From positions 2,048,001 to 2,112,000 of the forward strand of contig CBDCTH010000012.1 in the NCBI GenBank assembly GCA_965222155.1: 64,000 bases of DNA. The letters are read 5' to 3'. Source of the DNA: Gammaproteobacteria bacterium (GTDB lineage: Bacteria > Pseudomonadota > Gammaproteobacteria > Eutrophobiales > Eutrophobiaceae). The notes under the pieces were generated by a model, which saw only the letters and a program-made list of their open reading frames with translations, did not search any database and was not told the origin of the DNA. The position numbers and the translations under genes are program-made. Below are positions 1-64,000 of the stretch, piece by piece (within the stretch, counting starts at the first letter, position 1; each line of letters starts with the position of its first letter).

Positions 1-831
1 CTGGCCTTCGGCGGCGCCGATGCCGTCGATTTCGGCGCGCCAGGTCATTATCTTCTTTCCGGAACCGTTCTCGTCATTGCTGTTTTCATTCATCAATTCG
101 GCAAGGGGTTCCTGTCCCTGGCCTCGATCATCATCGCCATGGTCTGCGGTTGCCTTATTGCCTGGTTTATGGGGTTTATTGACCTGGACGCGCTGAACCG
201 GGCCAGCTGGGTATCCACCCCCGTACCGGTCCCGTTCGGTTTGAGTTTCGAGATTTCAGCGATTTTCAGCTTCGTGCTGATTTCAACGGTGGCGATTACC
301 GAAACCATCGGTGACATCTCCGGTACGACTATCGCGGGGGTGAACCGGGAACCTACGGACAAGGAAATTTCCGGCGGGGTGATGGCTGACGGCTGCGGTT
401 CGCTGCTGGCGGCTGTGTTCGGCTGCCTGCCGCTAGTCACTTATAGCCAGAACGTCGGGCTGGTTGCCTTGACTGGCATTGTAAACCGTCATGTGGTATC
501 CCTGGCCGGCATCTTCATGATTATAATCGGCCTGTTTCCGAAACTGTCCGCGCTTATCGGTGCCATGCCGACGGCTGTCCTGGGGGGTGTTTCGATTCTG
601 ATGTTCGGCTCGGTGGTGGCTGCGGGCCTGAAAATGCTTGAACTGGCCAATTACAACCAGCGCAATATGTTGATTGCCGGTCTGGCCCTGGCCGTCGGGA
701 TCGGTCTGCCGGAACAGCACGGATTTCTTGAACGTCTCCCGGAGCAACTGCGCATCATCATGGAGACGGGACTGGTCCCTGCAATCCTGTTAGCTATTGT
801 AATGAACCTGATTTTGCCTGGGCGGGAGTAG
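1..831 (+). CDS. NCS2 family nucleobase:cation symporter (xanthine/uracil permease), 5'-truncated by window edge
   Basis: Frame open from base 1; hydrophobic; ETIGD and NCS2 signature YSQNVGLVALTG; VLGG motif. Confidence 0.93.
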   Translation: MAFGGADAVDFGAPGHYLLSGTVLVIAVFIHQFGKGFLSLASIIIAMVCGCLIAWFMGFIDLDALNRASWVSTPVPVPFGLSFEISAIFSFVLISTVAITETIGDISGTTIAGVNREPTDKEISGGVMADGCGSLLAAVFGCLPLVTYSQNVGLVALTGIVNRHVVSLAGIFMIIIGLFPKLSALIGAMPTAVLGGVSILMFGSVVAAGLKMLELANYNQRNMLIAGLALAVGIGLPEQHGFLERLPEQLRIIMETGLVPAILLAIVMNLILPGRE

Positions 832-837
832 TTGGCC

Positions 838-937
838 GCAGGTTTTGGGGGCTGTTGTTCCGTTCCGAGGGCCATCCATGGCCCGTCCCGCGCTCGTCCC
901 TGGCGCTAGTCACTCCACAACAGCCCCCAAAACCTGC
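838..937. repeat. REP/REPIN-like palindromic element
   Basis: Perfect 21-bp inverted arms gcaggttttgggggctgttgt (838-858) / acaacagcccccaaaacctgc (917-937); internal gggccatccatggccc palindrome; lies between convergent genes. Confidence 0.8.
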
Positions 938-969
938 TACTTACCAATCCCGACTTTCGTTTGAAAATA

Positions 970-1056
970 GATATTTGGGGTCAGAGTAAAAATACTTAAT
1001 GACAAAGTACCACCACCTACCAACTCAACTGTATTTTTACTCTGACCCCAAATATC
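970..1056. repeat. REP-like inverted repeat (GGGGTCAGAGT type); possible bidirectional terminator
   Basis: Perfect 26-bp arms gatatttggggtcagagtaaaaatac (970-995) / gtatttttactctgaccccaaatatc (1031-1056). Confidence 0.8.
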
Positions 1057-1071
1057 AAATATCCGGTGATA

Positions 1072-4000
1072 CTATGAAGCCAGGTTGTCGAGGAGATCGT
1101 CGAGGCATTGGAAGCGGGCTTGTGCATTGGGGAATTCGTTGTTTATCCTGAGTTTTTCTCCCCCTTCAAGTTTATATAAGTGGGGGTTTGTCTGGAGCAG
1201 GCTTATCAGTTTTGTCATGTCGATATCTGCGTTTTCGTGGAAGTATATTCTTCCGCCCTTCTCGCCCAGGTCTATTTTTCGGATTCCAAGTGGCCGTGTG
1301 CGCTGCTTGATCCCGGCCAGACGAAACAGGTTCTTTGCTGCGTCCGGCAATAAGCCGAAGCGGTCTATACACTCTTCCTGCAGGTCCCATAATGCGGCTT
1401 CCTGCTCTGTTCCGGCTATTCGCTTGTACATTATCAACCTGGCGTGGACGTCGGGCAGGTAGTCTGCCGGTATCAATGCGGGTATGTGCATGTCTATTTC
1501 AGTGCCATGATCCAGGGGCCGGTCCAGGTCCGGCTGGCGCCCGTCTTTCAATGAGGATACCGCCCGCTCCAGCAAACTCATGTATAAACCATACCCGATC
1601 TCCTGGATTTGTCCGCTTTGTTCATCGCCTAAAATTTCTCCCACTCCACGTATTTCCATATCATGGGTAGCCAGGGTAAAACCCATGCCCAGTTCCTCCA
1701 GGGCCTCAATCGCTTCAAACCGTTTTGCCGCACTGGCGCTGATGGCTCTCCGGTCCGGCGTAACCAGGTAGGCATAGGCCCGGTGATGGGATCGCCCGAC
1801 CCGGCCGCGCAGTTGATACAGTTGGGCAAGACCGAATTTGTCTGCCCGGTTAATGATGATGGTGTTGGCGCTGGGCACGTCGATGCCGGTCTCTATGATC
1901 GTCGTACACACCAGCACATTGAACCTGAGGCGGTAAAAGTCCAGCATTACCTGCTCTAGCTGTTTTTCCGGCATCTGTCCGTGCGCTATCCGGAGCTTGG
2001 CCTCCGGCGCCAGCCGGGCGACTTCAGCTGCTGTTTTTTCTATGGTGCTTATCTCATTATGTACAAAATATACCTGTCCTCCCCGCTTGATTTCCCGCAG
2101 CATCGCTTCGCTAAGCCAGGCTTTATCCCATTCCCGGATAAAGATTTTTATCGGCAGCCGTTTTGACGGCGGGGTTGCAATGATGGACAGGGAACGCAAA
2201 TCCGATAATGCCAGGTTGAGCGTGCGCGGTATCGGGGTAGCGGTGAGCGTCAAGACGTCCACATGGGCCCGCATTGACTTCAGTTTTTCCTTCTGCCGCA
2301 CACCGAAGCGGTGCTCCTCATCAATGATGACGAGACCGAGATTGTCGTAGACAATACTGTCCTGCAGCAGTTTATGCGTGCCGATGACGATGTCGACTTT
2401 GCCGGCGAGCAGGTCGTCCACGATCGCAGTCTGGTCTTTTCTGGAGACAAACCTGGACAGCACCTCTATGCGCACGGGCCAATCCGCAAACCGGTCCCTG
2501 AAATTCTGGTAATGCTGTTGGGCCAGCAAGGTGGTAGGCGCCAGCATGACGACCTGTTTATGATTTTCCACCGCGACGAATGCAGCCCGCATAGCCACTT
2601 CCGTCTTGCCGAAACCGGAATCACCGCAAACGAGCCGGTCCATGGGGACGGCTGCGCGCATGTCATCAAGCACCCCGGCGATCGCCTCTGTCTGGCCCGG
2701 GGTCTCCTCAAAAGGGAAATCCTGGGCAAATGCCTGGTAGGTATTATTGTCGATGCTGAACACATGACCATTGAGCGCCGCCCTGCGGGCGTGCAGCTCC
2801 AGCAATTCCGCTGCCACGTCATAAACTCTCGTCAGGGCCTTGCGTTTCGCCTTCTGCCATTGGCCGCTGCCCAGGCGCTGCAACGGTGCGTGTTCCGCAT
2901 CCACACCGACGAACCGGCTGACCTGGTCCAGCGCAGCCACCGGCACGTATAACTTGTCTCCCTGGTCATATTCCAGACAGATAAACTCGGCTTCAATTTC
3001 GTTTACCGTCAGGGTCAGCAAGCCGCGGTAACGGCCCACCCCATGTTCTTCATGGACGACCGGCGCTCCCAGCGACAATTCGGTTAAATTACTGACAATC
3101 GAATCGGTAAGTTGGCGGCGTCTTTTGCGCAGGCGGCGCTGCTGCGCCCGCTCGCCGAACAACTGGGATTCGCTCAATACGACGAGACTGGGTTGTTCCA
3201 GCACGGCCCCCCGTTCCAGCGGCGCTACGGTCAAACCGAAGCGCACCTCCTGCATCATGAACTCATCCCAATCCCTGCACAGGACCGGCCTGGTTTTTTC
3301 ATTACGGAATAATTCCATGATAGTTTCCCGGCGGCCGACCGATTCCGCCACAATCAGCATGCGTCCTGCAAACCCGTCCATGAACCGGTGGAAAACAGCC
3401 AGGGGATCCTGCGCGCGTATATTAACGGGGAGTTTTTTCGGATACCCCGTATTAAAGGTAATCGTTTTGCCCCCCCTGGCATCAATACCGGTGTTGTCGA
3501 TATGAATCTGCGGGTATGCCGCCAGTAAGCCGAACACCTCATCGGTCGGGTAAAATACTTCATCCGGCGACAACAGGGGCCGTTCACCATCGTGCTTTCC
3601 CTGTTCATAACGGGTTTCCGCCATATCCCGGAAATCCAGCGCCGCGTTATACACACCCTCATCCAGCATGACTGTCGGGTTTTCCGGAAAATAATCGACC
3701 AGGCTACCGGTATGCGAATAAAACAATGGCAGGTAGTACTCAATTCCTGCCGGGGCAATTGCGTTGCTGACGTCGGTATAAATCGGGCAACGGCTGGGAT
3801 TTCCGGCAAACCGCAAGCGCCAGTTACTCCGGAACAGCTCTATGGCCGATGCGGTTAAAGGCACTTCCCTGGCAGGCAATATCCTGATTTCCTGCGTTTT
3901 TTCCAGGGACCTCTGGGTTTCGATATCGAAAATCCGGATACTGTCGATTTCATTATCGAACAGATCCAGCCGGAACGGCGCCTCGGAACCCATAGGATAA

Positions 4001-4524
4001 ATATCGAGGATTGAACCTCTTATGGCCACGTCCCCGTGCTCCATAACCTGGGATACGTTACGATAACCATTATTATCCAGTTCCTGCCTGAAGACGTCCG
4101 TCTCCAAAGTCTGTCCGGTACGTAAAAACATGCTGTGCGCCAGAAGATAATCTGCCGGCAGCAGTCGATGCATCAAGGTGGAAACGGGAACGACCAGAAT
4201 GGCCGTGCGAATTTTGCGCAATTCCACCAGTGTCGCCAGTCGGTCGGAAACGATATCCTGGTAAGGGGAAAACTTGTCATATGGCAGGGTCTCCCAGTCC
4301 GGGAACGACAACAACCTGTGCCCGCTGCGGGGGGGATTGAAAAAAGCCAGTTCTTCCATGAGGCGGTGGGCGCCGGACTGGTCCGCAGTGATAACGATAA
4401 ATAGCGCCGCGTTTTTCTTTGCAGCAGACGTGATTGCCAGTGCTTTGCTGCAGCCGGGCAGCCGCTCCCAATTTACCCGCTGTCCTTCAAGCACGGGAAT
4501 TTCAGGATGTAGTGGGCTGGACAC
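1072..4524 (-). CDS. mfd: Transcription-repair coupling factor
   Basis: FPDWETLPYD, FPFEETPGQ, CGDSGFGKTEVA, DEEHRFGV, QLRGRVGRS motifs; start placed at GTG 4524 because the longer ORF start lies inside a repeat. Confidence 0.97.
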   Translation of the reverse strand: MSSPLHPEIPVLEGQRVNWERLPGCSKALAITSAAKKNAALFIVITADQSGAHRLMEELAFFNPPRSGHRLLSFPDWETLPYDKFSPYQDIVSDRLATLVELRKIRTAILVVPVSTLMHRLLPADYLLAHSMFLRTGQTLETDVFRQELDNNGYRNVSQVMEHGDVAIRGSILDIYPMGSEAPFRLDLFDNEIDSIRIFDIETQRSLEKTQEIRILPAREVPLTASAIELFRSNWRLRFAGNPSRCPIYTDVSNAIAPAGIEYYLPLFYSHTGSLVDYFPENPTVMLDEGVYNAALDFRDMAETRYEQGKHDGERPLLSPDEVFYPTDEVFGLLAAYPQIHIDNTGIDARGGKTITFNTGYPKKLPVNIRAQDPLAVFHRFMDGFAGRMLIVAESVGRRETIMELFRNEKTRPVLCRDWDEFMMQEVRFGLTVAPLERGAVLEQPSLVVLSESQLFGERAQQRRLRKRRRQLTDSIVSNLTELSLGAPVVHEEHGVGRYRGLLTLTVNEIEAEFICLEYDQGDKLYVPVAALDQVSRFVGVDAEHAPLQRLGSGQWQKAKRKALTRVYDVAAELLELHARRAALNGHVFSIDNNTYQAFAQDFPFEETPGQTEAIAGVLDDMRAAVPMDRLVCGDSGFGKTEVAMRAAFVAVENHKQVVMLAPTTLLAQQHYQNFRDRFADWPVRIEVLSRFVSRKDQTAIVDDLLAGKVDIVIGTHKLLQDSIVYDNLGLVIIDEEHRFGVRQKEKLKSMRAHVDVLTLTATPIPRTLNLALSDLRSLSIIATPPSKRLPIKIFIREWDKAWLSEAMLREIKRGGQVYFVHNEISTIEKTAAEVARLAPEAKLRIAHGQMPEKQLEQVMLDFYRLRFNVLVCTTIIETGIDVPSANTIIINRADKFGLAQLYQLRGRVGRSHHRAYAYLVTPDRRAISASAAKRFEAIEALEELGMGFTLATHDMEIRGVGEILGDEQSGQIQEIGYGLYMSLLERAVSSLKDGRQPDLDRPLDHGTEIDMHIPALIPADYLPDVHARLIMYKRIAGTEQEAALWDLQEECIDRFGLLPDAAKNLFRLAGIKQRTRPLGIRKIDLGEKGGRIYFHENADIDMTKLISLLQTNPHLYKLEGGEKLRINNEFPNAQARFQCLDDLLDNLAS

Positions 4525-4534
4525 AATATTTTCA

Positions 4535-4612
4535 GCCACAGAGGGCACAGAGATCACAGAGTGGGTCGGGAATCATGATTACACAAAGGTATTAAATCCT
4601 TACCTCTGTGGC
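4535..4612. repeat. CACAGAG-periodic MITE-like element, short copy A
   Basis: gccacagagggcacagagatcacagag ... ctctgtggc termini shared with copies at 7680, 10079, 11342, 54978. Confidence 0.8.
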
Positions 4613-4627
4613 AAAAAAATCTGTTGC

Positions 4628-4918
4628 TTAATCTTTATCTGTGGAAAGCTGGGTATCGGGTGTAGCGTCTGTCTGATGGGCTTTGAGCTGCCTGTTGAGT
4701 TTTGCTTTGTCACGTTTGAGTTTTAACCATGCCGGCAAACCTGACAATACACCCAGTATTGCACCGCCAAGCAGGGCAACGGCAAGCGCCATCGATAACG
4801 GTATTTCACTGCTTCCGAGATAGTAATCAACTGTCACCTGTTGCCCATTACGAACATGGAACGCCAATCCAATTAAAACAACAAGCAGGATCAGGGCGTA
4901 TTTAATGATGGACATCAA
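4628..4918 (-). CDS. lapA: Lipopolysaccharide assembly protein A family
   Basis: Two TM segments, [10 protein letters not shown]-terminal basic helix; directly downstream of ihfB. Confidence 0.85.
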
Positions 4919-5223
4919 TCTGTGCGATCATCAATTACGGTCGAATTCTGATCCACCCGCTCCCGCATTTGCTTTCCGGGTTTGAAATAAGGGACATACT
5001 TGGCCGCCAAAGAAACAGCTTCGCCGGACTTGGGGTTTCGACCGACCCGAGGTGGCCGATAGTGTAGTGAAAAGCTGCCGAATCCCCGAATTTCAATCCT
5101 CTCCCCACTTGCCAGGCTCTGGGCCATAGACTCAAGGATAGTTTTTACTGCCGATTCTATGTCTTTAGATGTAAACTGAGGCTGTCGCCTGCTTAAAGCT
5201 TCAATCAGTTCAGATTTGGTCAT
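4915..5223 (-). CDS. ihfB: Integration host factor beta subunit
   Basis: MTKSELIE...[27 protein letters not shown]; GGAG RBS before ATG 5223. Confidence 0.97.
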
Positions 5224-5254
5224 TGCTCCAATCTCGCATTGTTTGTGCGAAGAA

Positions 5255-6937
5255 TCAACCACTATCCCCGCTGTCCAAGTGCTTCTTCAGCAAGTCGCCC
5301 AATTTTGCTCCAGACGAAGAGTCGGGAGTGTACTCCTTGATTGCCGCGGACTCTTCATCCGATTCTTTTGCCTTCACGGAGACGGAAATTGTACGTTTTT
5401 TCCTGTCCACAGCAGTGATTTTGACTTCGACCTCATCATCTTCCTTCAACCCACTGCTTTTAGCATCCCTGGCTTTCTTATCTCCTGACAACTCAGATAT
5501 TTTTAACTGCCCATCAACTCCCTGGGCTAATTCAACTATAATATTCCTGGTTTCGATGGCGCTGATCTTACCGCTAACCACCGCACCCTTGGGATTCTCT
5601 GCCACATAAGCCGTGAACGGATCCCTTTCCAGTTGTTTAATCCCCAGTGAGATGCGTTCTCTCTCGGTATCCACCGCGAGCACGACCGTTTCAATCTGGG
5701 TTCCTTTTTTATAATTTCGAAGTGCGTCCTCACCCTCGTCCACCCAGGATACATCCGATAAATGCACCAACCCATCTATACCGCCGGGCAGCCCGATAAA
5801 GATGCCGAAGTCAGTGATAGACTTGATTTGACCACTAACCCGGTCTCCCTTGTTATGCAGGGCGGCAAACTCTTCCCAGGGATTCGGTTGACATTGTTTC
5901 ATCCCAAGTGAAATCCGCCGGCGTTCCTGGTCGATATCCAATACAATGACGTCAACCTGATCACCCGTCTGCACGAGCTTTGAAGGATGGATATTCTTAT
6001 TCGTCCAATCCATTTCCGACACATGCACCAACCCCTCGACACCTTCTTCCAGCTCGACGAAACAACCGTAATCGGCCAGATTGGTGACTGCGCCGTGCAA
6101 GCGTGAACCTTCCGGAAAGCGTTTGGTTAAATCTCCCCAGGGATCATCCCCCATCTGTTTCAGTCCCAGGGATACCCGGTTGCGTTCACGGTCAAACTTC
6201 AACACCTTGACTTCGATTTCATCACCGATATTGACGATATCGGCAGGGTCTTTTACCCGTTTCCAGGCCATGTCAGTGATATGCAACAGTCCGTCAATAC
6301 CGCCAAGGTCCAGAAACGCGCCATAGTCCGTCAGGTTCTTCACCACACCTGTCACGGTGACTCCTTCCTTGAGTTTATCAATCAGGCTTTGCCGCTCTGC
6401 AATATTTTCACTCTCCACCACAGCCCTGCGGGACACCACCACATTACTTCGTTTCTGGTCGATTTTAATTACCTTGAAATCAAGCGCCTTACCTTCAAGG
6501 TAAACCGTATCCTTGACAGGCCGAACGTCAACAAGCGACCCCGGCAAAAATGCCCTGATACCTTCAACGTCAACGGTAAAACCACCCTTCACCCGCTCCG
6601 TGATCACACCGGTGACGGTCTTATCGGAGTCATGGGCTTGTTCCAGGTTGCTCCATGCCAGCAGCCGTTTAGCTTTCTCCCTCGATAGACGAGTCTCGCC
6701 GTAACCGTCTTCTATCGCGTCCAGAGCCACCTCGACCTGGTCGCCTACTGAAACTTCAAGTTCTCCTTTTTCGTCGAAAAACTGATCGATGGGTATCCAT
6801 GATTCCGATTTCAAACCGGCGCTGACTATAACGTTGTCCTGGTAAACATCAACGACGGTACCGTTTAAAATGGAACCAAGACGCATTTTCGACTCTACTT
6901 GGCTTTGTTCGAATAATTCCGCGAAACTCTCAGTCAT
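5255..6937 (-). CDS. rpsA: 30S ribosomal protein S1
   Basis: [10 protein letters not shown] start, repeated S1 domains, cmk-rpsA-ihfB synteny. Confidence 0.99.
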
Positions 6938-6971
6938 CTAGTAAGTTATCTCTTATATTTAATGTATTATG

Positions 6972-7670
6972 TTATGTCTGCATTGTTGACATATCAAAAC
7001 GTTCTCCAATTATCGCCGCCACTTGTGCAAATACATCATCTCTCCCGCTGTCAGAGGTATCAATTACAACAGCGCTATCTGCCGGCTTCAAAGGAGAGAG
7101 AATGCGTTGCTTATCACGCTTGTCCCGTTCAGCGATAGACCCCACGAGTTGCGGGAATCTAACATTAATCCCTTTTGCATTCAACTGTTTATATCGTCTT
7201 TTTGCTCGTTCTTGCGGATTCGCCGTCAAAAATAGCTTTAATTCGGCATCCGGAAATACCACAGTGCCCATATCGCGTCCATCCGCCACCAGACCGGGGG
7301 GGCGCTGAAAATCCCTTTGCCATCCCAATATTGCCTCACGCACTATGCCGTGCGCAGCCAGACTTGATGCCGCGTTACCACAGTCTTCCCGGCGGATCTG
7401 GGGGCCGACGTCATTTCCATTCAGTATGACTTTTACCGGTTCGTCTGCATCGACGGGTATAAATTGAACATCCAGGTCCCGCGCCAGCGCGGCCACCCCT
7501 GCAGCATCGGAAACAGGAATGTTTCCCCGTTGCGCCAACAGAGCCAGGATACGATACAGCGCGCCACTGTCCAGCAGATTCCAGTTCAACCAGCGGCTGA
7601 TACGGCTGCAAAGCGTCCCCTTGCCGGTGCCACTGGGACCATCCACGGTTATGACGGGAGAATCAGCCAT
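6972..7670 (-). CDS. cmk: Cytidylate kinase
   Basis: ITVDGPSGTGKGT P-loop, LDSGALYR, ADGRDMGTVVFP. Confidence 0.98.
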   Translation of the reverse strand: MADSPVITVDGPSGTGKGTLCSRISRWLNWNLLDSGALYRILALLAQRGNIPVSDAAGVAALARDLDVQFIPVDADEPVKVILNGNDVGPQIRREDCGNAASSLAAHGIVREAILGWQRDFQRPPGLVADGRDMGTVVFPDAELKLFLTANPQERAKRRYKQLNAKGINVRFPQLVGSIAERDKRDKQRILSPLKPADSAVVIDTSDSGRDDVFAQVAAIIGERFDMSTMQT

Positions 7671-7679
7671 TATTTTTTT

Positions 7680-7809
7680 GCCACAGAGGACACAGAGATC
7701 ACAGGGGGAACCGGGTACTCTTTCAATTCAGGGGTAACCTGCATATTAATCAATTCTTCCGCCCTTATACATACTGTTTTTTCTCCGTGTACTCTGTGCC
7801 CTCTGTGGC
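7680..7809. repeat. CACAGAG-periodic MITE-like element, copy B
   Basis: gccacagaggacacagagatcacag ... ctctgtgccctctgtggc; internal aacctgcat and catactgttttttct shared with other copies. Confidence 0.85.
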
Positions 7810-7820
7810 TTAAATCAGAA

Positions 7821-9155
7821 TTATCCTGTTTCTTGTACATCCCAGCCTACCTGCCGGGCGCAATCGATAAATCCGGGAAACGAAGTCGCTACATTGTTAC
7901 AGTCCCTGATGGTGATCGGTCCCTGCGCGGCCAGGCCGGCCACGGAGAAGGCCATGGCGATACGGTGGTCACCATAACTGTCCACTACGCCTCCACGGGG
8001 CCGCCCGCCGGTCACACTTAACCCGTCAGGACGGGACTCAACGGTGATGCCTGTTCTATCAAGCCCGTCCGCCAGGGCCTGGATACGGTCGCTCTCTTTC
8101 ACGCGCAATTCGGCTGCGCCCCTGAGTACGGTTTCACCTTTTGCATAACAGGCCGCTACCATGATGGCCGGAAATTCATCAATGGCTATCGGCACCAGGG
8201 CTTCGGGAATTGATATCCCATGCAGGGGCCGGTATTTTACCCGCAGGTCCGCCAATGGCTCAGCCACTCCGTCAACCACGTTGGTGACGCTGATGTCTGC
8301 TCCCATCATATTGAGAATTTCCACTACCGCCTGCCGGGTGGGATTGATCCCGACGCCTTCGATGACCAGGTCCGAACCGGGGACGATACAGCCCGCGACC
8401 AGAAAAAAAGCGGCGGATGAAATATCACCGGGAATACGCAGCCGGTTTGCCTGCAATACCCCGCTTTCAATCGTTAACCGATTACCCGAGCGCGTGACCG
8501 GGCAGCCGAAATGCCTCAGCAGTCTTTCCGTATGATCACGGGTCGGCGCCGGTTCGATAATTACGGTTTTACCCTCGGCGTACAACCCTGCCAGCAACAA
8601 TGCAGATTTCAACTGGGCGCTGGCAACGGGCAGTTCATACTCAATGCCGCACAAGCGCCTGTTGCCCGGTACGCGCACGGGCAGGGTTCCCTCGGGACTG
8701 GTGCGCACATCGGCGTTCATCATGTTGAGCGGGTCAGCCACGCGCCGCATCGGCCGGCGCAGCAGTGACTCATCACCTGATAACGTGGAAGCAAACCATT
8801 GGCCGGCCAGGACACCCAGCAACAAACGCGCCGACGTGCCGGAATTACCCAGGTCCAGAATACCGGGCGGCGCCGACAAACCGTGCAGCCCTGCCCCGTT
8901 GATGGACAGGAACTCATCTTTCTGCGTGATGCGCACCCCCATCTGCCGCAAGGCGGCCATGGTTGCGCGAGTATCTGCACTGTCCAGGAAACCGCTGCAA
9001 TCACTGACTCCTTCAGCCAGCGACGCCAGTATCACCGCCCTGTGTGAGATGGATTTATCCCCGGGGACGCGTATCCTGCCCTGTAGCGCCCCACTCACGG
9101 GTTCAACAAGGTAATCGATCCCCGGTTGCACCCCAACACTGCTTTTTCTCATCAT
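7821..9155 (-). CDS. aroA: 3-phosphoshikimate 1-carboxyvinyltransferase (EPSP synthase)
   Basis: PGDKSISHRA, LGNSGT, ASAQLKS, RVKESDRI, DHRIAM. Confidence 0.98.
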   Translation of the reverse strand: MMRKSSVGVQPGIDYLVEPVSGALQGRIRVPGDKSISHRAVILASLAEGVSDCSGFLDSADTRATMAALRQMGVRITQKDEFLSINGAGLHGLSAPPGILDLGNSGTSARLLLGVLAGQWFASTLSGDESLLRRPMRRVADPLNMMNADVRTSPEGTLPVRVPGNRRLCGIEYELPVASAQLKSALLLAGLYAEGKTVIIEPAPTRDHTERLLRHFGCPVTRSGNRLTIESGVLQANRLRIPGDISSAAFFLVAGCIVPGSDLVIEGVGINPTRQAVVEILNMMGADISVTNVVDGVAEPLADLRVKYRPLHGISIPEALVPIAIDEFPAIMVAACYAKGETVLRGAAELRVKESDRIQALADGLDRTGITVESRPDGLSVTGGRPRGGVVDSYGDHRIAMAFSVAGLAAQGPITIRDCNNVATSFPGFIDCARQVGWDVQETG

Positions 9156-9198
9156 GGAAACCTGGCTATCGACAAGCGGACGGGTGCAATAATTTGGG

Positions 9199-10071
9199 CT
9201 AACGTCCTTTAGCTTCAGTAAACTTATCCCTGGCCTGCCTGGCCCGGGAAAATATTTCCATCAAGCGCTCGCCATCACCCCCGGCAATCGCCTGTCTCAC
9301 TCCGTGCAGGTGCTGCTCAAACCTGTCTAAAACGGCCAGTAACGCCGTCTCGTTAGCCAGGCAGATGTCGCGCCACATCTCCGGGCTGCTGGAGGCTACC
9401 CGGGTAAAGTCGGCGAAACCACCGGCTGCGTAGGCAAAAATCTCCTCCTTGTCCTGCATACGCGCCAGACAATCAATCAGAGTATAAACCAGTACATGGG
9501 GCAGGTGACTGGTTGCCGCCAATACCTCATCATGGTGCCCGACCTCCAGGTCGACAACGGTGGCGCCCACCCCTCGCCACATTGCGGCAATCGTCTCCCT
9601 GGCGCCGGCGTCCGTCTCCGCAAGTGGCGTAAGGATCACAATATGTTTTTCAAACAACTCGGCAAAAGATGCCTCAACACCGCTTTTCTCCGTACCGGCA
9701 ATGGGATGCGCCGGAACAAAATACGGGAGCCGGTCAGCAAGGACTTTTCTCGCCGTCTCCACCACTATACCCTTGGCGCTGCCGACGTCGGTAATAATGC
9801 ATTCCTGCTTCAATCCATCCGACATTTCGCGCAATAAGGTCTCGGTAGTGGCAAGTGGCGTAGCCAGGACAACTACGTCAGCCCCGCTGACTGCCTCCCG
9901 GGCGTCGAGGCTGTAATGGTCGATGACTCCGAGTTCAACGGCTTGTTGCAGGGCTGCCTCGCGCCGGCCATAACCGGTAATCGTCTTGCACAGGGAAGTA
10001 CGCTTCAGGGCGCGCGCCAGCGAACCCCCAATCAGGCCGAGTCCGATGATGGTGATCTTGTCAAACAGCAT
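9199..10071 (-). CDS. tyrA: Prephenate/arogenate dehydrogenase
   Basis: GLGLIGGS, DVGSAK, HPIAGTE, SHLPH; start at MLFDK (longer ORF start is inside a repeat). Confidence 0.95.
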   Translation of the reverse strand: MLFDKITIIGLGLIGGSLARALKRTSLCKTITGYGRREAALQQAVELGVIDHYSLDAREAVSGADVVVLATPLATTETLLREMSDGLKQECIITDVGSAKGIVVETARKVLADRLPYFVPAHPIAGTEKSGVEASFAELFEKHIVILTPLAETDAGARETIAAMWRGVGATVVDLEVGHHDEVLAATSHLPHVLVYTLIDCLARMQDKEEIFAYAAGGFADFTRVASSSPEMWRDICLANETALLAVLDRFEQHLHGVRQAIAGGDGERLMEIFSRARQARDKFTEAKGR

Positions 10072-10078
10072 GTTTTTA

Positions 10079-10213
10079 GCCACAGAGGACACAGCGATCA
10101 CAGAGAAAGAAAAAACAGTATGAATAACGTAACAGGTGAATCGCTGAACATGCAGGCTACCCAGGTATAAAAAGTGACTCGAATCACTCTGTAATCTCTG
10201 TGTCCTCTGTGGC
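10079..10213. repeat. CACAGAG-periodic MITE-like element, copy C (overlaps hisC 3' end)
   Basis: Reverse complement nearly identical internally to 11342-11468. Confidence 0.9.
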
Positions 10214-11314
10214 CAAAGCCTTGCCCAGCGCCTTGAGAAATTTGGCGTTTTCCTGTTCCAGGCCGATGGTCACCCGCAGGTGGTTGGGTAACCCGTATTC
10301 AAGCACGGGTCTGACGATGACGCCGTCTTTCAGCATGGCCTGGTAAACAGGGTCGGCCGGCCGTTCCAGATCAAAAGTGATGAAATTGGCTATGGACTCT
10401 ATCCACTGAATCCCCAGGTCGGCGAAGCCCGAAATCAGTGTCTGCATGCCCTGATCGTTGATTGCCACACTGTGGCGCAGGTGTTCCTGGTCCTTCAATG
10501 CAACTTCCGCGGCGTGTAGCGCCAGGGTATTCACATTGAAAGGCTGCCTTACCCGGTTCATTAAATCCGCCATGTCGGGGTGGCTTACGGCATAGCCGAC
10601 CCGGAGCCCGGCCAGCCCGTAGGCTTTGGAAAAAGTACGAGTAATTACCAGGTTGGGAAAATCCGCCAGGAAGTCTACCGAATTCGGGTAATCATCACAC
10701 AAGGAAACGGCAAATTCATAATAGGCCTCATCGATCACCACTATCACGTCTTCAGGCACGGAAGCCAAAAACGACCGCAACTCGCTCTTGTCGATCCAAC
10801 TGCCGGTCGGATTGTTCGGGTTATCAATAAAGATCAGCCGGGTGCGGCTGCTGACTGCATCCAGCATCGCTGCCAGGTCATGCCGGTAATCCCGGGTGGG
10901 CGTGACGACGGGAGTAGCGCCGATCGCATGGGTTGCCAGGTGATAAACAATAAATGCATTTTCAGAATAGATCACCTCATGGGCGCCGCTGACGATACTG
11001 CGGGCAGCCAGTTCGAGCACGTCGTTGGAACCGTTGCCCAGGGTAATCTGCTCCGGACTGACGCCGTGAAAGTCCGCCAGTGCGCGCTTCAGGGAAGAAC
11101 CTGAACCGTCCGGATAACGGCTCAAGTCAAACCCGTCCGCCGCCAGCGCCTGCAGCACTTTTTTACTGGGACCCAGCGAACTTTCATTGGAAGCCAGTTT
11201 GATCACGTTGGTCAAACCAAGCTCCTGGCGCACTTCGTCCGCGGATTTGCCGGGCCGGTAGGTTGGTAAAGCGGCAATCCCCGGCGTCGCTAATCTGGTA
11301 ATATCGATAGTCAT
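10184..11314 (-). CDS. hisC: Histidinol-phosphate/aromatic aminotransferase
   Basis: IKLASNE, GNGSND, NPNNPTG, DEAY, RTFSKAYGLAGLRVGY. Confidence 0.96.
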   Translation of the reverse strand: MTIDITRLATPGIAALPTYRPGKSADEVRQELGLTNVIKLASNESSLGPSKKVLQALAADGFDLSRYPDGSGSSLKRALADFHGVSPEQITLGNGSNDVLELAARSIVSGAHEVIYSENAFIVYHLATHAIGATPVVTPTRDYRHDLAAMLDAVSSRTRLIFIDNPNNPTGSWIDKSELRSFLASVPEDVIVVIDEAYYEFAVSLCDDYPNSVDFLADFPNLVITRTFSKAYGLAGLRVGYAVSHPDMADLMNRVRQPFNVNTLALHAAEVALKDQEHLRHSVAINDQGMQTLISGFADLGIQWIESIANFITFDLERPADPVYQAMLKDGVIVRPVLEYGLPNHLRVTIGLEQENAKFLKALGKALATEDTEITE

Positions 11315-11341
11315 GAGATGTGATTGATTATTTTCTAGTCA

Positions 11342-11468
11342 GCCACAGAGTACATGGAAATCACAGAGTGAAACGGGGCAGCAGTTAAGATTTGGGTAGC
11401 TTGCATGTTCTGCGATTCACCTGTTACGTTATTCATACTGTTTTTTCTTTCTCTGTGCCCTCTGTGGC
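11342..11468. repeat. CACAGAG-periodic MITE-like element, copy D
   Basis: gccacagagtacatggaaatcacagag ... ctctgtgccctctgtggc. Confidence 0.9.
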
Positions 11469-11490
11469 AAATAAACCGGCGGAATCCAGG

Positions 11491-12570
11491 TCAGCACGCC
11501 GCGGGATAGGACCCCAGCAACTTCATCATGGCGGCCTTGTCACGCAACTCGGCCAGGGCCTGCGCTATATCTTCATCGTCTGCATGACCGGCGATATCCA
11601 CGAAAAATACGTATTCCCACATGCCCTGGCGCGCCGGCCTCGATTCTATCCTCGTCATATTCACGTCGTGCTGCGAGAAACAGGCAAGCATGTTCATCAA
11701 TGCGCCGGGCTTGCTGGGCATGGCAAATAATACCGAAGTCTTGTCATTACCGCTGGGCGGCAGCGTTTCCTTGCCAAGCACCAGGAACCGCGTTGTATTA
11801 TCAGGATCATCCTCTATGTTTTTCCTGAGAATGGGTAAATTGTAAGTCATTGCCGCCCGCTCTCCTGCAACGGCCGCGCTGTTCTCATTCTTGCCGGCAT
11901 TTAACGCCGCGTCCGCGTTACTCGGCATGGCAATACGCCGGGCCTGTTCCAGGTTCGCATCGAGCCAGCGGCGACACTGCGCCAATGACTGCTCATGGGA
12001 ATACACGATTTCAATATCTTCCATATTTTCCGAGTGGCTGAGCAAATGCTGATGGATACGCAATTCCACTTCACCACAGAGTTTCAGGTCGGAAACCAGC
12101 AGCATGTCCAGCGTATGGTTGATCGCGCCTTCAATCGAATTCTCTACGGGAACCACTCCGTATTGACATACGCCTGCTTCGACTTCCCGGAATACCTGGT
12201 CAATACTGCCCAGCAGGGACAGTTTAACCGACTGCCCGAACTGTTTCAGCGCCGCGGATTGGGTGAACGTTCCTTCCGGCCCCAGGCAAGCGATACCAAG
12301 TGGCGCCTCCAGGGCCAGGCAGGCAGACATGACCTCCCGCACCAGCCTGCTGATCTCATCATCCGGCAAGGGCCCGGTGTTAAGGTTCTTCACCCTTTCC
12401 AATACCCGGGCTTCACGCTCAGGCCGATATAACGGAAGCTCATCGTTCAGCTGTTTTTTTACCTCAGCGACTTCCAGCGCCAGGCGCGCGCGCCGGTTGA
12501 GCAACTCGACCAGTTGCTCATCCAGGGCATCAATTTTACTCCTTAATTGTTCCAGCCTTGAATTTTTCAC
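11491..12570 (-). CDS. pheA: Chorismate mutase/prephenate dehydratase (P-protein)
   Basis: N-terminal CM domain (LRSKIDALD), LGPEGTF, NTTRF, ACT domain with IESRP. Confidence 0.97.
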   Translation of the reverse strand: MKNSRLEQLRSKIDALDEQLVELLNRRARLALEVAEVKKQLNDELPLYRPEREARVLERVKNLNTGPLPDDEISRLVREVMSACLALEAPLGIACLGPEGTFTQSAALKQFGQSVKLSLLGSIDQVFREVEAGVCQYGVVPVENSIEGAINHTLDMLLVSDLKLCGEVELRIHQHLLSHSENMEDIEIVYSHEQSLAQCRRWLDANLEQARRIAMPSNADAALNAGKNENSAAVAGERAAMTYNLPILRKNIEDDPDNTTRFLVLGKETLPPSGNDKTSVLFAMPSKPGALMNMLACFSQHDVNMTRIESRPARQGMWEYVFFVDIAGHADDEDIAQALAELRDKAAMMKLLGSYPAAC

Positions 12571-12602
12571 GAATTATTGTTTTGTACCAGCCTTCCCCCG
12601 GC

Positions 12603-13703
12603 TCACCCATTACGTGCGGCAAAATCTGCCATGAATTCAATTAACGTATCCACTCCGGCTTCAGGCATCCCATTGTACATGCTTGCCCGCATCCCGCCCA
12701 CGCTGCGATGGCCTTTCAATTCAATCAACCCGCTGTCCCCGGCGCCGGCAAGAAATGTGCCGTCAAGATTCGGGTGCGCCAGGATGAACGGTACGTTCAT
12801 CCTCGAACGATAAGGTCCGGCAACGGGATTACTGTAAAAATCATGGCCGTCGATGAAATCATACAACCTGCCTGAACGGCGCAATGCGTTCTCGTGCATT
12901 TGTTCTACCCCCCCCTGCTCCCTGATCCAGGCAAACGTCAAACCCGCCATGTACCAGTTAAAGACAGACGGCGTATTGAACATGGAATCATGCTCGGCCA
13001 GAATTTTAAAATCGTATAATACCGGTATATCCGGACGCGCCCGGCCAAGCAGGTCTTCCCGAACCAGGGCGATAGTCAAACCGGCCGGGGCAATATTCTT
13101 TTGTGCGCCCGCAAATATCAGCCCATACCGATCTACCGGCACGGGACGGGATAAAAAATTAGATGTCATATCACAGACCAGTACAGCATTCCCATAAGCG
13201 TCCGGCAACACCGGCGTAGCCTGGAATTCCACCCCTGTAATCGTTTCATTATCACAATAATACAGGTAGGCGGGGCGCTCACTGAGGCGCCAATCATCCT
13301 GGTCAGGGATAGTGGTGAAATTCGCAGCTGCTGACGTGGCGGCAATATTCACGTTCGTCAGGCGGCCGGCCTCTTTGGCGGCCTTTTCCGACCAGGCGCC
13401 CGTAACCACGTAATCTGCGCCGGACGATTTGTTACACAGGTTCAACGGTGCCATACTCATCACGTGTGTAGCGCCGCCTTGCAGGAACAGTATCCTGTAA
13501 TTTTCCGGGATATGGAGCAACCCGGTTAAATCCATGACGGACTGCTCGGCTATGCCCTTGAATGCCCGGCTCCTGTGGCTCATTTCAGCAATGGAGATGC
13601 CGAGACCGTGCCAATCGAGAAATTCTTCCTGAACCTTTGCCATCACCTCCCGGGGCAGCAGCGCGGGACCGGCGCTGAAATTATAGACGGGGTTTGTGGA
13701 CAT
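12603..13703 (-). CDS. serC: Phosphoserine aminotransferase
   Basis: NFSAGPA, EMSHRS, AGAQKN, GHRSVGGMRASMYN. Confidence 0.98.
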   Translation of the reverse strand: MSTNPVYNFSAGPALLPREVMAKVQEEFLDWHGLGISIAEMSHRSRAFKGIAEQSVMDLTGLLHIPENYRILFLQGGATHVMSMAPLNLCNKSSGADYVVTGAWSEKAAKEAGRLTNVNIAATSAAANFTTIPDQDDWRLSERPAYLYYCDNETITGVEFQATPVLPDAYGNAVLVCDMTSNFLSRPVPVDRYGLIFAGAQKNIAPAGLTIALVREDLLGRARPDIPVLYDFKILAEHDSMFNTPSVFNWYMAGLTFAWIREQGGVEQMHENALRRSGRLYDFIDGHDFYSNPVAGPYRSRMNVPFILAHPNLDGTFLAGAGDSGLIELKGHRSVGGMRASMYNGMPEAGVDTLIEFMADFAARNG

Positions 13704-13725
13704 ATTTTATCCTGACGGCGGGAAA

Positions 13726-16299
13726 TTACGCCGCGGGCGGCGCATCGTCACTACTATTATCTTCTCCGTATTCAATAATCCGTTCAAGTCCGGCAAGGCT
13801 CTCGGATTCATTCAGGTTGACCAGTGTCACCCCCATGGTATTCCGGCCGATTACCGATACCTCGCTGACCGGCATCCGGATCAAGGTACCCTGGTCGCTT
13901 ATCAGCATGATCTCATCGTCTTCATCGACCATCTGAGCTCCGACTACTTTGCCGTTGCGCGCATCGGTATGGATGGATATCACGCCCTGGCCGCCGCGAC
14001 CGCGTACCGGGTAGTCCTCGATCGGGGTGCGTTTGCCATAGCCATGCTCGGTGACGGTCAATACGGCTTTGCCCTCTTTGACGATGATCAGGGAAATGAC
14101 GTTATCATCGGGACCCAGCCTGATCCCCCTTACACCACGCGCGGTTCTGCCCATGGAGCGCACATCGGATTCCTTGAAACGGATTACCTTGCCGGCATCA
14201 CTGAACAGCATCACGTCATCATTACCGTCCGTCAGTTCGACACCCACCAGTTGATTGCCCTCGACCAGCTCAATCGCCCTGATGCCGCTTGGCCTGGCTC
14301 TGGAAAAGCTCTTAAGCGCCGTCTTCTTGGTGGTGCCATCCCTGGTTGCCATGAAAACGAACAGATCTTCGCTGAACTCCCGTATCGGTAAAACTGCATT
14401 GATGCGCTCACCCTCATCCAGGGGCAACAGGTTGACGATGGGTTTACCCTTGGCGGAGCGGCTGGCCTGGGGCAACTGATACACCTTCAGCCAGTACAGC
14501 CTGCCCAGGCTGGAAAAGCACAGCATGGTATCGTGGGTGCTGGCAATGAACAGTTTGTCGACAAAATCCTCATTTTTCACAACGGTAGCCGACTTACCCC
14601 TGCCGCCGCGGCGTTGTATCCGGTAACCATCCAGGGGTTGCGTTTTTGCGTAACCCGCATGGGACAGGGTTACCACCACATCCTGTTCGGTGATCAGGTC
14701 TTCCAGGGTCAGGTCCAGCTGGTCTTCGATAATCACAGTGCGCCGCGCATCGCCATACTGCTCACGGATCTCCTCCAGTTCCGTTCTGATTACATCCAGC
14801 AGCCGTTGCGGGCGCGCCAGAACGTCAAGCAGGTCAGCAATCCTGTCCAGCAACTCCCGGTATTCACTGGTTATCTTTTCCTGCTCCAGTCCGGTCAGTT
14901 TCTGCAGGCGCATATCCAGTATGGCCTGGGCCTGTACGTTCGACAGGCGATATCCGTCCGCCGTCAATCCCAACTCTTTCGGCAGGTCATCGGGCCTGGA
15001 AATATCCGCGCTTACCCCTTCCAGCAGTGCGACAACCGCTCCCGGTTGCCACGGCGCTGCCAGCAGGCCGCGTTTTGCCTCGGCCGGCGTGGCGGATCGT
15101 TTGATAAGGTCGATCATCGGATCGATGTTGGCCAGCGCCGCCGCCAACCCTTCCAGGATGTGCGCACGAGCCCTGGCTTTACGCAAATCGAACAGGGTAC
15201 GCCGGATTACCACCTCGCGCCGGTGCCGGATAAATGCATCCAGCATGCCCTTGAGGGTCATCAGGCGGGGCTGTCCGTCCTCCAGCGCTACCAGGTTGAT
15301 ACCGAAAACGCTCTGTATCGCGGTGAACTGGTACAGGTTATTAAGGATGACCTCCGGCACTTCGCCGCGCCGCAGTTCGATAACCAGCCGCATGCCATCC
15401 TTATCGGACTCATCGCGCAACTCGCGAATGCCGGTCAGCTTTTTGTCTTTAACCAGCTCGGCTATCTTTTCCTGCAGCCTGGCCTTATTCACCTGGTAAG
15501 GTAATTCGGTAATGACAATGGCATTCTGCCCGGATTTTTCATCAGTTTCGATGTGTGAACGGGCGCGCATGTAAATGCGCCCGCGCCCGGTGCGGTAGGC
15601 TTCGTGAATGCCCTGGGAACCGTTAATGATACCGGCAGTAGGGAAATCCGGTCCCGGTATATACTCGATCAGTTGTTCTACGCTGAGATTTTCATCCTCT
15701 ATGAGCGCAATACAAGCATTAACCACTTCAATTAAATTATGCGGTGGGATATTAGTCGCCATACCGACGGCAATGCCGCTGGAACCGTTAATCAGGAGGT
15801 TGGGCAGGCGCGTGGGCAGCACCACGGGTTCATGTTCCGCACCGTCATAATTCGGCACATAATCGACGGTTTCCTTATCTATGTCCTCCAACAGCTCATG
15901 CGCGATTCTGGACATACGTATTTCGGTATAGCGCATGGCGGCCGGGGCATCGCCATCCACCGAGCCGAAGTTACCCTGGCCGTCCACCAGTACGTAACGC
16001 AACGAGAAATCCTGGGCCATACGCACTATCGTGTCGTAAACGGCAGAATCTCCGTGGGGGTGATATTTACCAATGACGTCACCGACGATACGCGCGGATT
16101 TCTTGTACGACTTATTGTAATCATTGCCCATTTCGTTCATGGCAAACAATACCCGTCTGTGGACAGGTTTGAGTCCGTCACGAACGTCCGGCAAAGCCCT
16201 GCCGACGATGACGCTCATAGCGTAATCCATGTAGGATTGACGCATTTCATCTTCAATGTTTACCGGTAGAACAGACCGGGCTATCTCGTTGTTAGGCAT
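13726..16299 (-). CDS. gyrA: DNA gyrase subunit A
   Basis: [17 protein letters not shown], GyrA-box QRRGGRG, C-terminal repeats. Confidence 0.99.
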
Positions 16300-16420
16300 G
16301 TCTCTCTAATCAGGCACACAAACAGGTTCGTTCCCTGCTGTTTCCGCTTGGATTGGAATAAGATATAAGGGCGAAAATTCTACCACAATACTCCTGGTAA
16401 CGATACTGTTATGACTGAGT

Positions 16421-16597
16421 CAGGCGCTCCCGCTAACTCCCGGGATCGAGGGCATCCTGCCCTCGTGGAGGGCGAGACGCCCTCCCTCCCAGGGAAACAG
16501 GCCCCGTGACTCCTGGGGGACAGATTTAAATCTGTCCCCTCTGTCTTCGAAGCCGGCAAGAATCACTGTATTGACCTCGATTTAGCGGGAACAGCTG
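16421..16597 (+). mobile_element. ~176-bp MITE copy 1 (core inverted relative to ends)
   Basis: Ends CAGGCGCTCCCGCTAA / TTAGCGGGAACAGCTG; perfect 9-bp TSD tgactgagt (16412-16420, 16598-16606). Confidence 0.92.
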
Positions 16598-16793
16598 TGA
16601 CTGAGTTGCAGCAGCTCCCACTAACCCGGATTTCTCGGGAACGGCTGCGTGATGATTGAGAGAAATTTCGGAAACAACTGAATGAACGTTAAGGAGAGAC
16701 GCACATGAAATATGAGCCTAAATCTCGCGCTCTGCCATGTGAGTAGCCGTAGCTACCTGACATGCCCGATGGTGTGACTACAAAGCCGAAACG

Positions 16794-17228
16794 TTATTCT
16801 TGGCTAATATATTCCCAGTGTCTATTTAGCCCGATAATTTGAAATTTAGCCGGGTAGATGATTCCAGCTATGGACACTGTTCCGACCCCGTTTGTATCGC
16901 CCTCCATTGTAGACTGAGACAACTGGACTAGGCCTTTTCCACTGGGATGACCACCGTCTAATAGAGCCAAGTTATAGTCTAACTGCGAGAAACATCGCCA
17001 TTTTTCCGTTGCAATCTTCGGGCTTTCCTGCGCCTGAATATTGAAAGTTATCAGTACGAAGACAATAACTATAGGCAGAAAGTGTCCTCCCAAGAGAAAC
17101 ACACATTGTTCGACATATGACAGATGGTCATCCATTCTGTTGAAAAGTGGGACGGTGAGTCCAGCTAGGCTGATTCCAACCAGGATGATCATAATGATGA
17201 CAGCAAGAATGCCGGTGAGTACAGACAT
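16794..17228 (-). CDS. Hypothetical membrane-anchored protein, possibly truncated
   Basis: ORF with two hydrophobic segments; GGAGGGG RBS-like motif before ATG 17228; no recognised family. Confidence 0.45.
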   Translation of the reverse strand: MSVLTGILAVIIMIILVGISLAGLTVPLFNRMDDHLSYVEQCVFLLGGHFLPIVIVFVLITFNIQAQESPKIATEKWRCFSQLDYNLALLDGGHPSGKGLVQLSQSTMEGDTNGVGTVSIAGIIYPAKFQIIGLNRHWEYISQE

Positions 17229-17384
17229 AATTCCAGTTACTTCCCCTCCTTGTAAGCAAGACACACCAGGCCGCCGCGTCCGGTCAATAAATCGTTAGTA
17301 TTTGCGATTGTGTAAGGTATGATTGCATAAGCTTTGCCTGTTGCAACCACCGGGTGATATTAATTGATTACACAACATTATTAA

Positions 17385-17484
17385 GGGAACCTCTAATAAT
17401 TGACAGTTTTTGATACACAGGGTCGCTAACTTATTGAAATCATTGACCGCTAATATATCAATTTGTGAATAAATAGAGGTTCCC
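17385..17484. mobile_element. 100-bp IS5-family-like MITE
   Basis: TIR gggaacctcta / tagaggttccc, each flanked by TTAA (17381-17384, 17485-17488), matching the YTAR target of IS5-subgroup elements. Confidence 0.75.
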
Positions 17485-17547
17485 TTAATTATTATATAGG
17501 AAAGGCTTTTTTGATTCCCGCACTTTCTAATGCGGGATTAGGGTTTT

Positions 17548-18042
17548 TTATCCAGCTCCCAGAACAAACCTTGCTCTTTCCCGGCGCAACATTTCGTAGG
17601 GGTTGATGCAGCGAAGATCGAGACCGAGGCAGACATTTGGAATCTTGATCTTCTTTATGGTTTCGGCGGGCACTTCGTGGCTGACGATAGCGCAGCGGTG
17701 CGCCAGGGCGTGGGCGACAAGCCAGTAGTCCGCGACCTGCAAAAAGGTGGCGACGGCAGAGGCATCGTAATCCTGGTTGCTTACCCAAGCGCTGACCCTC
17801 CCAAGAGCAGGGATAACCTTCTCATCAGGCCTCAGAAAGAAGTCATCGCCGCGCGCCTCGGCCCATTTCGCCAGGTCATCATTGCCAGCATGCAACTCGC
17901 CGGCGACCTTCTCGATACTCGCTACATTTCCCGCTTTGTTCTGCCCAACCAGCCAATCCCAGAAGGCGGGACAAAAGTCGAAGCCGTAGTGCAGATTCTT
18001 CGCCTGGATGAAGACGTTCGCATCAAGGAGATACCTGGTCAT
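17548..18042 (-). CDS. DUF4411 family PIN-like protein
   Basis: YLLDANVFIQAKNLHYGFDFCPAFWDWL, ADYWLVAHA, KIKIPNVC. Confidence 0.88.
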   Translation of the reverse strand: MTRYLLDANVFIQAKNLHYGFDFCPAFWDWLVGQNKAGNVASIEKVAGELHAGNDDLAKWAEARGDDFFLRPDEKVIPALGRVSAWVSNQDYDASAVATFLQVADYWLVAHALAHRCAIVSHEVPAETIKKIKIPNVCLGLDLRCINPYEMLRRERARFVLGAG

Positions 18043-19193
18043 CCCGTGACCCCGACTTCGCGCCCAAGATTATTAAATGTCTCGTTCCTGGACACGCCAA
18101 GCATCCGGAAGGCGTCTCGATAGAGTGTCCGGCCTTCAAGCGTGCTGACCACGAGCGATCGAGCGAACCTCCGGCCCACACGCGCTAGGGTCGTGCGGTA
18201 GAAATCGCCGCCTCCAGCACCGCGTTGTGCGAGGGGACGCAGACGTGTGATTTCCTGCGCCCAGACGATATCGAAACTGTCGCGGTCGAGCCAGCCTGTA
18301 TCGAGCAAACGCCGCAGAATGACCAAGGTGCTGACCTTGAAGGACCTTGCCAGCCGTGACAGTGCCATCGGGAGTGTCTCATTTTTGTGCAGTTCGGCTT
18401 GCAATGCGGCAAACGGCACCAGCAACTCCGCCGCCACGGCGTTGCACCAGACCTCCTCAGGCCGAAACCCCGGCGTAGGGGCAGCATTGGCGTTCGACAG
18501 GGCGGACGCACCCAGCCACAGGTGCGCAAGCTCGTGGGCGAGCGTGAACATCTGCGCCGCCTTGGTGTCCGCGCCGTTGATAAAGATCAGCGGTGCAAGA
18601 GGATCGCACAGGGCGAAACCACGAAATTCGGCAGGGTCCAAGCGACGATGGTTGTTACTCATCACAACCCCGCTCACCATGACGAGCACACCAGCTTCAT
18701 CGGCTTGGCGGATAAACAGCCGCAAGGCCTCGGACCATGTCGGACACTCTCGACGGGCAGTCAGATTGAAACCGAGCGTTTCACTCATCCGGACCGCGAC
18801 TGTCTTCGGCGCTGTCTCAACCGTGGCGCTGCCGACGAAGCCGAGCTCTGGCTGCCGCTCGATTCGGACGAAATCTCGATACCAGATCTGCCGTTCCTGA
18901 CAGGCATAGATCGTATCCAGAAGGTTCGGGCTCGGACGCGCCACGGCTTGCCCGGAAAAGGTGCGGAAGTCCGGGATGGGAACAGTCTCATCGGGGGGCT
19001 CCGTCAGGAAAAGATAGCCGACCGGTACATGAACGGCGCGGGCAAATGCCTCCACCTGCTTCAGGGTGGGCTGGGTCTTACCGTCCTCCCACTCCTGCAG
19101 TTTCCTGAACCTGGTCGCAAGATCCTCCTGCGCCAGCCCGCACCGTTCACGCGCCCAGCGGAGGAGTTCAGGAGAGACGGCGACGCGTATCAT
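18039..19193 (-). CDS. XRE-HTH + ImmA/IrrE family metallopeptidase
   Basis: N-terminal HTH (LRWARER...PTLKQ), FRGFAL, FTLAHELAH (HExxH), EVWCNAVAAELL; 4-bp overlap with DUF4411 gene. Confidence 0.92.
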   Translation of the reverse strand: MIRVAVSPELLRWARERCGLAQEDLATRFRKLQEWEDGKTQPTLKQVEAFARAVHVPVGYLFLTEPPDETVPIPDFRTFSGQAVARPSPNLLDTIYACQERQIWYRDFVRIERQPELGFVGSATVETAPKTVAVRMSETLGFNLTARRECPTWSEALRLFIRQADEAGVLVMVSGVVMSNNHRRLDPAEFRGFALCDPLAPLIFINGADTKAAQMFTLAHELAHLWLGASALSNANAAPTPGFRPEEVWCNAVAAELLVPFAALQAELHKNETLPMALSRLARSFKVSTLVILRRLLDTGWLDRDSFDIVWAQEITRLRPLAQRGAGGGDFYRTTLARVGRRFARSLVVSTLEGRTLYRDAFRMLGVSRNETFNNLGREVGVTG

Positions 19194-20460
19194 GTCATGG
19201 CCTCTGCCGCTCGTTCAGCCTCGTCAAGACGGATTTCACCGGATACGAGTTTCGGAAATAGTGTGTCGCGCAGAGTAGTAAAAGTGTGGGATTCATGTAA
19301 ATTAGCGAGGATTCGGCTCATTATTGGCTGAACTACAGCTTCAGATGTACTGGCTAACTTAGCGGGTGGAATTACCGCATCAACCAGTTTGAAAGTTTGT
19401 CGTGTAATCGTGTCAAAAATCGTTCCATGAGTTCGTCTTTGTAACTCATCTACAGCCATCCTGATATTTAAGTAAGTGAAGAAGTCAGGATAACCGTGAG
19501 CACCACGAATGCCGTAACACGTCTGATTCATGGCCATTGGTATCCCGAGACAAGCTAACCTTCCGACGGTGCCCCTTGCTGTGATAACGGTTGTGTATGC
19601 AGGAAGGATTTTCGCCGCGCTGTTCTCAACCCCTTCCTGTGTAATCTTTCTCTCGGTTTCCAGTACGAACACGTCACTTGGTGAGGGAGAATCCTTCGCC
19701 GTGTACCAAGGAGTGTTTCCATCCCAGTATTTTGATACGGATGTACTGGGGGTACCGCCACTGGAAATTTCTATCATATCATCCAACACTCCCACCCCCC
19801 ACCCCTCCGGTATCTCTCCGAATTGGGAGTCGACAAGTCTGCCGGGAAACAAGTCGGCGAGGTGTCGGGGCAGATCAGGGTCTCGGCCTTCCATCTTGGC
19901 ACGGACGGGGCCGAAATCGACGAACCAGTCCTTGAAGATCGCCCGCGCCATGGCCTCCAGCGTCTCGTTCATGCGCCGGTTCAACTCGATCTTGTCGTCC
20001 AGCGTACCGAGGATATGAGCGATGGCGCGTTGTTCGGGGAGTGAAGGGAGTGGGATTTCAACGCGCAGGATATCGTCCTTGCGTAGTCCGAATCTCGTTC
20101 TGTAACTTGACCAAGAGGCACGGCCCGGAATGCGTCCACGTTCTCTCCTGTATCCCGTAAGACCATATAATCCCGCTCGATCTCTCGGTGAAACCGCTCC
20201 GGCAGACGCGCCCAGTCTCTTGCCTCAACCAGAAAGGGGATAGTCGACTCCCGCACAGCTTCCTCGAAATCGACCAGGGAATCTATCGGAATCTTGTTCA
20301 GGCCCAGCCCGCGCAGTACCAGATCGAGATCGCTGCCGTCATGGCTGCACCCGTTCACCCGGCTGCCGTAGGCCCAGACCTCAACCTCGGGCAGATGCTT
20401 CTGCAACAGCGCCTCCAGCAGCCGACGGTGCTTGGGCAGCAGACGCAGCCTGTCAGTCAT
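19190..20460 (-). pseudogene. hsdS: Nucleotidyltransferase-HsdS fusion (type I R-M specificity subunit) with first TRD deleted and frameshift
   Basis: N-terminal MNT domain (YGSR...SDLDL); HsdS frame resumes near 20093 with IPLPSLPEQRAIAHILGTLDDKIELNRRMNETLE, then one TRD (GGTPST) and LRDTLFPKLVSGEIR. Confidence 0.85.
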
Positions 20461-20990
20461 TGTCTGCCGCCTCGATCATGTCGACCAGCACCTTGATGTT
20501 CCCGGCGATGGCGGCGTCCAGCCGCGCGCCTTCGGCGTGCTGCTCGTGCAGTTGCGCGACGAGTCGCTTCATCTTGTCCTCGAACGGTTCGCCGTCATCC
20601 TCCTGCGGCGGCGCGCCGACATAGCGGCCGGGGGTCAGCACATGGCCGTACTTGCGCACATCATCAAGCGGCGCGCTCTGGCAGAAGCCGGGGACGTCAA
20701 CGTATTCGCCTGCATCCTTCTCGCCGCGCCAGTCGGAGACGTTGAAGGGCGGGTTGGCAAGGATGAAATCTGCTTTGAGATGGGGATGGCGGTCGTTGTT
20801 GAAGCTGTCGCCGTGGGCGGTCTGACCCTCGATGCCGCGGATAGCGAGGTTCATCTTCGCCAGCCGCCAAGTCGTGTAGTTGAACTCCTGGCCGTAAATG
20901 CTGATGTCGCGCCTGGCTCTGCCACCATTGCCGTTACCCTCTGCTTTCGTCTTCGCGCCATGCGCTATCTCTCCGGTTGAGTGAGATGCC
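20453..20990 (-). pseudogene. hsdM: Type I R-M methyltransferase remnant (N-terminus lost, internal deletion)
   Basis: [26 protein letters not shown] motif joined directly to C-terminal DVPGFC...LTPGRYVG. Confidence 0.88.
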
Positions 20991-21024
20991 ATATTTCGTG
21001 TCTGTCGGGGGTTATGCACCCGTA

Positions 21025-21077
21025 CAGCAATCCATACTCCATCTTCATCCCGGTCAATGGTCATTGATGAATTTCAT
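21025..21077 (-). pseudogene. HicB-like antitoxin N-terminal fragment
   Basis: MKFI/x/[12 protein letters not shown] with a frameshift, resembling HicB N-termini. Confidence 0.5.
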
Positions 21078-21467
21078 GAATCCTATTATTCATCATGTTC
21101 GCGGAAAGTGTAACCGATAATGCTTCAAGATTACATCAACTGTCCGGGTTCAACAGGACCATCTTATAGTTCCCCCGGTCTGGAGGCTGTTACATGGGGG
21201 GCGGTCAGGCTGGCCCTATGGTCTGTCGATTTGTACTTTTTGGCAGCTTGTTTCAGTTTTAGCGGCTTGCTACGGGTCTGATTTGCGCGTTGGGCGTGGG
21301 TTTGAGGTCGCTGCGAGTCAGTGCGGGCCAAGCCCGTCGACGGCGTTCTGAAACATCAGAACATCCGGTTGAGCACGTAGTTTAATCAGGAACCCAACCA
21401 ACGAAACACAGTACAGGACGCCCACCCATTTTCCTACTGCGCCCCAAGTTAAAGGTGGAGCTTTCTC

Positions 21468-21612
21468 CATACCCGGTGCCGTGGGCACGGAAGAAACGAT
21501 GGATTTTTATGATGTGCCGGTGGTCAAAGCGGGCCAGTGTCTGCGCTTCATTGGGAAATCGCTCCAACCCCCATTCGCAATCGGCTTTGTCCTATTTGGA
21601 TTTGGGGAGCGT
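21468..21612 (-). pseudogene. Ser/Thr protein kinase fragment 2
   Basis: LPKSK*DKADCEWGLERFPNEAQTLARFDHRHIIKIHRFFRAHGTGY (subdomains III-V), internal stop. Confidence 0.75.
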
Positions 21613-21676
21613 ACTGCCTCGAATCCGGCCAAGGAGCCTTGTTGCTCCACTCTTGAATATATGAGGTCGGGATCAA
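21613..21676 (-). pseudogene. AbiEii-like toxin, about 21-codon stub
   Basis: TTG overlapping the AbiEi stop; MIPTSYIQEWSNKAPWPDSRQ resembles AbiEii N-termini, then breaks off. Confidence 0.7.
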
Positions 21677-22497
21677 AAGTCTATCTCCACGGGTTCATTT
21701 ATCACGAGTGCCCACTTGGCGTCTTTTTCGGGTTCATACAACTCGCCAAACGCTTCAGGCATCGGTTTAACAGACGGGTCCAGGGGCTTCATGGATTTAG
21801 CCTTCTTTACGAACGATTCCAGCGCCTTAGCCTGGCTTACATGACCGGTATGTTCCAGCAGGTACCCAAGTCGGCGCACCGTTGAGTTCTCGTATGCCAG
21901 GGCGATTTTCGCAAGCTTGCGCGGGTCGGCGTCAGCGCCGAGGTGTTTTGCAATCTGGGCCACTCCATTGATGCCGGCAGCTTTGTGAAAATAGCGTACG
22001 CAATCCAGAAGAGTCAGTTCCACACCAGCTACTTTGGCGAAGCCCGCCTCGCTTTTTATTTGCGAAAGCCATTCGGACGTATTGGTTCTAACAAAGACCG
22101 ACGAGTCCTGGTAGATGAATTGAAGTCGTTGACGGCCTATATCGAACGGACGAAACTGCCTTGGTGCAATCACTTGAAAGACCATGGCGGCCTGGTGCGA
22201 AGAACCATGGAAAGAAGCTGCACGCAACAAGGATATCCGATAGTCGAGACCTGAATATTTCATCAGGGGGTCGATCCAGCGCACTGGGTCCGGCACCCCA
22301 CTCACCCTATCTTCGGGTCGCAGGATCAGGTAGAAACCACGGCGGGGAGACACCAGCCGATACTTCTTGATCAATCTGGCAGCGGCGGCGATAAATGCCT
22401 CTGCACTCAGACCGAGTGATGCCAATGCTTCTTCCCGAGAGAAGTGGGCCTGGCCACGAGAAAGCAGTTCATCAAGATAATGGTTAAGGGAGGCCAT
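21673..22497 (-). CDS. Type IV TA AbiEi family antitoxin
   Basis: MASLNHYLDELL...RRGFYLI...LLRAASFHGSSHQAAMVFQV...RRLGYLLE; TATAAT 6 nt before ATG. Confidence 0.85.
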   Translation of the reverse strand: MASLNHYLDELLSRGQAHFSREEALASLGLSAEAFIAAAARLIKKYRLVSPRRGFYLILRPEDRVSGVPDPVRWIDPLMKYSGLDYRISLLRAASFHGSSHQAAMVFQVIAPRQFRPFDIGRQRLQFIYQDSSVFVRTNTSEWLSQIKSEAGFAKVAGVELTLLDCVRYFHKAAGINGVAQIAKHLGADADPRKLAKIALAYENSTVRRLGYLLEHTGHVSQAKALESFVKKAKSMKPLDPSVKPMPEAFGELYEPEKDAKWALVINEPVEIDF

Positions 22498-22498
22498 A

Positions 22499-22553
22499 CC
22501 CCGATTATATGCGAAATACGACGGAAATAAAAGATTTTTGCATATAATCGGGG
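22499..22553. promoter_or_regulatory. AbiEi autoregulatory inverted repeat overlapping the -10 box
   Basis: Perfect 14-bp IR ccccgattatatgc (22499-22512) / gcatataatcgggg (22540-22553). Confidence 0.75.
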
Positions 22554-22555
22554 GT

Positions 22556-22717
22556 GTCGTTGGGCAGGTACTCCTTGATGGCCACGGCCTTATCAAGGTG
22601 ATGGTCATAGCCCAGGTAGGTAATCCCGAAGCCGCCGCCCAGGACACGCACCAGTTCATATTCCTGGATGCGACAACCCGGGGGCAGGGCATGGAGATGG
22701 TCGGTTATGAATGACAA
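22556..22717 (-). pseudogene. Ser/Thr protein kinase fragment 1 (N-lobe)
   Basis: HALPPGCRIQEYELVRVLGGGFGITYLG...VAIKEYLPND. Confidence 0.8.
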
Positions 22718-22789
22718 TTAATTCTTATCATGAAGGCGCTAATGATATAGGGAACCATCTATTAATGGTTCCTCGTAGTAGTGAAAACT

Positions 22790-23086
22790 TCAGGCTGAGG
22801 CGGTACGATCAATTCGCTCAACTTCGATCTTGCCGACCCGCTTCAGCGCCTGGGCAAGGTTGTAGGCCGCCTGCATTCGGCACCACGTGGCCGCGCCACC
22901 GCCAAATGCTTTGTCGAGACGTATCGCCATCTCAGGTGAAATCCCCGAACGACCATTCACGACGTCCGATAGCTGCTTACGACTAACCCCAAGTTTGTTT
23001 GCTGCATCTGTCACGTTGAGCCCGAGAGGCTCCAGGCAATCGTAGCGGACAGACAGACCCGGATGAGGTGGATTCTTTATCGACAC
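22790..23086 (-). CDS. higA: HigA family antitoxin
   Basis: [30 protein letters not shown]. Confidence 0.93.
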
Positions 23087-23098
23087 TTTAATATCCTC

Positions 23099-23377
23099 CT
23101 AATGGTAATCGGTCAGTTCTACATCATAGACGTTGACCCCTTCAAAACGGAATACGACACGCCAGTTACCGGATACATCAACCGCCCAGTATCCCGCATA
23201 ACTACCCTTCAAGGGATGTAGCCGAAAACCTGGCAGGTCCATGTCTGCCGGTCTGGCCGCTTCGTCCAAACGTGCGAGAATTCGCTCAACTTTGTCGACG
23301 TATTCAGGCTTTATCCGTCGCCGGTCTCCCTTGTCATAGAGGAGCTTGAGACCCTTGTGGCGAAAACTGATAATCAT
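23099..23377 (-). CDS. higB: HigB (RelE-like) toxin
   Basis: MIISFRHKGL, LHPLKG, VSGNWRVVFRF, C-terminal DYH. Confidence 0.93.
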   Translation of the reverse strand: MIISFRHKGLKLLYDKGDRRRIKPEYVDKVERILARLDEAARPADMDLPGFRLHPLKGSYAGYWAVDVSGNWRVVFRFEGVNVYDVELTDYH

Positions 23378-23475
23378 ATCCCAGTATGCCTTGTCACATC
23401 TCAGATTACAATCCGATATAAGGGGACCCCCCAGGGCAAACGCATACTTTTGAATTCAGATGTTTTTGCCCGATT

Positions 23476-23574
23476 CCGTCATTCTGGCGCAGGCCAGAAT
23501 CCAGTGAATAACCCTTCATTACCCTGAGCATGCGCTGTTGTTTGACTGGATGCTGGCATTCGCCAGCATGACGG
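23476..23574. repeat. REPIN-like paired palindrome (GTCATTC..GAATCCAG family)
   Basis: ccgtcattctggcgcaggccagaatccagt ... actggatgctggcattcgccagcatgacgg; same family as the element inside purL. Confidence 0.8.
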
Positions 23575-23801
23575 GCGGCGTTGTCCGGTTGGTTTCCTGT
23601 CATCTGCAACAGAATCCAAAAGTATGCGGCTTGACTGTTGAAAAGAAGACGGAACAAAACAGCCCCCAAACTCTCTTTCAATCCGGTTAGCGGGAGCTGC
23701 TGCCGGGAGGGCAAGGAACTGTCACTAAAAATCGAATTTGTTGTATATTGGCTGTCCTGTTATACTTGAACACTAGCTGAACTGAAAAGGAGGAAGTCGC
23801 C

Positions 23802-24450
23802 ATGGAAAATAAACTGCATCGAGAACCCGCCACATTCGAAAAAATCCGGGCTACCCTGGACCGGGTATCAGAGAAACAGGAGAAATTCGCCGCGGGGATA
23901 GAGGAGCTCAGGAGGCTCTCCAAGGAGGACAAAGAGCGGATGAAAAAGCTGGAAGAGTTGTTTACGGGTCAATGGGGCAAACTGATGGAAAGCCTGGTGG
24001 AGGGCGACCTGGTGGCCTTGCTACAGGCACGAGAGATCACTGTGGAGTGCACATATCCACGCGTGCGCGGCCAGCGCAATGGCGTCGAATACCTGGATGA
24101 AATCGCGGCGGGTGGGCCGGTGCACATATCCACGCGTGCGCGGCCAGCGCAATGGCGAGCATTACGAATTTGACATCCTGGCCGGGAATGGCGCCGAGCT
24201 GGTGGTGGTGGAAGTAAAGACCACGATGAAGGTCGGGGACGTGAGGTATTTTCTGGCGAAGCTGGATAGATTCACGCAATACCAGCCGCTCTACAAAGAC
24301 AAGCAGATCTATGGCGCGGTGGCGTATTTGAAGGCGGAGGATGCCTCAGACGTGTATGCGCAACGGCGGGGTTTGTACGTCATCCGGGCCACCGGCAGCA
24401 GCGCCAGCATCATCAACAAAGCAGACTTCCGGCCCCGGCTATTCAATTGA
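23802..24450 (+). pseudogene. Coiled-coil + PD-(D/E)XK nuclease-like protein, frameshifted by a 73-bp duplication/insertion
   Basis: WGKLMESLV and EFDIL...VVVEVKT motifs in two frames; removing 73 bp restores a 191-aa ORF; strong AAGGAGG RBS. Confidence 0.82.
24047..24157. repeat. 38-bp direct repeat flanking a 35-bp unique insert
   Basis: gtgcacatatccacgcgtgcgcggccagcgcaatggcg at 24047-24084 and 24120-24157. Confidence 0.92.
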
Positions 24451-24604
24451 TTGAAAATGGGGACAGATTTATTTTTAGCAGGATGTTCAACCCCACATTC
24501 AACACCTGAAAGCAAATGGCAGGCGTCAGGCGTTGACGGATGCGGGCCGGCGAGCCTTCGGTGTCAAAAAGATGGCGTCATTCCGGTATGCGCCGGACAG
24601 ACTG

Positions 24605-25222
24605 CTAATGCAAACGCCAGAGATTGACGATATTGCAGAATAGTTCGGCCGTACGTTCGGCGTCGTACAGGGCCGAATGCGCTTCTTCCTCTTCCCACTC
24701 CAGCCCCGCTGCCCTGACTGCCCGGGACAGTACGGTCTGGCCGTAGGCCAGGCCTCCCAATGTAGCCGTATCAAATGTGCTGAAGGGGTGAAAAGGATTG
24801 CGCTTCAGACCCGACCGGTTGGCTGCGGCATTGATGAAATTCAGGTCAAAGGAGGGATTGTGCCCCACCAGGATTGCACGGGTGCAGCCGTTTTCCTTCA
24901 TCATCCTTTTAACAGCCTGAAAGATTTCGCGTAATGCCTCTTTCTCGGATACGGCAATCTCTTTGCGGAACGGGTGATCAGGGTCGATACCGGTAAATTC
25001 CAGCGCCGCCTTATCCAGATTGGCTCCGGGGAAAGGTTGAATATGCTTTGAGATGGTCTCCCGATGGCGCCATACACCATCAGGTTCGACTTGCAGGAAA
25101 ACTACTGCGACCTCAAGCAAGGCATCCTCGACGGGATTGAACCCGGCCGTTTCCACATCCACAACCACGGGATAATAGCCCCTGAAACGGCCGGCGATCA
25201 CACCGTTCTTATCACTGCTCAC
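24605..25222 (-). CDS. rnt: Ribonuclease T
   Basis: RFRGYYPVVVDVETAGF, HNPSFD, NPFHPFS, AHSALYD; GTG start overlapping pyrC end. Confidence 0.96.
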   Translation of the reverse strand: MSSDKNGVIAGRFRGYYPVVVDVETAGFNPVEDALLEVAVVFLQVEPDGVWRHRETISKHIQPFPGANLDKAALEFTGIDPDHPFRKEIAVSEKEALREIFQAVKRMMKENGCTRAILVGHNPSFDLNFINAAANRSGLKRNPFHPFSTFDTATLGGLAYGQTVLSRAVRAAGLEWEEEEAHSALYDAERTAELFCNIVNLWRLH

Positions 25223-26267
25223 GAAGCAATTTCCACTGGCAGACTTTACCCGCCATGAACGGGACAAGCATAGTGTCCGCAAAGGTGATTATGTTGGGTA
25301 TACGCCAATCTTCCCGGCGCAAGGTAATCTTTTCCGTATTCAATGGTAATCCATAAAAAAGTGGCCCATTCCTGCTTGCGAATTTTTCCAGGGTGTCGAG
25401 GCTGTTTACCGCATCGAATATGGAAGCATACAACTCAATGGCTGCGTAAGCATTATAGATACCTGCGCAGCATGGCGGTTTTTCTTTTACCCGTATGCCA
25501 TGGGGGGCGCTGTCACTGCCAAGGAAAAATTTCGGGTTGCCGCCGACCGCTGCAGTCATCAGCGCCTGCCTGTGCTCCTCCCTTTTCAGCAGGGGCAGGC
25601 AGTAATGGTGCGGGTCAATCCCTCCGGAGAGCATGGCATTCCGGTTCAAAATCAGGTGATGGGGAGTAATCGTAGCGGCAATCTTTGCCGACGCGGCAGT
25701 TACGAACCGTACCGCGTCGCTGGTGGTAATATGCTCAAATACAACCCGTAGTGAACTGATATTCTCTACCAGGGGAGACAATACCCGTTCGATAAACACC
25801 TTTTCCCGGTCAAATACGTCAACATCGGCAGCCGTCACCTCGCCATGCACCAGCAGGGGAACGTCTCTTTGGGCCATGTACTCCAGTAACGGCATCACTT
25901 TGTCAATATCGGTTACACCGGAACTGGAATTTGTCGTGGCGCCCGCCGGATAGTACTTGAAGGCGCACACTTCGTCACAGTCGGCAACACGGTCCACCTC
26001 ACCTCTACCGGTATCATCGGTCAGGTACAAGGTCATCAATGGATTAAAACCGGCGTTTTCAGGCAGACAGGCAAGAATTCTTTGCCGATAATCCAGGGCC
26101 TGTTGAACGGACACGACCGGTGGAGCCAGGTTCGGCATGATCACAGCCCTGGCGAAGCGCTGGGCACTATCGCCCACTATACTGGCCAACTCTTCCCCGT
26201 CGCGCAGGTGCAGGTGAAAATCATCCGGCTTCAGCAGCGTAATCGTATCTATTGGTAGGGCTCCCAT
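25212..26267 (-). CDS. pyrC: Dihydroorotase (type II)
   Basis: PDDFHLHLRDG, YPAGATTNS, FEHITT, FLGSDSAPH. Confidence 0.97.
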   Translation of the reverse strand: MGALPIDTITLLKPDDFHLHLRDGEELASIVGDSAQRFARAVIMPNLAPPVVSVQQALDYRQRILACLPENAGFNPLMTLYLTDDTGRGEVDRVADCDEVCAFKYYPAGATTNSSSGVTDIDKVMPLLEYMAQRDVPLLVHGEVTAADVDVFDREKVFIERVLSPLVENISSLRVVFEHITTSDAVRFVTAASAKIAATITPHHLILNRNAMLSGGIDPHHYCLPLLKREEHRQALMTAAVGGNPKFFLGSDSAPHGIRVKEKPPCCAGIYNAYAAIELYASIFDAVNSLDTLEKFASRNGPLFYGLPLNTEKITLRREDWRIPNIITFADTMLVPFMAGKVCQWKLLREQ

Positions 26268-26357
26268 GGTCAGTATTTACTATCAGGTAGGGGTAGTATC
26301 AACCAAAAATAAAAAACAGGAAACTAAAAAGTGAAATCTGATATATGATTCCGTTAC

Positions 26358-27401
26358 ATGCAATACAGGAAACTGGGACATACCGATATTGATGTCAGCG
26401 TAATCTGCCTGGGCAGCATGACCTGGGGAGAACAGAATACGCTGGCGGAAGCCCATCAACAGCTTGATTTCGCCGTGCAAAAAGGCGTTAACTTCATCGA
26501 TACCGCGGAACTTTATCCCAGCCCGATACGGGCAGATACCCAGGGAAAAACAGAAGACTACCTGGGACGTTGGCTGAGCCAACGACCGGACCGTGACAAG
26601 CTGGTCATCGCCACCAAGATGTGCCCGTCCGCATCACATATCAACTACATGCGTGGCGGAAATAACCGGCTGGATAAGCAAAACATACAGCTGGCCGTTG
26701 ACGCCAGCCTGAAACGCCTGCAAACCGACTATATCGACCTGTACCAGATACACTGGCCGGAGCGGGACACGAATTATTTCGGTCAACTGGATTACTTCCA
26801 TGCCCCTGATAAGGACGGCGTACCCATAGAGGAGACCCTCAGCGCTCTGGGTGATCTTGTACGGATTGGGAAAATCCGCTACGTCGGCGTTTCCAACGAG
26901 ACGCCCTGGGGCGTCAGTGAGTACCTCAGGTTAGCCCGGGAACTGGACCTGCCCCGGATAGTTTCCATCCAAAATCCATACAGCCTGCTGAACAGGAGCT
27001 TTGATATCGGTCTGGCGGAGTTTGCCCACCGGGAAAAAGTCGGGTTGCTGGCTTACTCGCCGCTGGGATTTGGCGTATTATCGGGGAAATATTTAAACGG
27101 AAACCGGCCCGATAGGGCGCGCCTGACCTTATTCGGCGCGCAATACAAACGATACAACAACAAAATAGCTGATGAATGCACCCGGCAATACACGGCCGTT
27201 GCCAGAGAATACGGCATTGACCCGGCGCAGATGGCGCTGGCATTCGTCAACCGGCGCCCTTTCGTTACCAGCACGATTATCGGCGCAACCTCGCCGGCAC
27301 AGCTTGAAGTGAATATCGCCAGCGTTGACCTGGAACTGGACAAGAGCATGCTGAAACAGATCGAGGAAATCCACCTGTCACAACCCAACCCCAGTCCATG
27401 A
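26358..27401 (+). CDS. tas: NADP(H)-dependent aldo-keto reductase (Tas-like)
   Basis: LGSMTWGEQN, DTAELYP, DLYQIHWP, GVSNETPWG, IQNPYSLLNR. Confidence 0.9.
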   Translation: MQYRKLGHTDIDVSVICLGSMTWGEQNTLAEAHQQLDFAVQKGVNFIDTAELYPSPIRADTQGKTEDYLGRWLSQRPDRDKLVIATKMCPSASHINYMRGGNNRLDKQNIQLAVDASLKRLQTDYIDLYQIHWPERDTNYFGQLDYFHAPDKDGVPIEETLSALGDLVRIGKIRYVGVSNETPWGVSEYLRLARELDLPRIVSIQNPYSLLNRSFDIGLAEFAHREKVGLLAYSPLGFGVLSGKYLNGNRPDRARLTLFGAQYKRYNNKIADECTRQYTAVAREYGIDPAQMALAFVNRRPFVTSTIIGATSPAQLEVNIASVDLELDKSMLKQIEEIHLSQPNPSP

Positions 27402-27417
27402 ACCCGGATCCCGTCGG

Positions 27418-28818
27418 ATGGAGCTAAACCACCTTACTGCAATATCTCCCATAGACGGCCGTTACGGGCCCAGGACGGCGCCTTTACGCGCCATCTTCAG
27501 TGAATATGGCCTGTTTCACAGGAGGGCGCTGGTGGAAATCCGCTGGTTGCAGGCCCTGGCAAAGCATCCGGACATTACCGGATTGTCCGAATTAAGCCCT
27601 GAGGCCGACCGTGAACTCGAAGCTATCATCCGGGATTTCTCAGCGGCTGATGCCGCCAGGATCAAGGAGATCGAAAAAACGACCAACCATGACGTAAAGG
27701 CGGTGGAATATTTCATCCGGGAAAAAATCGGGGACAACGACGAGTTGCGCTCCGCTTCCGGGTTTATTCATTTTGCCTGCACCTCGGAAGATATTAATAA
27801 CCTCAGCCAGGGTTTGATGTTGGCGGAGGCTCGGGAGCATCATTTATGCACTGACCTGGACAAGCTGATTAACGGGTTGCGCCAGCTGGCGGAACGCTGG
27901 GCAACACAATCCATGCTGGCAAGAACCCATGGCCAAGCGGCCTCCCCCACCACCCTGGGGAAAGAACTGGCCATATTTGTACACCGGCTGCTCCGCCAGC
28001 TTGATCGCTTCAACAGGATTGACATATCGGGCAAGATGAACGGCGCCGTAGGTAATTTCAATGCGCACCTGGTTGCTTATCCCGACGTTGACTGGATGGA
28101 GTGTTCACGCATGTTTGTGGCGGATCTGGGGCTGAGCCATAATCCCCATACCACTCAGATTGAATCCCACGACTACATGGCCGAATACTTTCATGCCCTC
28201 GGCCGCATCAATACGATCCTGGTTGATTTATGCCGGGATATCTGGGCTTATATTGCCCTGGATTATTTTAAGCTGAAACCGGTCGCGGGCGAGACGGGCT
28301 CGTCAACCATGCCCCACAAGGTAAATCCCATCGACTTCGAGAACGCGGAAGGCAACCTTGGAGTAGCCAACGCCCTGCTCACCTTCCTGGCGGAAAAGCT
28401 GCCCGTATCCCGCTGGCAGCGGGATCTCACTGATTCAACCACTATCAGGAACATGGGCGCGGCAATAGCGCATTGCCTCATCGCTTACCAGTCCTGCCTG
28501 AAAGGGCTGAACAAACTGGAGGCGAATACGAAACGGATCAACGCCGACCTGGAAAACAACCCTGAGGTGCTGGCAGAGGCCATACAAACGGTAATGCGTC
28601 GGCACGGCATCGAAGAACCCTACGAAAAGCTCAAGGAACTGACCCGCGGCCAACGCGTTACCCTGGCGATATTACAGGAATTCATTGCCGGACTTGACAT
28701 CCCCGCACAGGATAAAGCCGCGCTGGCCAAACTCTCTCCCAAGGACTACATCGGCAACGCCATACAACAGACGGCGCAAATTATATCCGAGGGAAAGGGG
28801 CCGAAGCCTGGTAGATAA
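27418..28818 (+). CDS. purB: Adenylosuccinate lyase
   Basis: AISPIDGRY, TNHDVKAVEY, GSSTMPHKVNPIDFEN. Confidence 0.98.
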   Translation: MELNHLTAISPIDGRYGPRTAPLRAIFSEYGLFHRRALVEIRWLQALAKHPDITGLSELSPEADRELEAIIRDFSAADAARIKEIEKTTNHDVKAVEYFIREKIGDNDELRSASGFIHFACTSEDINNLSQGLMLAEAREHHLCTDLDKLINGLRQLAERWATQSMLARTHGQAASPTTLGKELAIFVHRLLRQLDRFNRIDISGKMNGAVGNFNAHLVAYPDVDWMECSRMFVADLGLSHNPHTTQIESHDYMAEYFHALGRINTILVDLCRDIWAYIALDYFKLKPVAGETGSSTMPHKVNPIDFENAEGNLGVANALLTFLAEKLPVSRWQRDLTDSTTIRNMGAAIAHCLIAYQSCLKGLNKLEANTKRINADLENNPEVLAEAIQTVMRRHGIEEPYEKLKELTRGQRVTLAILQEFIAGLDIPAQDKAALAKLSPKDYIGNAIQQTAQIISEGKGPKPGR

Positions 28819-28998
28819 CCATGAGTTCGACGTCTCGTCATTCTCCTGGATTATTCTACGCTGCGGCGTTCTGGATTTCTGCCCCTGCTCAACAGCATAC
28901 AGGGGTAAACTTTCGCAAATGGTAAATGGGGGATGGGAGAAACCGGAGGAATGCGCCGCGCTGACGCTTGATTTTCTGGAGAGTCTTGAAATAAACCC

Positions 28999-31900
28999 GT
29001 GATGCGAATCATGCGCGGCTCCACCGCCTTCTCACAATTCCGGATCGAGAAAAAGCTGGCCGAACTGTCACGGATTCTGCCCGGTATCCGTAAGGCGCGG
29101 GCCGAATTTATCCATTTCCTGGATATTGATGATCCTTTGACCTCCCGGCAAGAGGAGCAGCTGGCCGAATTGCTCACTTATGGGCAACCGGCAAATGTCG
29201 CTGTTGCCATGCCGCCCGCCTGTATTGTTATTCCCAGGCCGGGGATGATTTCCCCCTGGTCCAGCAAGGCAACAGATATCCTGCATCATTGTGGCCTAGC
29301 GGCATTGAAAAGAATTGAACGCGGAACCTGCTGGTATCTCGAAAACAGCGATGGTCAACGGGTGAGCAGCACGCAACTGGATAAGATTAAACACCATCTG
29401 TACGATCAGATGACTCAAGTCGTTATTGGGGATGTCAATGAGGCAACGTCTCTTTTTGCCGCCCGGGAAGCCGGCAAGCTGACACATATCCGTCTTGGCG
29501 CTGACGGCAAGGCAGCGTTGCAGGATGCCAACGCGACATTGGGACTGGCTTTATCCGAACAGGAAATTGATTACCTGTACGACGCATACAGCAGGCTGGA
29601 ACGGGACCCAACGGACGTGGAACTGATGACCTTCGCGCAGGTGAACTCGGAGCATTGCCGTCATAAGATTTTTAATGCGGAGTGGATCATAGACGACGAA
29701 ACCAGGACAAAAAGCCTGTTTGACCTGATCAGGGACACCCATGCAGCACATCCGGGCCGGGTGCTGGCCGCCTATTCAGATAATGCTGCGGTGATGCGCG
29801 GACACCATGCCGCGCGCTTCTTTGCCTCGCCGCTGGATCATAAATACCGTTATGAACAGGAAGATGTACATATTGTGATGAAGGTGGAGACCCATAATCA
29901 CCCTACCGCGATCTCGCCGTTTCCGGGTGCTGCCACCGGTTCCGGCGGCGAGATTCGCGATGAGGCCGCAACCGGTTGCGGGGCCAGGCCGAAAGCCGGG
30001 TTCACGGGGTTTACCGTTTCCAACCTGAATATACCGGCATTGCCGCAAGCCTGGGAGCGGGCACCGGACAAGCCTGACCACCTTGCTTCTCCACTGGACA
30101 TCATGCTGGAAGGACCTATCGGCGCAGCGTCATACAACAATGAGTTCGGCCGCCCTGCCCTTGCCGGCTATTTCCGCACGTTTGAGCAGGCCGACGAACG
30201 CTCAGGCAACATCCGCGGTTACCATAAACCCATCATGCTGGCCGGCGGCTATGGCGCCATCCGGCCGCGCCACGTCAACAAAAACACTCTTCCATCGGGC
30301 AGTAAAATCGTCGTTCTGGGCGGCCCGGCAATGCTGATCGGCCTCGGTGGCGGCGCGGCCTCCTCCGTGGACTCCGGCGCAGGCAAGCAGGAACTGGATT
30401 TCGCTTCCGTGCAACGGGATAACGCGGAAATGCAGCGCCGTTGCCAGGAAGTCATCGATCAATGCTGGGCGCTGGGCGCGGCGAACCCGATATTGTCGAT
30501 CCACGACGTGGGCGCAGGCGGTCTGTCCAATGCACTGCCCGAACTGGTCCACCAGGGTGATACTGGCGCCGTGTTTGATTTACGGGCAGTCCATAGCGCC
30601 GACCTGGGCATGTCACCGATGGAATTATGGTGTAATGAGTCCCAGGAGAGATACGTCCTGGCTATTGCCGCCAAGGATGCGGGGTTGTTCGGCTCCCTGT
30701 GCGAGCGGGAGCGGGCGCCGTACGCAATCATCGGCGAGACGAATAACAGCGGACGCCTGCTGGTCACTGATAACCAATCCGGCACTGTTCCCATCGACGT
30801 GCCCCTTGAGATGATACTCGGCAAAACTCCCGGGCTGTCGTTCCGGGTAAAGGCATACCCGGGCGCCCGGGAAACGCGCAGACCGGATGCTATTTCCCTG
30901 GACGAGGCCATAGCCCGGGTGCTGCAAGTACCGGCCGTGTCTGATAAACGTTTCCTGATCACTATCGGTGACCGCAGTGTATCCGGCCTGGTGGTCCGTG
31001 ACCAGATGGTAGGGCCGTGGCAAACCCCGGTTGCGGACTGTGCGGTTACCGCGTCCTCATTCGGCGCCTTTACCGGCGAGGCCATGGCCCTGGGAGAACG
31101 CCCACCGGTCGCCGTCAGCAACGCACCGGCGTCCGGACGGCTGGCCGTCGCGGAGGCCCTGACAAACATCTGCTCCACCCGCATCCTGCGTCTGGAGGAC
31201 GTGGCCCTGTCCGCAAACTGGATGGCAGCCAGCGGCGATGCGGAAGAAAAAGCAGCCTTGTACGCCACCGTCGAGGCCGTATCGATGCTGGCACAGCAGT
31301 TAGGCATAGCTATCCCGGTGGGCAAGGATTCAATGTCGATGAGCGTGGCATGGACGCAAACAGGCCGGGAGAAACGGGTAACGTCGCCGCTATCGCTGAA
31401 CGTCACCGCTTTTGCCGCCGTCGCAGACATTCGCAAGACTTTGACGCCACAGTTACAGAGGTTGGATGACTCCGCGCTGTTGCTGATTGACCTGGGCATG
31501 GGAAAAAACCGCCTGGGCGGCTCTGCCCTGGCGCAGGTGACGCAGCAGACCGGCCTGGCCACCCCCGACCTGGACGAGCCGGCCCTGTTAACGGCCTGTT
31601 TCAACGGGGTCCAGTTGCTGAATGAAACCGGCTATATCCTGGCCTACCATGATCGTTCGGACGGAGGCGTCTTCACTACCCTGTGCGAAATGGCATTTGC
31701 CGGCCGTTGCGGCCTGGACGTCCATACCGGCAATACCGGCCTGCAGGCGTTCCTGTTCAACGAAGAACCCGGGATCGTGCTGCAGATCCCCACGGAACAC
31801 CTGCAGACGGTACAGGAAACCCTGCTTCAATCCGGCCTTCCCGAGGCCTGCCTGTCGGTAGTTGCCAGTCCGAACGGGGATAACGAAGTGCGCATCAGAC

Positions 31901-32985
31901 ATCAGGACAAGGTGGTCTACACAGCCGCGATAAATCAACTGCACCGGCTCTGGTCGCTGACTTCGTACCATATACAGGCATTACGGGATAATCCTGCCTG
32001 CGCTGAAGAGGAGTTTGCCTGTCTGCAGGACGACACCGACCCGGGCTTGTCAATCATGCCCACTTATCAGGTCAGTTCCATTCCGACCACACATCCACAT
32101 ATCGAGCATCCACCTTACCATTCCCGCGCAAGCGGGAATCCAGTAAGCGGGCATTCCTTATATACGGATAACCATTCCACTGGATTCCGGGTCAAGCCCG
32201 GAATGGCGACGGCAATTAATACCTGTCGGCCCGCCGTGGGGATTTTGCGGGAACAGGGTGTCAACGGCCATATTGAGATGGCCGCAGCGTTTGAACGTGC
32301 GGGCTTTGACTGCATCGATATCAATATGAACGACCTGATAACCCGGTCTGCGTCACTGGACAAACTGGCCGGCCTGGTGGCCTGCGGCGGTTTTTCCTAC
32401 GGCGACGTCCTGGGCGCCGGCGGCGGCTGGGCAAAATCCATACTGTACAATGACCACCTGAGGGATGAGTTTGAGCGCTTCTTCAAGCGCGCCGACAGCT
32501 TCGGCCTGGGCGTCTGCAATGGCTGCCAGATGCTGTCCCGCCTGCGCAGTATCATACCCGGCGCCGGTCATTGGCCGGATTTCGAGCGCAATCGGTCCGA
32601 GCAGTTTGAATCCCGGGTGGTCATGGTCGAGATCGTCGACTCGCCTTCGCTGTTCTTTAAAGGCATGGCCGGATCGAAAATGCCCATCGTGGTTGCCCAT
32701 GGGGAAGGGCGCGCGGTGTTTAACGAAGACCGGCAACGAGCGCAGGCCGTATTACGGTTTGTCGATAATCGGGGAGAAGTGACGGAAACATACCCGTATA
32801 ATCCCAACGGCTCAAGCCGGGGCCTGACGGGATTCACCAGCGACGACGGGCGCTTTACCATATTGATGCCGCACCCGGAACGGGTATTCCTGACACAACA
32901 GCTATCCTGGATTGCCCAGGATCAGCCCGGCGCCGATAGCCCCTGGATGCAGATGTTCTATAATGCACGGAAATGGCTCGGTTAG
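28999..32985 (+). CDS. purL: Phosphoribosylformylglycinamidine synthase (large PurL) with in-frame palindromic insertion
   Basis: NSEHCRHKIFN, KVETHNHPTAI, HDVGAGG, GVCNGCQ, MPHPER. Confidence 0.98.
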   Translation: MMRIMRGSTAFSQFRIEKKLAELSRILPGIRKARAEFIHFLDIDDPLTSRQEEQLAELLTYGQPANVAVAMPPACIVIPRPGMISPWSSKATDILHHCGLAALKRIERGTCWYLENSDGQRVSSTQLDKIKHHLYDQMTQVVIGDVNEATSLFAAREAGKLTHIRLGADGKAALQDANATLGLALSEQEIDYLYDAYSRLERDPTDVELMTFAQVNSEHCRHKIFNAEWIIDDETRTKSLFDLIRDTHAAHPGRVLAAYSDNAAVMRGHHAARFFASPLDHKYRYEQEDVHIVMKVETHNHPTAISPFPGAATGSGGEIRDEAATGCGARPKAGFTGFTVSNLNIPALPQAWERAPDKPDHLASPLDIMLEGPIGAASYNNEFGRPALAGYFRTFEQADERSGNIRGYHKPIMLAGGYGAIRPRHVNKNTLPSGSKIVVLGGPAMLIGLGGGAASSVDSGAGKQELDFASVQRDNAEMQRRCQEVIDQCWALGAANPILSIHDVGAGGLSNALPELVHQGDTGAVFDLRAVHSADLGMSPMELWCNESQERYVLAIAAKDAGLFGSLCERERAPYAIIGETNNSGRLLVTDNQSGTVPIDVPLEMILGKTPGLSFRVKAYPGARETRRPDAISLDEAIARVLQVPAVSDKRFLITIGDRSVSGLVVRDQMVGPWQTPVADCAVTASSFGAFTGEAMALGERPPVAVSNAPASGRLAVAEALTNICSTRILRLEDVALSANWMAASGDAEEKAALYATVEAVSMLAQQLGIAIPVGKDSMSMSVAWTQTGREKRVTSPLSLNVTAFAAVADIRKTLTPQLQRLDDSALLLIDLGMGKNRLGGSALAQVTQQTGLATPDLDEPALLTACFNGVQLLNETGYILAYHDRSDGGVFTTLCEMAFAGRCGLDVHTGNTGLQAFLFNEEPGIVLQIPTEHLQTVQETLLQSGLPEACLSVVASPNGDNEVRIRHQDKVVYTAAINQLHRLWSLTSYHIQALRDNPACAEEEFACLQDDTDPGLSIMPTYQVSSIPTTHPHIEHPPYHSRASGNPVSGHSLYTDNHSTGFRVKPGMATAINTCRPAVGILREQGVNGHIEMAAAFERAGFDCIDINMNDLITRSASLDKLAGLVACGGFSYGDVLGAGGGWAKSILYNDHLRDEFERFFKRADSFGLGVCNGCQMLSRLRSIIPGAGHWPDFERNRSEQFESRVVMVEIVDSPSLFFKGMAGSKMPIVVAHGEGRAVFNEDRQRAQAVLRFVDNRGEVTETYPYNPNGSSRGLTGFTSDDGRFTILMPHPERVFLTQQLSWIAQDQPGADSPWMQMFYNARKWLG
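32119..32206. repeat. Palindromic element inserted in frame within purL
   Basis: cattcccgcgcaagcgggaatccagt ... actggattccgggtcaagcccggaatgg. Confidence 0.85.
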
Positions 32986-33081
32986 TACGAGAACTTTTAA
33001 ACCAGTTTGTAGTCAATAATAGAAATGTTTTTAAATTGTCACAGAAATCTCTGTGGCCAAAATTAACGCCAGGCGAATACC

Positions 33082-34029
33082 ATGCTGATAAAGACACCGG
33101 ACCCGATCAAACCTTCCGAGATCACGGACCGGCAACTCTACCTGAACAGGCGTAAATTCATCAGCAATGGTGCGAAATTCGGCATGGCCGGCGCCTTGCT
33201 CAACGCGGTGTCCGTAACAGACGCCCTGGCCGGAACAAAATTGTCTCCAGTAAAAAACAATGAATTCTCCACGGAAGAGGAGTTGACGCCATATGACGCA
33301 GTCACCCGCTACAACAACTTTTATGAATTCGGCACCCACAAACGCGACCCGTCCGAAAACGCCGGTAAATTCAAACCGCAACCCTGGTCGGTAGTTATTG
33401 ACGGCGAATGCATGAAGCCCGGCACGTATACGTATGAAGACATCATCCAGCCCCACCAGTTGCAGGAGCGCATCTACCGTTTACGTTGCGTCGAAGCCTG
33501 GTCCATGGTCATCCCCTGGGTGGGCATCCCGCTGGCAGACGTGCTGAAACGATTTGAGCCCACGTCACAGGCGAAATACGTGGCATTTACCACCGTCATG
33601 CGCCCGGACGAGATGCCCGGTCTCAGGCGCAGGGTGCTGGACTGGCCCTACCGCGAGGGCTTGCGCATTGACGAAGCCATGCATCCGCTGACCCTGCTGA
33701 CCGTCGGCCTGTACGGCGAGGTGTTGCCGAACCAGAACGGTGCGCCCATGCGCCTGATCGTACCCTGGAAATACGGCTTCAAAAGTGTTAAATCCATCGT
33801 CAGGATAGAATTCACCGGCAAACGACCGGATACTTCCTGGAATATGTCGGCCCCGCAGGAATATGGATTTTATTCCAACGTCAATCCGGAAGTGGATCAC
33901 CCGCGCTGGGGCCAGCGCAAGGAACGCCGTATTGGTGATTTCTTCAAGCGCGACACCCTGATGTTCAACGGTTACGGCGAGCAGGTGGCGGCACTCTACA
34001 GCGGTATGGACTTGCGGAAAAATTATTGA
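33082..34029 (+). CDS. msrP: Protein-methionine-sulfoxide reductase catalytic subunit
   Basis: Tat motif [35 protein letters not shown]. Confidence 0.97.
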
Positions 34030-34691
34030 TGAGCATACGCTGGCACAAGCCCACCCTGTTCCTGCTCTGTTCGATCCCGTTCTGCGTACTGGTCTACAAC
34101 GGCTTTACCGATAACCTGACTGCCAACCCGATCAAGGAGATCACGCATTTTACCGGTGGCTGGGCACTGAAATTCCTGCTCATCACCTTATCCATCACCC
34201 CGTTGCGGAAAATTATCCGCAAGAATTCACTGATCCGGTTCCGCAGGATGCTGGGCCTGTTCGCGTTTTTTTACGCCAGCCTGCACTTCTCCACCTACCT
34301 GGTGCTGGACCAGTTTTTCGACTGGGGCGAGATTGTCCGCGACGTGGCGAAGCGGCCTTATATCACCGTCGGCTTCACTGCTTTCGTATTACTGATCCCG
34401 CTGGCGGTCACGTCCACGAATAAGATGGTGCAGCGCCTGGGAAACAACTGGCGCAGACTCCATAAATTAATCTACCCCAGCGCCATCCTGGTCATCCTCC
34501 ACTACCTCTGGCTGGTCAAGGCTGATATCCTGCCTCCGGTCATCTACGGCCTTATCCTGTGCCTGTTGCTCGCCCTGCGTTCGCCCAGGCTGAAGCTGGA
34601 CAGGATAAGAAATCTGGCAATGATGCGAATACCGGACAACGCAATGCATACTCGAAACACAGAGACATACCCGACGAATGAGACGCCCTAA
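34029..34691 (+). CDS. msrQ: Sulfoxide reductase heme-binding subunit
   Basis: RRMLGLFAFFY, KRPYITVG, WRRLHKLIY; coupled to msrP. Confidence 0.95.
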   Translation: MSIRWHKPTLFLLCSIPFCVLVYNGFTDNLTANPIKEITHFTGGWALKFLLITLSITPLRKIIRKNSLIRFRRMLGLFAFFYASLHFSTYLVLDQFFDWGEIVRDVAKRPYITVGFTAFVLLIPLAVTSTNKMVQRLGNNWRRLHKLIYPSAILVILHYLWLVKADILPPVIYGLILCLLLALRSPRLKLDRIRNLAMMRIPDNAMHTRNTETYPTNETP

Positions 34692-35223
34692 ACCTGATCC
34701 AGGTGAGATTGAACTGTTCCGGCGCTCCGTCGGCGACGTCACACCGATAAAATACGACAAGGTACAGCATCAACCGGATAAACCCGCGCCCGAAGCGGTG
34801 CAAAGAATGGCTGATGAAGCCGCAGTCATCAAAGAGATGGCTGACGGCTTTTTTGACACCGAGGCGGCAGAAACCGGGGATGAACTCCTGTACAAAAGGT
34901 CGGGAATTCAAGACAAGGTATTCAGAAAACTGCGCCGGGGACAATTCGCCATCTCTGGGGAACTGGATCTGCATGGATTCAGAGTACAGGATGCCAAAGA
35001 CAGCCTGTCCGACTTTCTCAAACAATGCATAAACCGTAACCGGCGGTGCGTGCGGATCATCCACGGCAAGGGACTGCGCTCAAAACAGGGCAGACCAACC
35101 ATTAAAAGCCTGATTGGTAAATGGTTGCAACAAAGACAGGAAGTGCTGGCTTACTGCTCGGCAAGACAGGTAGACGGCGGCACCGGGGCGATTTACGTGC
35201 TGCTCAAGAATTATCAGCGGTAA
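34678..35223 (+). CDS. Smr/MutS family endonuclease
   Basis: LDLHG, IIHGKG, GGTGAIYVLL. Confidence 0.93.
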   Translation: MRRPKPDPGEIELFRRSVGDVTPIKYDKVQHQPDKPAPEAVQRMADEAAVIKEMADGFFDTEAAETGDELLYKRSGIQDKVFRKLRRGQFAISGELDLHGFRVQDAKDSLSDFLKQCINRNRRCVRIIHGKGLRSKQGRPTIKSLIGKWLQQRQEVLAYCSARQVDGGTGAIYVLLKNYQR

Positions 35224-35234
35224 GCTGAACTATC

Positions 35235-35259
35235 GGGGACGGATTTCAAATCCGTCCCC
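35235..35259. repeat. Solo REP-like hairpin related to the MITE core; probable terminator
   Basis: ggggacggattt-c-aaatccgtcccc versus ggggacagatttaaatctgtcccc in the MITEs (compensatory changes). Confidence 0.7.
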
Positions 35260-35268
35260 TTATGCACG

Positions 35269-35478
35269 TCAGACCGGTCGGGATAAAGGGGTCAGTTTCG
35301 CCCCCAGATGGGGACAAAAGGCGTTGGCAATGCAGAGTTTCCCGTCAGTGCCGCGCCAGCCGATCACCTCATTGCCCAGCCACTGTCTGCCGACCAGCTT
35401 TCCGACCGGCATATTCCCGGATAGCTCGAAGAAATACCAGCCACTGGGAAAGGGCGTGAATGGAAATCTGCTGTTCAA
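35269..35478 (-). pseudogene. Truncated Rieske oxygenase N-terminus
   Basis: FPSGWY...CPHLGA present; second Rieske motif (CPFHGW) absent. Confidence 0.7.
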
Positions 35479-35479
35479 G

Positions 35480-35887
35480 TTAACGATCCCGTTTTATCCA
35501 GCCTTGGTGTGACGGCAGGACAAGGCACAACAGCCCCAGAAAAATATAATCCAGCATCTGGTTGACGGCTGACCACTCCTGCAGGATGTAATGACCGACC
35601 AGCAGGCTGATCATAAAGGCAAACCAGGCATACACCGTGTACGGCTTCCACCGGGTGACGACGAGGGCCAGGGCCAGACCCACCTCAATAAACGGTATGC
35701 AGGCCAGATACAGGTTCACCAGCCAAGCCGGCATTTGAAGCCGCAGGTCTCCCTGAAACAACTCCGAATAATATCCGTAAAATCCCCCGGCACTGAAGAA
35801 TTTACTGGTACCGGCGGTGAGGAGGATCACAATCATCACCAGGCGGACGATACGTTCGGCGTCTTTCAATAATACTGGATTGATCAT
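35480..35887 (-). CDS. DoxX family membrane protein
   Basis: Four TM segments, AGTSKF, IPFIEVGL. Confidence 0.7.
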   Translation of the reverse strand: MINPVLLKDAERIVRLVMIVILLTAGTSKFFSAGGFYGYYSELFQGDLRLQMPAWLVNLYLACIPFIEVGLALALVVTRWKPYTVYAWFAFMISLLVGHYILQEWSAVNQMLDYIFLGLLCLVLPSHQGWIKRDR

Positions 35888-36039
35888 TTGGGTCCTCGCG
35901 ACATTAATATGATATGCACGCAGGATTATTATAGAGGCAAGATAGGCGAGTTAGAAATGGTGCTGGAAGGGGGAATATAAATGAGTAAATAACTCGTTGA
36001 TTCTAACATTAATTATACCACGTCCCGCCTCTTTACCCT

Positions 36040-36081
36040 ACGTTTATCCCAACACGTTTATCCCAACACGTTTATCCCAAC
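36040..36081 (+). repeat. 14-bp tandem repeat x3 (possible integrase arm-type sites)
   Basis: acgtttatcccaac repeated three times exactly. Confidence 0.85.
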
Positions 36082-36428
36082 AAGATTTAAACTGATAACA
36101 GTTAAAATTCTACCTTAATACCATATCAATAACTGGCAATAATTGTACAAAAGCCTTATTCAGAATCCTGAATGGAGACCCAGTGCATACCGTCCAAGAA
36201 TTTCATGAGTAAGCAAAAATTATTTTTACGATTTTATTCTGGGGTTCTCCCAATAGGCTGATTCAGGTGCACTGATTAAGAATCTCGTTAAGATCATCCC
36301 GTGGTGGTAGAAGCTAAAACTAACTATCTTTTTGAGGACCGGCTGATTGATTATGTTTAACCGGCGATTTACACAGAAATATTTACAGTCCCCTCAAGTC
36401 TGGACAACTTGAGAGTTGAATTAAACTC

Positions 36429-36716
36429 TCAAGCCGCTTTTTTTGGCCGTGTAGTGATTTTCAGTTCCCGCCCTACCCTAGCCAGCATATTCACCAGCGC
36501 ATCAATGCTGAATTTGAAGATATGACCATGCATCAATGCGCTGACTTCAGGCTGGTTGATACCCAACAAGGTAGCAGCATCCTTCTGCTTGAGACCTTTC
36601 TTACGGATGTATTCCCGGATTTCCAGCAGTAATTCCGCACGGACTTTCATGTTGGCGGCTTCTTGTTTATCGAAACCAATATCTTCAAAGACGTTATCTG
36701 TCGTGATATTTTTCAT
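36429..36716 (-). CDS. XRE-family HTH antitoxin
   Basis: NVFEDIGF, QKDAATLLGINQPEVSAL, FSIDALV. Confidence 0.88.
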   Translation of the reverse strand: MKNITTDNVFEDIGFDKQEAANMKVRAELLLEIREYIRKKGLKQKDAATLLGINQPEVSALMHGHIFKFSIDALVNMLARVGRELKITTRPKKAA

Positions 36717-36720
36717 CGTG

Positions 36721-37044
36721 TCATCTCTTAATCTGTTTAAGCCTGTTTCTGGCAAGGTCTATGTCTTGTCTGGACGTACGCTGCGTCTTTTTACGGAATG
36801 CATGAAGTACGTAAATTGATTCGCTGAATTTGGCTATATAAATCACCCGGTATTGTCCTTCATACTGGACACGGATTTCCCTTACACCCTGACCGATACT
36901 GTTTATGGGCTTCCAATCAGAAGGATCATAACCTGACTGTACGGCCATCAGTTCAGCGCCGACTACCTGTCTGGCCTTATCCGGGAAAGCTTTTACATCT
37001 TCCCTGGACGTACCTAACCACATAATCGGCTTTATATTCGACAT
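36721..37044 (-). CDS. RelE/ParE (Gp49-like) toxin
   Basis: PSDWKP, GVREIRV, YRVIY, VLHAFRKKTQRT. Confidence 0.9.
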   Translation of the reverse strand: MSNIKPIMWLGTSREDVKAFPDKARQVVGAELMAVQSGYDPSDWKPINSIGQGVREIRVQYEGQYRVIYIAKFSESIYVLHAFRKKTQRTSRQDIDLARNRLKQIKR

Positions 37045-37290
37045 GCTGAATTATAGAAAATTATCTATACGGTAGTCAAGGAAATAGACCCAATTATCGT
37101 GTAAGCGATATACGGAGGGGGCTAGTGTATCCCTCATTGGCATTTGTATCTTTATTGCAGGAAGTCTCTCACACGTTACGAAGCCCGCTTCAGCAGTGAG
37201 TACGTCCTGTAAATTTATAGAACCTGAGGAGATTTTCGGGTCTCTTGCCAGGGAACGCTGAGACATGCCGACATAATATTAATTCGATAT

Positions 37291-37430
37291 TAATAATTAA
37301 TATGATGTATTTTAGCAAATATACAATATGAATAATGTATTTTTATGAATATACAATTTATATAATGTATTTTAGTTGATATACAATTAATTTATTGTAT
37401 AATCATTATTAAACTATTAATATATTGTCT
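37291..37430. promoter_or_regulatory. Array of five HipB-type operators, 30-bp period
   Basis: 20-bp imperfect palindromes ATACAAT-N6-ATTGTAT at 37291, 37321, 37351, 37381, 37411, each separated by 10 bp. Confidence 0.8.
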
Positions 37431-37455
37431 ACGTTGAATAACCTGGTTAGCCACC

Positions 37456-37791
37456 ATGAAAACACTGATCGAACTTTCTTCCGAACTTGAGAAGCGCCGG
37501 CGCGCTCTGGGGTTGAATCAATCGGATATGCTGATGAAAATCGGCATGTCACAGCAGCAATACCAGCGGGTTGAGGTCGGCCATGACATACGGGTTTCCA
37601 CCCTTTTACGTGTACTGGAAGGCATGGGTCTGGAACTCCTTCTGGCGCCCCGCGAGCAGGTTCGACACCTGGAAAATATGCTGCAACCAGGTGAGCATGA
37701 CTATGACATCATGCCTGCTGATGCTGATTGGCAGGATGAGGTCAAAGAATCCTCATGGTCCTCTATGTTGAAAGAATTTGAGGATGAATAA
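37456..37791 (+). CDS. hipB: HipB-like HTH antitoxin
   Basis: XRE HTH (GLNQSD...GMSQQQYQRVE), acidic Trp-containing tail, upstream of hipA. Confidence 0.8.
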   Translation: MKTLIELSSELEKRRRALGLNQSDMLMKIGMSQQQYQRVEVGHDIRVSTLLRVLEGMGLELLLAPREQVRHLENMLQPGEHDYDIMPADADWQDEVKESSWSSMLKEFEDE

Positions 37792-37793
37792 CA

Positions 37794-39062
37794 ATGGAAG
37801 CGACGAACCGGCTGGTAGAATCCGCAGCAGCGTTGCAACTGACACTGCACGGACAGAGGGTCGGAATACTCACCCATTACACCGGCGACAAGAACATATT
37901 AACCTTCGACCCGGAATACAAGGCCTTACGGGAGCAAAACCGGCCAATAATGACGCTGACTCAAAGGATGAACCCGAACTACCTGGACAGGGTGTTGGTG
38001 AGTTCTCAGAGAGTTCCGGCCGTCTTGTCCAATTTGTTGCCAGAAGGCGCGCTGCGGGAACTGCTATCGGGAGCATTGAAAATTCATCCCACAAACGAGT
38101 TCCCTTTACTGGCATGGGTTGGCAACAACCTGCCTGGGGCTATCGTTGCAGCGCCTGTGCCGGCCGGTGAGATTCCTGTCTGGGCTTTGTCTGCGAGGAG
38201 CCGGACAGAGGCGGTTCAAATTGACGTTAAGGGAGTTGCGCAAAAGTTTTCACTCGCCGGTATTCAAATGAAATTTTCCACCATCCGGCAGGATGTACGT
38301 TACAACATCAGCGCTGAGATAGGGGATGACAATTGGATTGTCAAAACGCCATCCACAATGCACAGGAACGTGCCGGAAAACGAATACAGTGCTATGAAAC
38401 TGGCCAAATCCATAGGCGTGGATATGCCCGAGATTGCGCTCATTTCCCTGGATTCACTGGATAACCTGCCCGCAATCCAATTGCCTGACGAAGCGCATGC
38501 TTACGCCATCCACCGTTTTGACCGTCGGCCCCGGAGTCGTATCCATACGGAAGATTTTGCCCAGGTATTCGAGTTTTTCGCTCACGATAAGTATGGAAAG
38601 ACCAATTACGAACAGGTTGCCAGCGCACTATATCGTTATGGCGCGGGCGGGTTGGGAGATATCCAGCAAATGGCCCGTCGCCTGCTGGCGAATATCCTGC
38701 TGGCTAACGGCGATGCCCATTTGAAGAATTGGTCTCTGATTTACCCCGATGCCGTCAACCCGAAGCTGGCCCCGGCGTACGACATCGTGTCGACGCTGCC
38801 GTACGTCCCGGGCGAAACCGGCATCGCGTTGAACCTTGGCAAACAGAAAAAGTGGTATTCCATGAGTTTGCAGGCTTTTCAGACCTGGAGTAAACGGATA
38901 GGCGTCCCGTGGCCTGCCGTGAAAGCGCATTTGCTTGATGCTCTGACGGCAGCCCGTGACTTGTGGCCCGGGATGTTAGAGGACCTGCCCATGCAGGAAC
39001 TACATAAGGAAATCCTCAGGTCCCATTGGTCGAAGCTTTCGGCGGATTTTAAATTGTCGTAG
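37794..39062 (+). CDS. hipA: HipA family kinase toxin
   Basis: NLLPEG, SLAGIQMK, ENEY, RFDR, NGDAHLKNWS, LAPAYD. Confidence 0.95.
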   Translation: MEATNRLVESAAALQLTLHGQRVGILTHYTGDKNILTFDPEYKALREQNRPIMTLTQRMNPNYLDRVLVSSQRVPAVLSNLLPEGALRELLSGALKIHPTNEFPLLAWVGNNLPGAIVAAPVPAGEIPVWALSARSRTEAVQIDVKGVAQKFSLAGIQMKFSTIRQDVRYNISAEIGDDNWIVKTPSTMHRNVPENEYSAMKLAKSIGVDMPEIALISLDSLDNLPAIQLPDEAHAYAIHRFDRRPRSRIHTEDFAQVFEFFAHDKYGKTNYEQVASALYRYGAGGLGDIQQMARRLLANILLANGDAHLKNWSLIYPDAVNPKLAPAYDIVSTLPYVPGETGIALNLGKQKKWYSMSLQAFQTWSKRIGVPWPAVKAHLLDALTAARDLWPGMLEDLPMQELHKEILRSHWSKLSADFKLS

Positions 39063-39287
39063 CTTTACCTTACAGTATTCTTGTTGAATACTTCCATGTT
39101 GTGTGCCTATAAATTCAGTTTCCAGTTCAGGCATGCCATCTTCCAGCAACATGGCAATGACTTCCTGCAAGTTTTTGTTCAGTTCATCCAAGGTTTTTCC
39201 CTGAGAATGGGCGCCCATAAAACCTGGCACATAGCCTACATACAGCCCCGTTTCTTTGCAGTGCTCGACAACTGCCGTAAAATTCAT
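39000..39287 (-). CDS. HicB family antitoxin (orphan, aberrant C-terminus)
   Basis: GLYVGYVPGFMGAHSQGKTLDELNKNLQEVIAMLLE; reads antisense into the hipA 3' end; no hicA. Confidence 0.78.
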   Translation of the reverse strand: MNFTAVVEHCKETGLYVGYVPGFMGAHSQGKTLDELNKNLQEVIAMLLEDGMPELETEFIGTQHGSIQQEYCKVKLRQFKIRRKLRPMGPEDFLM

Positions 39288-39419
39288 GTTAATACCTCAT
39301 TACTCTCAGATAGGGTCAGACAAAATTCAGACGCCTGATATAGGATAGATGATCCGAGTGTACACATCAATGTGTGTGATATTAGTGTGTGTATGCACAC
39401 TGATAGTGGTGTGGTTTTG

Positions 39420-39560
39420 TGCCAGAAAGACTATCGCGGCGTGGGGAGACCACTGCAACCATGTACGGCCACACAGCTCTTTGGGCAATATACCGCCAGC
39501 TGTGTTCGCCCAGAGGGCAGCATGATTTGATCCATTTTCCCTCAACTGCTGTGGGACTGA
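39420..39560 (+). mobile_element. IS3-family transposase C-terminal remnant
   Basis: IAAWGDHCNHVRPHSSLGNIPPAVFAQRAA* matches the IS3 YN..RPHSSLG tail. Confidence 0.7.
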
Positions 39561-39561
39561 T

Positions 39562-39997
39562 TGTTAGGAACAAATAAACTGTCCGGTCCCGTATCGGTGT
39601 ACTGGACAAGCATTATCATGTCAGCTTTTGGGAGGCAGGCCATGACGCGGACAAACTGGTTACAGGAGACAAAGCGGATGAGATTTGAAGAAGCCTATAG
39701 GGGTTGGACAGCGCGGCGATTAACCCAAGAGGACGCGGCACAGTAACCGGGCGTGTGTGCCCGGACCTGCCGACGTTACATCGACCGGTATGAAGACGCC
39801 GGGTTGGACGGGTTACTGGACAAGCGTCTCTCGCAGGTCTCGCACCGGCGGGCGCTCCCTGCGGCAGTTGGGTATTGAGATGATACCGGCGTATTCTCCG
39901 GCAGCCCGGGGGCGCTCGGAGCGGGCTTTCGGGACACACCCGGGACGCTTGCCGCAGGAATTGGCTGCGGTCGGTATTACCACGATGGATGCCGCCA
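39562..39997 (+). mobile_element. ISNCY/IS481-type transposase remnant
   Basis: TGT-starting end; RMRFEEAY..LTQEDAAQ*..RRYIDRYE..GLLDKR joined to LGIEMIPAYSPAARGRSERAF; stop codon and internal deletion. Confidence 0.75.
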
Positions 39998-40124
39998 AAA
40001 TATCCTCCGATTACCTATGGAGCGCACCTGTCAGAAATCATAGCAAAGGTTTATAACACAAACCCGTTGCAGGAAAACTGATAGCGATTCTTTTCTGTTC
40101 AGGTTTGCGTCTGAAGTCCTGCAA

Positions 40125-40733
40125 TCAAAACTCCAGTTTTCGATTGGGGTATTTTTCCATCATTTTCATATGGCCGTTCATCAATTGTCTTATCGGTTCC
40201 ATAGCCCACCGATATTGTTGTCTGTTAGTGTGTATTTCATTGGGATCGCGCATAATGTTAAAAATTTTCACCGTGTTCGGATAAAGCTTGATATTGTTCC
40301 ATCGAACAGCTTCAAGCCGTGTGCCGAGCCCTGTTCCGAAAACGCTGTACTTATAATGGAACAGGTAATCCCTGCGTGAAAATCCTTCCCCATTGATGAG
40401 TAATGACGTCTGGTTTACGCCATCGATTATCCTGTCACCGGGAATATTAGCCTGGGCGCCGGCAATGCTGGCTATCGTGGTGTACCAGTCAGTGATGTGA
40501 ACAAGATCCAGGGGTTTAGATCCCGGTTCGATAATCCCCGGCCACCACGCGATTGCCGGGGTTCTGACACCGCCTTCCTTTACCTCGTGTTTCCTTCCGC
40601 GCAGGTAACTGAAGCCAGCTGAAGGGTAAAAAGAATACATTGGCCCGTTATCGCTTGCCCATATAACAAGGGTGTTTTCTTCTATTTCCAATTGTTCCAG
40701 TTTTTCTCTCAGACGCCTTATATTCTTGTCGTG
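40125..40733 (-). pseudogene. Arylsulfatase C-terminal fragment
   Basis: ENTLVIWASDNGP, EGGVRTPAIAWWPG, IDGVN; N-terminal CxPxR motif absent. Confidence 0.8.
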
Positions 40734-41495
40734 TTGAAATATCTGTGCAGCCTGGCAATATGCCCTGTCCCGAAAGCATTGGCATCATTGGCGAAATTCT
40801 TCGTTATCTTGTTCGTCAGGTTACGTCCGACCAATGCGATTTCCCAGGTGTTCTCGTCGATGGTAATGGCAAGACGCCCATCGAGTTTCACGTAACCTGA
40901 CAGGAAGGTGAAGGGCTCAAGGTCCAGCGCCATGGCTATCCTGTCCTGGTAGTAGACCTGGAGAAATCCGATTACATTTATATTGGTTGCCAATTACCAG
41001 GAATATTCTGCATTTGCAGTAAAGGCCCAGTTTGGCGCATATTGCAAGGTCTTGTCATTCAGGTTCTGGGTTGCCGTTGCCGGACCTGGTCCATCGGGGT
41101 CTATGCACCCATCAGCTACGGTCTGCCCGACATAACAGGGCGCATTATTATATTTATCAAAACTTGCGTCCAGGTGTGCCATGGTCGCGTAAAGAAGTAG
41201 ATTTTCCATTGGTCACCAACGAATATCCGCTTCAATACCTTGAGTGACAGCGGATGCGGCATTACCCACATTGAAGGTGACTGAACCCTGTAATGTGCTT
41301 ACTTGCAAATTGTCAAATTCACTACGGAATAACGCAATATTTGCCTGAGCGGCGCCACCGGCAAAGGTCAACTTTGCTCTCACTTCGTACGCGGTTACAT
41401 CTTCATCTTCAAATTGAAAATTATCCAGAGCAGTGGCTTGGGGTGCGGAAAGCTGATGATCAAATCCCTCCCCTTGAAACCCCTGTCGATACTGC
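40734..41495 (-). pseudogene. TonB-dependent receptor fragments
   Basis: FEDEDVTAYE, NAASAVTQGIEAD, APNWAFT, WEIALVGRNLTN, broken by stops and deletions. Confidence 0.8.
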
Positions 41496-41598
41496 CGTGT
41501 AAACGGGAGCTGCCGGTCCTCCCGGGAGTCTTCTTCCGAGGGGCGTTCGCGTGTAGAGCACGGCCGGGAACTGTTCCTGGTCTGATTTGGGCCGCTGC

Positions 41599-42438
41599 TC
41601 ACTCACCTTGTTCAATATCGGACGACTGGTAATCCGGCGCTGAAATTTTGCTCTGCTCCATTCTTTCATAATTACGTGTATAAATTTCGCGTTTACGGGC
41701 AACAAAGCTCCGGATACGCGGGTAACGTGCATTCAAGAAATCTTCAGTCATGCCCAGTTCGGGGTCTGTCGGTATTGCTTCCAGCACGTCAATGTTGTCC
41801 AGGAGGCAGGCGCGTTTTGCCGGGTCTTCAACGGCAAGGCTGGCCGTGTATTCAATAAACCTGTATGCCTGCCTGTGCGATTCTCTGTCCTGACTTCTGA
41901 ATAAATCACTGAGAGCGTGGTTCAAGACCCTGACGGCCAATCTTGTGCGCTCTGTGCTGCGACCATCGGTTTGCCCGGATCGACGGTTTAGAATTCCATA
42001 CGTGTTGTATATCCTGCTGGCCAGGCAATGTGCCGGATGGAGCACCAGGACGGATTTTTGCGTATTCGGGTTCCTGGCCTTCTGTGCGTCCTTTCTTATG
42101 TGGTAGTTGTCGACTCCTATCATTACCTCAAGAAAATCGACGTTGATGGGCCGGCCGTCTTCAAGATTGAACTTCAGGTTTGCCGACATCGGGGTATGGG
42201 TGTCCATGTCCGGCACCCTGATTTCGCCTTTCCAGATTTTATGCATGGCAGCGGCCGAGTCCTGGTCGCCAAGAAAATCGATGTCATGACTGAAAAAAGG
42301 GGAGTATGTGTTCAGGGATGAGTCTTGTTGGGCATAATATTCCGCCCAGATATTGAGAGCCTGGCCGCCGATCAGGATGGCATCGTTATCATCTGGCAGG
42401 GATTCAAGGACCTTGGCAATGTCTCTGATCCGGAACAT
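41599..42438 (-). CDS. Hypothetical nucleotidyltransferase-fold protein
   Basis: LIGGQA...SHDIDF...VDFL pattern of pol-beta-like NTases; intact 279 aa. Confidence 0.65.
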   Translation of the reverse strand: MFRIRDIAKVLESLPDDNDAILIGGQALNIWAEYYAQQDSSLNTYSPFFSHDIDFLGDQDSAAAMHKIWKGEIRVPDMDTHTPMSANLKFNLEDGRPINVDFLEVMIGVDNYHIRKDAQKARNPNTQKSVLVLHPAHCLASRIYNTYGILNRRSGQTDGRSTERTRLAVRVLNHALSDLFRSQDRESHRQAYRFIEYTASLAVEDPAKRACLLDNIDVLEAIPTDPELGMTEDFLNARYPRIRSFVARKREIYTRNYERMEQSKISAPDYQSSDIEQGE

Positions 42439-42684
42439 CTATTCATACCACATGGGACCCTTTTCATTCCAGGGAACAAGCTCAAAGTCGTCATCCCAGT
42501 GGATGCAGTTTCTTTTCCGCAGTTCTTCCGGCGAAATGAGACCTTTTTCAATATCCTCGCGCATTTTTCTGTATTCGGCTTCTTTTTCCTCTTCGAACAC
42601 GCGCCCGGGCACAACGATTATGTTCAGTTCACTATCATCTGGTTTGGAGTGCTTCATAACATGCTTACCCAGGTTCGCGGTCAC
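42439..42684 (-). CDS. Small hypothetical protein
   Basis: 81-aa charged ORF whose stop abuts the NTase ATG. Confidence 0.5.
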   Translation of the reverse strand: MTANLGKHVMKHSKPDDSELNIIVVPGRVFEEEKEAEYRKMREDIEKGLISPEELRKRNCIHWDDDFELVPWNEKGPMWYE

Positions 42685-42835
42685 GGTATCTTATTATTTT
42701 AACACAGGAATTCCCGATATTGACCTGCCCTTCTTCCGTTCCACGGGCAGCAGATGAAAAATCTGCGGATGACGGCTTCGACACCATAATTTATCCTATT
42801 GAATTTTAACAGATAATATTTTGAGCAAATTAAAA

Positions 42836-42921
42836 TGGTGCCGATGGCCGGAGTCGAACCGGCACGCCTTTTGGGCACTGCCCCCTCAAGACAGCGTGTC
42901 TACCAATTCCACCACATCGGC
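42836..42921 (-). tRNA. tRNA-Leu (GAG)
   Basis: GCCGATG/CATCGGC acceptor stem, anticodon loop TTGAGGG, long variable arm, GTTCGA, encoded CCA; follows secG. Confidence 0.97.
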
Positions 42922-42942
42922 ACGGTCTGGAAAATCTCTTTG

Positions 42943-43314
42943 TTATTCCGGAATGGACGGGATATCCGATTCAGGCACGTCCACGGGTATATTGGCGGGA
43001 TCGAACTGAGGCTCTTCAACCGGCTGCTCAAGCACCATCGGCTCAATTATATTCAATTCCCTTGCCTCCATGCTGCGCTCCTTGGCCATCCAGGCCAGGG
43101 CCAGGCTGTTTATCAGGAATACAAAGGCCAGGGCTGCCGTTGTCTTGGTCAGGAAATTGCCGGAACCCGATGCGCCGAAGACGGTAGCCGATGCGCCGCT
43201 GCCGAACGCCGCGCCGGCATCCGCGCCCTTGCCGTGCTGTATCAGGATAAAACCGATTAATGCCATAGCACAGACCACCTGCACTACCAGTAATAGAGCT
43301 TGTAACGTTTCCAT
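42943..43314 (-). CDS. secG: Preprotein translocase subunit SecG
   Basis: ILIQHGKGADAGAAFGSGASATVFG, NFLTKTT. Confidence 0.97.
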   Translation of the reverse strand: METLQALLLVVQVVCAMALIGFILIQHGKGADAGAAFGSGASATVFGASGSGNFLTKTTAALAFVFLINSLALAWMAKERSMEARELNIIEPMVLEQPVEEPQFDPANIPVDVPESDIPSIPE

Positions 43315-43316
43315 TT

Positions 43317-44072
43317 TTACCTCGCTGCCCGGCAGATTGCCAGGAAATCTTCAACATTTAATGATGCGCCGCCTATCAGCCCACCATCCACGTCCGCCAT
43401 GGAAAACAATGCTGCGGCGTTATCCGCCTTCACACTGCCTCCGTACAGGATACGCAGGTCGTCGGCAATCCGGTCATCGTGCCGGGCCACCTGCAGCCGG
43501 ATGAAGCTGTGGGCCGCCTGGGCCTGCTCCGGCAATGCGGTGCGCCCTGTTCCGATAGCCCATACCGGCTCATAAGCGATCACAACGCCGCCAAAGGCAT
43601 CTATTCCTGTTTTTGCGATCACCGCGTCCAGTTGTTCGGATAATACCTGTTCGGTCATGTCTGCCTCTCTCTCAGGCAATCGCTCTCCCAGACAAAGTAT
43701 GACCTTCAGCCCGCTCTCCCGGGCGAAACAGAACTTGTTCGCCACCGTCTCATTGGTTTCGGCGAAGATATGGCGTCGTTCCGAGTGGCCGATGATAACA
43801 TATCGGCAACCATAATCTTTCAGCATATCCACCGATATCTCACCCGTGTAGGCACCGTTTGCATATTCCGACACCGTCTGCGCCCCCAGCCCGATGGCGC
43901 TACCGGTCAGTTGCTGCGCCGCCAGCGGAATATGGATATAGGGCGGGCAGACCAGGACTTCTACTCCGTCCACAGGCAGGCCCTGCCTGAACCCGCGCAA
44001 CAGCGCGGTGACGGACACGCGGCTGCCGTTCATCTTCCAGTTGGCCGCTACCAGGGGTTGTCTGCTGGTCAT
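43317..44072 (-). CDS. tpiA: Triosephosphate isomerase
   Basis: ANWKMNG, GHSERR, AYEPVWAIGTG, YGGSV. Confidence 0.98.
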   Translation of the reverse strand: MTSRQPLVAANWKMNGSRVSVTALLRGFRQGLPVDGVEVLVCPPYIHIPLAAQQLTGSAIGLGAQTVSEYANGAYTGEISVDMLKDYGCRYVIIGHSERRHIFAETNETVANKFCFARESGLKVILCLGERLPEREADMTEQVLSEQLDAVIAKTGIDAFGGVVIAYEPVWAIGTGRTALPEQAQAAHSFIRLQVARHDDRIADDLRILYGGSVKADNAAALFSMADVDGGLIGGASLNVEDFLAICRAAR

Positions 44073-44168
44073 AACGGATGGTTTACCGACTCAATACAAA
44101 AAGGGATGTCAAGATTAACGGAACTATCTGAAAAGTCAAAGGAGATGTCAATCTTCCCGGGTCTTTTG

Positions 44169-44344
44169 CAGGTGCTCCCGCTAACTCGAAGTCAATACAG
44201 TGATTCTTGCCGGATTCGAAGACAGAGGGGACAGATTTAAATCTGTCCCCCAGGAGTTACGGGCATTTTCCCCTGGGAGGGAGGGCGTCTCGCCCTCCAA
44301 GAGGGCAGGATGCCCTCGATCCCGGGAGTTAGCGGGAACTGCTG
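44169..44344 (-). mobile_element. ~176-bp MITE copy 2
   Basis: CAGGTGCTCCCGCTAA / TTAGCGGGAACTGCTG; perfect TSD ggtcttttg (44160-44168, 44345-44353). Confidence 0.92.
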
Positions 44345-44402
44345 GGTCTTTTGTTACAGCCGCAGCGCATTCCGGTGCGACTCACACCTGTTGAGATCAG
44401 TC

Positions 44403-45380
44403 TTACTCGAAAACTGACGCCTTCAATTTGTATTCACGGGGAGTGCAGTCGTAGTATTGCTTAAACCTGCGATAAAAATAGGGAAGACTGCTGAAGCCGC
44501 ACTGGTAGGCAATCGCGTCGGTATTGCGGTTTATGTTCCGGGAACAGCTTAATAATTCCGTGCATTTCTCCAGACGGCGTTTGCAGATCCAGCGGGTTAT
44601 CGATGTATTTTCCCTGGCAAACAGCTTGTTCAGGTAACGCACCGTCACGCAATGGGCTGATGCTACCTGTTCCGGGTTGAGATCATGATTCAATAGGTGG
44701 TAGTCGATATACGACTTGACCCTGTGCAGCAAGGCACTACTGCTGCTGGAAAACTGCCCGTCCCTGTTACGAAAACTGCTGGATACCGCAGCAGTGATGG
44801 TATCGAGTATCGCGTTGGTTACGGTAGTACTTGTCTCGGTGTTGCCTGATTGCAACTGGCTGTTGAGCGATAGCACCATATCGAAGGCCAGTCTGACCAT
44901 GGTGTTACGCGGGTCGAGCGGCACCGTGGTGATTTCATTCAGGTAGGGTATTCTATGAATGAATTCCCTGCGCGGTACGCGCAAGAACAGATTTTTTACT
45001 CCACTGCCTCCACGACCACGGCCGCTATGGGGCAACCTGGAGTCATATAAGACCATATCACCCGGCCTTAAGTGGGCAGTACGGCCTGCTTGATTGACAA
45101 TAGTTGTGCCTTCAATTTGTACGTTGAGAAGGGCAAACTCATCTCTGGATTGACAGGTACGCCGCAGGTCACGGGATACGGTAAAGGATTCCCGGCTCAG
45201 TACATCAATCAGACTCAGGTGGCCCAGGTCATATGTGATCAACCTCCCCTCGAACCGGGGCACGCTCATACAGGGCACATCAATGCTGGTATTGACGTCT
45301 AACACGTAATCACAAATTACCTCGTTCCAATAGGCGATTCGCTCCTTGCTGGGAAGATTTTCAGTCGTGAAAATTTGCAT
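44403..45380 (-). CDS. AraC family regulator (FeaR-like)
   Basis: ERIAYW N-terminus, LRPGDMVLYDS, C-terminal double HTH (IAYQCGFSSLPYFYRRFK). Confidence 0.92.
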   Translation of the reverse strand: MQIFTTENLPSKERIAYWNEVICDYVLDVNTSIDVPCMSVPRFEGRLITYDLGHLSLIDVLSRESFTVSRDLRRTCQSRDEFALLNVQIEGTTIVNQAGRTAHLRPGDMVLYDSRLPHSGRGRGGSGVKNLFLRVPRREFIHRIPYLNEITTVPLDPRNTMVRLAFDMVLSLNSQLQSGNTETSTTVTNAILDTITAAVSSSFRNRDGQFSSSSSALLHRVKSYIDYHLLNHDLNPEQVASAHCVTVRYLNKLFARENTSITRWICKRRLEKCTELLSCSRNINRNTDAIAYQCGFSSLPYFYRRFKQYYDCTPREYKLKASVFE

Positions 45381-45588
45381 GTGCCCTGGCTACAAAGAAA
45401 GTTGACTAACCAACAGAATTGTAGAACATATTTACAACAACACAACAAAAAAAGGGTATTTATTCCTGTTAACCCCAGTTTTATTCCTTATAGGGTATAA
45501 ACAGGTTCCGTATAGGAGACGACTCAATACCGGTTTGGTTAGTACGCTGGTTTCTTTACTCTGGTCTGGAGATAATGGAGAATTTGTC

Positions 45589-47811
45589 ATGATCAATCGT
45601 ATTGCATATGTGTTTTTTATCCTGGCTGGTTTGCTCGCACAACCTGTTGTGACTGCACAACAACTGGAAGAAATCGTGGTTACCGCTCAGCGACGGGCAG
45701 AGAGTCTGCAAGACGTTCCCATCACCATCTACGCGTTGAGTGGAGAACAGTTATCAGAATCAGGGATCGAATACACGACGGACTTACAATTCCATGTGCC
45801 GGGCTTCGTACTCAGCCCGAATGCACACTTTGGCTTGCCTTTCCTGCGCGGTGTAGGCACGGACCAAGTCACGGTAGGTCTGGAAGGATCCGTCGCGGTT
45901 CATTCCAACGGCGTTTATCTGCCCAGGCTGGTCAGTTCGATCTCGGACTTTTACGATATTGAGCGCGTTGAAGTGATTAAGGGTCCACAGGGTACCCTGT
46001 TCGGACGCAATGCGACCGGTGGCGTGATTAACATATTCCCCAGACAACCAGAAGAGGAATTCGGCGGTTACGTCGATTTCAGCGCCGGCAATTATGAAAC
46101 CATTCGTGTGAGCGGGGCCGTGAACGTACCGCTGGCGCAAGATAAGGCCATTTTGCGCATCGCCGCTCTGGGCAGTTTTGATGACGGTTATGCGACCAAT
46201 CCTTATCTCAGCGAGGGTAGTGAGGAAACCGACGTGGTCTCTTTCCGTTCACAACTGTTGCTCCAGGTGACGGATGATTTATCAATCCGGTTGTTCGGCG
46301 ATTATACGAAGGATGAAAGCAGCCGCGGACAAGGCGTACAACTCCAGCCCGTATTTGCCTCCAATCTCGGCGTTGCCTTCGGCGCTCCCCTCCACACTGA
46401 CATCAGGACACAGAGCGGAGATGCCCTGAATCAGCTTGACCTTGAGGATTACGGGTTTGGCGCTGAGATTATCTGGGACCTGGGTTCAATGGAATTCAAG
46501 TCCTTAAGCAGTTACCGGGAATATGAACAGACCTGGGCACTGGATTTCGACGTGTCTGAATTAAACCTGATATTCTCTGCGCCATCGGAAAGTTCAGAAT
46601 CGGTATTGCAGGAGTTCCAGTTAGCGTCGACCGGTGACGCAGCGCTTGAATGGCTTGTGGGCGCCTTTCTCTTTTTTGAGGAGCCGGAACAGGACTTTCG
46701 CCTCATTTTCGGCGCCGCACCTCTGGGCGGCACGGCGCTGGCCGCTAGCGGATTATACGACCAGGGAATCGCTGATGTTACCCGCGTCGAGACGGAAGCC
46801 TATGCCGTATTCGGGCAATTCAGTTACAGCTTTAGCGAGCAGTGGCGCGCTACTCTGGGTCTGCGTTACAGTTATGAGCAGAAAGATGTAGACTACAACT
46901 TCACTTTACTGAATATTCCGACGCCGGCAACGGCTGCCGACCTTATCGCAAACAGGCCGGCATTGGGATTCAGTCCGTTCGGTGATTCGCCGCAAAACAG
47001 TTGGAGCGCCTTCACACCCAAGTTCGGTATCGAGTACATCATGTCGGACGACATCCTCTGGTTTGCATCAGCAACCCGGGGTTTTAAATCCGGCGGCTTC
47101 AACTCCTTGCTGTTCGGCGCCTCGACAACCCTCGAATCGGTCGATGAAGAATTCATCTGGTCCTATGAAGGTGGGGTAAAAACCACTCTCATAGATGGCC
47201 GCCTGCGGGCCAATGCAGCTTTTTTCTATTACGATTACAGCGACCTGCAACAGAATGTATTAACGCAAGAGGCTATCGCGGCAGGCAACGGTTTCGCCAG
47301 TGTGCGTAATGTCGGCGATGCTGAGGTGTGGGGCCTGGAACTGGAACTGGATTTAGCTGCAACGGGTAATCTGTTTTTTGATGGTCAGCTCGCGTACCTG
47401 AATACTGAAATCGAACAACTGCAGGCACCGGACCCCAACAATCCTGTCGATGTTGACCAGGACGGCAATGACCTTCCCAAGGCGCCCGAGTTCAGCGTCA
47501 GCCTCGGCGCTGAATATCATATGCCGCTTGAAGACCTGGGCAGACTGATCCTGCGGATGGAATACAGCTATCGTGACAGGATTTTCTATACCTTGTTCAA
47601 TGATCCCCTGGCAGCCGCCGACTCCCACGACATCGTAAACGGACGCCTGACATTGAACAGCCGGGATGATAAATGGAGTGCGGCGCTGTATGTAAGAAAC
47701 CTGCTGGATGAGGATTATGAGATCGGGGGCTTTCGTGGCGGCGCCTTCGGCAACGTAGTCGAGTTCGGGCGGCCGCGGACTTATGGTATTAACCTTAAGT
47801 ATAATTTTTAA
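45589..47811 (+). CDS. TonB-dependent receptor
   Basis: Signal peptide, LEEIVVTAQRR, ERVEVIKGPQGTLFGRNATGG, C-terminal PRTYGINLKYNF. Confidence 0.95.
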   Translation: MINRIAYVFFILAGLLAQPVVTAQQLEEIVVTAQRRAESLQDVPITIYALSGEQLSESGIEYTTDLQFHVPGFVLSPNAHFGLPFLRGVGTDQVTVGLEGSVAVHSNGVYLPRLVSSISDFYDIERVEVIKGPQGTLFGRNATGGVINIFPRQPEEEFGGYVDFSAGNYETIRVSGAVNVPLAQDKAILRIAALGSFDDGYATNPYLSEGSEETDVVSFRSQLLLQVTDDLSIRLFGDYTKDESSRGQGVQLQPVFASNLGVAFGAPLHTDIRTQSGDALNQLDLEDYGFGAEIIWDLGSMEFKSLSSYREYEQTWALDFDVSELNLIFSAPSESSESVLQEFQLASTGDAALEWLVGAFLFFEEPEQDFRLIFGAAPLGGTALAASGLYDQGIADVTRVETEAYAVFGQFSYSFSEQWRATLGLRYSYEQKDVDYNFTLLNIPTPATAADLIANRPALGFSPFGDSPQNSWSAFTPKFGIEYIMSDDILWFASATRGFKSGGFNSLLFGASTTLESVDEEFIWSYEGGVKTTLIDGRLRANAAFFYYDYSDLQQNVLTQEAIAAGNGFASVRNVGDAEVWGLELELDLAATGNLFFDGQLAYLNTEIEQLQAPDPNNPVDVDQDGNDLPKAPEFSVSLGAEYHMPLEDLGRLILRMEYSYRDRIFYTLFNDPLAAADSHDIVNGRLTLNSRDDKWSAALYVRNLLDEDYEIGGFRGGAFGNVVEFGRPRTYGINLKYNF

Positions 47812-47922
47812 TTTGTCCGATCCCGTATAATCCTTCCCCGGTCCGACCGGGGTCAGGGGTATGTCGCTTGCTTACGCCATAGAATACATAGCATAAACGA
47901 CCAATAACAAGACAGTGGGATC

Positions 47923-48762
47923 ATGTCCCAGGCAAAGAATTTATCCGTTACAGACAGTCAACCCGGGGGTGATGCCGTGTTGAGTTTTATTCACACAGGC
48001 CCTGATGCAGACACGGCAGGCAATCTTGTTTTTCTGCACGGATTAATGATGAGCAAAGAGGTCTGGAACTCCCAGATCAGTCACTTCTCCGACAAATACA
48101 GAATCATTGCCATAGACCTTGCAGGTTTTGGTGATTCCTCAAGCATTGTACCGCCGGATTCATACGCAGGACACGCACGGGACGTCCATGACTTGCTGCA
48201 ACATCTTCAAATAAGCAACGTTCATCTGGTTGGCTGGTCGATGGGCGCTCTTGTTGCAATTAACTTTGCAGATTTATTCCACCCTGAGTTGAATACCCTG
48301 ACCCTGGTTAATGCTAACGCCAATGGGATAAGATCGGCAGATTTTCCCTGGGGCATAGAAAGCGGCACGTTGTCTGCAATGATGGAGACCCTGGAGCAAG
48401 ACCCGGCGTTCATGGCTGAAAAATTCGTGACTCAGATATTATCCGGTTCCACTGACAAGGCGCTGTATGAAAAAATCCTGAATATCGTCAATCAGACAAC
48501 CCCGGAGGTCGCATTGCATCACTTGCGGCTTGCGATTGAGAGTGATTCACGGGCAATGCTGGGCAGCATACGGTCTCCGACACTCTTAATTAATGGAGAA
48601 CTCGATATATTCAGCACTACACAGGCTAATGAATATATGGCACAGCACATAAAACAGGTGACCTGGACTGAGATCCCGCGTACCGGACATGCTCCATTTT
48701 TAACGGAACCGGTGAAATTTAATCATTGCCTGGAACACTTTTTAAGAAATGCCGCCTCATAA
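47923..48762 (+). CDS. Alpha/beta hydrolase
   Basis: FLHG, DLAGFGDS, GWSMG nucleophile, GHAPF. Confidence 0.92.
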   Translation: MSQAKNLSVTDSQPGGDAVLSFIHTGPDADTAGNLVFLHGLMMSKEVWNSQISHFSDKYRIIAIDLAGFGDSSSIVPPDSYAGHARDVHDLLQHLQISNVHLVGWSMGALVAINFADLFHPELNTLTLVNANANGIRSADFPWGIESGTLSAMMETLEQDPAFMAEKFVTQILSGSTDKALYEKILNIVNQTTPEVALHHLRLAIESDSRAMLGSIRSPTLLINGELDIFSTTQANEYMAQHIKQVTWTEIPRTGHAPFLTEPVKFNHCLEHFLRNAAS

Positions 48763-48764
48763 CC

Positions 48765-49910
48765 ATGTCTGTTTCTGAATACTTCAGCGAAACATACCAG
48801 CAGGCTCGTAATAAGTTTCTGGAGGTTTGTGAAAACCATCAATTGGACGTCTGGAGTTATCAAAATCCTGTTGTGAAAGGAGCCGAGGGCGAAGCACTTT
48901 ATACCGACATCGCAGTGGTAGGGGATACAGGCGCAAACAAGGTGTTGATTATTTCTTCAGGGACACACGGTGTCGAAGGTTATTGCGGATCGGCATTACA
49001 AGTTTATGCCTTGGAACAGGGGTTGCATGACATTGTCAGCCACGATTGCGTTTGTTATATCGTCCATGCAATAAATCCTTACGGTTTTTCTCATCATCGG
49101 CGGGTCAATGAGGATAACGTCGATTTAAATCGCAATTTCATCGATTTTACGCAGCCGCTGCCGGACAACTCAAACTACCGGATGTTCAAGGAATTTATGC
49201 ATAAATTCACTCAAGAAGCCGGAGGTCGTACTGCAACGGATGCTGCTTGTGCGTATATAGAGAAATATGGTGAAAAGAAGTATCAGAAGGCCATTACTTC
49301 AGGCCAGTATACCGATGAAACGGATATTTATTTTGGCGGGAAGCAAGCGACCTGGAGTAACGTAATGTGGATGAATTTTATAAAACAAGTGGTTTCGCAT
49401 GCATCCCATGTTATCCATATTGATATCCATACCGGACTCGGCCCTTTCGGGAAGCAGACACTGATATATACTGGAGACCCGTCAAAACCAGCCTTCCAGA
49501 TGGCCTGTCAGTGCTATGGGAAAACCAACCTGCTGGTGCCTGGTGATGAACTGACTCCCAATGTCAATGGCCCGTTAACCTCCTCTTTTAACATTGTTAA
49601 AGATAGAACACACGTGATCGGCGTGGCGCCTGAATTTGGTACGGTATCACTCCAGGAGATGCTGGGCACACTGATTGATGAAAATATATTATGGGGTGAT
49701 GTCCATGGCGCTGCAGGTGAACGAATGGAGATTATTAAAAGAATGCGTCGTTGTTTTTGTCCTGATGATCCCGGTTGGGCCAAAGATGTATGGACACAAT
49801 TTAAAAAATGCCTGAAAAAATCAATCGATTATTTGGGCAATAATGCGTCAATGTCCTCCGGTTTCAATTCCCAGCACTGGCCGGGGCGCTTGATACGGGG
49901 CAGGTTGTAA
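48765..49910 (+). CDS. DUF2817 / M14-like Zn metallopeptidase
   Basis: SGTHGVEG (HxxE), NVDLNRN, DIHTGLG, PEFGT; 3' end overlaps rluB antisense. Confidence 0.85.
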   Translation: MSVSEYFSETYQQARNKFLEVCENHQLDVWSYQNPVVKGAEGEALYTDIAVVGDTGANKVLIISSGTHGVEGYCGSALQVYALEQGLHDIVSHDCVCYIVHAINPYGFSHHRRVNEDNVDLNRNFIDFTQPLPDNSNYRMFKEFMHKFTQEAGGRTATDAACAYIEKYGEKKYQKAITSGQYTDETDIYFGGKQATWSNVMWMNFIKQVVSHASHVIHIDIHTGLGPFGKQTLIYTGDPSKPAFQMACQCYGKTNLLVPGDELTPNVNGPLTSSFNIVKDRTHVIGVAPEFGTVSLQEMLGTLIDENILWGDVHGAAGERMEIIKRMRRCFCPDDPGWAKDVWTQFKKCLKKSIDYLGNNASMSSGFNSQHWPGRLIRGRL

Positions 49911-50566
49911 GAGCCGTATCTTATCCGGATGAGGCGGTTTGTCAGCAAACCCTGGGATTCCCAGAGGCGCCGGACTTCCCGGTTCCGGCCTTCCATTATG
50001 ACTACGTGATACCAGTGATTCCTGCCCTTGCCTCCGCCATCCGTGATACTGGCAAAGCGGGCTATGCCATCCTCAAGCCGGACGCCTTTCAGCAGGGCAT
50101 TGAGCTGATCCTGGCGGGCCCGGCCTGATACGCGCACGGCATACTCACGTTGCACCTGGTTACGCGGGTGCATCAGGTCATTCGCCAGTGCGCCATTATC
50201 GGTAAACAGCAACAGGCCACTACTGTTGATGTCCAGGCGCCCGATACTGATCCAGCGCCCCCGATGCAGCTTCGGCAGGTTTGCAAAAACCGTCCTCCGA
50301 CCCTCAGGGTCTTTTACCGTACAAATTTCTCCTTCGGGTTTGTAATAGGCCAGCACCTTGGGACAGCCCCCTGCACTATCCACAGGTAGAGGATTTAACC
50401 GGATCCTGCGCCGGTCGATTATTACCTGGTCGGTCGTCCTGATCTTGTCCCCCGGTTTTGCGACATATCCGTTAACGCGCACACGCCCCGCCTTGATCAG
50501 GCTGTCTATGTGACGCCGCGAACCCACTCCCTCGGCAGCCAGGACCTTCTGAATACGGTCAGACAC
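49829..50566 (-). CDS. rluB: 23S rRNA pseudouridine synthase
   Basis: S4 domain (RIQKVLA..GVGSRR), GRLDINSSGLLL, EGRNREVRR. Confidence 0.92.
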   Translation of the reverse strand: MSDRIQKVLAAEGVGSRRHIDSLIKAGRVRVNGYVAKPGDKIRTTDQVIIDRRRIRLNPLPVDSAGGCPKVLAYYKPEGEICTVKDPEGRRTVFANLPKLHRGRWISIGRLDINSSGLLLFTDNGALANDLMHPRNQVQREYAVRVSGRARQDQLNALLKGVRLEDGIARFASITDGGGKGRNHWYHVVIMEGRNREVRRLWESQGLLTNRLIRIRYGSYNLPRIKRPGQCWELKPEDIDALLPK

Positions 50567-50766
50567 TGGTTTACAAACCTCTCAATCTACTCATCAGTAA
50601 AAGCACAATTAATAGCTGAATAATATCCCACAGGTACACTCCCAATATGAAATCGATGTCGAACCTCCGACTACAGGTATACCAGAAAACCAGTGTTCAC
50701 CGAAGAAATATCCTGTCCTGCAGAAAATACGGTACTGCCGGAACCGTTTCAAAACCATGCATTTCT

Positions 50767-50945
50767 CAGGTGCTCCCGCTAACCCGAGGTCAATACAGTG
50801 ATTATTGCCGAAGGCAGGGGGGACAGATTTAAATCTGTCCCCCAAGTTCCTGACCATAAGGGAGCGTATTTCCTTGGGAGGGAGAGCGTCTCGCCCTCCA
50901 CGAGGGCAGGATGCCCTCGATCCCGGGAGTTAGCCGGAACTGCTG
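50767..50945 (-). mobile_element. ~176-bp MITE copy 3
   Basis: CAGGTGCTCCCGCTAA / TTAGCCGGAACTGCTG; perfect TSD tgcatttct (50758-50766, 50946-50954). Confidence 0.92.
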
Positions 50946-50953
50946 TGCATTTC

Positions 50954-50991
50954 TTATACAAATTGTAATTTATAGTTACAATTTGTATAAT
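50954..50991. promoter_or_regulatory. Operator-like inverted repeat overlapping TATAAT
   Basis: Perfect 15-bp IR ttatacaaattgtaa-N7-ttacaatttgtataa just before ATG 51002. Confidence 0.7.
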
Positions 50992-51001
50992 TATTTCTGC
51001 C

Positions 51002-52192
51002 ATGAAAAAAACTGCCTTTATTGATAGAACAGTTGAAATAACACTCAATCGGCTTGCTGCGTCATTTCCAGTGGTTGGCGTTACCGGCCCACGTCAGGCA
51101 GGTAAAACCACCCTGGCCCGGCACTGTTTTCCAAAAAAACCCTATGTTTCGTTAGAGGATCCAGACTACCTCGACTTCGCGCATACTGACCCGCGCCGAT
51201 TTCTGGGGCAATTTCCACAAGGTGCGATACTGGATGAAGTACAACGCTGCCCGGAATTGTTCTCCTACTTACAACTTATTGTCGATGAAGCCCGACAAAT
51301 GGGACAGTTCATCTTAACCGGTTCTCAACAATTTGGTTTTCGCGCCAAAATCAGCCAAACCCTCGCAGGCCGTATCGGTTTGATTCATCTCTTACCATTT
51401 TCGTTCACAGAGCTGCGTACTGCAGGTGTGGAACCAAAATCACTCGATGACCTCGTTTATAAAGGCTTCTATCCACCAGTTTACGACCGGAACATCCATC
51501 CTTCTGACTGGTATGGGTCTTATGTCCAAACCTATGTTGAACGGGATGTTCAGCAACTTGTCAAAGTCAAAGACCTTAATGCCTTTCGCACCTTTTTACG
51601 AATTTGCGCAGGTAGAGCGGGACAAATAATTAACTTGAGCAGTATGGGAAATGACTGCGGGCTTTCCCATAACACCGTGAAGGAGTGGCTGTCTGTATTG
51701 GAGGCCAGCTATATCACGTTTCAACTACGGCCACACTACAAAAATTTTTCGAAACGATTAATAAAAAGCCCCAAACTGTATTTTTATGATAGCGGCCTTT
51801 TGGCATGGCTGCTGGGTATTAAAGGCTCCAGTCAAATAATCATGCATGCGCTGCGCGGCGCACTTTTCGAGAACTTTATCATCAGTGAACTGGTGAAATA
51901 CCAGTACGCCAAAGGCGAACCGGCAAACATCTCTACGTGGCGGGACAATAATGGTCTGGAAATTGATGTAATTATCGACCAGGACAGCAGGTTAATACCA
52001 CTGGAAATCAAGGCGGGTCAGACTATCAACAGAGATTTTTTTAAGAACCTGAGAAAATGGCTGAAACTGGCCGGAGACGAGGCAGCACAGGCATTTTTGA
52101 TTTATGGAGGCGACCAGGATCAGGATAGAGGTGATATCAACGTGCTATCCTGGCGCCACCTGGAAAAATTGCACGAATGGCTTACCGATTAA
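51002..52192 (+). CDS. AAA+ ATPase (AAA_14) with DUF4143 and C-terminal PD-(D/E)XK-like domain
   Basis: GPRQAGKTT, LDEVQ, LTGS, KSPKLYFYDSGL, EID...LEIK. Confidence 0.93.
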   Translation: MKKTAFIDRTVEITLNRLAASFPVVGVTGPRQAGKTTLARHCFPKKPYVSLEDPDYLDFAHTDPRRFLGQFPQGAILDEVQRCPELFSYLQLIVDEARQMGQFILTGSQQFGFRAKISQTLAGRIGLIHLLPFSFTELRTAGVEPKSLDDLVYKGFYPPVYDRNIHPSDWYGSYVQTYVERDVQQLVKVKDLNAFRTFLRICAGRAGQIINLSSMGNDCGLSHNTVKEWLSVLEASYITFQLRPHYKNFSKRLIKSPKLYFYDSGLLAWLLGIKGSSQIIMHALRGALFENFIISELVKYQYAKGEPANISTWRDNNGLEIDVIIDQDSRLIPLEIKAGQTINRDFFKNLRKWLKLAGDEAAQAFLIYGGDQDQDRGDINVLSWRHLEKLHEWLTD

Positions 52193-52239
52193 AAGTCGTT
52201 CATACGCAGCTATCAGCATCATCTCCCGAGAAATCCGGG

Positions 52240-52920
52240 CTAACCGCTACCGGGCTGGCTGGAAAAAGGAACAACGTTATTTTCCTCAAAGGCGCCTTTA
52301 GCGGAATCTGCTTCCGTATCCTGCCGGGAAGACTGAATCTCAATGGCAGGAGCCTGTTCAAGGTTCCCAAACAAGTCAGGCTCCAGTTGGTCGATGTCCT
52401 TCACCTCACCCAAAGAAGGCAATTCCGATAATTCCTTCAGGTTGAAATAATCAAGAAACTGCCTGGTGGTTGCCAGTAATTCCGGATGACCGGGCACATC
52501 CCGGTGACCCACTACTCTTATCCATTCACGTTCCAGCAGGGTGCGGATGATGCCGGTACTGAGGCTGACGCCGCGTATATCTTCAATTTCGCCCCGGGTG
52601 ACCGGTTGCTGGTAGGCAATAATAGCCAGAGTTTCCAGCAGCGCCTGGGAATATCGCTGGGGTTTTTCATCATACAGCCGGTTTATCCATCCGGCAAAAT
52701 CCGAACGGGCCTGAAAACGGAAACCACTGGCAACTTCCTTGAGTTCTATGCCGCGTTCGGCATAATCCTCCCGCAACTCATTCAACGCTTTCCTGACTTC
52801 ATTACGGTCGGGTTTCTCCAGGTCATCCTCGAACATGGATAACAGGTCGCTGACACTCAGCGGTTGGGCCAGCACCATCAGCGCGGCTTCCACAATCTTT
52901 TTCAACTCTGCGTGATTCAT
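52240..52920 (-). CDS. scpB: SMC-Scp complex subunit ScpB
   Basis: LETLAIIAYQQPVTRGEIEDIRGV, FLDYFNL..L.ELP. Confidence 0.96.
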   Translation of the reverse strand: MNHAELKKIVEAALMVLAQPLSVSDLLSMFEDDLEKPDRNEVRKALNELREDYAERGIELKEVASGFRFQARSDFAGWINRLYDEKPQRYSQALLETLAIIAYQQPVTRGEIEDIRGVSLSTGIIRTLLEREWIRVVGHRDVPGHPELLATTRQFLDYFNLKELSELPSLGEVKDIDQLEPDLFGNLEQAPAIEIQSSRQDTEADSAKGAFEENNVVPFSSQPGSG

Positions 52921-53732
52921 ACCACTGCCTTGATGTAGATCGGGCCATTGGCTTCGTTCTGCACCATATCAATCAGGGCTTCTTTTGCCAGTTCCAGTAT
53001 TGCCAGCAAGACCACGATGACGCCTGCCTTGCCCTCTTCCATGACAAACAACTCCTTGAAATCGGTAAAATCGTCAGCGCTGATTCTGTCCAGTATGGAC
53101 ACCATGCGTTCCCTGACTGATAAGGGTTCGCGCTGGATATGATGGTGGGAAAACACTTCGGCGCGCTGCAAGACCTCCGCAAACGTCTGCAAAATGGCAT
53201 CCAGTGACACTTCAGGCGGCCGGCTGCGAATACTTTTATCAGGAAAATCAATAATAGCTGCAAAGCAGTCACGACCAAGGCGCGGCAACTCATCGACATC
53301 CTGTGCCGCCTGTTTATAAATTTCGTATTCCTGCAAGCGGCGCACCAGCTGCGCGCGCGGGTCTTCCTCTTCCTCATCCGGTTTGAGGCGCGGCAGCAGC
53401 ATCCTCGATTTGATCTCGGCCAGCATAGCCGCCATAACCAGATATTCCCCGGCCAGTTCCAGGTGTAGTTCCTCCATCAATTCGATGTAACGCATATATT
53501 GTTCCGTTACCTTGGCAATAGGGATGTCGAGGATGTCCAGGTTCTGGCGTCTGATCAGGTATAGCAACAAGTCAAGCGGGCCGGCGAATGCCTCAAGGAA
53601 TACCTCCAGGGCGTCCGGCGGGATATACAGGTCTTTGGGAATCTCACTCAGCGGAACACCTTGCACTACGGCAAAGGGCATCTCCTCCTGCCTGGCATTA
53701 CCCTGCTGCTGATTTGCCGGTTGGTTAACCAT
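52917..53732 (-). CDS. scpA: Segregation/condensation protein A
   Basis: FAGPLDLLLYLI, EIKSRMLLP, DPRAQLVRRL, LAILEL. Confidence 0.95.
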   Translation of the reverse strand: MVNQPANQQQGNARQEEMPFAVVQGVPLSEIPKDLYIPPDALEVFLEAFAGPLDLLLYLIRRQNLDILDIPIAKVTEQYMRYIELMEELHLELAGEYLVMAAMLAEIKSRMLLPRLKPDEEEEDPRAQLVRRLQEYEIYKQAAQDVDELPRLGRDCFAAIIDFPDKSIRSRPPEVSLDAILQTFAEVLQRAEVFSHHHIQREPLSVRERMVSILDRISADDFTDFKELFVMEEGKAGVIVVLLAILELAKEALIDMVQNEANGPIYIKAVV

Positions 53733-54936
53733 AATCCAGTCCCATGGCCTCGCGCACCTCTGCCAGGGTTTCCCGGGCCATATCCCGTGCAGACTCGCAA
53801 CCCTCGTTAATGATAGCCCGCACCGTTTCCGGATCATTAATGTACTCGTCGGCTCGCTCCTTGATAGGCGCCTGCTCCTTAATAATGGCGTCTATCAGGG
53901 GTTTTTTACAATCCAGGCAACCTATCCCGGCACTGCGGCAACCTTCCTGCACCCAACTCTTGAGATCCGCATCGGAATAGACCTTATGCAGGTCCCAAAC
54001 GGGACATTTCTCCGGGTCGCCCGGATCGTTACGCCTTATCCGGGCAGGATCAGTGGGCATGGTTCTCACCTTGTCTTCTACACTGCCAGCATTTTCCCGC
54101 AGTGAAATAGTGTTATTGTATGATTTGGACATCTTCTGCCCATCCATACCCGGCATTTTCGGCGCTTCGGTCAGCAGCGCCCGGGGTTCGGGAAAGATCA
54201 TTTTCCCGCCACCTTCCAGGAATCCGTCCAGGCGCTCGCGATCACCGATACTGATATTCTGCTGCGTTTCTACCAGGGCCCTGGCTTTTTCCAGCGCCTG
54301 TACGTCTCCTTGTTCCTGGTATTTCCTTAACAGGTCAAAATACATCCTGTTGTTCTTTTTGCCCATTTTCCTGGCGGCCTTCTCCGCCTTTTTTTCAAAT
54401 CCGGGATCGCGTCCGTACAGATAATTGAAGCGCCGGGCCACCTCGCGGGCCATTTCCACGTGAGCAACCTGGTCCTCACCCACCGGGACGTAGCTGGCCT
54501 TGAATATGATGATATCGGCGGTTTGCAACAGCGGATAACCCAGGAAACCATACGTGGTCAGGTCTTTGTCGCGCAGGCGTTCCTGTTGTTCCTTATAGGA
54601 AGGGACCCGCTCAAGCCAGCTTAGCGGGGTGATCATGGACAGCAACAGGTGCAGTTCCGCGTGTTCCGGGATGCGTGATTGTATGTACAATTTCGCCGAA
54701 CCGGGATTGATGCCGACCGCCAGCCAATCGATGATCATCTCCCAGACGTTTTTCTCGACCTTACCAGGCGCTTCATACTCCGTCGTTAAGGCATGCCAGT
54801 CAACGACGCTGTAAAAACATTCATATTCGTTTTGCAACCTGACCCAGTTTTTCAATACGCCATGATAGTGACCAAGATGCAGGGCGCCGGTCGGCCTCAT
54901 ACCGGACATCACTCGCTGGTTAGCTGAACTTGCCAA
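53725..54936 (-). CDS. trpS: Tryptophan--tRNA ligase
   Basis: SGMRPTG, HLGH, VPVGEDQ, KMSKS. Confidence 0.98.
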   Translation of the reverse strand: MASSANQRVMSGMRPTGALHLGHYHGVLKNWVRLQNEYECFYSVVDWHALTTEYEAPGKVEKNVWEMIIDWLAVGINPGSAKLYIQSRIPEHAELHLLLSMITPLSWLERVPSYKEQQERLRDKDLTTYGFLGYPLLQTADIIIFKASYVPVGEDQVAHVEMAREVARRFNYLYGRDPGFEKKAEKAARKMGKKNNRMYFDLLRKYQEQGDVQALEKARALVETQQNISIGDRERLDGFLEGGGKMIFPEPRALLTEAPKMPGMDGQKMSKSYNNTISLRENAGSVEDKVRTMPTDPARIRRNDPGDPEKCPVWDLHKVYSDADLKSWVQEGCRSAGIGCLDCKKPLIDAIIKEQAPIKERADEYINDPETVRAIINEGCESARDMARETLAEVREAMGLDYG

Positions 54937-54977
54937 TATTATCCCCTTATTATGTTGTTTATCCGCAGATTTGTTTT

Positions 54978-55098
54978 GCCACAGAGGGCACAGAGAGAAT
55001 CGAGTTTCTTTTTAATGTATGTGCAACCTGCATGTAACAATCCATCTTTCCTGTGATTTATATTGTTTTTTCTCTGTGCCCTCTGTGCTCTCTGTGGC
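54978..55098. repeat. CACAGAG-periodic MITE-like element, copy E
   Basis: gccacagagggcacagag ... ctctgtgccctctgtgctctctgtggc; internal aacctgcatgt. Confidence 0.85.
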
Positions 55099-55107
55099 AC
55101 AAACAGA

Positions 55108-55737
55108 TTATTCACTACCGGGGATATCCTGTAAATCCCCGCGGCCCTGGCGGACGACTTCAACTGATTCCGAAGTCAGGTCAATGACCGTGGTCAATCC
55201 CATTCCACAGGGACCGGCGTCAATTACCAGGTCAACCTCCTGACCCAGCTTAGTGCTGATGACTTCGGCATCAGTCTCCGGTGATTCATTGTCCGGCAAG
55301 ATAAGGCTGGTGCTCAATATCGGTTCTGCGACCAGTTCCAGCAACGCCAGCAGCGTTTCGTGTGCCGGGATTCTTAATCCGATCGTCTTTTTTTTCGGAT
55401 GTTGAATATACCGGGGCACCTGGTGGGACGCCGGTAATAAAAACGTATACGGTCCGGGCGTCAGGCGTTTTATCAACCGGAAGGCCGTATTATCTGTTTT
55501 GGCCAACGCCCCCACTGTCGTCATGGACGAACATAATAATGTAAAATTGTGTTTATGGTTTAACCGGCGTATGGAAAGTATTCTTTCAAAGGCGCTTTTG
55601 CTGCCCGGCAGGCAGCCCAGGGCAAAACAGGAGTCGGTGGGATAGACAATTACGCCACCCTGCTGCAGAATATGTACGGCCTGGTTTAATAAACGCACTT
55701 GTGGATTTTCAGGGTGGATTTTAAAATACTGGGCCAT
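55108..55737 (-). CDS. yciO: Sua5/YciO/YrdC family protein
   Basis: IHPENPQ, YPTDS, TPGPYTF, KKTIGLRIP. Confidence 0.9.
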   Translation of the reverse strand: MAQYFKIHPENPQVRLLNQAVHILQQGGVIVYPTDSCFALGCLPGSKSAFERILSIRRLNHKHNFTLLCSSMTTVGALAKTDNTAFRLIKRLTPGPYTFLLPASHQVPRYIQHPKKKTIGLRIPAHETLLALLELVAEPILSTSLILPDNESPETDAEVISTKLGQEVDLVIDAGPCGMGLTTVIDLTSESVEVVRQGRGDLQDIPGSE

Positions 55738-55771
55738 ATACTCACTATCATATTACTTCTGGCCCGACAAT

Positions 55772-56335
55772 ATGAAATTTTTCCTGGATTTTTTGCCCGG
55801 ACTGGCTTTCCTGGTCGCACTGTTTATCCCCGAAAGCCGGCAAGAGGGATTATACCTGGCGACTAAAGTCCTGATAGCGACGTCGTTTTTGCAGATAATC
55901 CTGGGCTGGCTCCTTACTAAAAAGATTGAAAAACAGTACGTCGTTATTTTCCTGGTGGTACTGGTTTTAGGCAGCGCGACCTTACTGCTCAAGGATGAGA
56001 TGTTTATCAAATGGAAACCGACCATCGTGTTCTGGATCTTCTCTCTGTCCTTCCTGGCAAGTGATTACATCGGCAGTCGTAACCTGTCAGCGCGGTTAAT
56101 GGGGCAAGTGTTCAACGCACCGCAAAATGTCTGGAGTCGGGTCAACCTGTCCTTTGTAGGATTCTTCCTGTTATGTGGCGCAATCAACTTATTTGTCGCC
56201 TATAACTTCAGCACTGAGACCTGGGCAATGTTCAAACTGTTCGGTTTCCTGTTGTTGAATATAATTTACTTGACAGGCGTCGCTATCTTCCTGTCCCGTT
56301 ACGCGATAGAGCAACCACAGGCCGGCAAGAAATAA
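55772..56335 (+). CDS. yciB: Inner membrane protein YciB (IspZ)
   Basis: MKFFLDF, FIKWKPTI, NLFVAYNFS..TW..FKLFG. Confidence 0.92.
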   Translation: MKFFLDFLPGLAFLVALFIPESRQEGLYLATKVLIATSFLQIILGWLLTKKIEKQYVVIFLVVLVLGSATLLLKDEMFIKWKPTIVFWIFSLSFLASDYIGSRNLSARLMGQVFNAPQNVWSRVNLSFVGFFLLCGAINLFVAYNFSTETWAMFKLFGFLLLNIIYLTGVAIFLSRYAIEQPQAGKK

Positions 56336-56336
56336 C

Positions 56337-56624
56337 ATGGACAGACTTGAAACCATCAGATCGAAACTGCATCAGGCCCTGGCGCCTGAACGCCTGGAAA
56401 TAACGGATGATTCTCACCTGCACGTCGGACATGCCGGCGCCGCCGCCGGGGGCGGACACTTTTCCGTCAGGATCATAAGTTCCCAATTCCAGGGTCGTTC
56501 CACCCTGGAGCGGCACCGCCTGGTGTACCAGGCAGTCGACGACATGATGCCCGCAGAAATCCACGCATTGAGTATCCAGGCGCGTACTCCGGAAGAACAG
56601 ACATCAGCAGCCGGCCAGACATAA
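56337..56624 (+). CDS. bolA: BolA family protein
   Basis: DDSHLHVGH, GHF, RHRLVY, IHALSI. Confidence 0.92.
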   Translation: MDRLETIRSKLHQALAPERLEITDDSHLHVGHAGAAAGGGHFSVRIISSQFQGRSTLERHRLVYQAVDDMMPAEIHALSIQARTPEEQTSAAGQT

Positions 56625-57433
56625 GGCCATTTTTGAAATGGCCCGGGGGGAAATACCGGCTCCTGTCGAAAATACGCCGCGCCCTGCATCCGGGGAAACG
56701 GTTGATTGAACCGTTTGTCGGTTCCGGCGCGGTATTCCTCAATACCGATTACGCCACCTACCTGCTGGCGGATGCCAACCCTGACCTGATTGGCCTATAC
56801 CAACAGTTAATTGAGGAAGGCCCCTCTTTCATCAGCTATTGCCGTTTTTTTTTTGATGGCAGGCACAACAACGGGGAAAATTATTACGCCTATCGTGACG
56901 AATTTAATGAAACCCGTAATGCCAGAAGGAAATCGGCGCTTTTTCTGTACCTGAACCGGCACGGTTATAATGGTTTATGCCGCTACAATGGCAAGGGCGG
57001 GTTCAATACGCCGTTTGGCCGCTATGACAAGCCCTATTTCCCCGAAAAAGAAATGCAGGCCTTTGCCGCACGCGCGCAAAGCACCACGCTGCTGCAAGCC
57101 CATTTTGACGAGAGCATGGCAAGGGCGCAGCCCGGCGATGCGGTCTATTGCGACCCGCCGTATGTCCCCTTATCGGAAACCGCGCACTTTACCGACTACC
57201 ACACGGCAGGTTTTAGCTGGGATGATCAGGTACGTCTGGCAAACTTTGCCTGTGAACTGGCGGGCAACCGGATTCAGGTTGTCATCTCAAACCACGATAC
57301 CAGGCAGACGCGGGAGTTATATGCCGGGAGAAAGGCAAAAATTTCCCGCTTCAAAGTCAGGAGATACATCAGCAGCGACGGGAACAACCGCGGGGAAGTC
57401 GGCGAACTGCTTGCGGTGTTCAACCCCCGGTAA
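56621..57433 (+). CDS. dam: DNA adenine methylase (start uncertain: ATA 56621 or TTG 56633)
   Basis: RPFLKWPGGK, EPFVGSGAV, NGLCRYN, DPPY. Confidence 0.92.
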   Translation: MRPFLKWPGGKYRLLSKIRRALHPGKRLIEPFVGSGAVFLNTDYATYLLADANPDLIGLYQQLIEEGPSFISYCRFFFDGRHNNGENYYAYRDEFNETRNARRKSALFLYLNRHGYNGLCRYNGKGGFNTPFGRYDKPYFPEKEMQAFAARAQSTTLLQAHFDESMARAQPGDAVYCDPPYVPLSETAHFTDYHTAGFSWDDQVRLANFACELAGNRIQVVISNHDTRQTRELYAGRKAKISRFKVRRYISSDGNNRGEVGELLAVFNPR

Positions 57434-57467
57434 GCAGGTACTGTCACCTGCCTCCCTGCCTCCCGAC

Positions 57468-57644
57468 CAGTAGTTCCCGCTAACTCCCGGGCACGAGGGC
57501 ATCCTGCCCTCGTGGAGGGCGAGACGCCCTCACTGCCAGAGAAGCAGGCCCCGTGACTCCTCGGGGACAGATTTAAATCTGTCCCCTCTGTTTTCGAATC
57601 CGGCAAAAATCACTGTATTGACCTCGATTTAGCGGGAGCATCTA
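57468..57644 (+). mobile_element. ~176-bp MITE copy 4
   Basis: CAGTAGTTCCCGCTAA / TTAGCGGGAGCATCTA; degenerate TSD cctcccgac / cctcccagc. Confidence 0.88.
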
Positions 57645-57757
57645 CCTCCCAGCTATTGATCATAACGGCGGTAATTGGTAGATTAGACGCTGTTCCCCGG
57701 GGAAAAACTCAAAACAGCATACTGAAATACCAGCGCCTCCATTCTCCTGATAGCTTC

Positions 57758-59224
57758 ATGACAAAAACAGACACTGCCTCCTGGGTCGGAAAAACCTTCG
57801 ACGATTTCCTGTTTCGCCCGCAAAAAGGGCTGACCGAAACACGCCGTGATATTAACCTGTCCACGGTTATGACCAATGACATCTCATTGGAACTGCCCAT
57901 TGTCTCGTCCAATATGGATAGCGTGACCGGCGCGGATATGGCCAGGGCCATGGCGATGGAAGGGGGCATTGGCGTTATCCATCGCGCCATGACTATAGAG
58001 AGACAGGCGCGCAAGGTGGCCCAGATTAAACGCAGCCAGAGCGCGGTCATCAAAAACCCTTTATGCCTGCCGTCGGGCGCTACCATTAAGCAAGCCAGGA
58101 AGTTTGCCAAGAACCATGCGATTACCGGCATTCTTATCGAGACGGAACCCGGCAGCGGTATCCTGGCCGGACTCCTGTCGCAACGGGATATGCCCTGGAA
58201 CGGTGACCACGATGGAGAACCGGTTGATCGTTTTATGACGCCTTTCGACCGGCTCGCAGTCGATAAGCCTGACATTTCCATCGAACAGGCCTCAAAAATC
58301 CTGTTTGAAAATCGCATTGAACGCCTGCCGCTGGTCGATGCAGACCGGCGCATCCATGGTTTGATCACGCGCCGGGATATTTTTTCCCTGCGAGAACGCC
58401 CCTACTCCAGTAAAGATGATAAGGGACGCCTGCTGGTGGGCGCGGCCATCGGCGCGCGGGGTGATTACCTGGACCGTTCCGCGGCACTGCTGGAGGCCGG
58501 TGCGGACTGCCTGTTCATAGATATTGCCCACGGCCATTCAACCGTGATGGAAGATGCCGTTGAAAAATTTCGCCAACGGTTCGCTGGCGTGCCGCTTGTC
58601 TGCGGCAACGTAGCCACTGCGGAAGGCGCGCAATTCATGCGGGATATCGGCGCCGATGCGGTTAAGGTCGGTGTGGGTCCCGGGAGCGGTTGCCGCACTC
58701 GCCTGGAAACCGCAGCTGGCGTGCCGCAGTTACAAGCGATACGTGAAACCTGGCAGGCTCTGGGTGATTCGATCCCGATTATGGCCGACGGCGGCATCAA
58801 GACGGACAAGGATATCTTTCTCGCCCTGGTATGCGGCGCAACAACGGTCATGCTGGGCAGCGCATTGTCCGGCACCGACGAGGCGCCCGGCCGAGTCATC
58901 GAAGATCCCGTCACCCATACCAAAAAGAAGATCTATCGCGGCATGACCTCCCCGGAAGCGGTGTTCGAATCTCTGTACGATCCGGAGAATGCCGAAGCTA
59001 CGGATGCGGCCCTGGATACCCCGCCCGAAGGCCAGGAAATACAGGTGCCCTATAAAGGCAGCGTCGGGGATATACTGCATCGTATCCGCGGCCACCTCCG
59101 CTCATCCATCAGCTATGCCGGCGAAGCCTCCTTGCAAGCAGCGCGCACAAAGATTCTGAACAACCCGGAAAAGTACCTGATACCCCTGTCGGAATCCTCC
59201 CGCAGGGAGTCCTACGAACGCTGA
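57758..59224 (+). CDS. IMP dehydrogenase/GMP reductase family protein with CBS domains (GuaB-like)
   Basis: TFDD, SSNMDSVT, DIAHGHS, GNVAT, VGVGPGSGCRTR, ADGGI, YRGM; atypical flap. Confidence 0.9.
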   Translation: MTKTDTASWVGKTFDDFLFRPQKGLTETRRDINLSTVMTNDISLELPIVSSNMDSVTGADMARAMAMEGGIGVIHRAMTIERQARKVAQIKRSQSAVIKNPLCLPSGATIKQARKFAKNHAITGILIETEPGSGILAGLLSQRDMPWNGDHDGEPVDRFMTPFDRLAVDKPDISIEQASKILFENRIERLPLVDADRRIHGLITRRDIFSLRERPYSSKDDKGRLLVGAAIGARGDYLDRSAALLEAGADCLFIDIAHGHSTVMEDAVEKFRQRFAGVPLVCGNVATAEGAQFMRDIGADAVKVGVGPGSGCRTRLETAAGVPQLQAIRETWQALGDSIPIMADGGIKTDKDIFLALVCGATTVMLGSALSGTDEAPGRVIEDPVTHTKKKIYRGMTSPEAVFESLYDPENAEATDAALDTPPEGQEIQVPYKGSVGDILHRIRGHLRSSISYAGEASLQAARTKILNNPEKYLIPLSESSRRESYER

Positions 59225-59234
59225 TAATTACAAC

Positions 59235-59846
59235 TTATATTTCACCCTGATTATTTCTTTTCGCAGGTAACAAATCTTCCAACTCTGCAAAGATTTCTTT
59301 TGCACCCTTTTTATCCCGGTAAATTTCACTCAAGGACAAGCCATTTAATTCGTAGGGCAATACCAGCCATTTATCGGTTTCGTGCAAATAATAATCCGGT
59401 ATTCGCCCGGTTCGGTTATTGGCCGGTTTATACCAGAGTACGGCAACACGGACATCCACAGGCATATTCCTGCGAGTTTTTTGAGAAAGTTGATCAATCA
59501 CGGCCTTGACACTCAGCCCGGTGCCATATACATCATCGACAATCAATAGCCTGTTGTCCGCTTCCAGGTTTTCCAGTAAGTATTGCAGTCCATGTACATG
59601 AATACCCGATACATTCTCGATCATGTCTGCATAAGTGTTCATGCCGGCATAAGAGGTGCGTATGGAAATATGATCCGTTTCCACACCGAGGTATTCGAGA
59701 CAGTCCTGTACACCGATACCAACCGGGCTGCCGCCACGCCACAACCCGACGATAAAATCCGGCCTGAATTCACTTGCATGGATTTTTACCGCGAGCCGGT
59801 AACAATCCAGCAATTGATCCTCTGCGTTGATAAATACTTTATCCAA
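59235..59846 (-). CDS. Type I (purine-type) phosphoribosyltransferase
   Basis: GLWRGG, PRPP loop LLIVDDVYGTG, WLVLPYE. Confidence 0.88.
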   Translation of the reverse strand: MDKVFINAEDQLLDCYRLAVKIHASEFRPDFIVGLWRGGSPVGIGVQDCLEYLGVETDHISIRTSYAGMNTYADMIENVSGIHVHGLQYLLENLEADNRLLIVDDVYGTGLSVKAVIDQLSQKTRRNMPVDVRVAVLWYKPANNRTGRIPDYYLHETDKWLVLPYELNGLSLSEIYRDKKGAKEIFAELEDLLPAKRNNQGEI

Positions 59847-59960
59847 TTCTCAAATCCAAACCGATTAAATCATCCCCGGCGCGGGAAAATGATTTAGCAC
59901 AGGCACCCAATATCTAAAAGTATATAATGACACACAGAATATGGTAGAAAATAATTCCCT

Positions 59961-60530
59961 ATGACCGAAAAGCTCTATCTCTCTGCACAAGGCCAACTTG
60001 AAGATTCGTTCAGATTAGGCAGCCAGGTTCTGAAAAGCGGGTTTAAACCCAAAGTCATTATCGCAATATGGCGGGGCGGGGCGCCTATCGGTATCGCGGT
60101 GCAGGAAATACTCGAATACTTCGGCATTAAAACCGACCATATTGCTATTCGTACGTCGTCTTACGGTGGTATTGAAAAACGTTCGGATGACGTGCGCGTT
60201 CACGGCTTGAATTATTTAATTAAAAATATCAATCATACCGATCCGTTACTCATTGTTGATGATGTATTTGATACCGGCCTGACGATTCACGCGGTCATTG
60301 AAACAATACGGGAAAGGGCAAGACTGAATGCACCCGATGATATCCGGGTCGCCGTACCCTGGTATAAACCCAGCCATAATAAAACAGAGCGTGAGCCTGA
60401 TTATTACCTGCACACCACAGAACAATGGATAAAGTTTCCGTTTTCACTGGAAGGATTGACCATTGATGAGATACAACAAAACAGGCCTTCCATATATGAA
60501 ATCCTGGCGCCGGTGATAACTTCTCGCTAA
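59961..60530 (+). CDS. Type I (purine-type) phosphoribosyltransferase
   Basis: AIWRGG, LLIVDDVFDTG, WIKFPF. Confidence 0.9.
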   Translation: MTEKLYLSAQGQLEDSFRLGSQVLKSGFKPKVIIAIWRGGAPIGIAVQEILEYFGIKTDHIAIRTSSYGGIEKRSDDVRVHGLNYLIKNINHTDPLLIVDDVFDTGLTIHAVIETIRERARLNAPDDIRVAVPWYKPSHNKTEREPDYYLHTTEQWIKFPFSLEGLTIDEIQQNRPSIYEILAPVITSR

Positions 60531-60628
60531 TTCAACGCTGTTAATTACAATTTATATCTCAACCTGATTTTTTCTGTTTGCAGTAAAATATCCTTCAACT
60601 CATTTTATGACGTTGAGGGGGACCACGA

Positions 60629-60985
60629 TCAAGTTCGAGGGCTGGTAGAACCTTGTTTTTCGACTCCTCTATACCAGGTCTTAGACATATCCTCACTCAA
60701 AACCGGGGACACATCAGGGTTAATGCTTAGAACGTTCAGCCCAACCCGTGCAGCCATATTCACCAACTTATCGATGGTGAATTTGCTAATCCGATCATGG
60801 ACGAGTTCACTGACTCGTGAACGGGGTACCCCAAACCGCAGTGCGGCCTCTTTTTGAGTGATTCCTTCGCTGCGGATATAATTCGCCAGAATATCCATCA
60901 GTTGAGAACGGAGTTTGAGATTGGCAGATTCTCCCGGGCTGTCTGCAATTGCATCCCATACGCTCTGACAAGTATCAATCTTCAC
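60629..60985 (-). CDS. XRE-family HTH protein (antitoxin-like)
   Basis: SVWDAI..ANLKLRSQLM, TQKEAALRFGVPRSRVSEL, FTIDKLVNM. Confidence 0.85.
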   Translation of the reverse strand: MKIDTCQSVWDAIADSPGESANLKLRSQLMDILANYIRSEGITQKEAALRFGVPRSRVSELVHDRISKFTIDKLVNMAARVGLNVLSINPDVSPVLSEDMSKTWYRGVEKQGSTSPRT

Positions 60986-62742
60986 CGGCGCCTCCTGAAA
61001 CCAGGTCCGGTTGGCTCGTATTCCAATAGTGCTGACTTTCCGACCATCTCAATGAACCGTACTGTCCATTCAGATCCGTTGATATCGGTGAGACGCAAGG
61101 GCTGTTTAAGTTTGAAGTGTACCGGTTGCTGTTCTCCTTCATTTATCGCAATGTTGGTAGTGTAGAGATACATGCGGTCGAGGTTGTCAAGAATTGGGTT
61201 AAGCTGACCAGCTAAATCAGGTAAATGACCAGTCTGCTCCGGGAATATCTCGGAACCGCCCTGCGGCAGTGGTTCGAGTTCTACAGAGAGGGGCTCAGGT
61301 GGATGCCAATCACACTCAACATATGCGCTATGCTCTGGCGCCGCACAGAAGACGGTAATGGGTAGTTCTGAATGAAACCCAAAGGTAACCCGTCCGAACG
61401 CGTCGGTTTCTCCCCCCATCCAGGTCTTATTGGGATAAAGAGCTACGACTTTTGCGCCCGCAAGTGGTCTACCGGACACAAATACCGATACTTCTCCTTC
61501 GATGCCCGCTACCGGTGGATTGGCAGAAGGTATAGTCAACCATAGTTCCGCAACGCCGTTCAATTTGTATTCCGGGTCACGCCCGGTTAACTCCCGGGTC
61601 TGTTCGTAAATAATCGGCACACCTTCACCGCGTTGCTCAAGGAAATACTGCTGGTCGCCAGCGCCGGCGATGTCCCCCACCACGAGCATCCGCAGGTTTG
61701 ATGCAAGGGTTTCATTGCGAGTGGCTTGCCTGCTGCGCATCGCTTCTATGGGCAGGGTATTGGGCAGGGCACCGGGCGAATATAACTCAAGGCGATCATC
61801 GAAGATGAAGAGACGTATTTTCTCGTTATGAATCGAGTAGTCACGATGCACCACAGCATTAACAATGGCCTCAAACACAGATCGCGGACTGAATTGTGGG
61901 GTTTCCATACGCCCAGGGTCCTTGCGCGCTGCTACCCGGGTGTTAAGCCTGATGAAATTCACGGTGTCACGGATCTGCCGGTCTAACGAGCCGGTGATAG
62001 TCGACGCATCATGTTGGCTTGCACGGCCGAGCACTGTGCCGCGATAGCGAACAGCTTCAATCATGGCGCCTCTTATATATTTTTCCGGGTGAGCACAACA
62101 AAGTAAAATACCGGCGACCGTTGCACGTAGGCTACCGTTATCATCTTCCCGCATTAAACCCAGCTTTGTGAGTTGTACTATTTCGGTCTCAATGGCGCGT
62201 GAACTTAAAAAGCGGTCCACAAGACTTGCATCAAGCGTGTTCCGTCCGGTTCCAGCGATGATTGCTTCATCCGGGCCAAGCAAACCGGAACGACCCCGCT
62301 GTTGGAACAGCCGCTGTAGTGCCTCGGATGACAATTCACGCTTGGAACTCCCTTGTCTGACCAAATATCCGCCGGGACTCTTGTGAACCAACGCACTCTG
62401 TTCTACTTCAACAATAAGTACAGATGAATCATCAGGCAAAGCCAGTCGTTGAGTAATAATGTTCAGTTTTGGTCGGATACTATCTTCACAAATCTCGGTG
62501 ACGAAGGCTTCTAACGCATCCATCTGTTGCCGATTCATCGAACGCACATCACCGGAGTCGGACACGTTGAAAATCAACGTACCTCCTCTAGTGTTGCCGA
62601 AAGAGGACAACTCGTCTGCGACAGCATCCCGGTGTGGCGCACGAACGCGGTTCTTAGCGGTGAATTTGACTTCCTTGAACTCAACGCGGCTGTCCTCACC
62701 GAGTTTGAGTTGTTGTAACAAACTTTTATTATCCCAAGCCAT
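60982..62742 (-). CDS. Schlafen/AlbA_2 + RecG-C (HATPase_c_4)-like protein with extra C-terminal domain
   Basis: GEDSRVEFKE, FGNTRGG, EAIVNAVVHRDY, DDRLELYSPG, RN, EQRGEG. Confidence 0.85.
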   Translation of the reverse strand: MAWDNKSLLQQLKLGEDSRVEFKEVKFTAKNRVRAPHRDAVADELSSFGNTRGGTLIFNVSDSGDVRSMNRQQMDALEAFVTEICEDSIRPKLNIITQRLALPDDSSVLIVEVEQSALVHKSPGGYLVRQGSSKRELSSEALQRLFQQRGRSGLLGPDEAIIAGTGRNTLDASLVDRFLSSRAIETEIVQLTKLGLMREDDNGSLRATVAGILLCCAHPEKYIRGAMIEAVRYRGTVLGRASQHDASTITGSLDRQIRDTVNFIRLNTRVAARKDPGRMETPQFSPRSVFEAIVNAVVHRDYSIHNEKIRLFIFDDRLELYSPGALPNTLPIEAMRSRQATRNETLASNLRMLVVGDIAGAGDQQYFLEQRGEGVPIIYEQTRELTGRDPEYKLNGVAELWLTIPSANPPVAGIEGEVSVFVSGRPLAGAKVVALYPNKTWMGGETDAFGRVTFGFHSELPITVFCAAPEHSAYVECDWHPPEPLSVELEPLPQGGSEIFPEQTGHLPDLAGQLNPILDNLDRMYLYTTNIAINEGEQQPVHFKLKQPLRLTDINGSEWTVRFIEMVGKSALLEYEPTGPGFRRRR

Positions 62743-62933
62743 GAAGTACAAATATCAGGAGTATTTACACGCCTGGAAAGCGAGAATCCGTCGGGCGGCA
62801 TCAAGCGAAGTGTACTTGTATAGAATCATGTCTGCATAGGTACTGATACCAGTATAAACGGTAACTCGCGGCCGTCCAACTCTACCTCAGCGGTCAGGAA
62901 GCCTATCAGGGTACCTGACTCTTTCACCCGCTT

Positions 62934-64000
62934 CTATTCCACTTCGGCGCCTGACTTATACCATTGATCGACAAGTCGGCGTTCTTCGCTGGTCATCTGT
63001 GTCAGGTTTGCCAACGGCATGGTCCTGGTGGTGACGGTTCTGTCATGAATACGTTGCGCCCATTGTCTGATTTGTTCCGGGGTGTCGAACATCACGCCGT
63101 TGGGCGCTACGGGCGCGGTGGGATGGTTCGGTTCAGCGGAATGACAGACATTACAACGCTGAACGATCACTTCATTCAGTCGGGAAAATGAAACAGGCTC
63201 TACGAGTTGAGCAGGTTTTATTACCGTATCCTGCTCCGGAATGGCCCTGGATTTAGGGGCAGCCAGGAACGCAACCACGGCAATAATGATAATCGCGATA
63301 ACGAGCAGAGCGGGCGCCGCCTTGCCCTGGTTGCGCAGGTTGAAGAAATGCCGGATCAATACCCCGACGATGAAGATGGCAATGAGCAGCAGCCAGTTGT
63401 ATTCATGCCCGTAGGTCATGGGATAGTGGGGGCTCAGCATAACGAACAATACAGGCAGGGTGATGTAGTTGTTATGCACGGAACGCTGTCTGGCCTTGAG
63501 ACCCGGTAACGGGTCCGGCTCTTCGCCGCGCTGTTTGGCCTGCACCAGTTCACGCTGGCCCGGAATGATGACCATGAGCACATTGGCGACCATAATGGTG
63601 CCCAGCATGGTGCCGATTTGAATATAAGCGCCGCGTCCGCTGAACAGCTGCGATACGATATAAACGGCGACAACCAGGAATAAAAAGCCGAGCAGCCCAA
63701 TCCAGGCGTCAGTCAAGCCGCTCCTGCATAGCAGGTCGTAGACGACCCAGGCCACTACAATGAAGCCGATACTGATACCAATGGCCATGCCGCCCGTGAT
63801 ATCGGCAACGGTTTTATCGACCAGGTACACATCGGCATTGACGTAATACATCACAACGAGCAAAGCAAACCCGGTCAACCAGGTGGCATAAGCCTCCCAC
63901 TTGAACCAGTGCAGAGGTTCGGGCAATTCTCCGGGCGCGACCTTATACTTCTGTGCGTGATAGAAACCCCCGCCATGCACTGCCCAGAGATCGCCGGCCA
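62934..64000 (-). CDS. puuD: Urate hydroxylase PuuD (membrane domain + cytochrome c), 5'-truncated by window edge
   Basis: WAVHGGGFY, LHWFKWEAY, RSVHNNY.TLPV, CNVCH heme motif, MPLAN. Confidence 0.92.
   Translation of the reverse strand, partial: AGDLWAVHGGGFYHAQKYKVAPGELPEPLHWFKWEAYATWLTGFALLVVMYYVNADVYLVDKTVADITGGMAIGISIGFIVVAWVVYDLLCRSGLTDAWIGLLGFLFLVVAVYIVSQLFSGRGAYIQIGTMLGTIMVANVLMVIIPGQRELVQAKQRGEEPDPLPGLKARQRSVHNNYITLPVLFVMLSPHYPMTYGHEYNWLLLIAIFIVGVLIRHFFNLRNQGKAAPALLVIAIIIIAVVAFLAAPKSRAIPEQDTVIKPAQLVEPVSFSRLNEVIVQRCNVCHSAEPNHPTAPVAPNGVMFDTPEQIRQWAQRIHDRTVTTRTMPLANLTQMTSEERRLVDQWYKSGAEVE

Follow-up and report, generated by a model that had tools for sequence, protein, structure and literature searches.

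A single repeat-insert-repeat unit in a PD-(D/E)XK-like gene of a gammaproteobacterium: a probable natural case of off-target Cas1-Cas2 integration

In CRISPR adaptation, the repeat is duplicated at each acquisition, as repair of the single-stranded gaps copies the segment that lies between the two attack points (PMC4940900, PMC4872114). This repeat-length duplication is described as far longer than the target duplications of transposons (PMC4940900), and its size can be off by 1–3 bp when repeat motifs are altered (PMC4872114). In Escherichia coli over-expressing Cas1-Cas2, integration also takes place off target and gives rise to neo-CRISPR arrays (Nivala et al. 2018, as presented in 10.1101/148544, PMC7054753 and PMC11788318). 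A type III-A Cas1-Cas2 has been reported to integrate promiscuously in vitro without HU (PMC13769266). Off-target integration of spacers is rarely documented in nature; within the literature searched, the only such evidence is a remark in a preprint on circumstantial evidence in two other species.

The locus described here lies in a window of 64,000 nucleotides and belongs to a gammaproteobacterial genome of 4.55 Mb that encodes both Cas1 and Cas2. It consists of a single repeat-insert-repeat unit, D1 (24047..24157), within a predicted PD-(D/E)XK gene. We interpret D1, with a probability of roughly 0.65, as the product of off-target integration by Cas1-Cas2, that is, as a natural case of the known laboratory phenomenon.

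The repeat-insert-repeat unit and the interrupted gene

D1 comprises, on the forward strand, a 38-nt segment from the coding region of the gene itself (24047..24084), a spacer-sized insert of 35 nt with 63% GC (24085..24119), and a second, exact copy of the 38-nt segment that runs on into the rest of the gene (24120..24157). An initial sequence-only reading had reported a 38-bp exact duplication around an unrelated 35-bp insert, and this structure was confirmed. Across the 4.55-Mb genome, the repeat occurs at these two sites alone and the insert at a single site, and the longest other genomic match to the insert is a 17-mer. The insert has no 9-mer in common with the flanks within 2 kb on either side. 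The bases that flank the two copies of the direct repeat (GTGCAC...ATGGCG) are unequal (a/g before, t/a after) and, therefore, 38 nt is the maximal length of the exact duplication. The real stagger may be 37 or 38 nt, the shorter value in the case of a chance match at one junction base. The event appears to be recent, as judged from the identity of the two copies and the intact frame downstream.

The duplicated unit begins with GT and contains a TGCGC-N5-GCGCA inverted repeat (24063..24077 in copy 1 and 24136-24150 in copy 2, by sequence inspection), as had been pointed out. The hairpin, however, is no more stable than those of shuffled sequences, with a z-score of +0.68 and 146 of 200 shuffles folding at least as well; in this stability test, the stretch of D2 (see below) was entered one base out of register.

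The interrupted gene (23802..24450, forward strand) is seen as two overlapping frames, 23802..24173 and 24079..24450, which are offset by +1 at D1. Taking out the 73 nt in silico restores an open reading frame, as predicted from the sequence: the resulting frame has 576 nt and 191 residues and contains no internal stop, and its residues 1–191 align to residues 1–209 of the intact paralog P0003 with 67% identity. All 22 other genomic copies of this family read ...RNGEHYEFDILA... through the D1 site, without the insert. An ortholog of the broken copy was absent from 40 other genomes searched, of which the closest species matches the downstream gene only; the paralogs were, therefore, used as the empty site. 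Pfam returned weak matches to the Hjc and AHJR-like PD-(D/E)XK families in the C-terminal half of the broken gene, and the N-terminal part of the protein is a coiled coil of variable length. Relatives are numerous (3249 at E <= 1e-10) and nearly all without a name. The term nuclease is, at this level of fold similarity, a tentative prediction from sequence.

Nine of the 22 other family copies form one tandem block (C12:933900-941500), in which the coiled coils differ in length. One family copy (C10:80216-80598) is broken by a plain 65-nt tandem duplication together with a 6-nt deletion. The gene that carries D1 is located at the edge of a defence-type stretch, adjoining housekeeping genes. Positions 18039-23377 of the window hold an IrrE-like peptidase, type I restriction S and M fragments (methylase of 203 aa), a nucleotidyltransferase-like ORF, an AbiEi-like protein and a HigB-like toxin. 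A MITE-like element of ~198 nt (23432-23629), with inverted arms at 23441-23462 and 23607-23628, is found just upstream of the broken gene and has at least seven further copies in the genome with 98–99% identity.

Sequence support for D1 was obtained from Logan contigs of four public sequencing runs in two studies (X2, X3 and X4 from one study, X1 from the other), all of which contain the locus. In X2 and X3, the contigs corresponding to 24055-24114 and 24095-24149 bridge both junctions at the depth of the flanks (116 in X2, with flanks of 115/110; 230 in X3, with flanks of 201/207). A contig of X4 runs through the first junction to a point 9 nt inside copy 2. Verification of the junctions with raw reads had been recommended at the outset, and the support from these runs is at the level of contigs. 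The 38-nt repeat exceeds the 31-mers from which the contigs are built, so that no single contig spans the whole unit, which is the one point in favor of an artefact of assembly or sequencing. Against such an artefact, which we consider extremely improbable, are the bridging of both junctions at full depth in X2 and X3, the coverage of the first junction in X4, and the lack, in these runs, of an empty-site contig joining across the 73 nt. Contigs of this kind show presence, and rare empty-site alleles may escape them. D1 is real DNA and no artefact of assembly.

A C>T change at position 24052 accounts for about 45% of the depth in X2 and X3. The contig over 24095-24149 is split in a similar proportion, and its geometry probably places the change at the same base of copy 2 (24125). 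Both positions are within GTGCAC, and they could reflect either two haplotypes or a miscall linked to this sequence context.

The insert was also compared with the sequence that follows the unit. Without gaps, 15 of its 35 positions agree with the stretch of equal length that follows copy 2 (P = 0.021, relative to random genomic 35-mers), and in frame the peptides VEYLDEIAAGGP (insert) and EHYEFDILAGNG (downstream) share 4 of 12 residues (P = 0.003). These values, as well as the plain tandem duplication in the C10 family copy, would agree with an origin of D1 as a 73-nt tandem duplication whose first copy subsequently changed in its second half, through divergence or through replacement, such as by a patch acquired from a distant homolog. 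Such an origin is, in our assessment, very improbable. The second unit is not homologous to the first throughout (38/38, then 15/35), and 20 mismatches in 35 nt beside none in 38 nt are beyond what point mutation would produce. With gapped local alignment, the similarity is not significant, either to the gene's own region (P = 0.087) or to the best of the 23 family copies, its own gene included (P = 0.129). Moreover, no insert-like peptide is present in the 22 paralogs or in 120 retrieved homologs, and a codon-degenerate pattern for the insert peptide found no match in genome or metagenome contigs. The likeness between the insert and the downstream sequence is, thus, probably due to chance, and it is retained as a caveat that hints at homology.

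Resident adaptation modules and the geometry of D1

Searches of the genome identified five Cas1 and five Cas2 matches in four loci. None of them is in the window, in agreement with the initial statement that it holds no cas genes. Locus A (C12:560-586 kb) was typed with NCBIfam as a type III super-locus, in which Cmr2 and Csm1 cas10 genes are accompanied by CARF genes and by two cas1/cas2 pairs; its array contains 53 repeats of 37 nt and 52 spacers of 23–54 nt, mostly of 35 (15 spacers), 36 (14) or 37 nt (8). Locus B is a complete type I-C system by the same typing, with 28 repeats of 33 nt and spacers of 34 (17), 35 (9) and 37 nt (1). Locus C (C12:3.35-3.36 Mb; NCBIfam) is of type I-G with a Cas4/Cas1 fusion, and has an array of three 37-nt repeats with spacers of 35 and 36 nt. 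A reading of the 578-aa Cas1 as an RT-Cas1 was dropped, as this protein is the Cas4/Cas1 fusion of type I-G. Locus D (C12:3053700-3057700; NCBIfam) is a type II cas9 (961 aa)-cas1-cas2 operon, with no CRISPR array in the 16 kb examined. The position at which its array would be expected is occupied by a RelE/ParE-type gene and a small neighbouring ORF. The native spacers have a mean GC content of 45–47%, with 5 of 81 reaching 62%, and none of the 81 matches the genome elsewhere.

The dimensions of D1 correspond to those of the 37-nt arrays. Arrays A and C have a modal period of 72–74 nt and the type I-C array one of 67–68 nt; the D1 unit measures 73 nt. The duplication of 38 nt approximates the 37-nt repeats of arrays A and C, being one base longer, and is unlike the 33-nt type I-C repeat. 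A single chance match at a junction would convert a 37+36 unit into the 38+35 unit observed. The insert of 35 nt is within the native spacer lengths, which are 35–37 nt in arrays A and C and 34–35 nt in array B. The comparison with the resident cas1/cas2 loci and their repeat and spacer lengths, proposed together with the initial observation, was thus borne out for the 37-nt repeats, their spacers of 35–37 nt and their period of 72–74 nt.

A resemblance to type I-C repeats had been suggested from the end of the reverse complement of the duplicated unit. The reverse complement does end with GCGTGGATATGTGCAC, but the link to type I-C is not supported. The D1 repeat and the I-C repeat have one 9-mer in common, CGCGTGGAT, which occurs with P = 0.020 in random 38-mers of the genome and does not align in register with the ends of the repeat. 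On these grounds, and with a repeat of 33 nt and a period of 67–68 against 73 nt, type I-C was rejected as the maker of D1. The targets of D1 and of the two sister events described below do not resemble a native leader-repeat junction or native repeat ends; the best agreement was 14 of 39 positions, and at least 16 are reached at 11% of random sites. D2 and D3 do not share even a 7-mer with any native repeat. Assessed as a functional array, D1 has a repeat unlike the native repeats and no leader-like junction. The inserts of the three events have 63–65% GC, above the mean of the native spacers.

No source was found for the D1 insert, so the search of host genome and virome for its origin, which had been proposed together with an inspection of the source for a PAM, was unsuccessful in this case. 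The exact 35-mer had no match in metagenome, viral or genome contigs, two 24-mers of it had none in viral contigs, and a search that tolerated up to three mismatches found none in 400 further genomes from the class. BLAST searches returned no match among phages and, among plasmids, one match of 21 nt (E = 0.08) that was taken as chance.

Similar units elsewhere in the genome

A scan for other duplications of 30–40 bp around inserts of 30–40 bp, another of the initial proposals, yielded two further units, D2 and D3. A search for exact repeats with a minimum length of 24 nt and a period of 30–130 gave 174 hits in the whole genome, mostly in the native arrays; a second scan that allowed mismatches gave 43 isolated candidates, and a third, broader scan gave 51 'clean' candidates outside the arrays. 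Three clean, isolated units with a long exact duplication and an unrelated insert remain: D1 (38+35), D2 (37+34) and D3 (34+31). The flank filter of the third scan dropped D1 owing to the 50% identity between its insert and the 30 nt that come next downstream, a loss that is tied to the likeness retained above as a caveat. D2 and D3 are known from the assembly alone.

D2 (C12:910036-910143) is a 37-nt exact duplication with a 34-nt insert, located inside a MITE-like repeated element. In an alignment with seven other copies of the target element, all seven lack these 71 nt. The D2 insert equals C12:2768862-2768893 at 32 of 32 bases, and the match continues after the loss of 1 nt in a C5 run. 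The match and the lost C indicate a source piece of 35–36 nt, which is within an SDR oxidoreductase gene 1.86 Mb from D2 on the chromosome. Microhomology between the D2 junctions and the flanks of the source amounts to 0 nt and 1 nt. TTC and TTN are the PAMs of types I-C and I-G, and no TTC/TTN motif is found beside the D2 source on either strand.

D3 (C4:228549-228647) is a 34-nt exact duplication with a 31-nt insert in a type IIG restriction-modification gene of the MmeI family, which it splits into frames of 536 and 516 residues; with the 65 nt taken out, a frame of 923 residues results. The site is empty in all four relatives' loci that span it (five were fetched) and in one paralog within the genome. 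The D3 insert had no match in viral contigs. The inserts of D2 and D3 match their own flanks at 21–26%, so that the tandem origin considered above for D1 cannot account for these two events. The inserts are not local in origin, as none of the three shares a 9-mer with its 2-kb flanks beyond chance.

A fourth unit, D4 (C12:965582-965683), has a 30-nt exact duplication, a 42-nt insert and a period of 72. An Asn/Asp-tRNA synthetase-like gene has its stop-codon region within the duplication and is itself intact. The period is suggestive, but the duplication of 30 nt matches none of the arrays, and relatives vary so much at this intergenic site that no empty site could be defined; D4 is, thus, ambiguous. 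Short duplications at C4:55142, C12:3431766, C12:1709107 and C10:80306 were rejected, as they are local or tandem in nature.

The three duplications differ in length (38, 37 and 34 nt), so that one ruler cannot account for all three events, and D3 (34+31) matches none of the arrays exactly. These points weigh against integration by Cas1-Cas2, as do the lack of likeness between the targets and native leaders or repeats, the GC content of the inserts, the missing TTC/TTN beside the D2 source, the lack of self-derived sequences among the 81 native spacers, and the negative search for a source of the D1 insert. Units of this kind might also arise without any role of Cas proteins, by template switching at a stalled fork (microhomology-mediated), in which the polymerase would copy ~35 nt elsewhere and return 38 nt upstream, with the result that local sequence is doubled around the copied piece. 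GC-rich sequence can stall forks, and all three targets are GC-rich (57–74%). The template of the D2 insert lies on the same chromosome, the GC content of the inserts is chromosomal rather than spacer-like, and the targets are unlike CRISPR repeats or leaders, all of which would agree with template switching. Such switching, however, usually shows microhomology at the junctions, and the D2 junctions have 0 nt and 1 nt. The genome holds no template for the insert of D1 or of D3, and the other local duplications in this genome look different and reuse local sequence. In addition, the three events cluster in size, whereas template switching, which lacks a ruler, would not be expected to produce such clustering. 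Integration by Cas1-Cas2 is preferred because there are three events with duplications of 34–38 nt and inserts of 31–35 nt, four adaptation modules in the genome, and a clean insert derived from the cell's own DNA; we regard template switching as a rather unlikely alternative.

The footprint of another mobile element, or of another integrase with staggered cuts of 34–38 nt, was considered as well, since the targets are unlike CRISPR repeats and the genome is rich in MITE-like repeats. The inserts, however, share neither ends nor sequence with each other, and one of them is plain chromosomal coding DNA. We know of no transposase or casposase that makes duplications as long as 34–38 nt, and this explanation appears improbable. 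To our knowledge, the Cas1-Cas2 integrase is the only enzyme that joins a fragment of 30–40 bp with a stagger of ~30–40 bp.

Proposed mechanism and comparison with known systems

The proposal of an ectopic acquisition by Cas1-Cas2, made from the sequence before the rest of the genome was consulted, remains the best supported, on the basis of the four adaptation modules, the agreement of the 73-nt unit with the period of the 37-nt arrays, and the two sister events; the type I-C route attached to it is not supported. Under this proposal, a resident Cas1-Cas2 would insert a fragment of 35–36 nt into a non-CRISPR target within the PD-(D/E)XK gene, by two strand transfers staggered by one repeat length, 37–38 nt. 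Gap repair would then copy the target on both sides and leave a single 73-nt repeat-spacer-repeat unit, which would shift the frame and inactivate one of the 23 gene copies. At least two further events in this genome seem to be due to the same process.

For D1, we infer the Cas1-Cas2 agent, the module that acted and a foreign origin of the insert. The events of 37–38 nt point to the adaptation modules of the 37-nt arrays, type III (C12:560-586 kb) or type I-G (C12:3.35-3.36 Mb), as the most likely agents. Between these two, the lack of TTC/TTN beside the D2 source, where the suggested inspection for a PAM could be carried out, would favor the Cas4-less type III module.

In a broader reading, for which we see the odds as evenly balanced, CRISPR adaptation, probably by a PAM-blind module linked to type III, repeatedly inserts spacer-sized DNA outside the arrays and acts as an endogenous insertional mutagen. 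On this same reading, pieces of the cell's own chromosome would have been inserted, at least two genes, one of them for restriction-modification, would have been knocked out, and the units would represent proto-arrays with arbitrary host 'repeats'. If true, such scars would constitute a genome-readable record of the infidelity of adaptation and a natural route to new CRISPR repeats. Three clean scars in one genome, of which two inactivate genes and one contains an insert traceable to the cell's own DNA, would testify directly, in a natural setting, to a mutational cost of adaptation. They would also provide concrete target sites and fragment sizes with which integrase errors, and the ruler on non-cognate DNA, could be tested. 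A scan for isolated duplications of 30–40 nt around unrelated inserts of 30–40 nt is suggested as a means to measure this cost across genomes.

Among known events, one within the same family is the tandem duplication at C10:80216-80598, which is likewise a local, frame-shifting duplication. In that copy, the sequence between the repeats consists of the gene's own next bases, whereas the D1 insert is unrelated. The target duplications of transposons and casposons are similar to D1 in that they arise by staggered, double-ended integration and gap repair. They are much shorter, however, ranging from a few bp up to about 15 bp, and the element that they enclose has defined ends; in D1, 38 bp flank 35 bp without terminal repeats. 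Standalone repeat-spacer-repeat units have the same form as D1, but their repeats are identical or very similar to the CRISPR repeats of the host, whereas D1 has a single 9-mer in common with a native repeat (P = 0.02).

Regular acquisition in arrays A, B and C resembles D1 in two respects: 73 nt is the commonest class of period in arrays A and C, and the insert length is in the native range. D1 differs in that the duplicated unit is gene sequence, there is no leader, only a single unit is present, and the insert has 63% GC compared to 45–47%. A further counterpart is the neo-CRISPR of the E. coli type I-E system (Nivala, Shipman and Church 2018), where a spacer-length fragment is likewise enclosed in a duplication of about repeat length, outside an array, in a cell that encodes Cas1-Cas2. 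In contrast to that system, the present events are found in a natural genome without over-expression, the resident repeats are of 33 and 37 nt rather than 28 nt, and the targets bear no likeness to the native leader or repeat. In D2, moreover, the fragment taken was the cell's own DNA.
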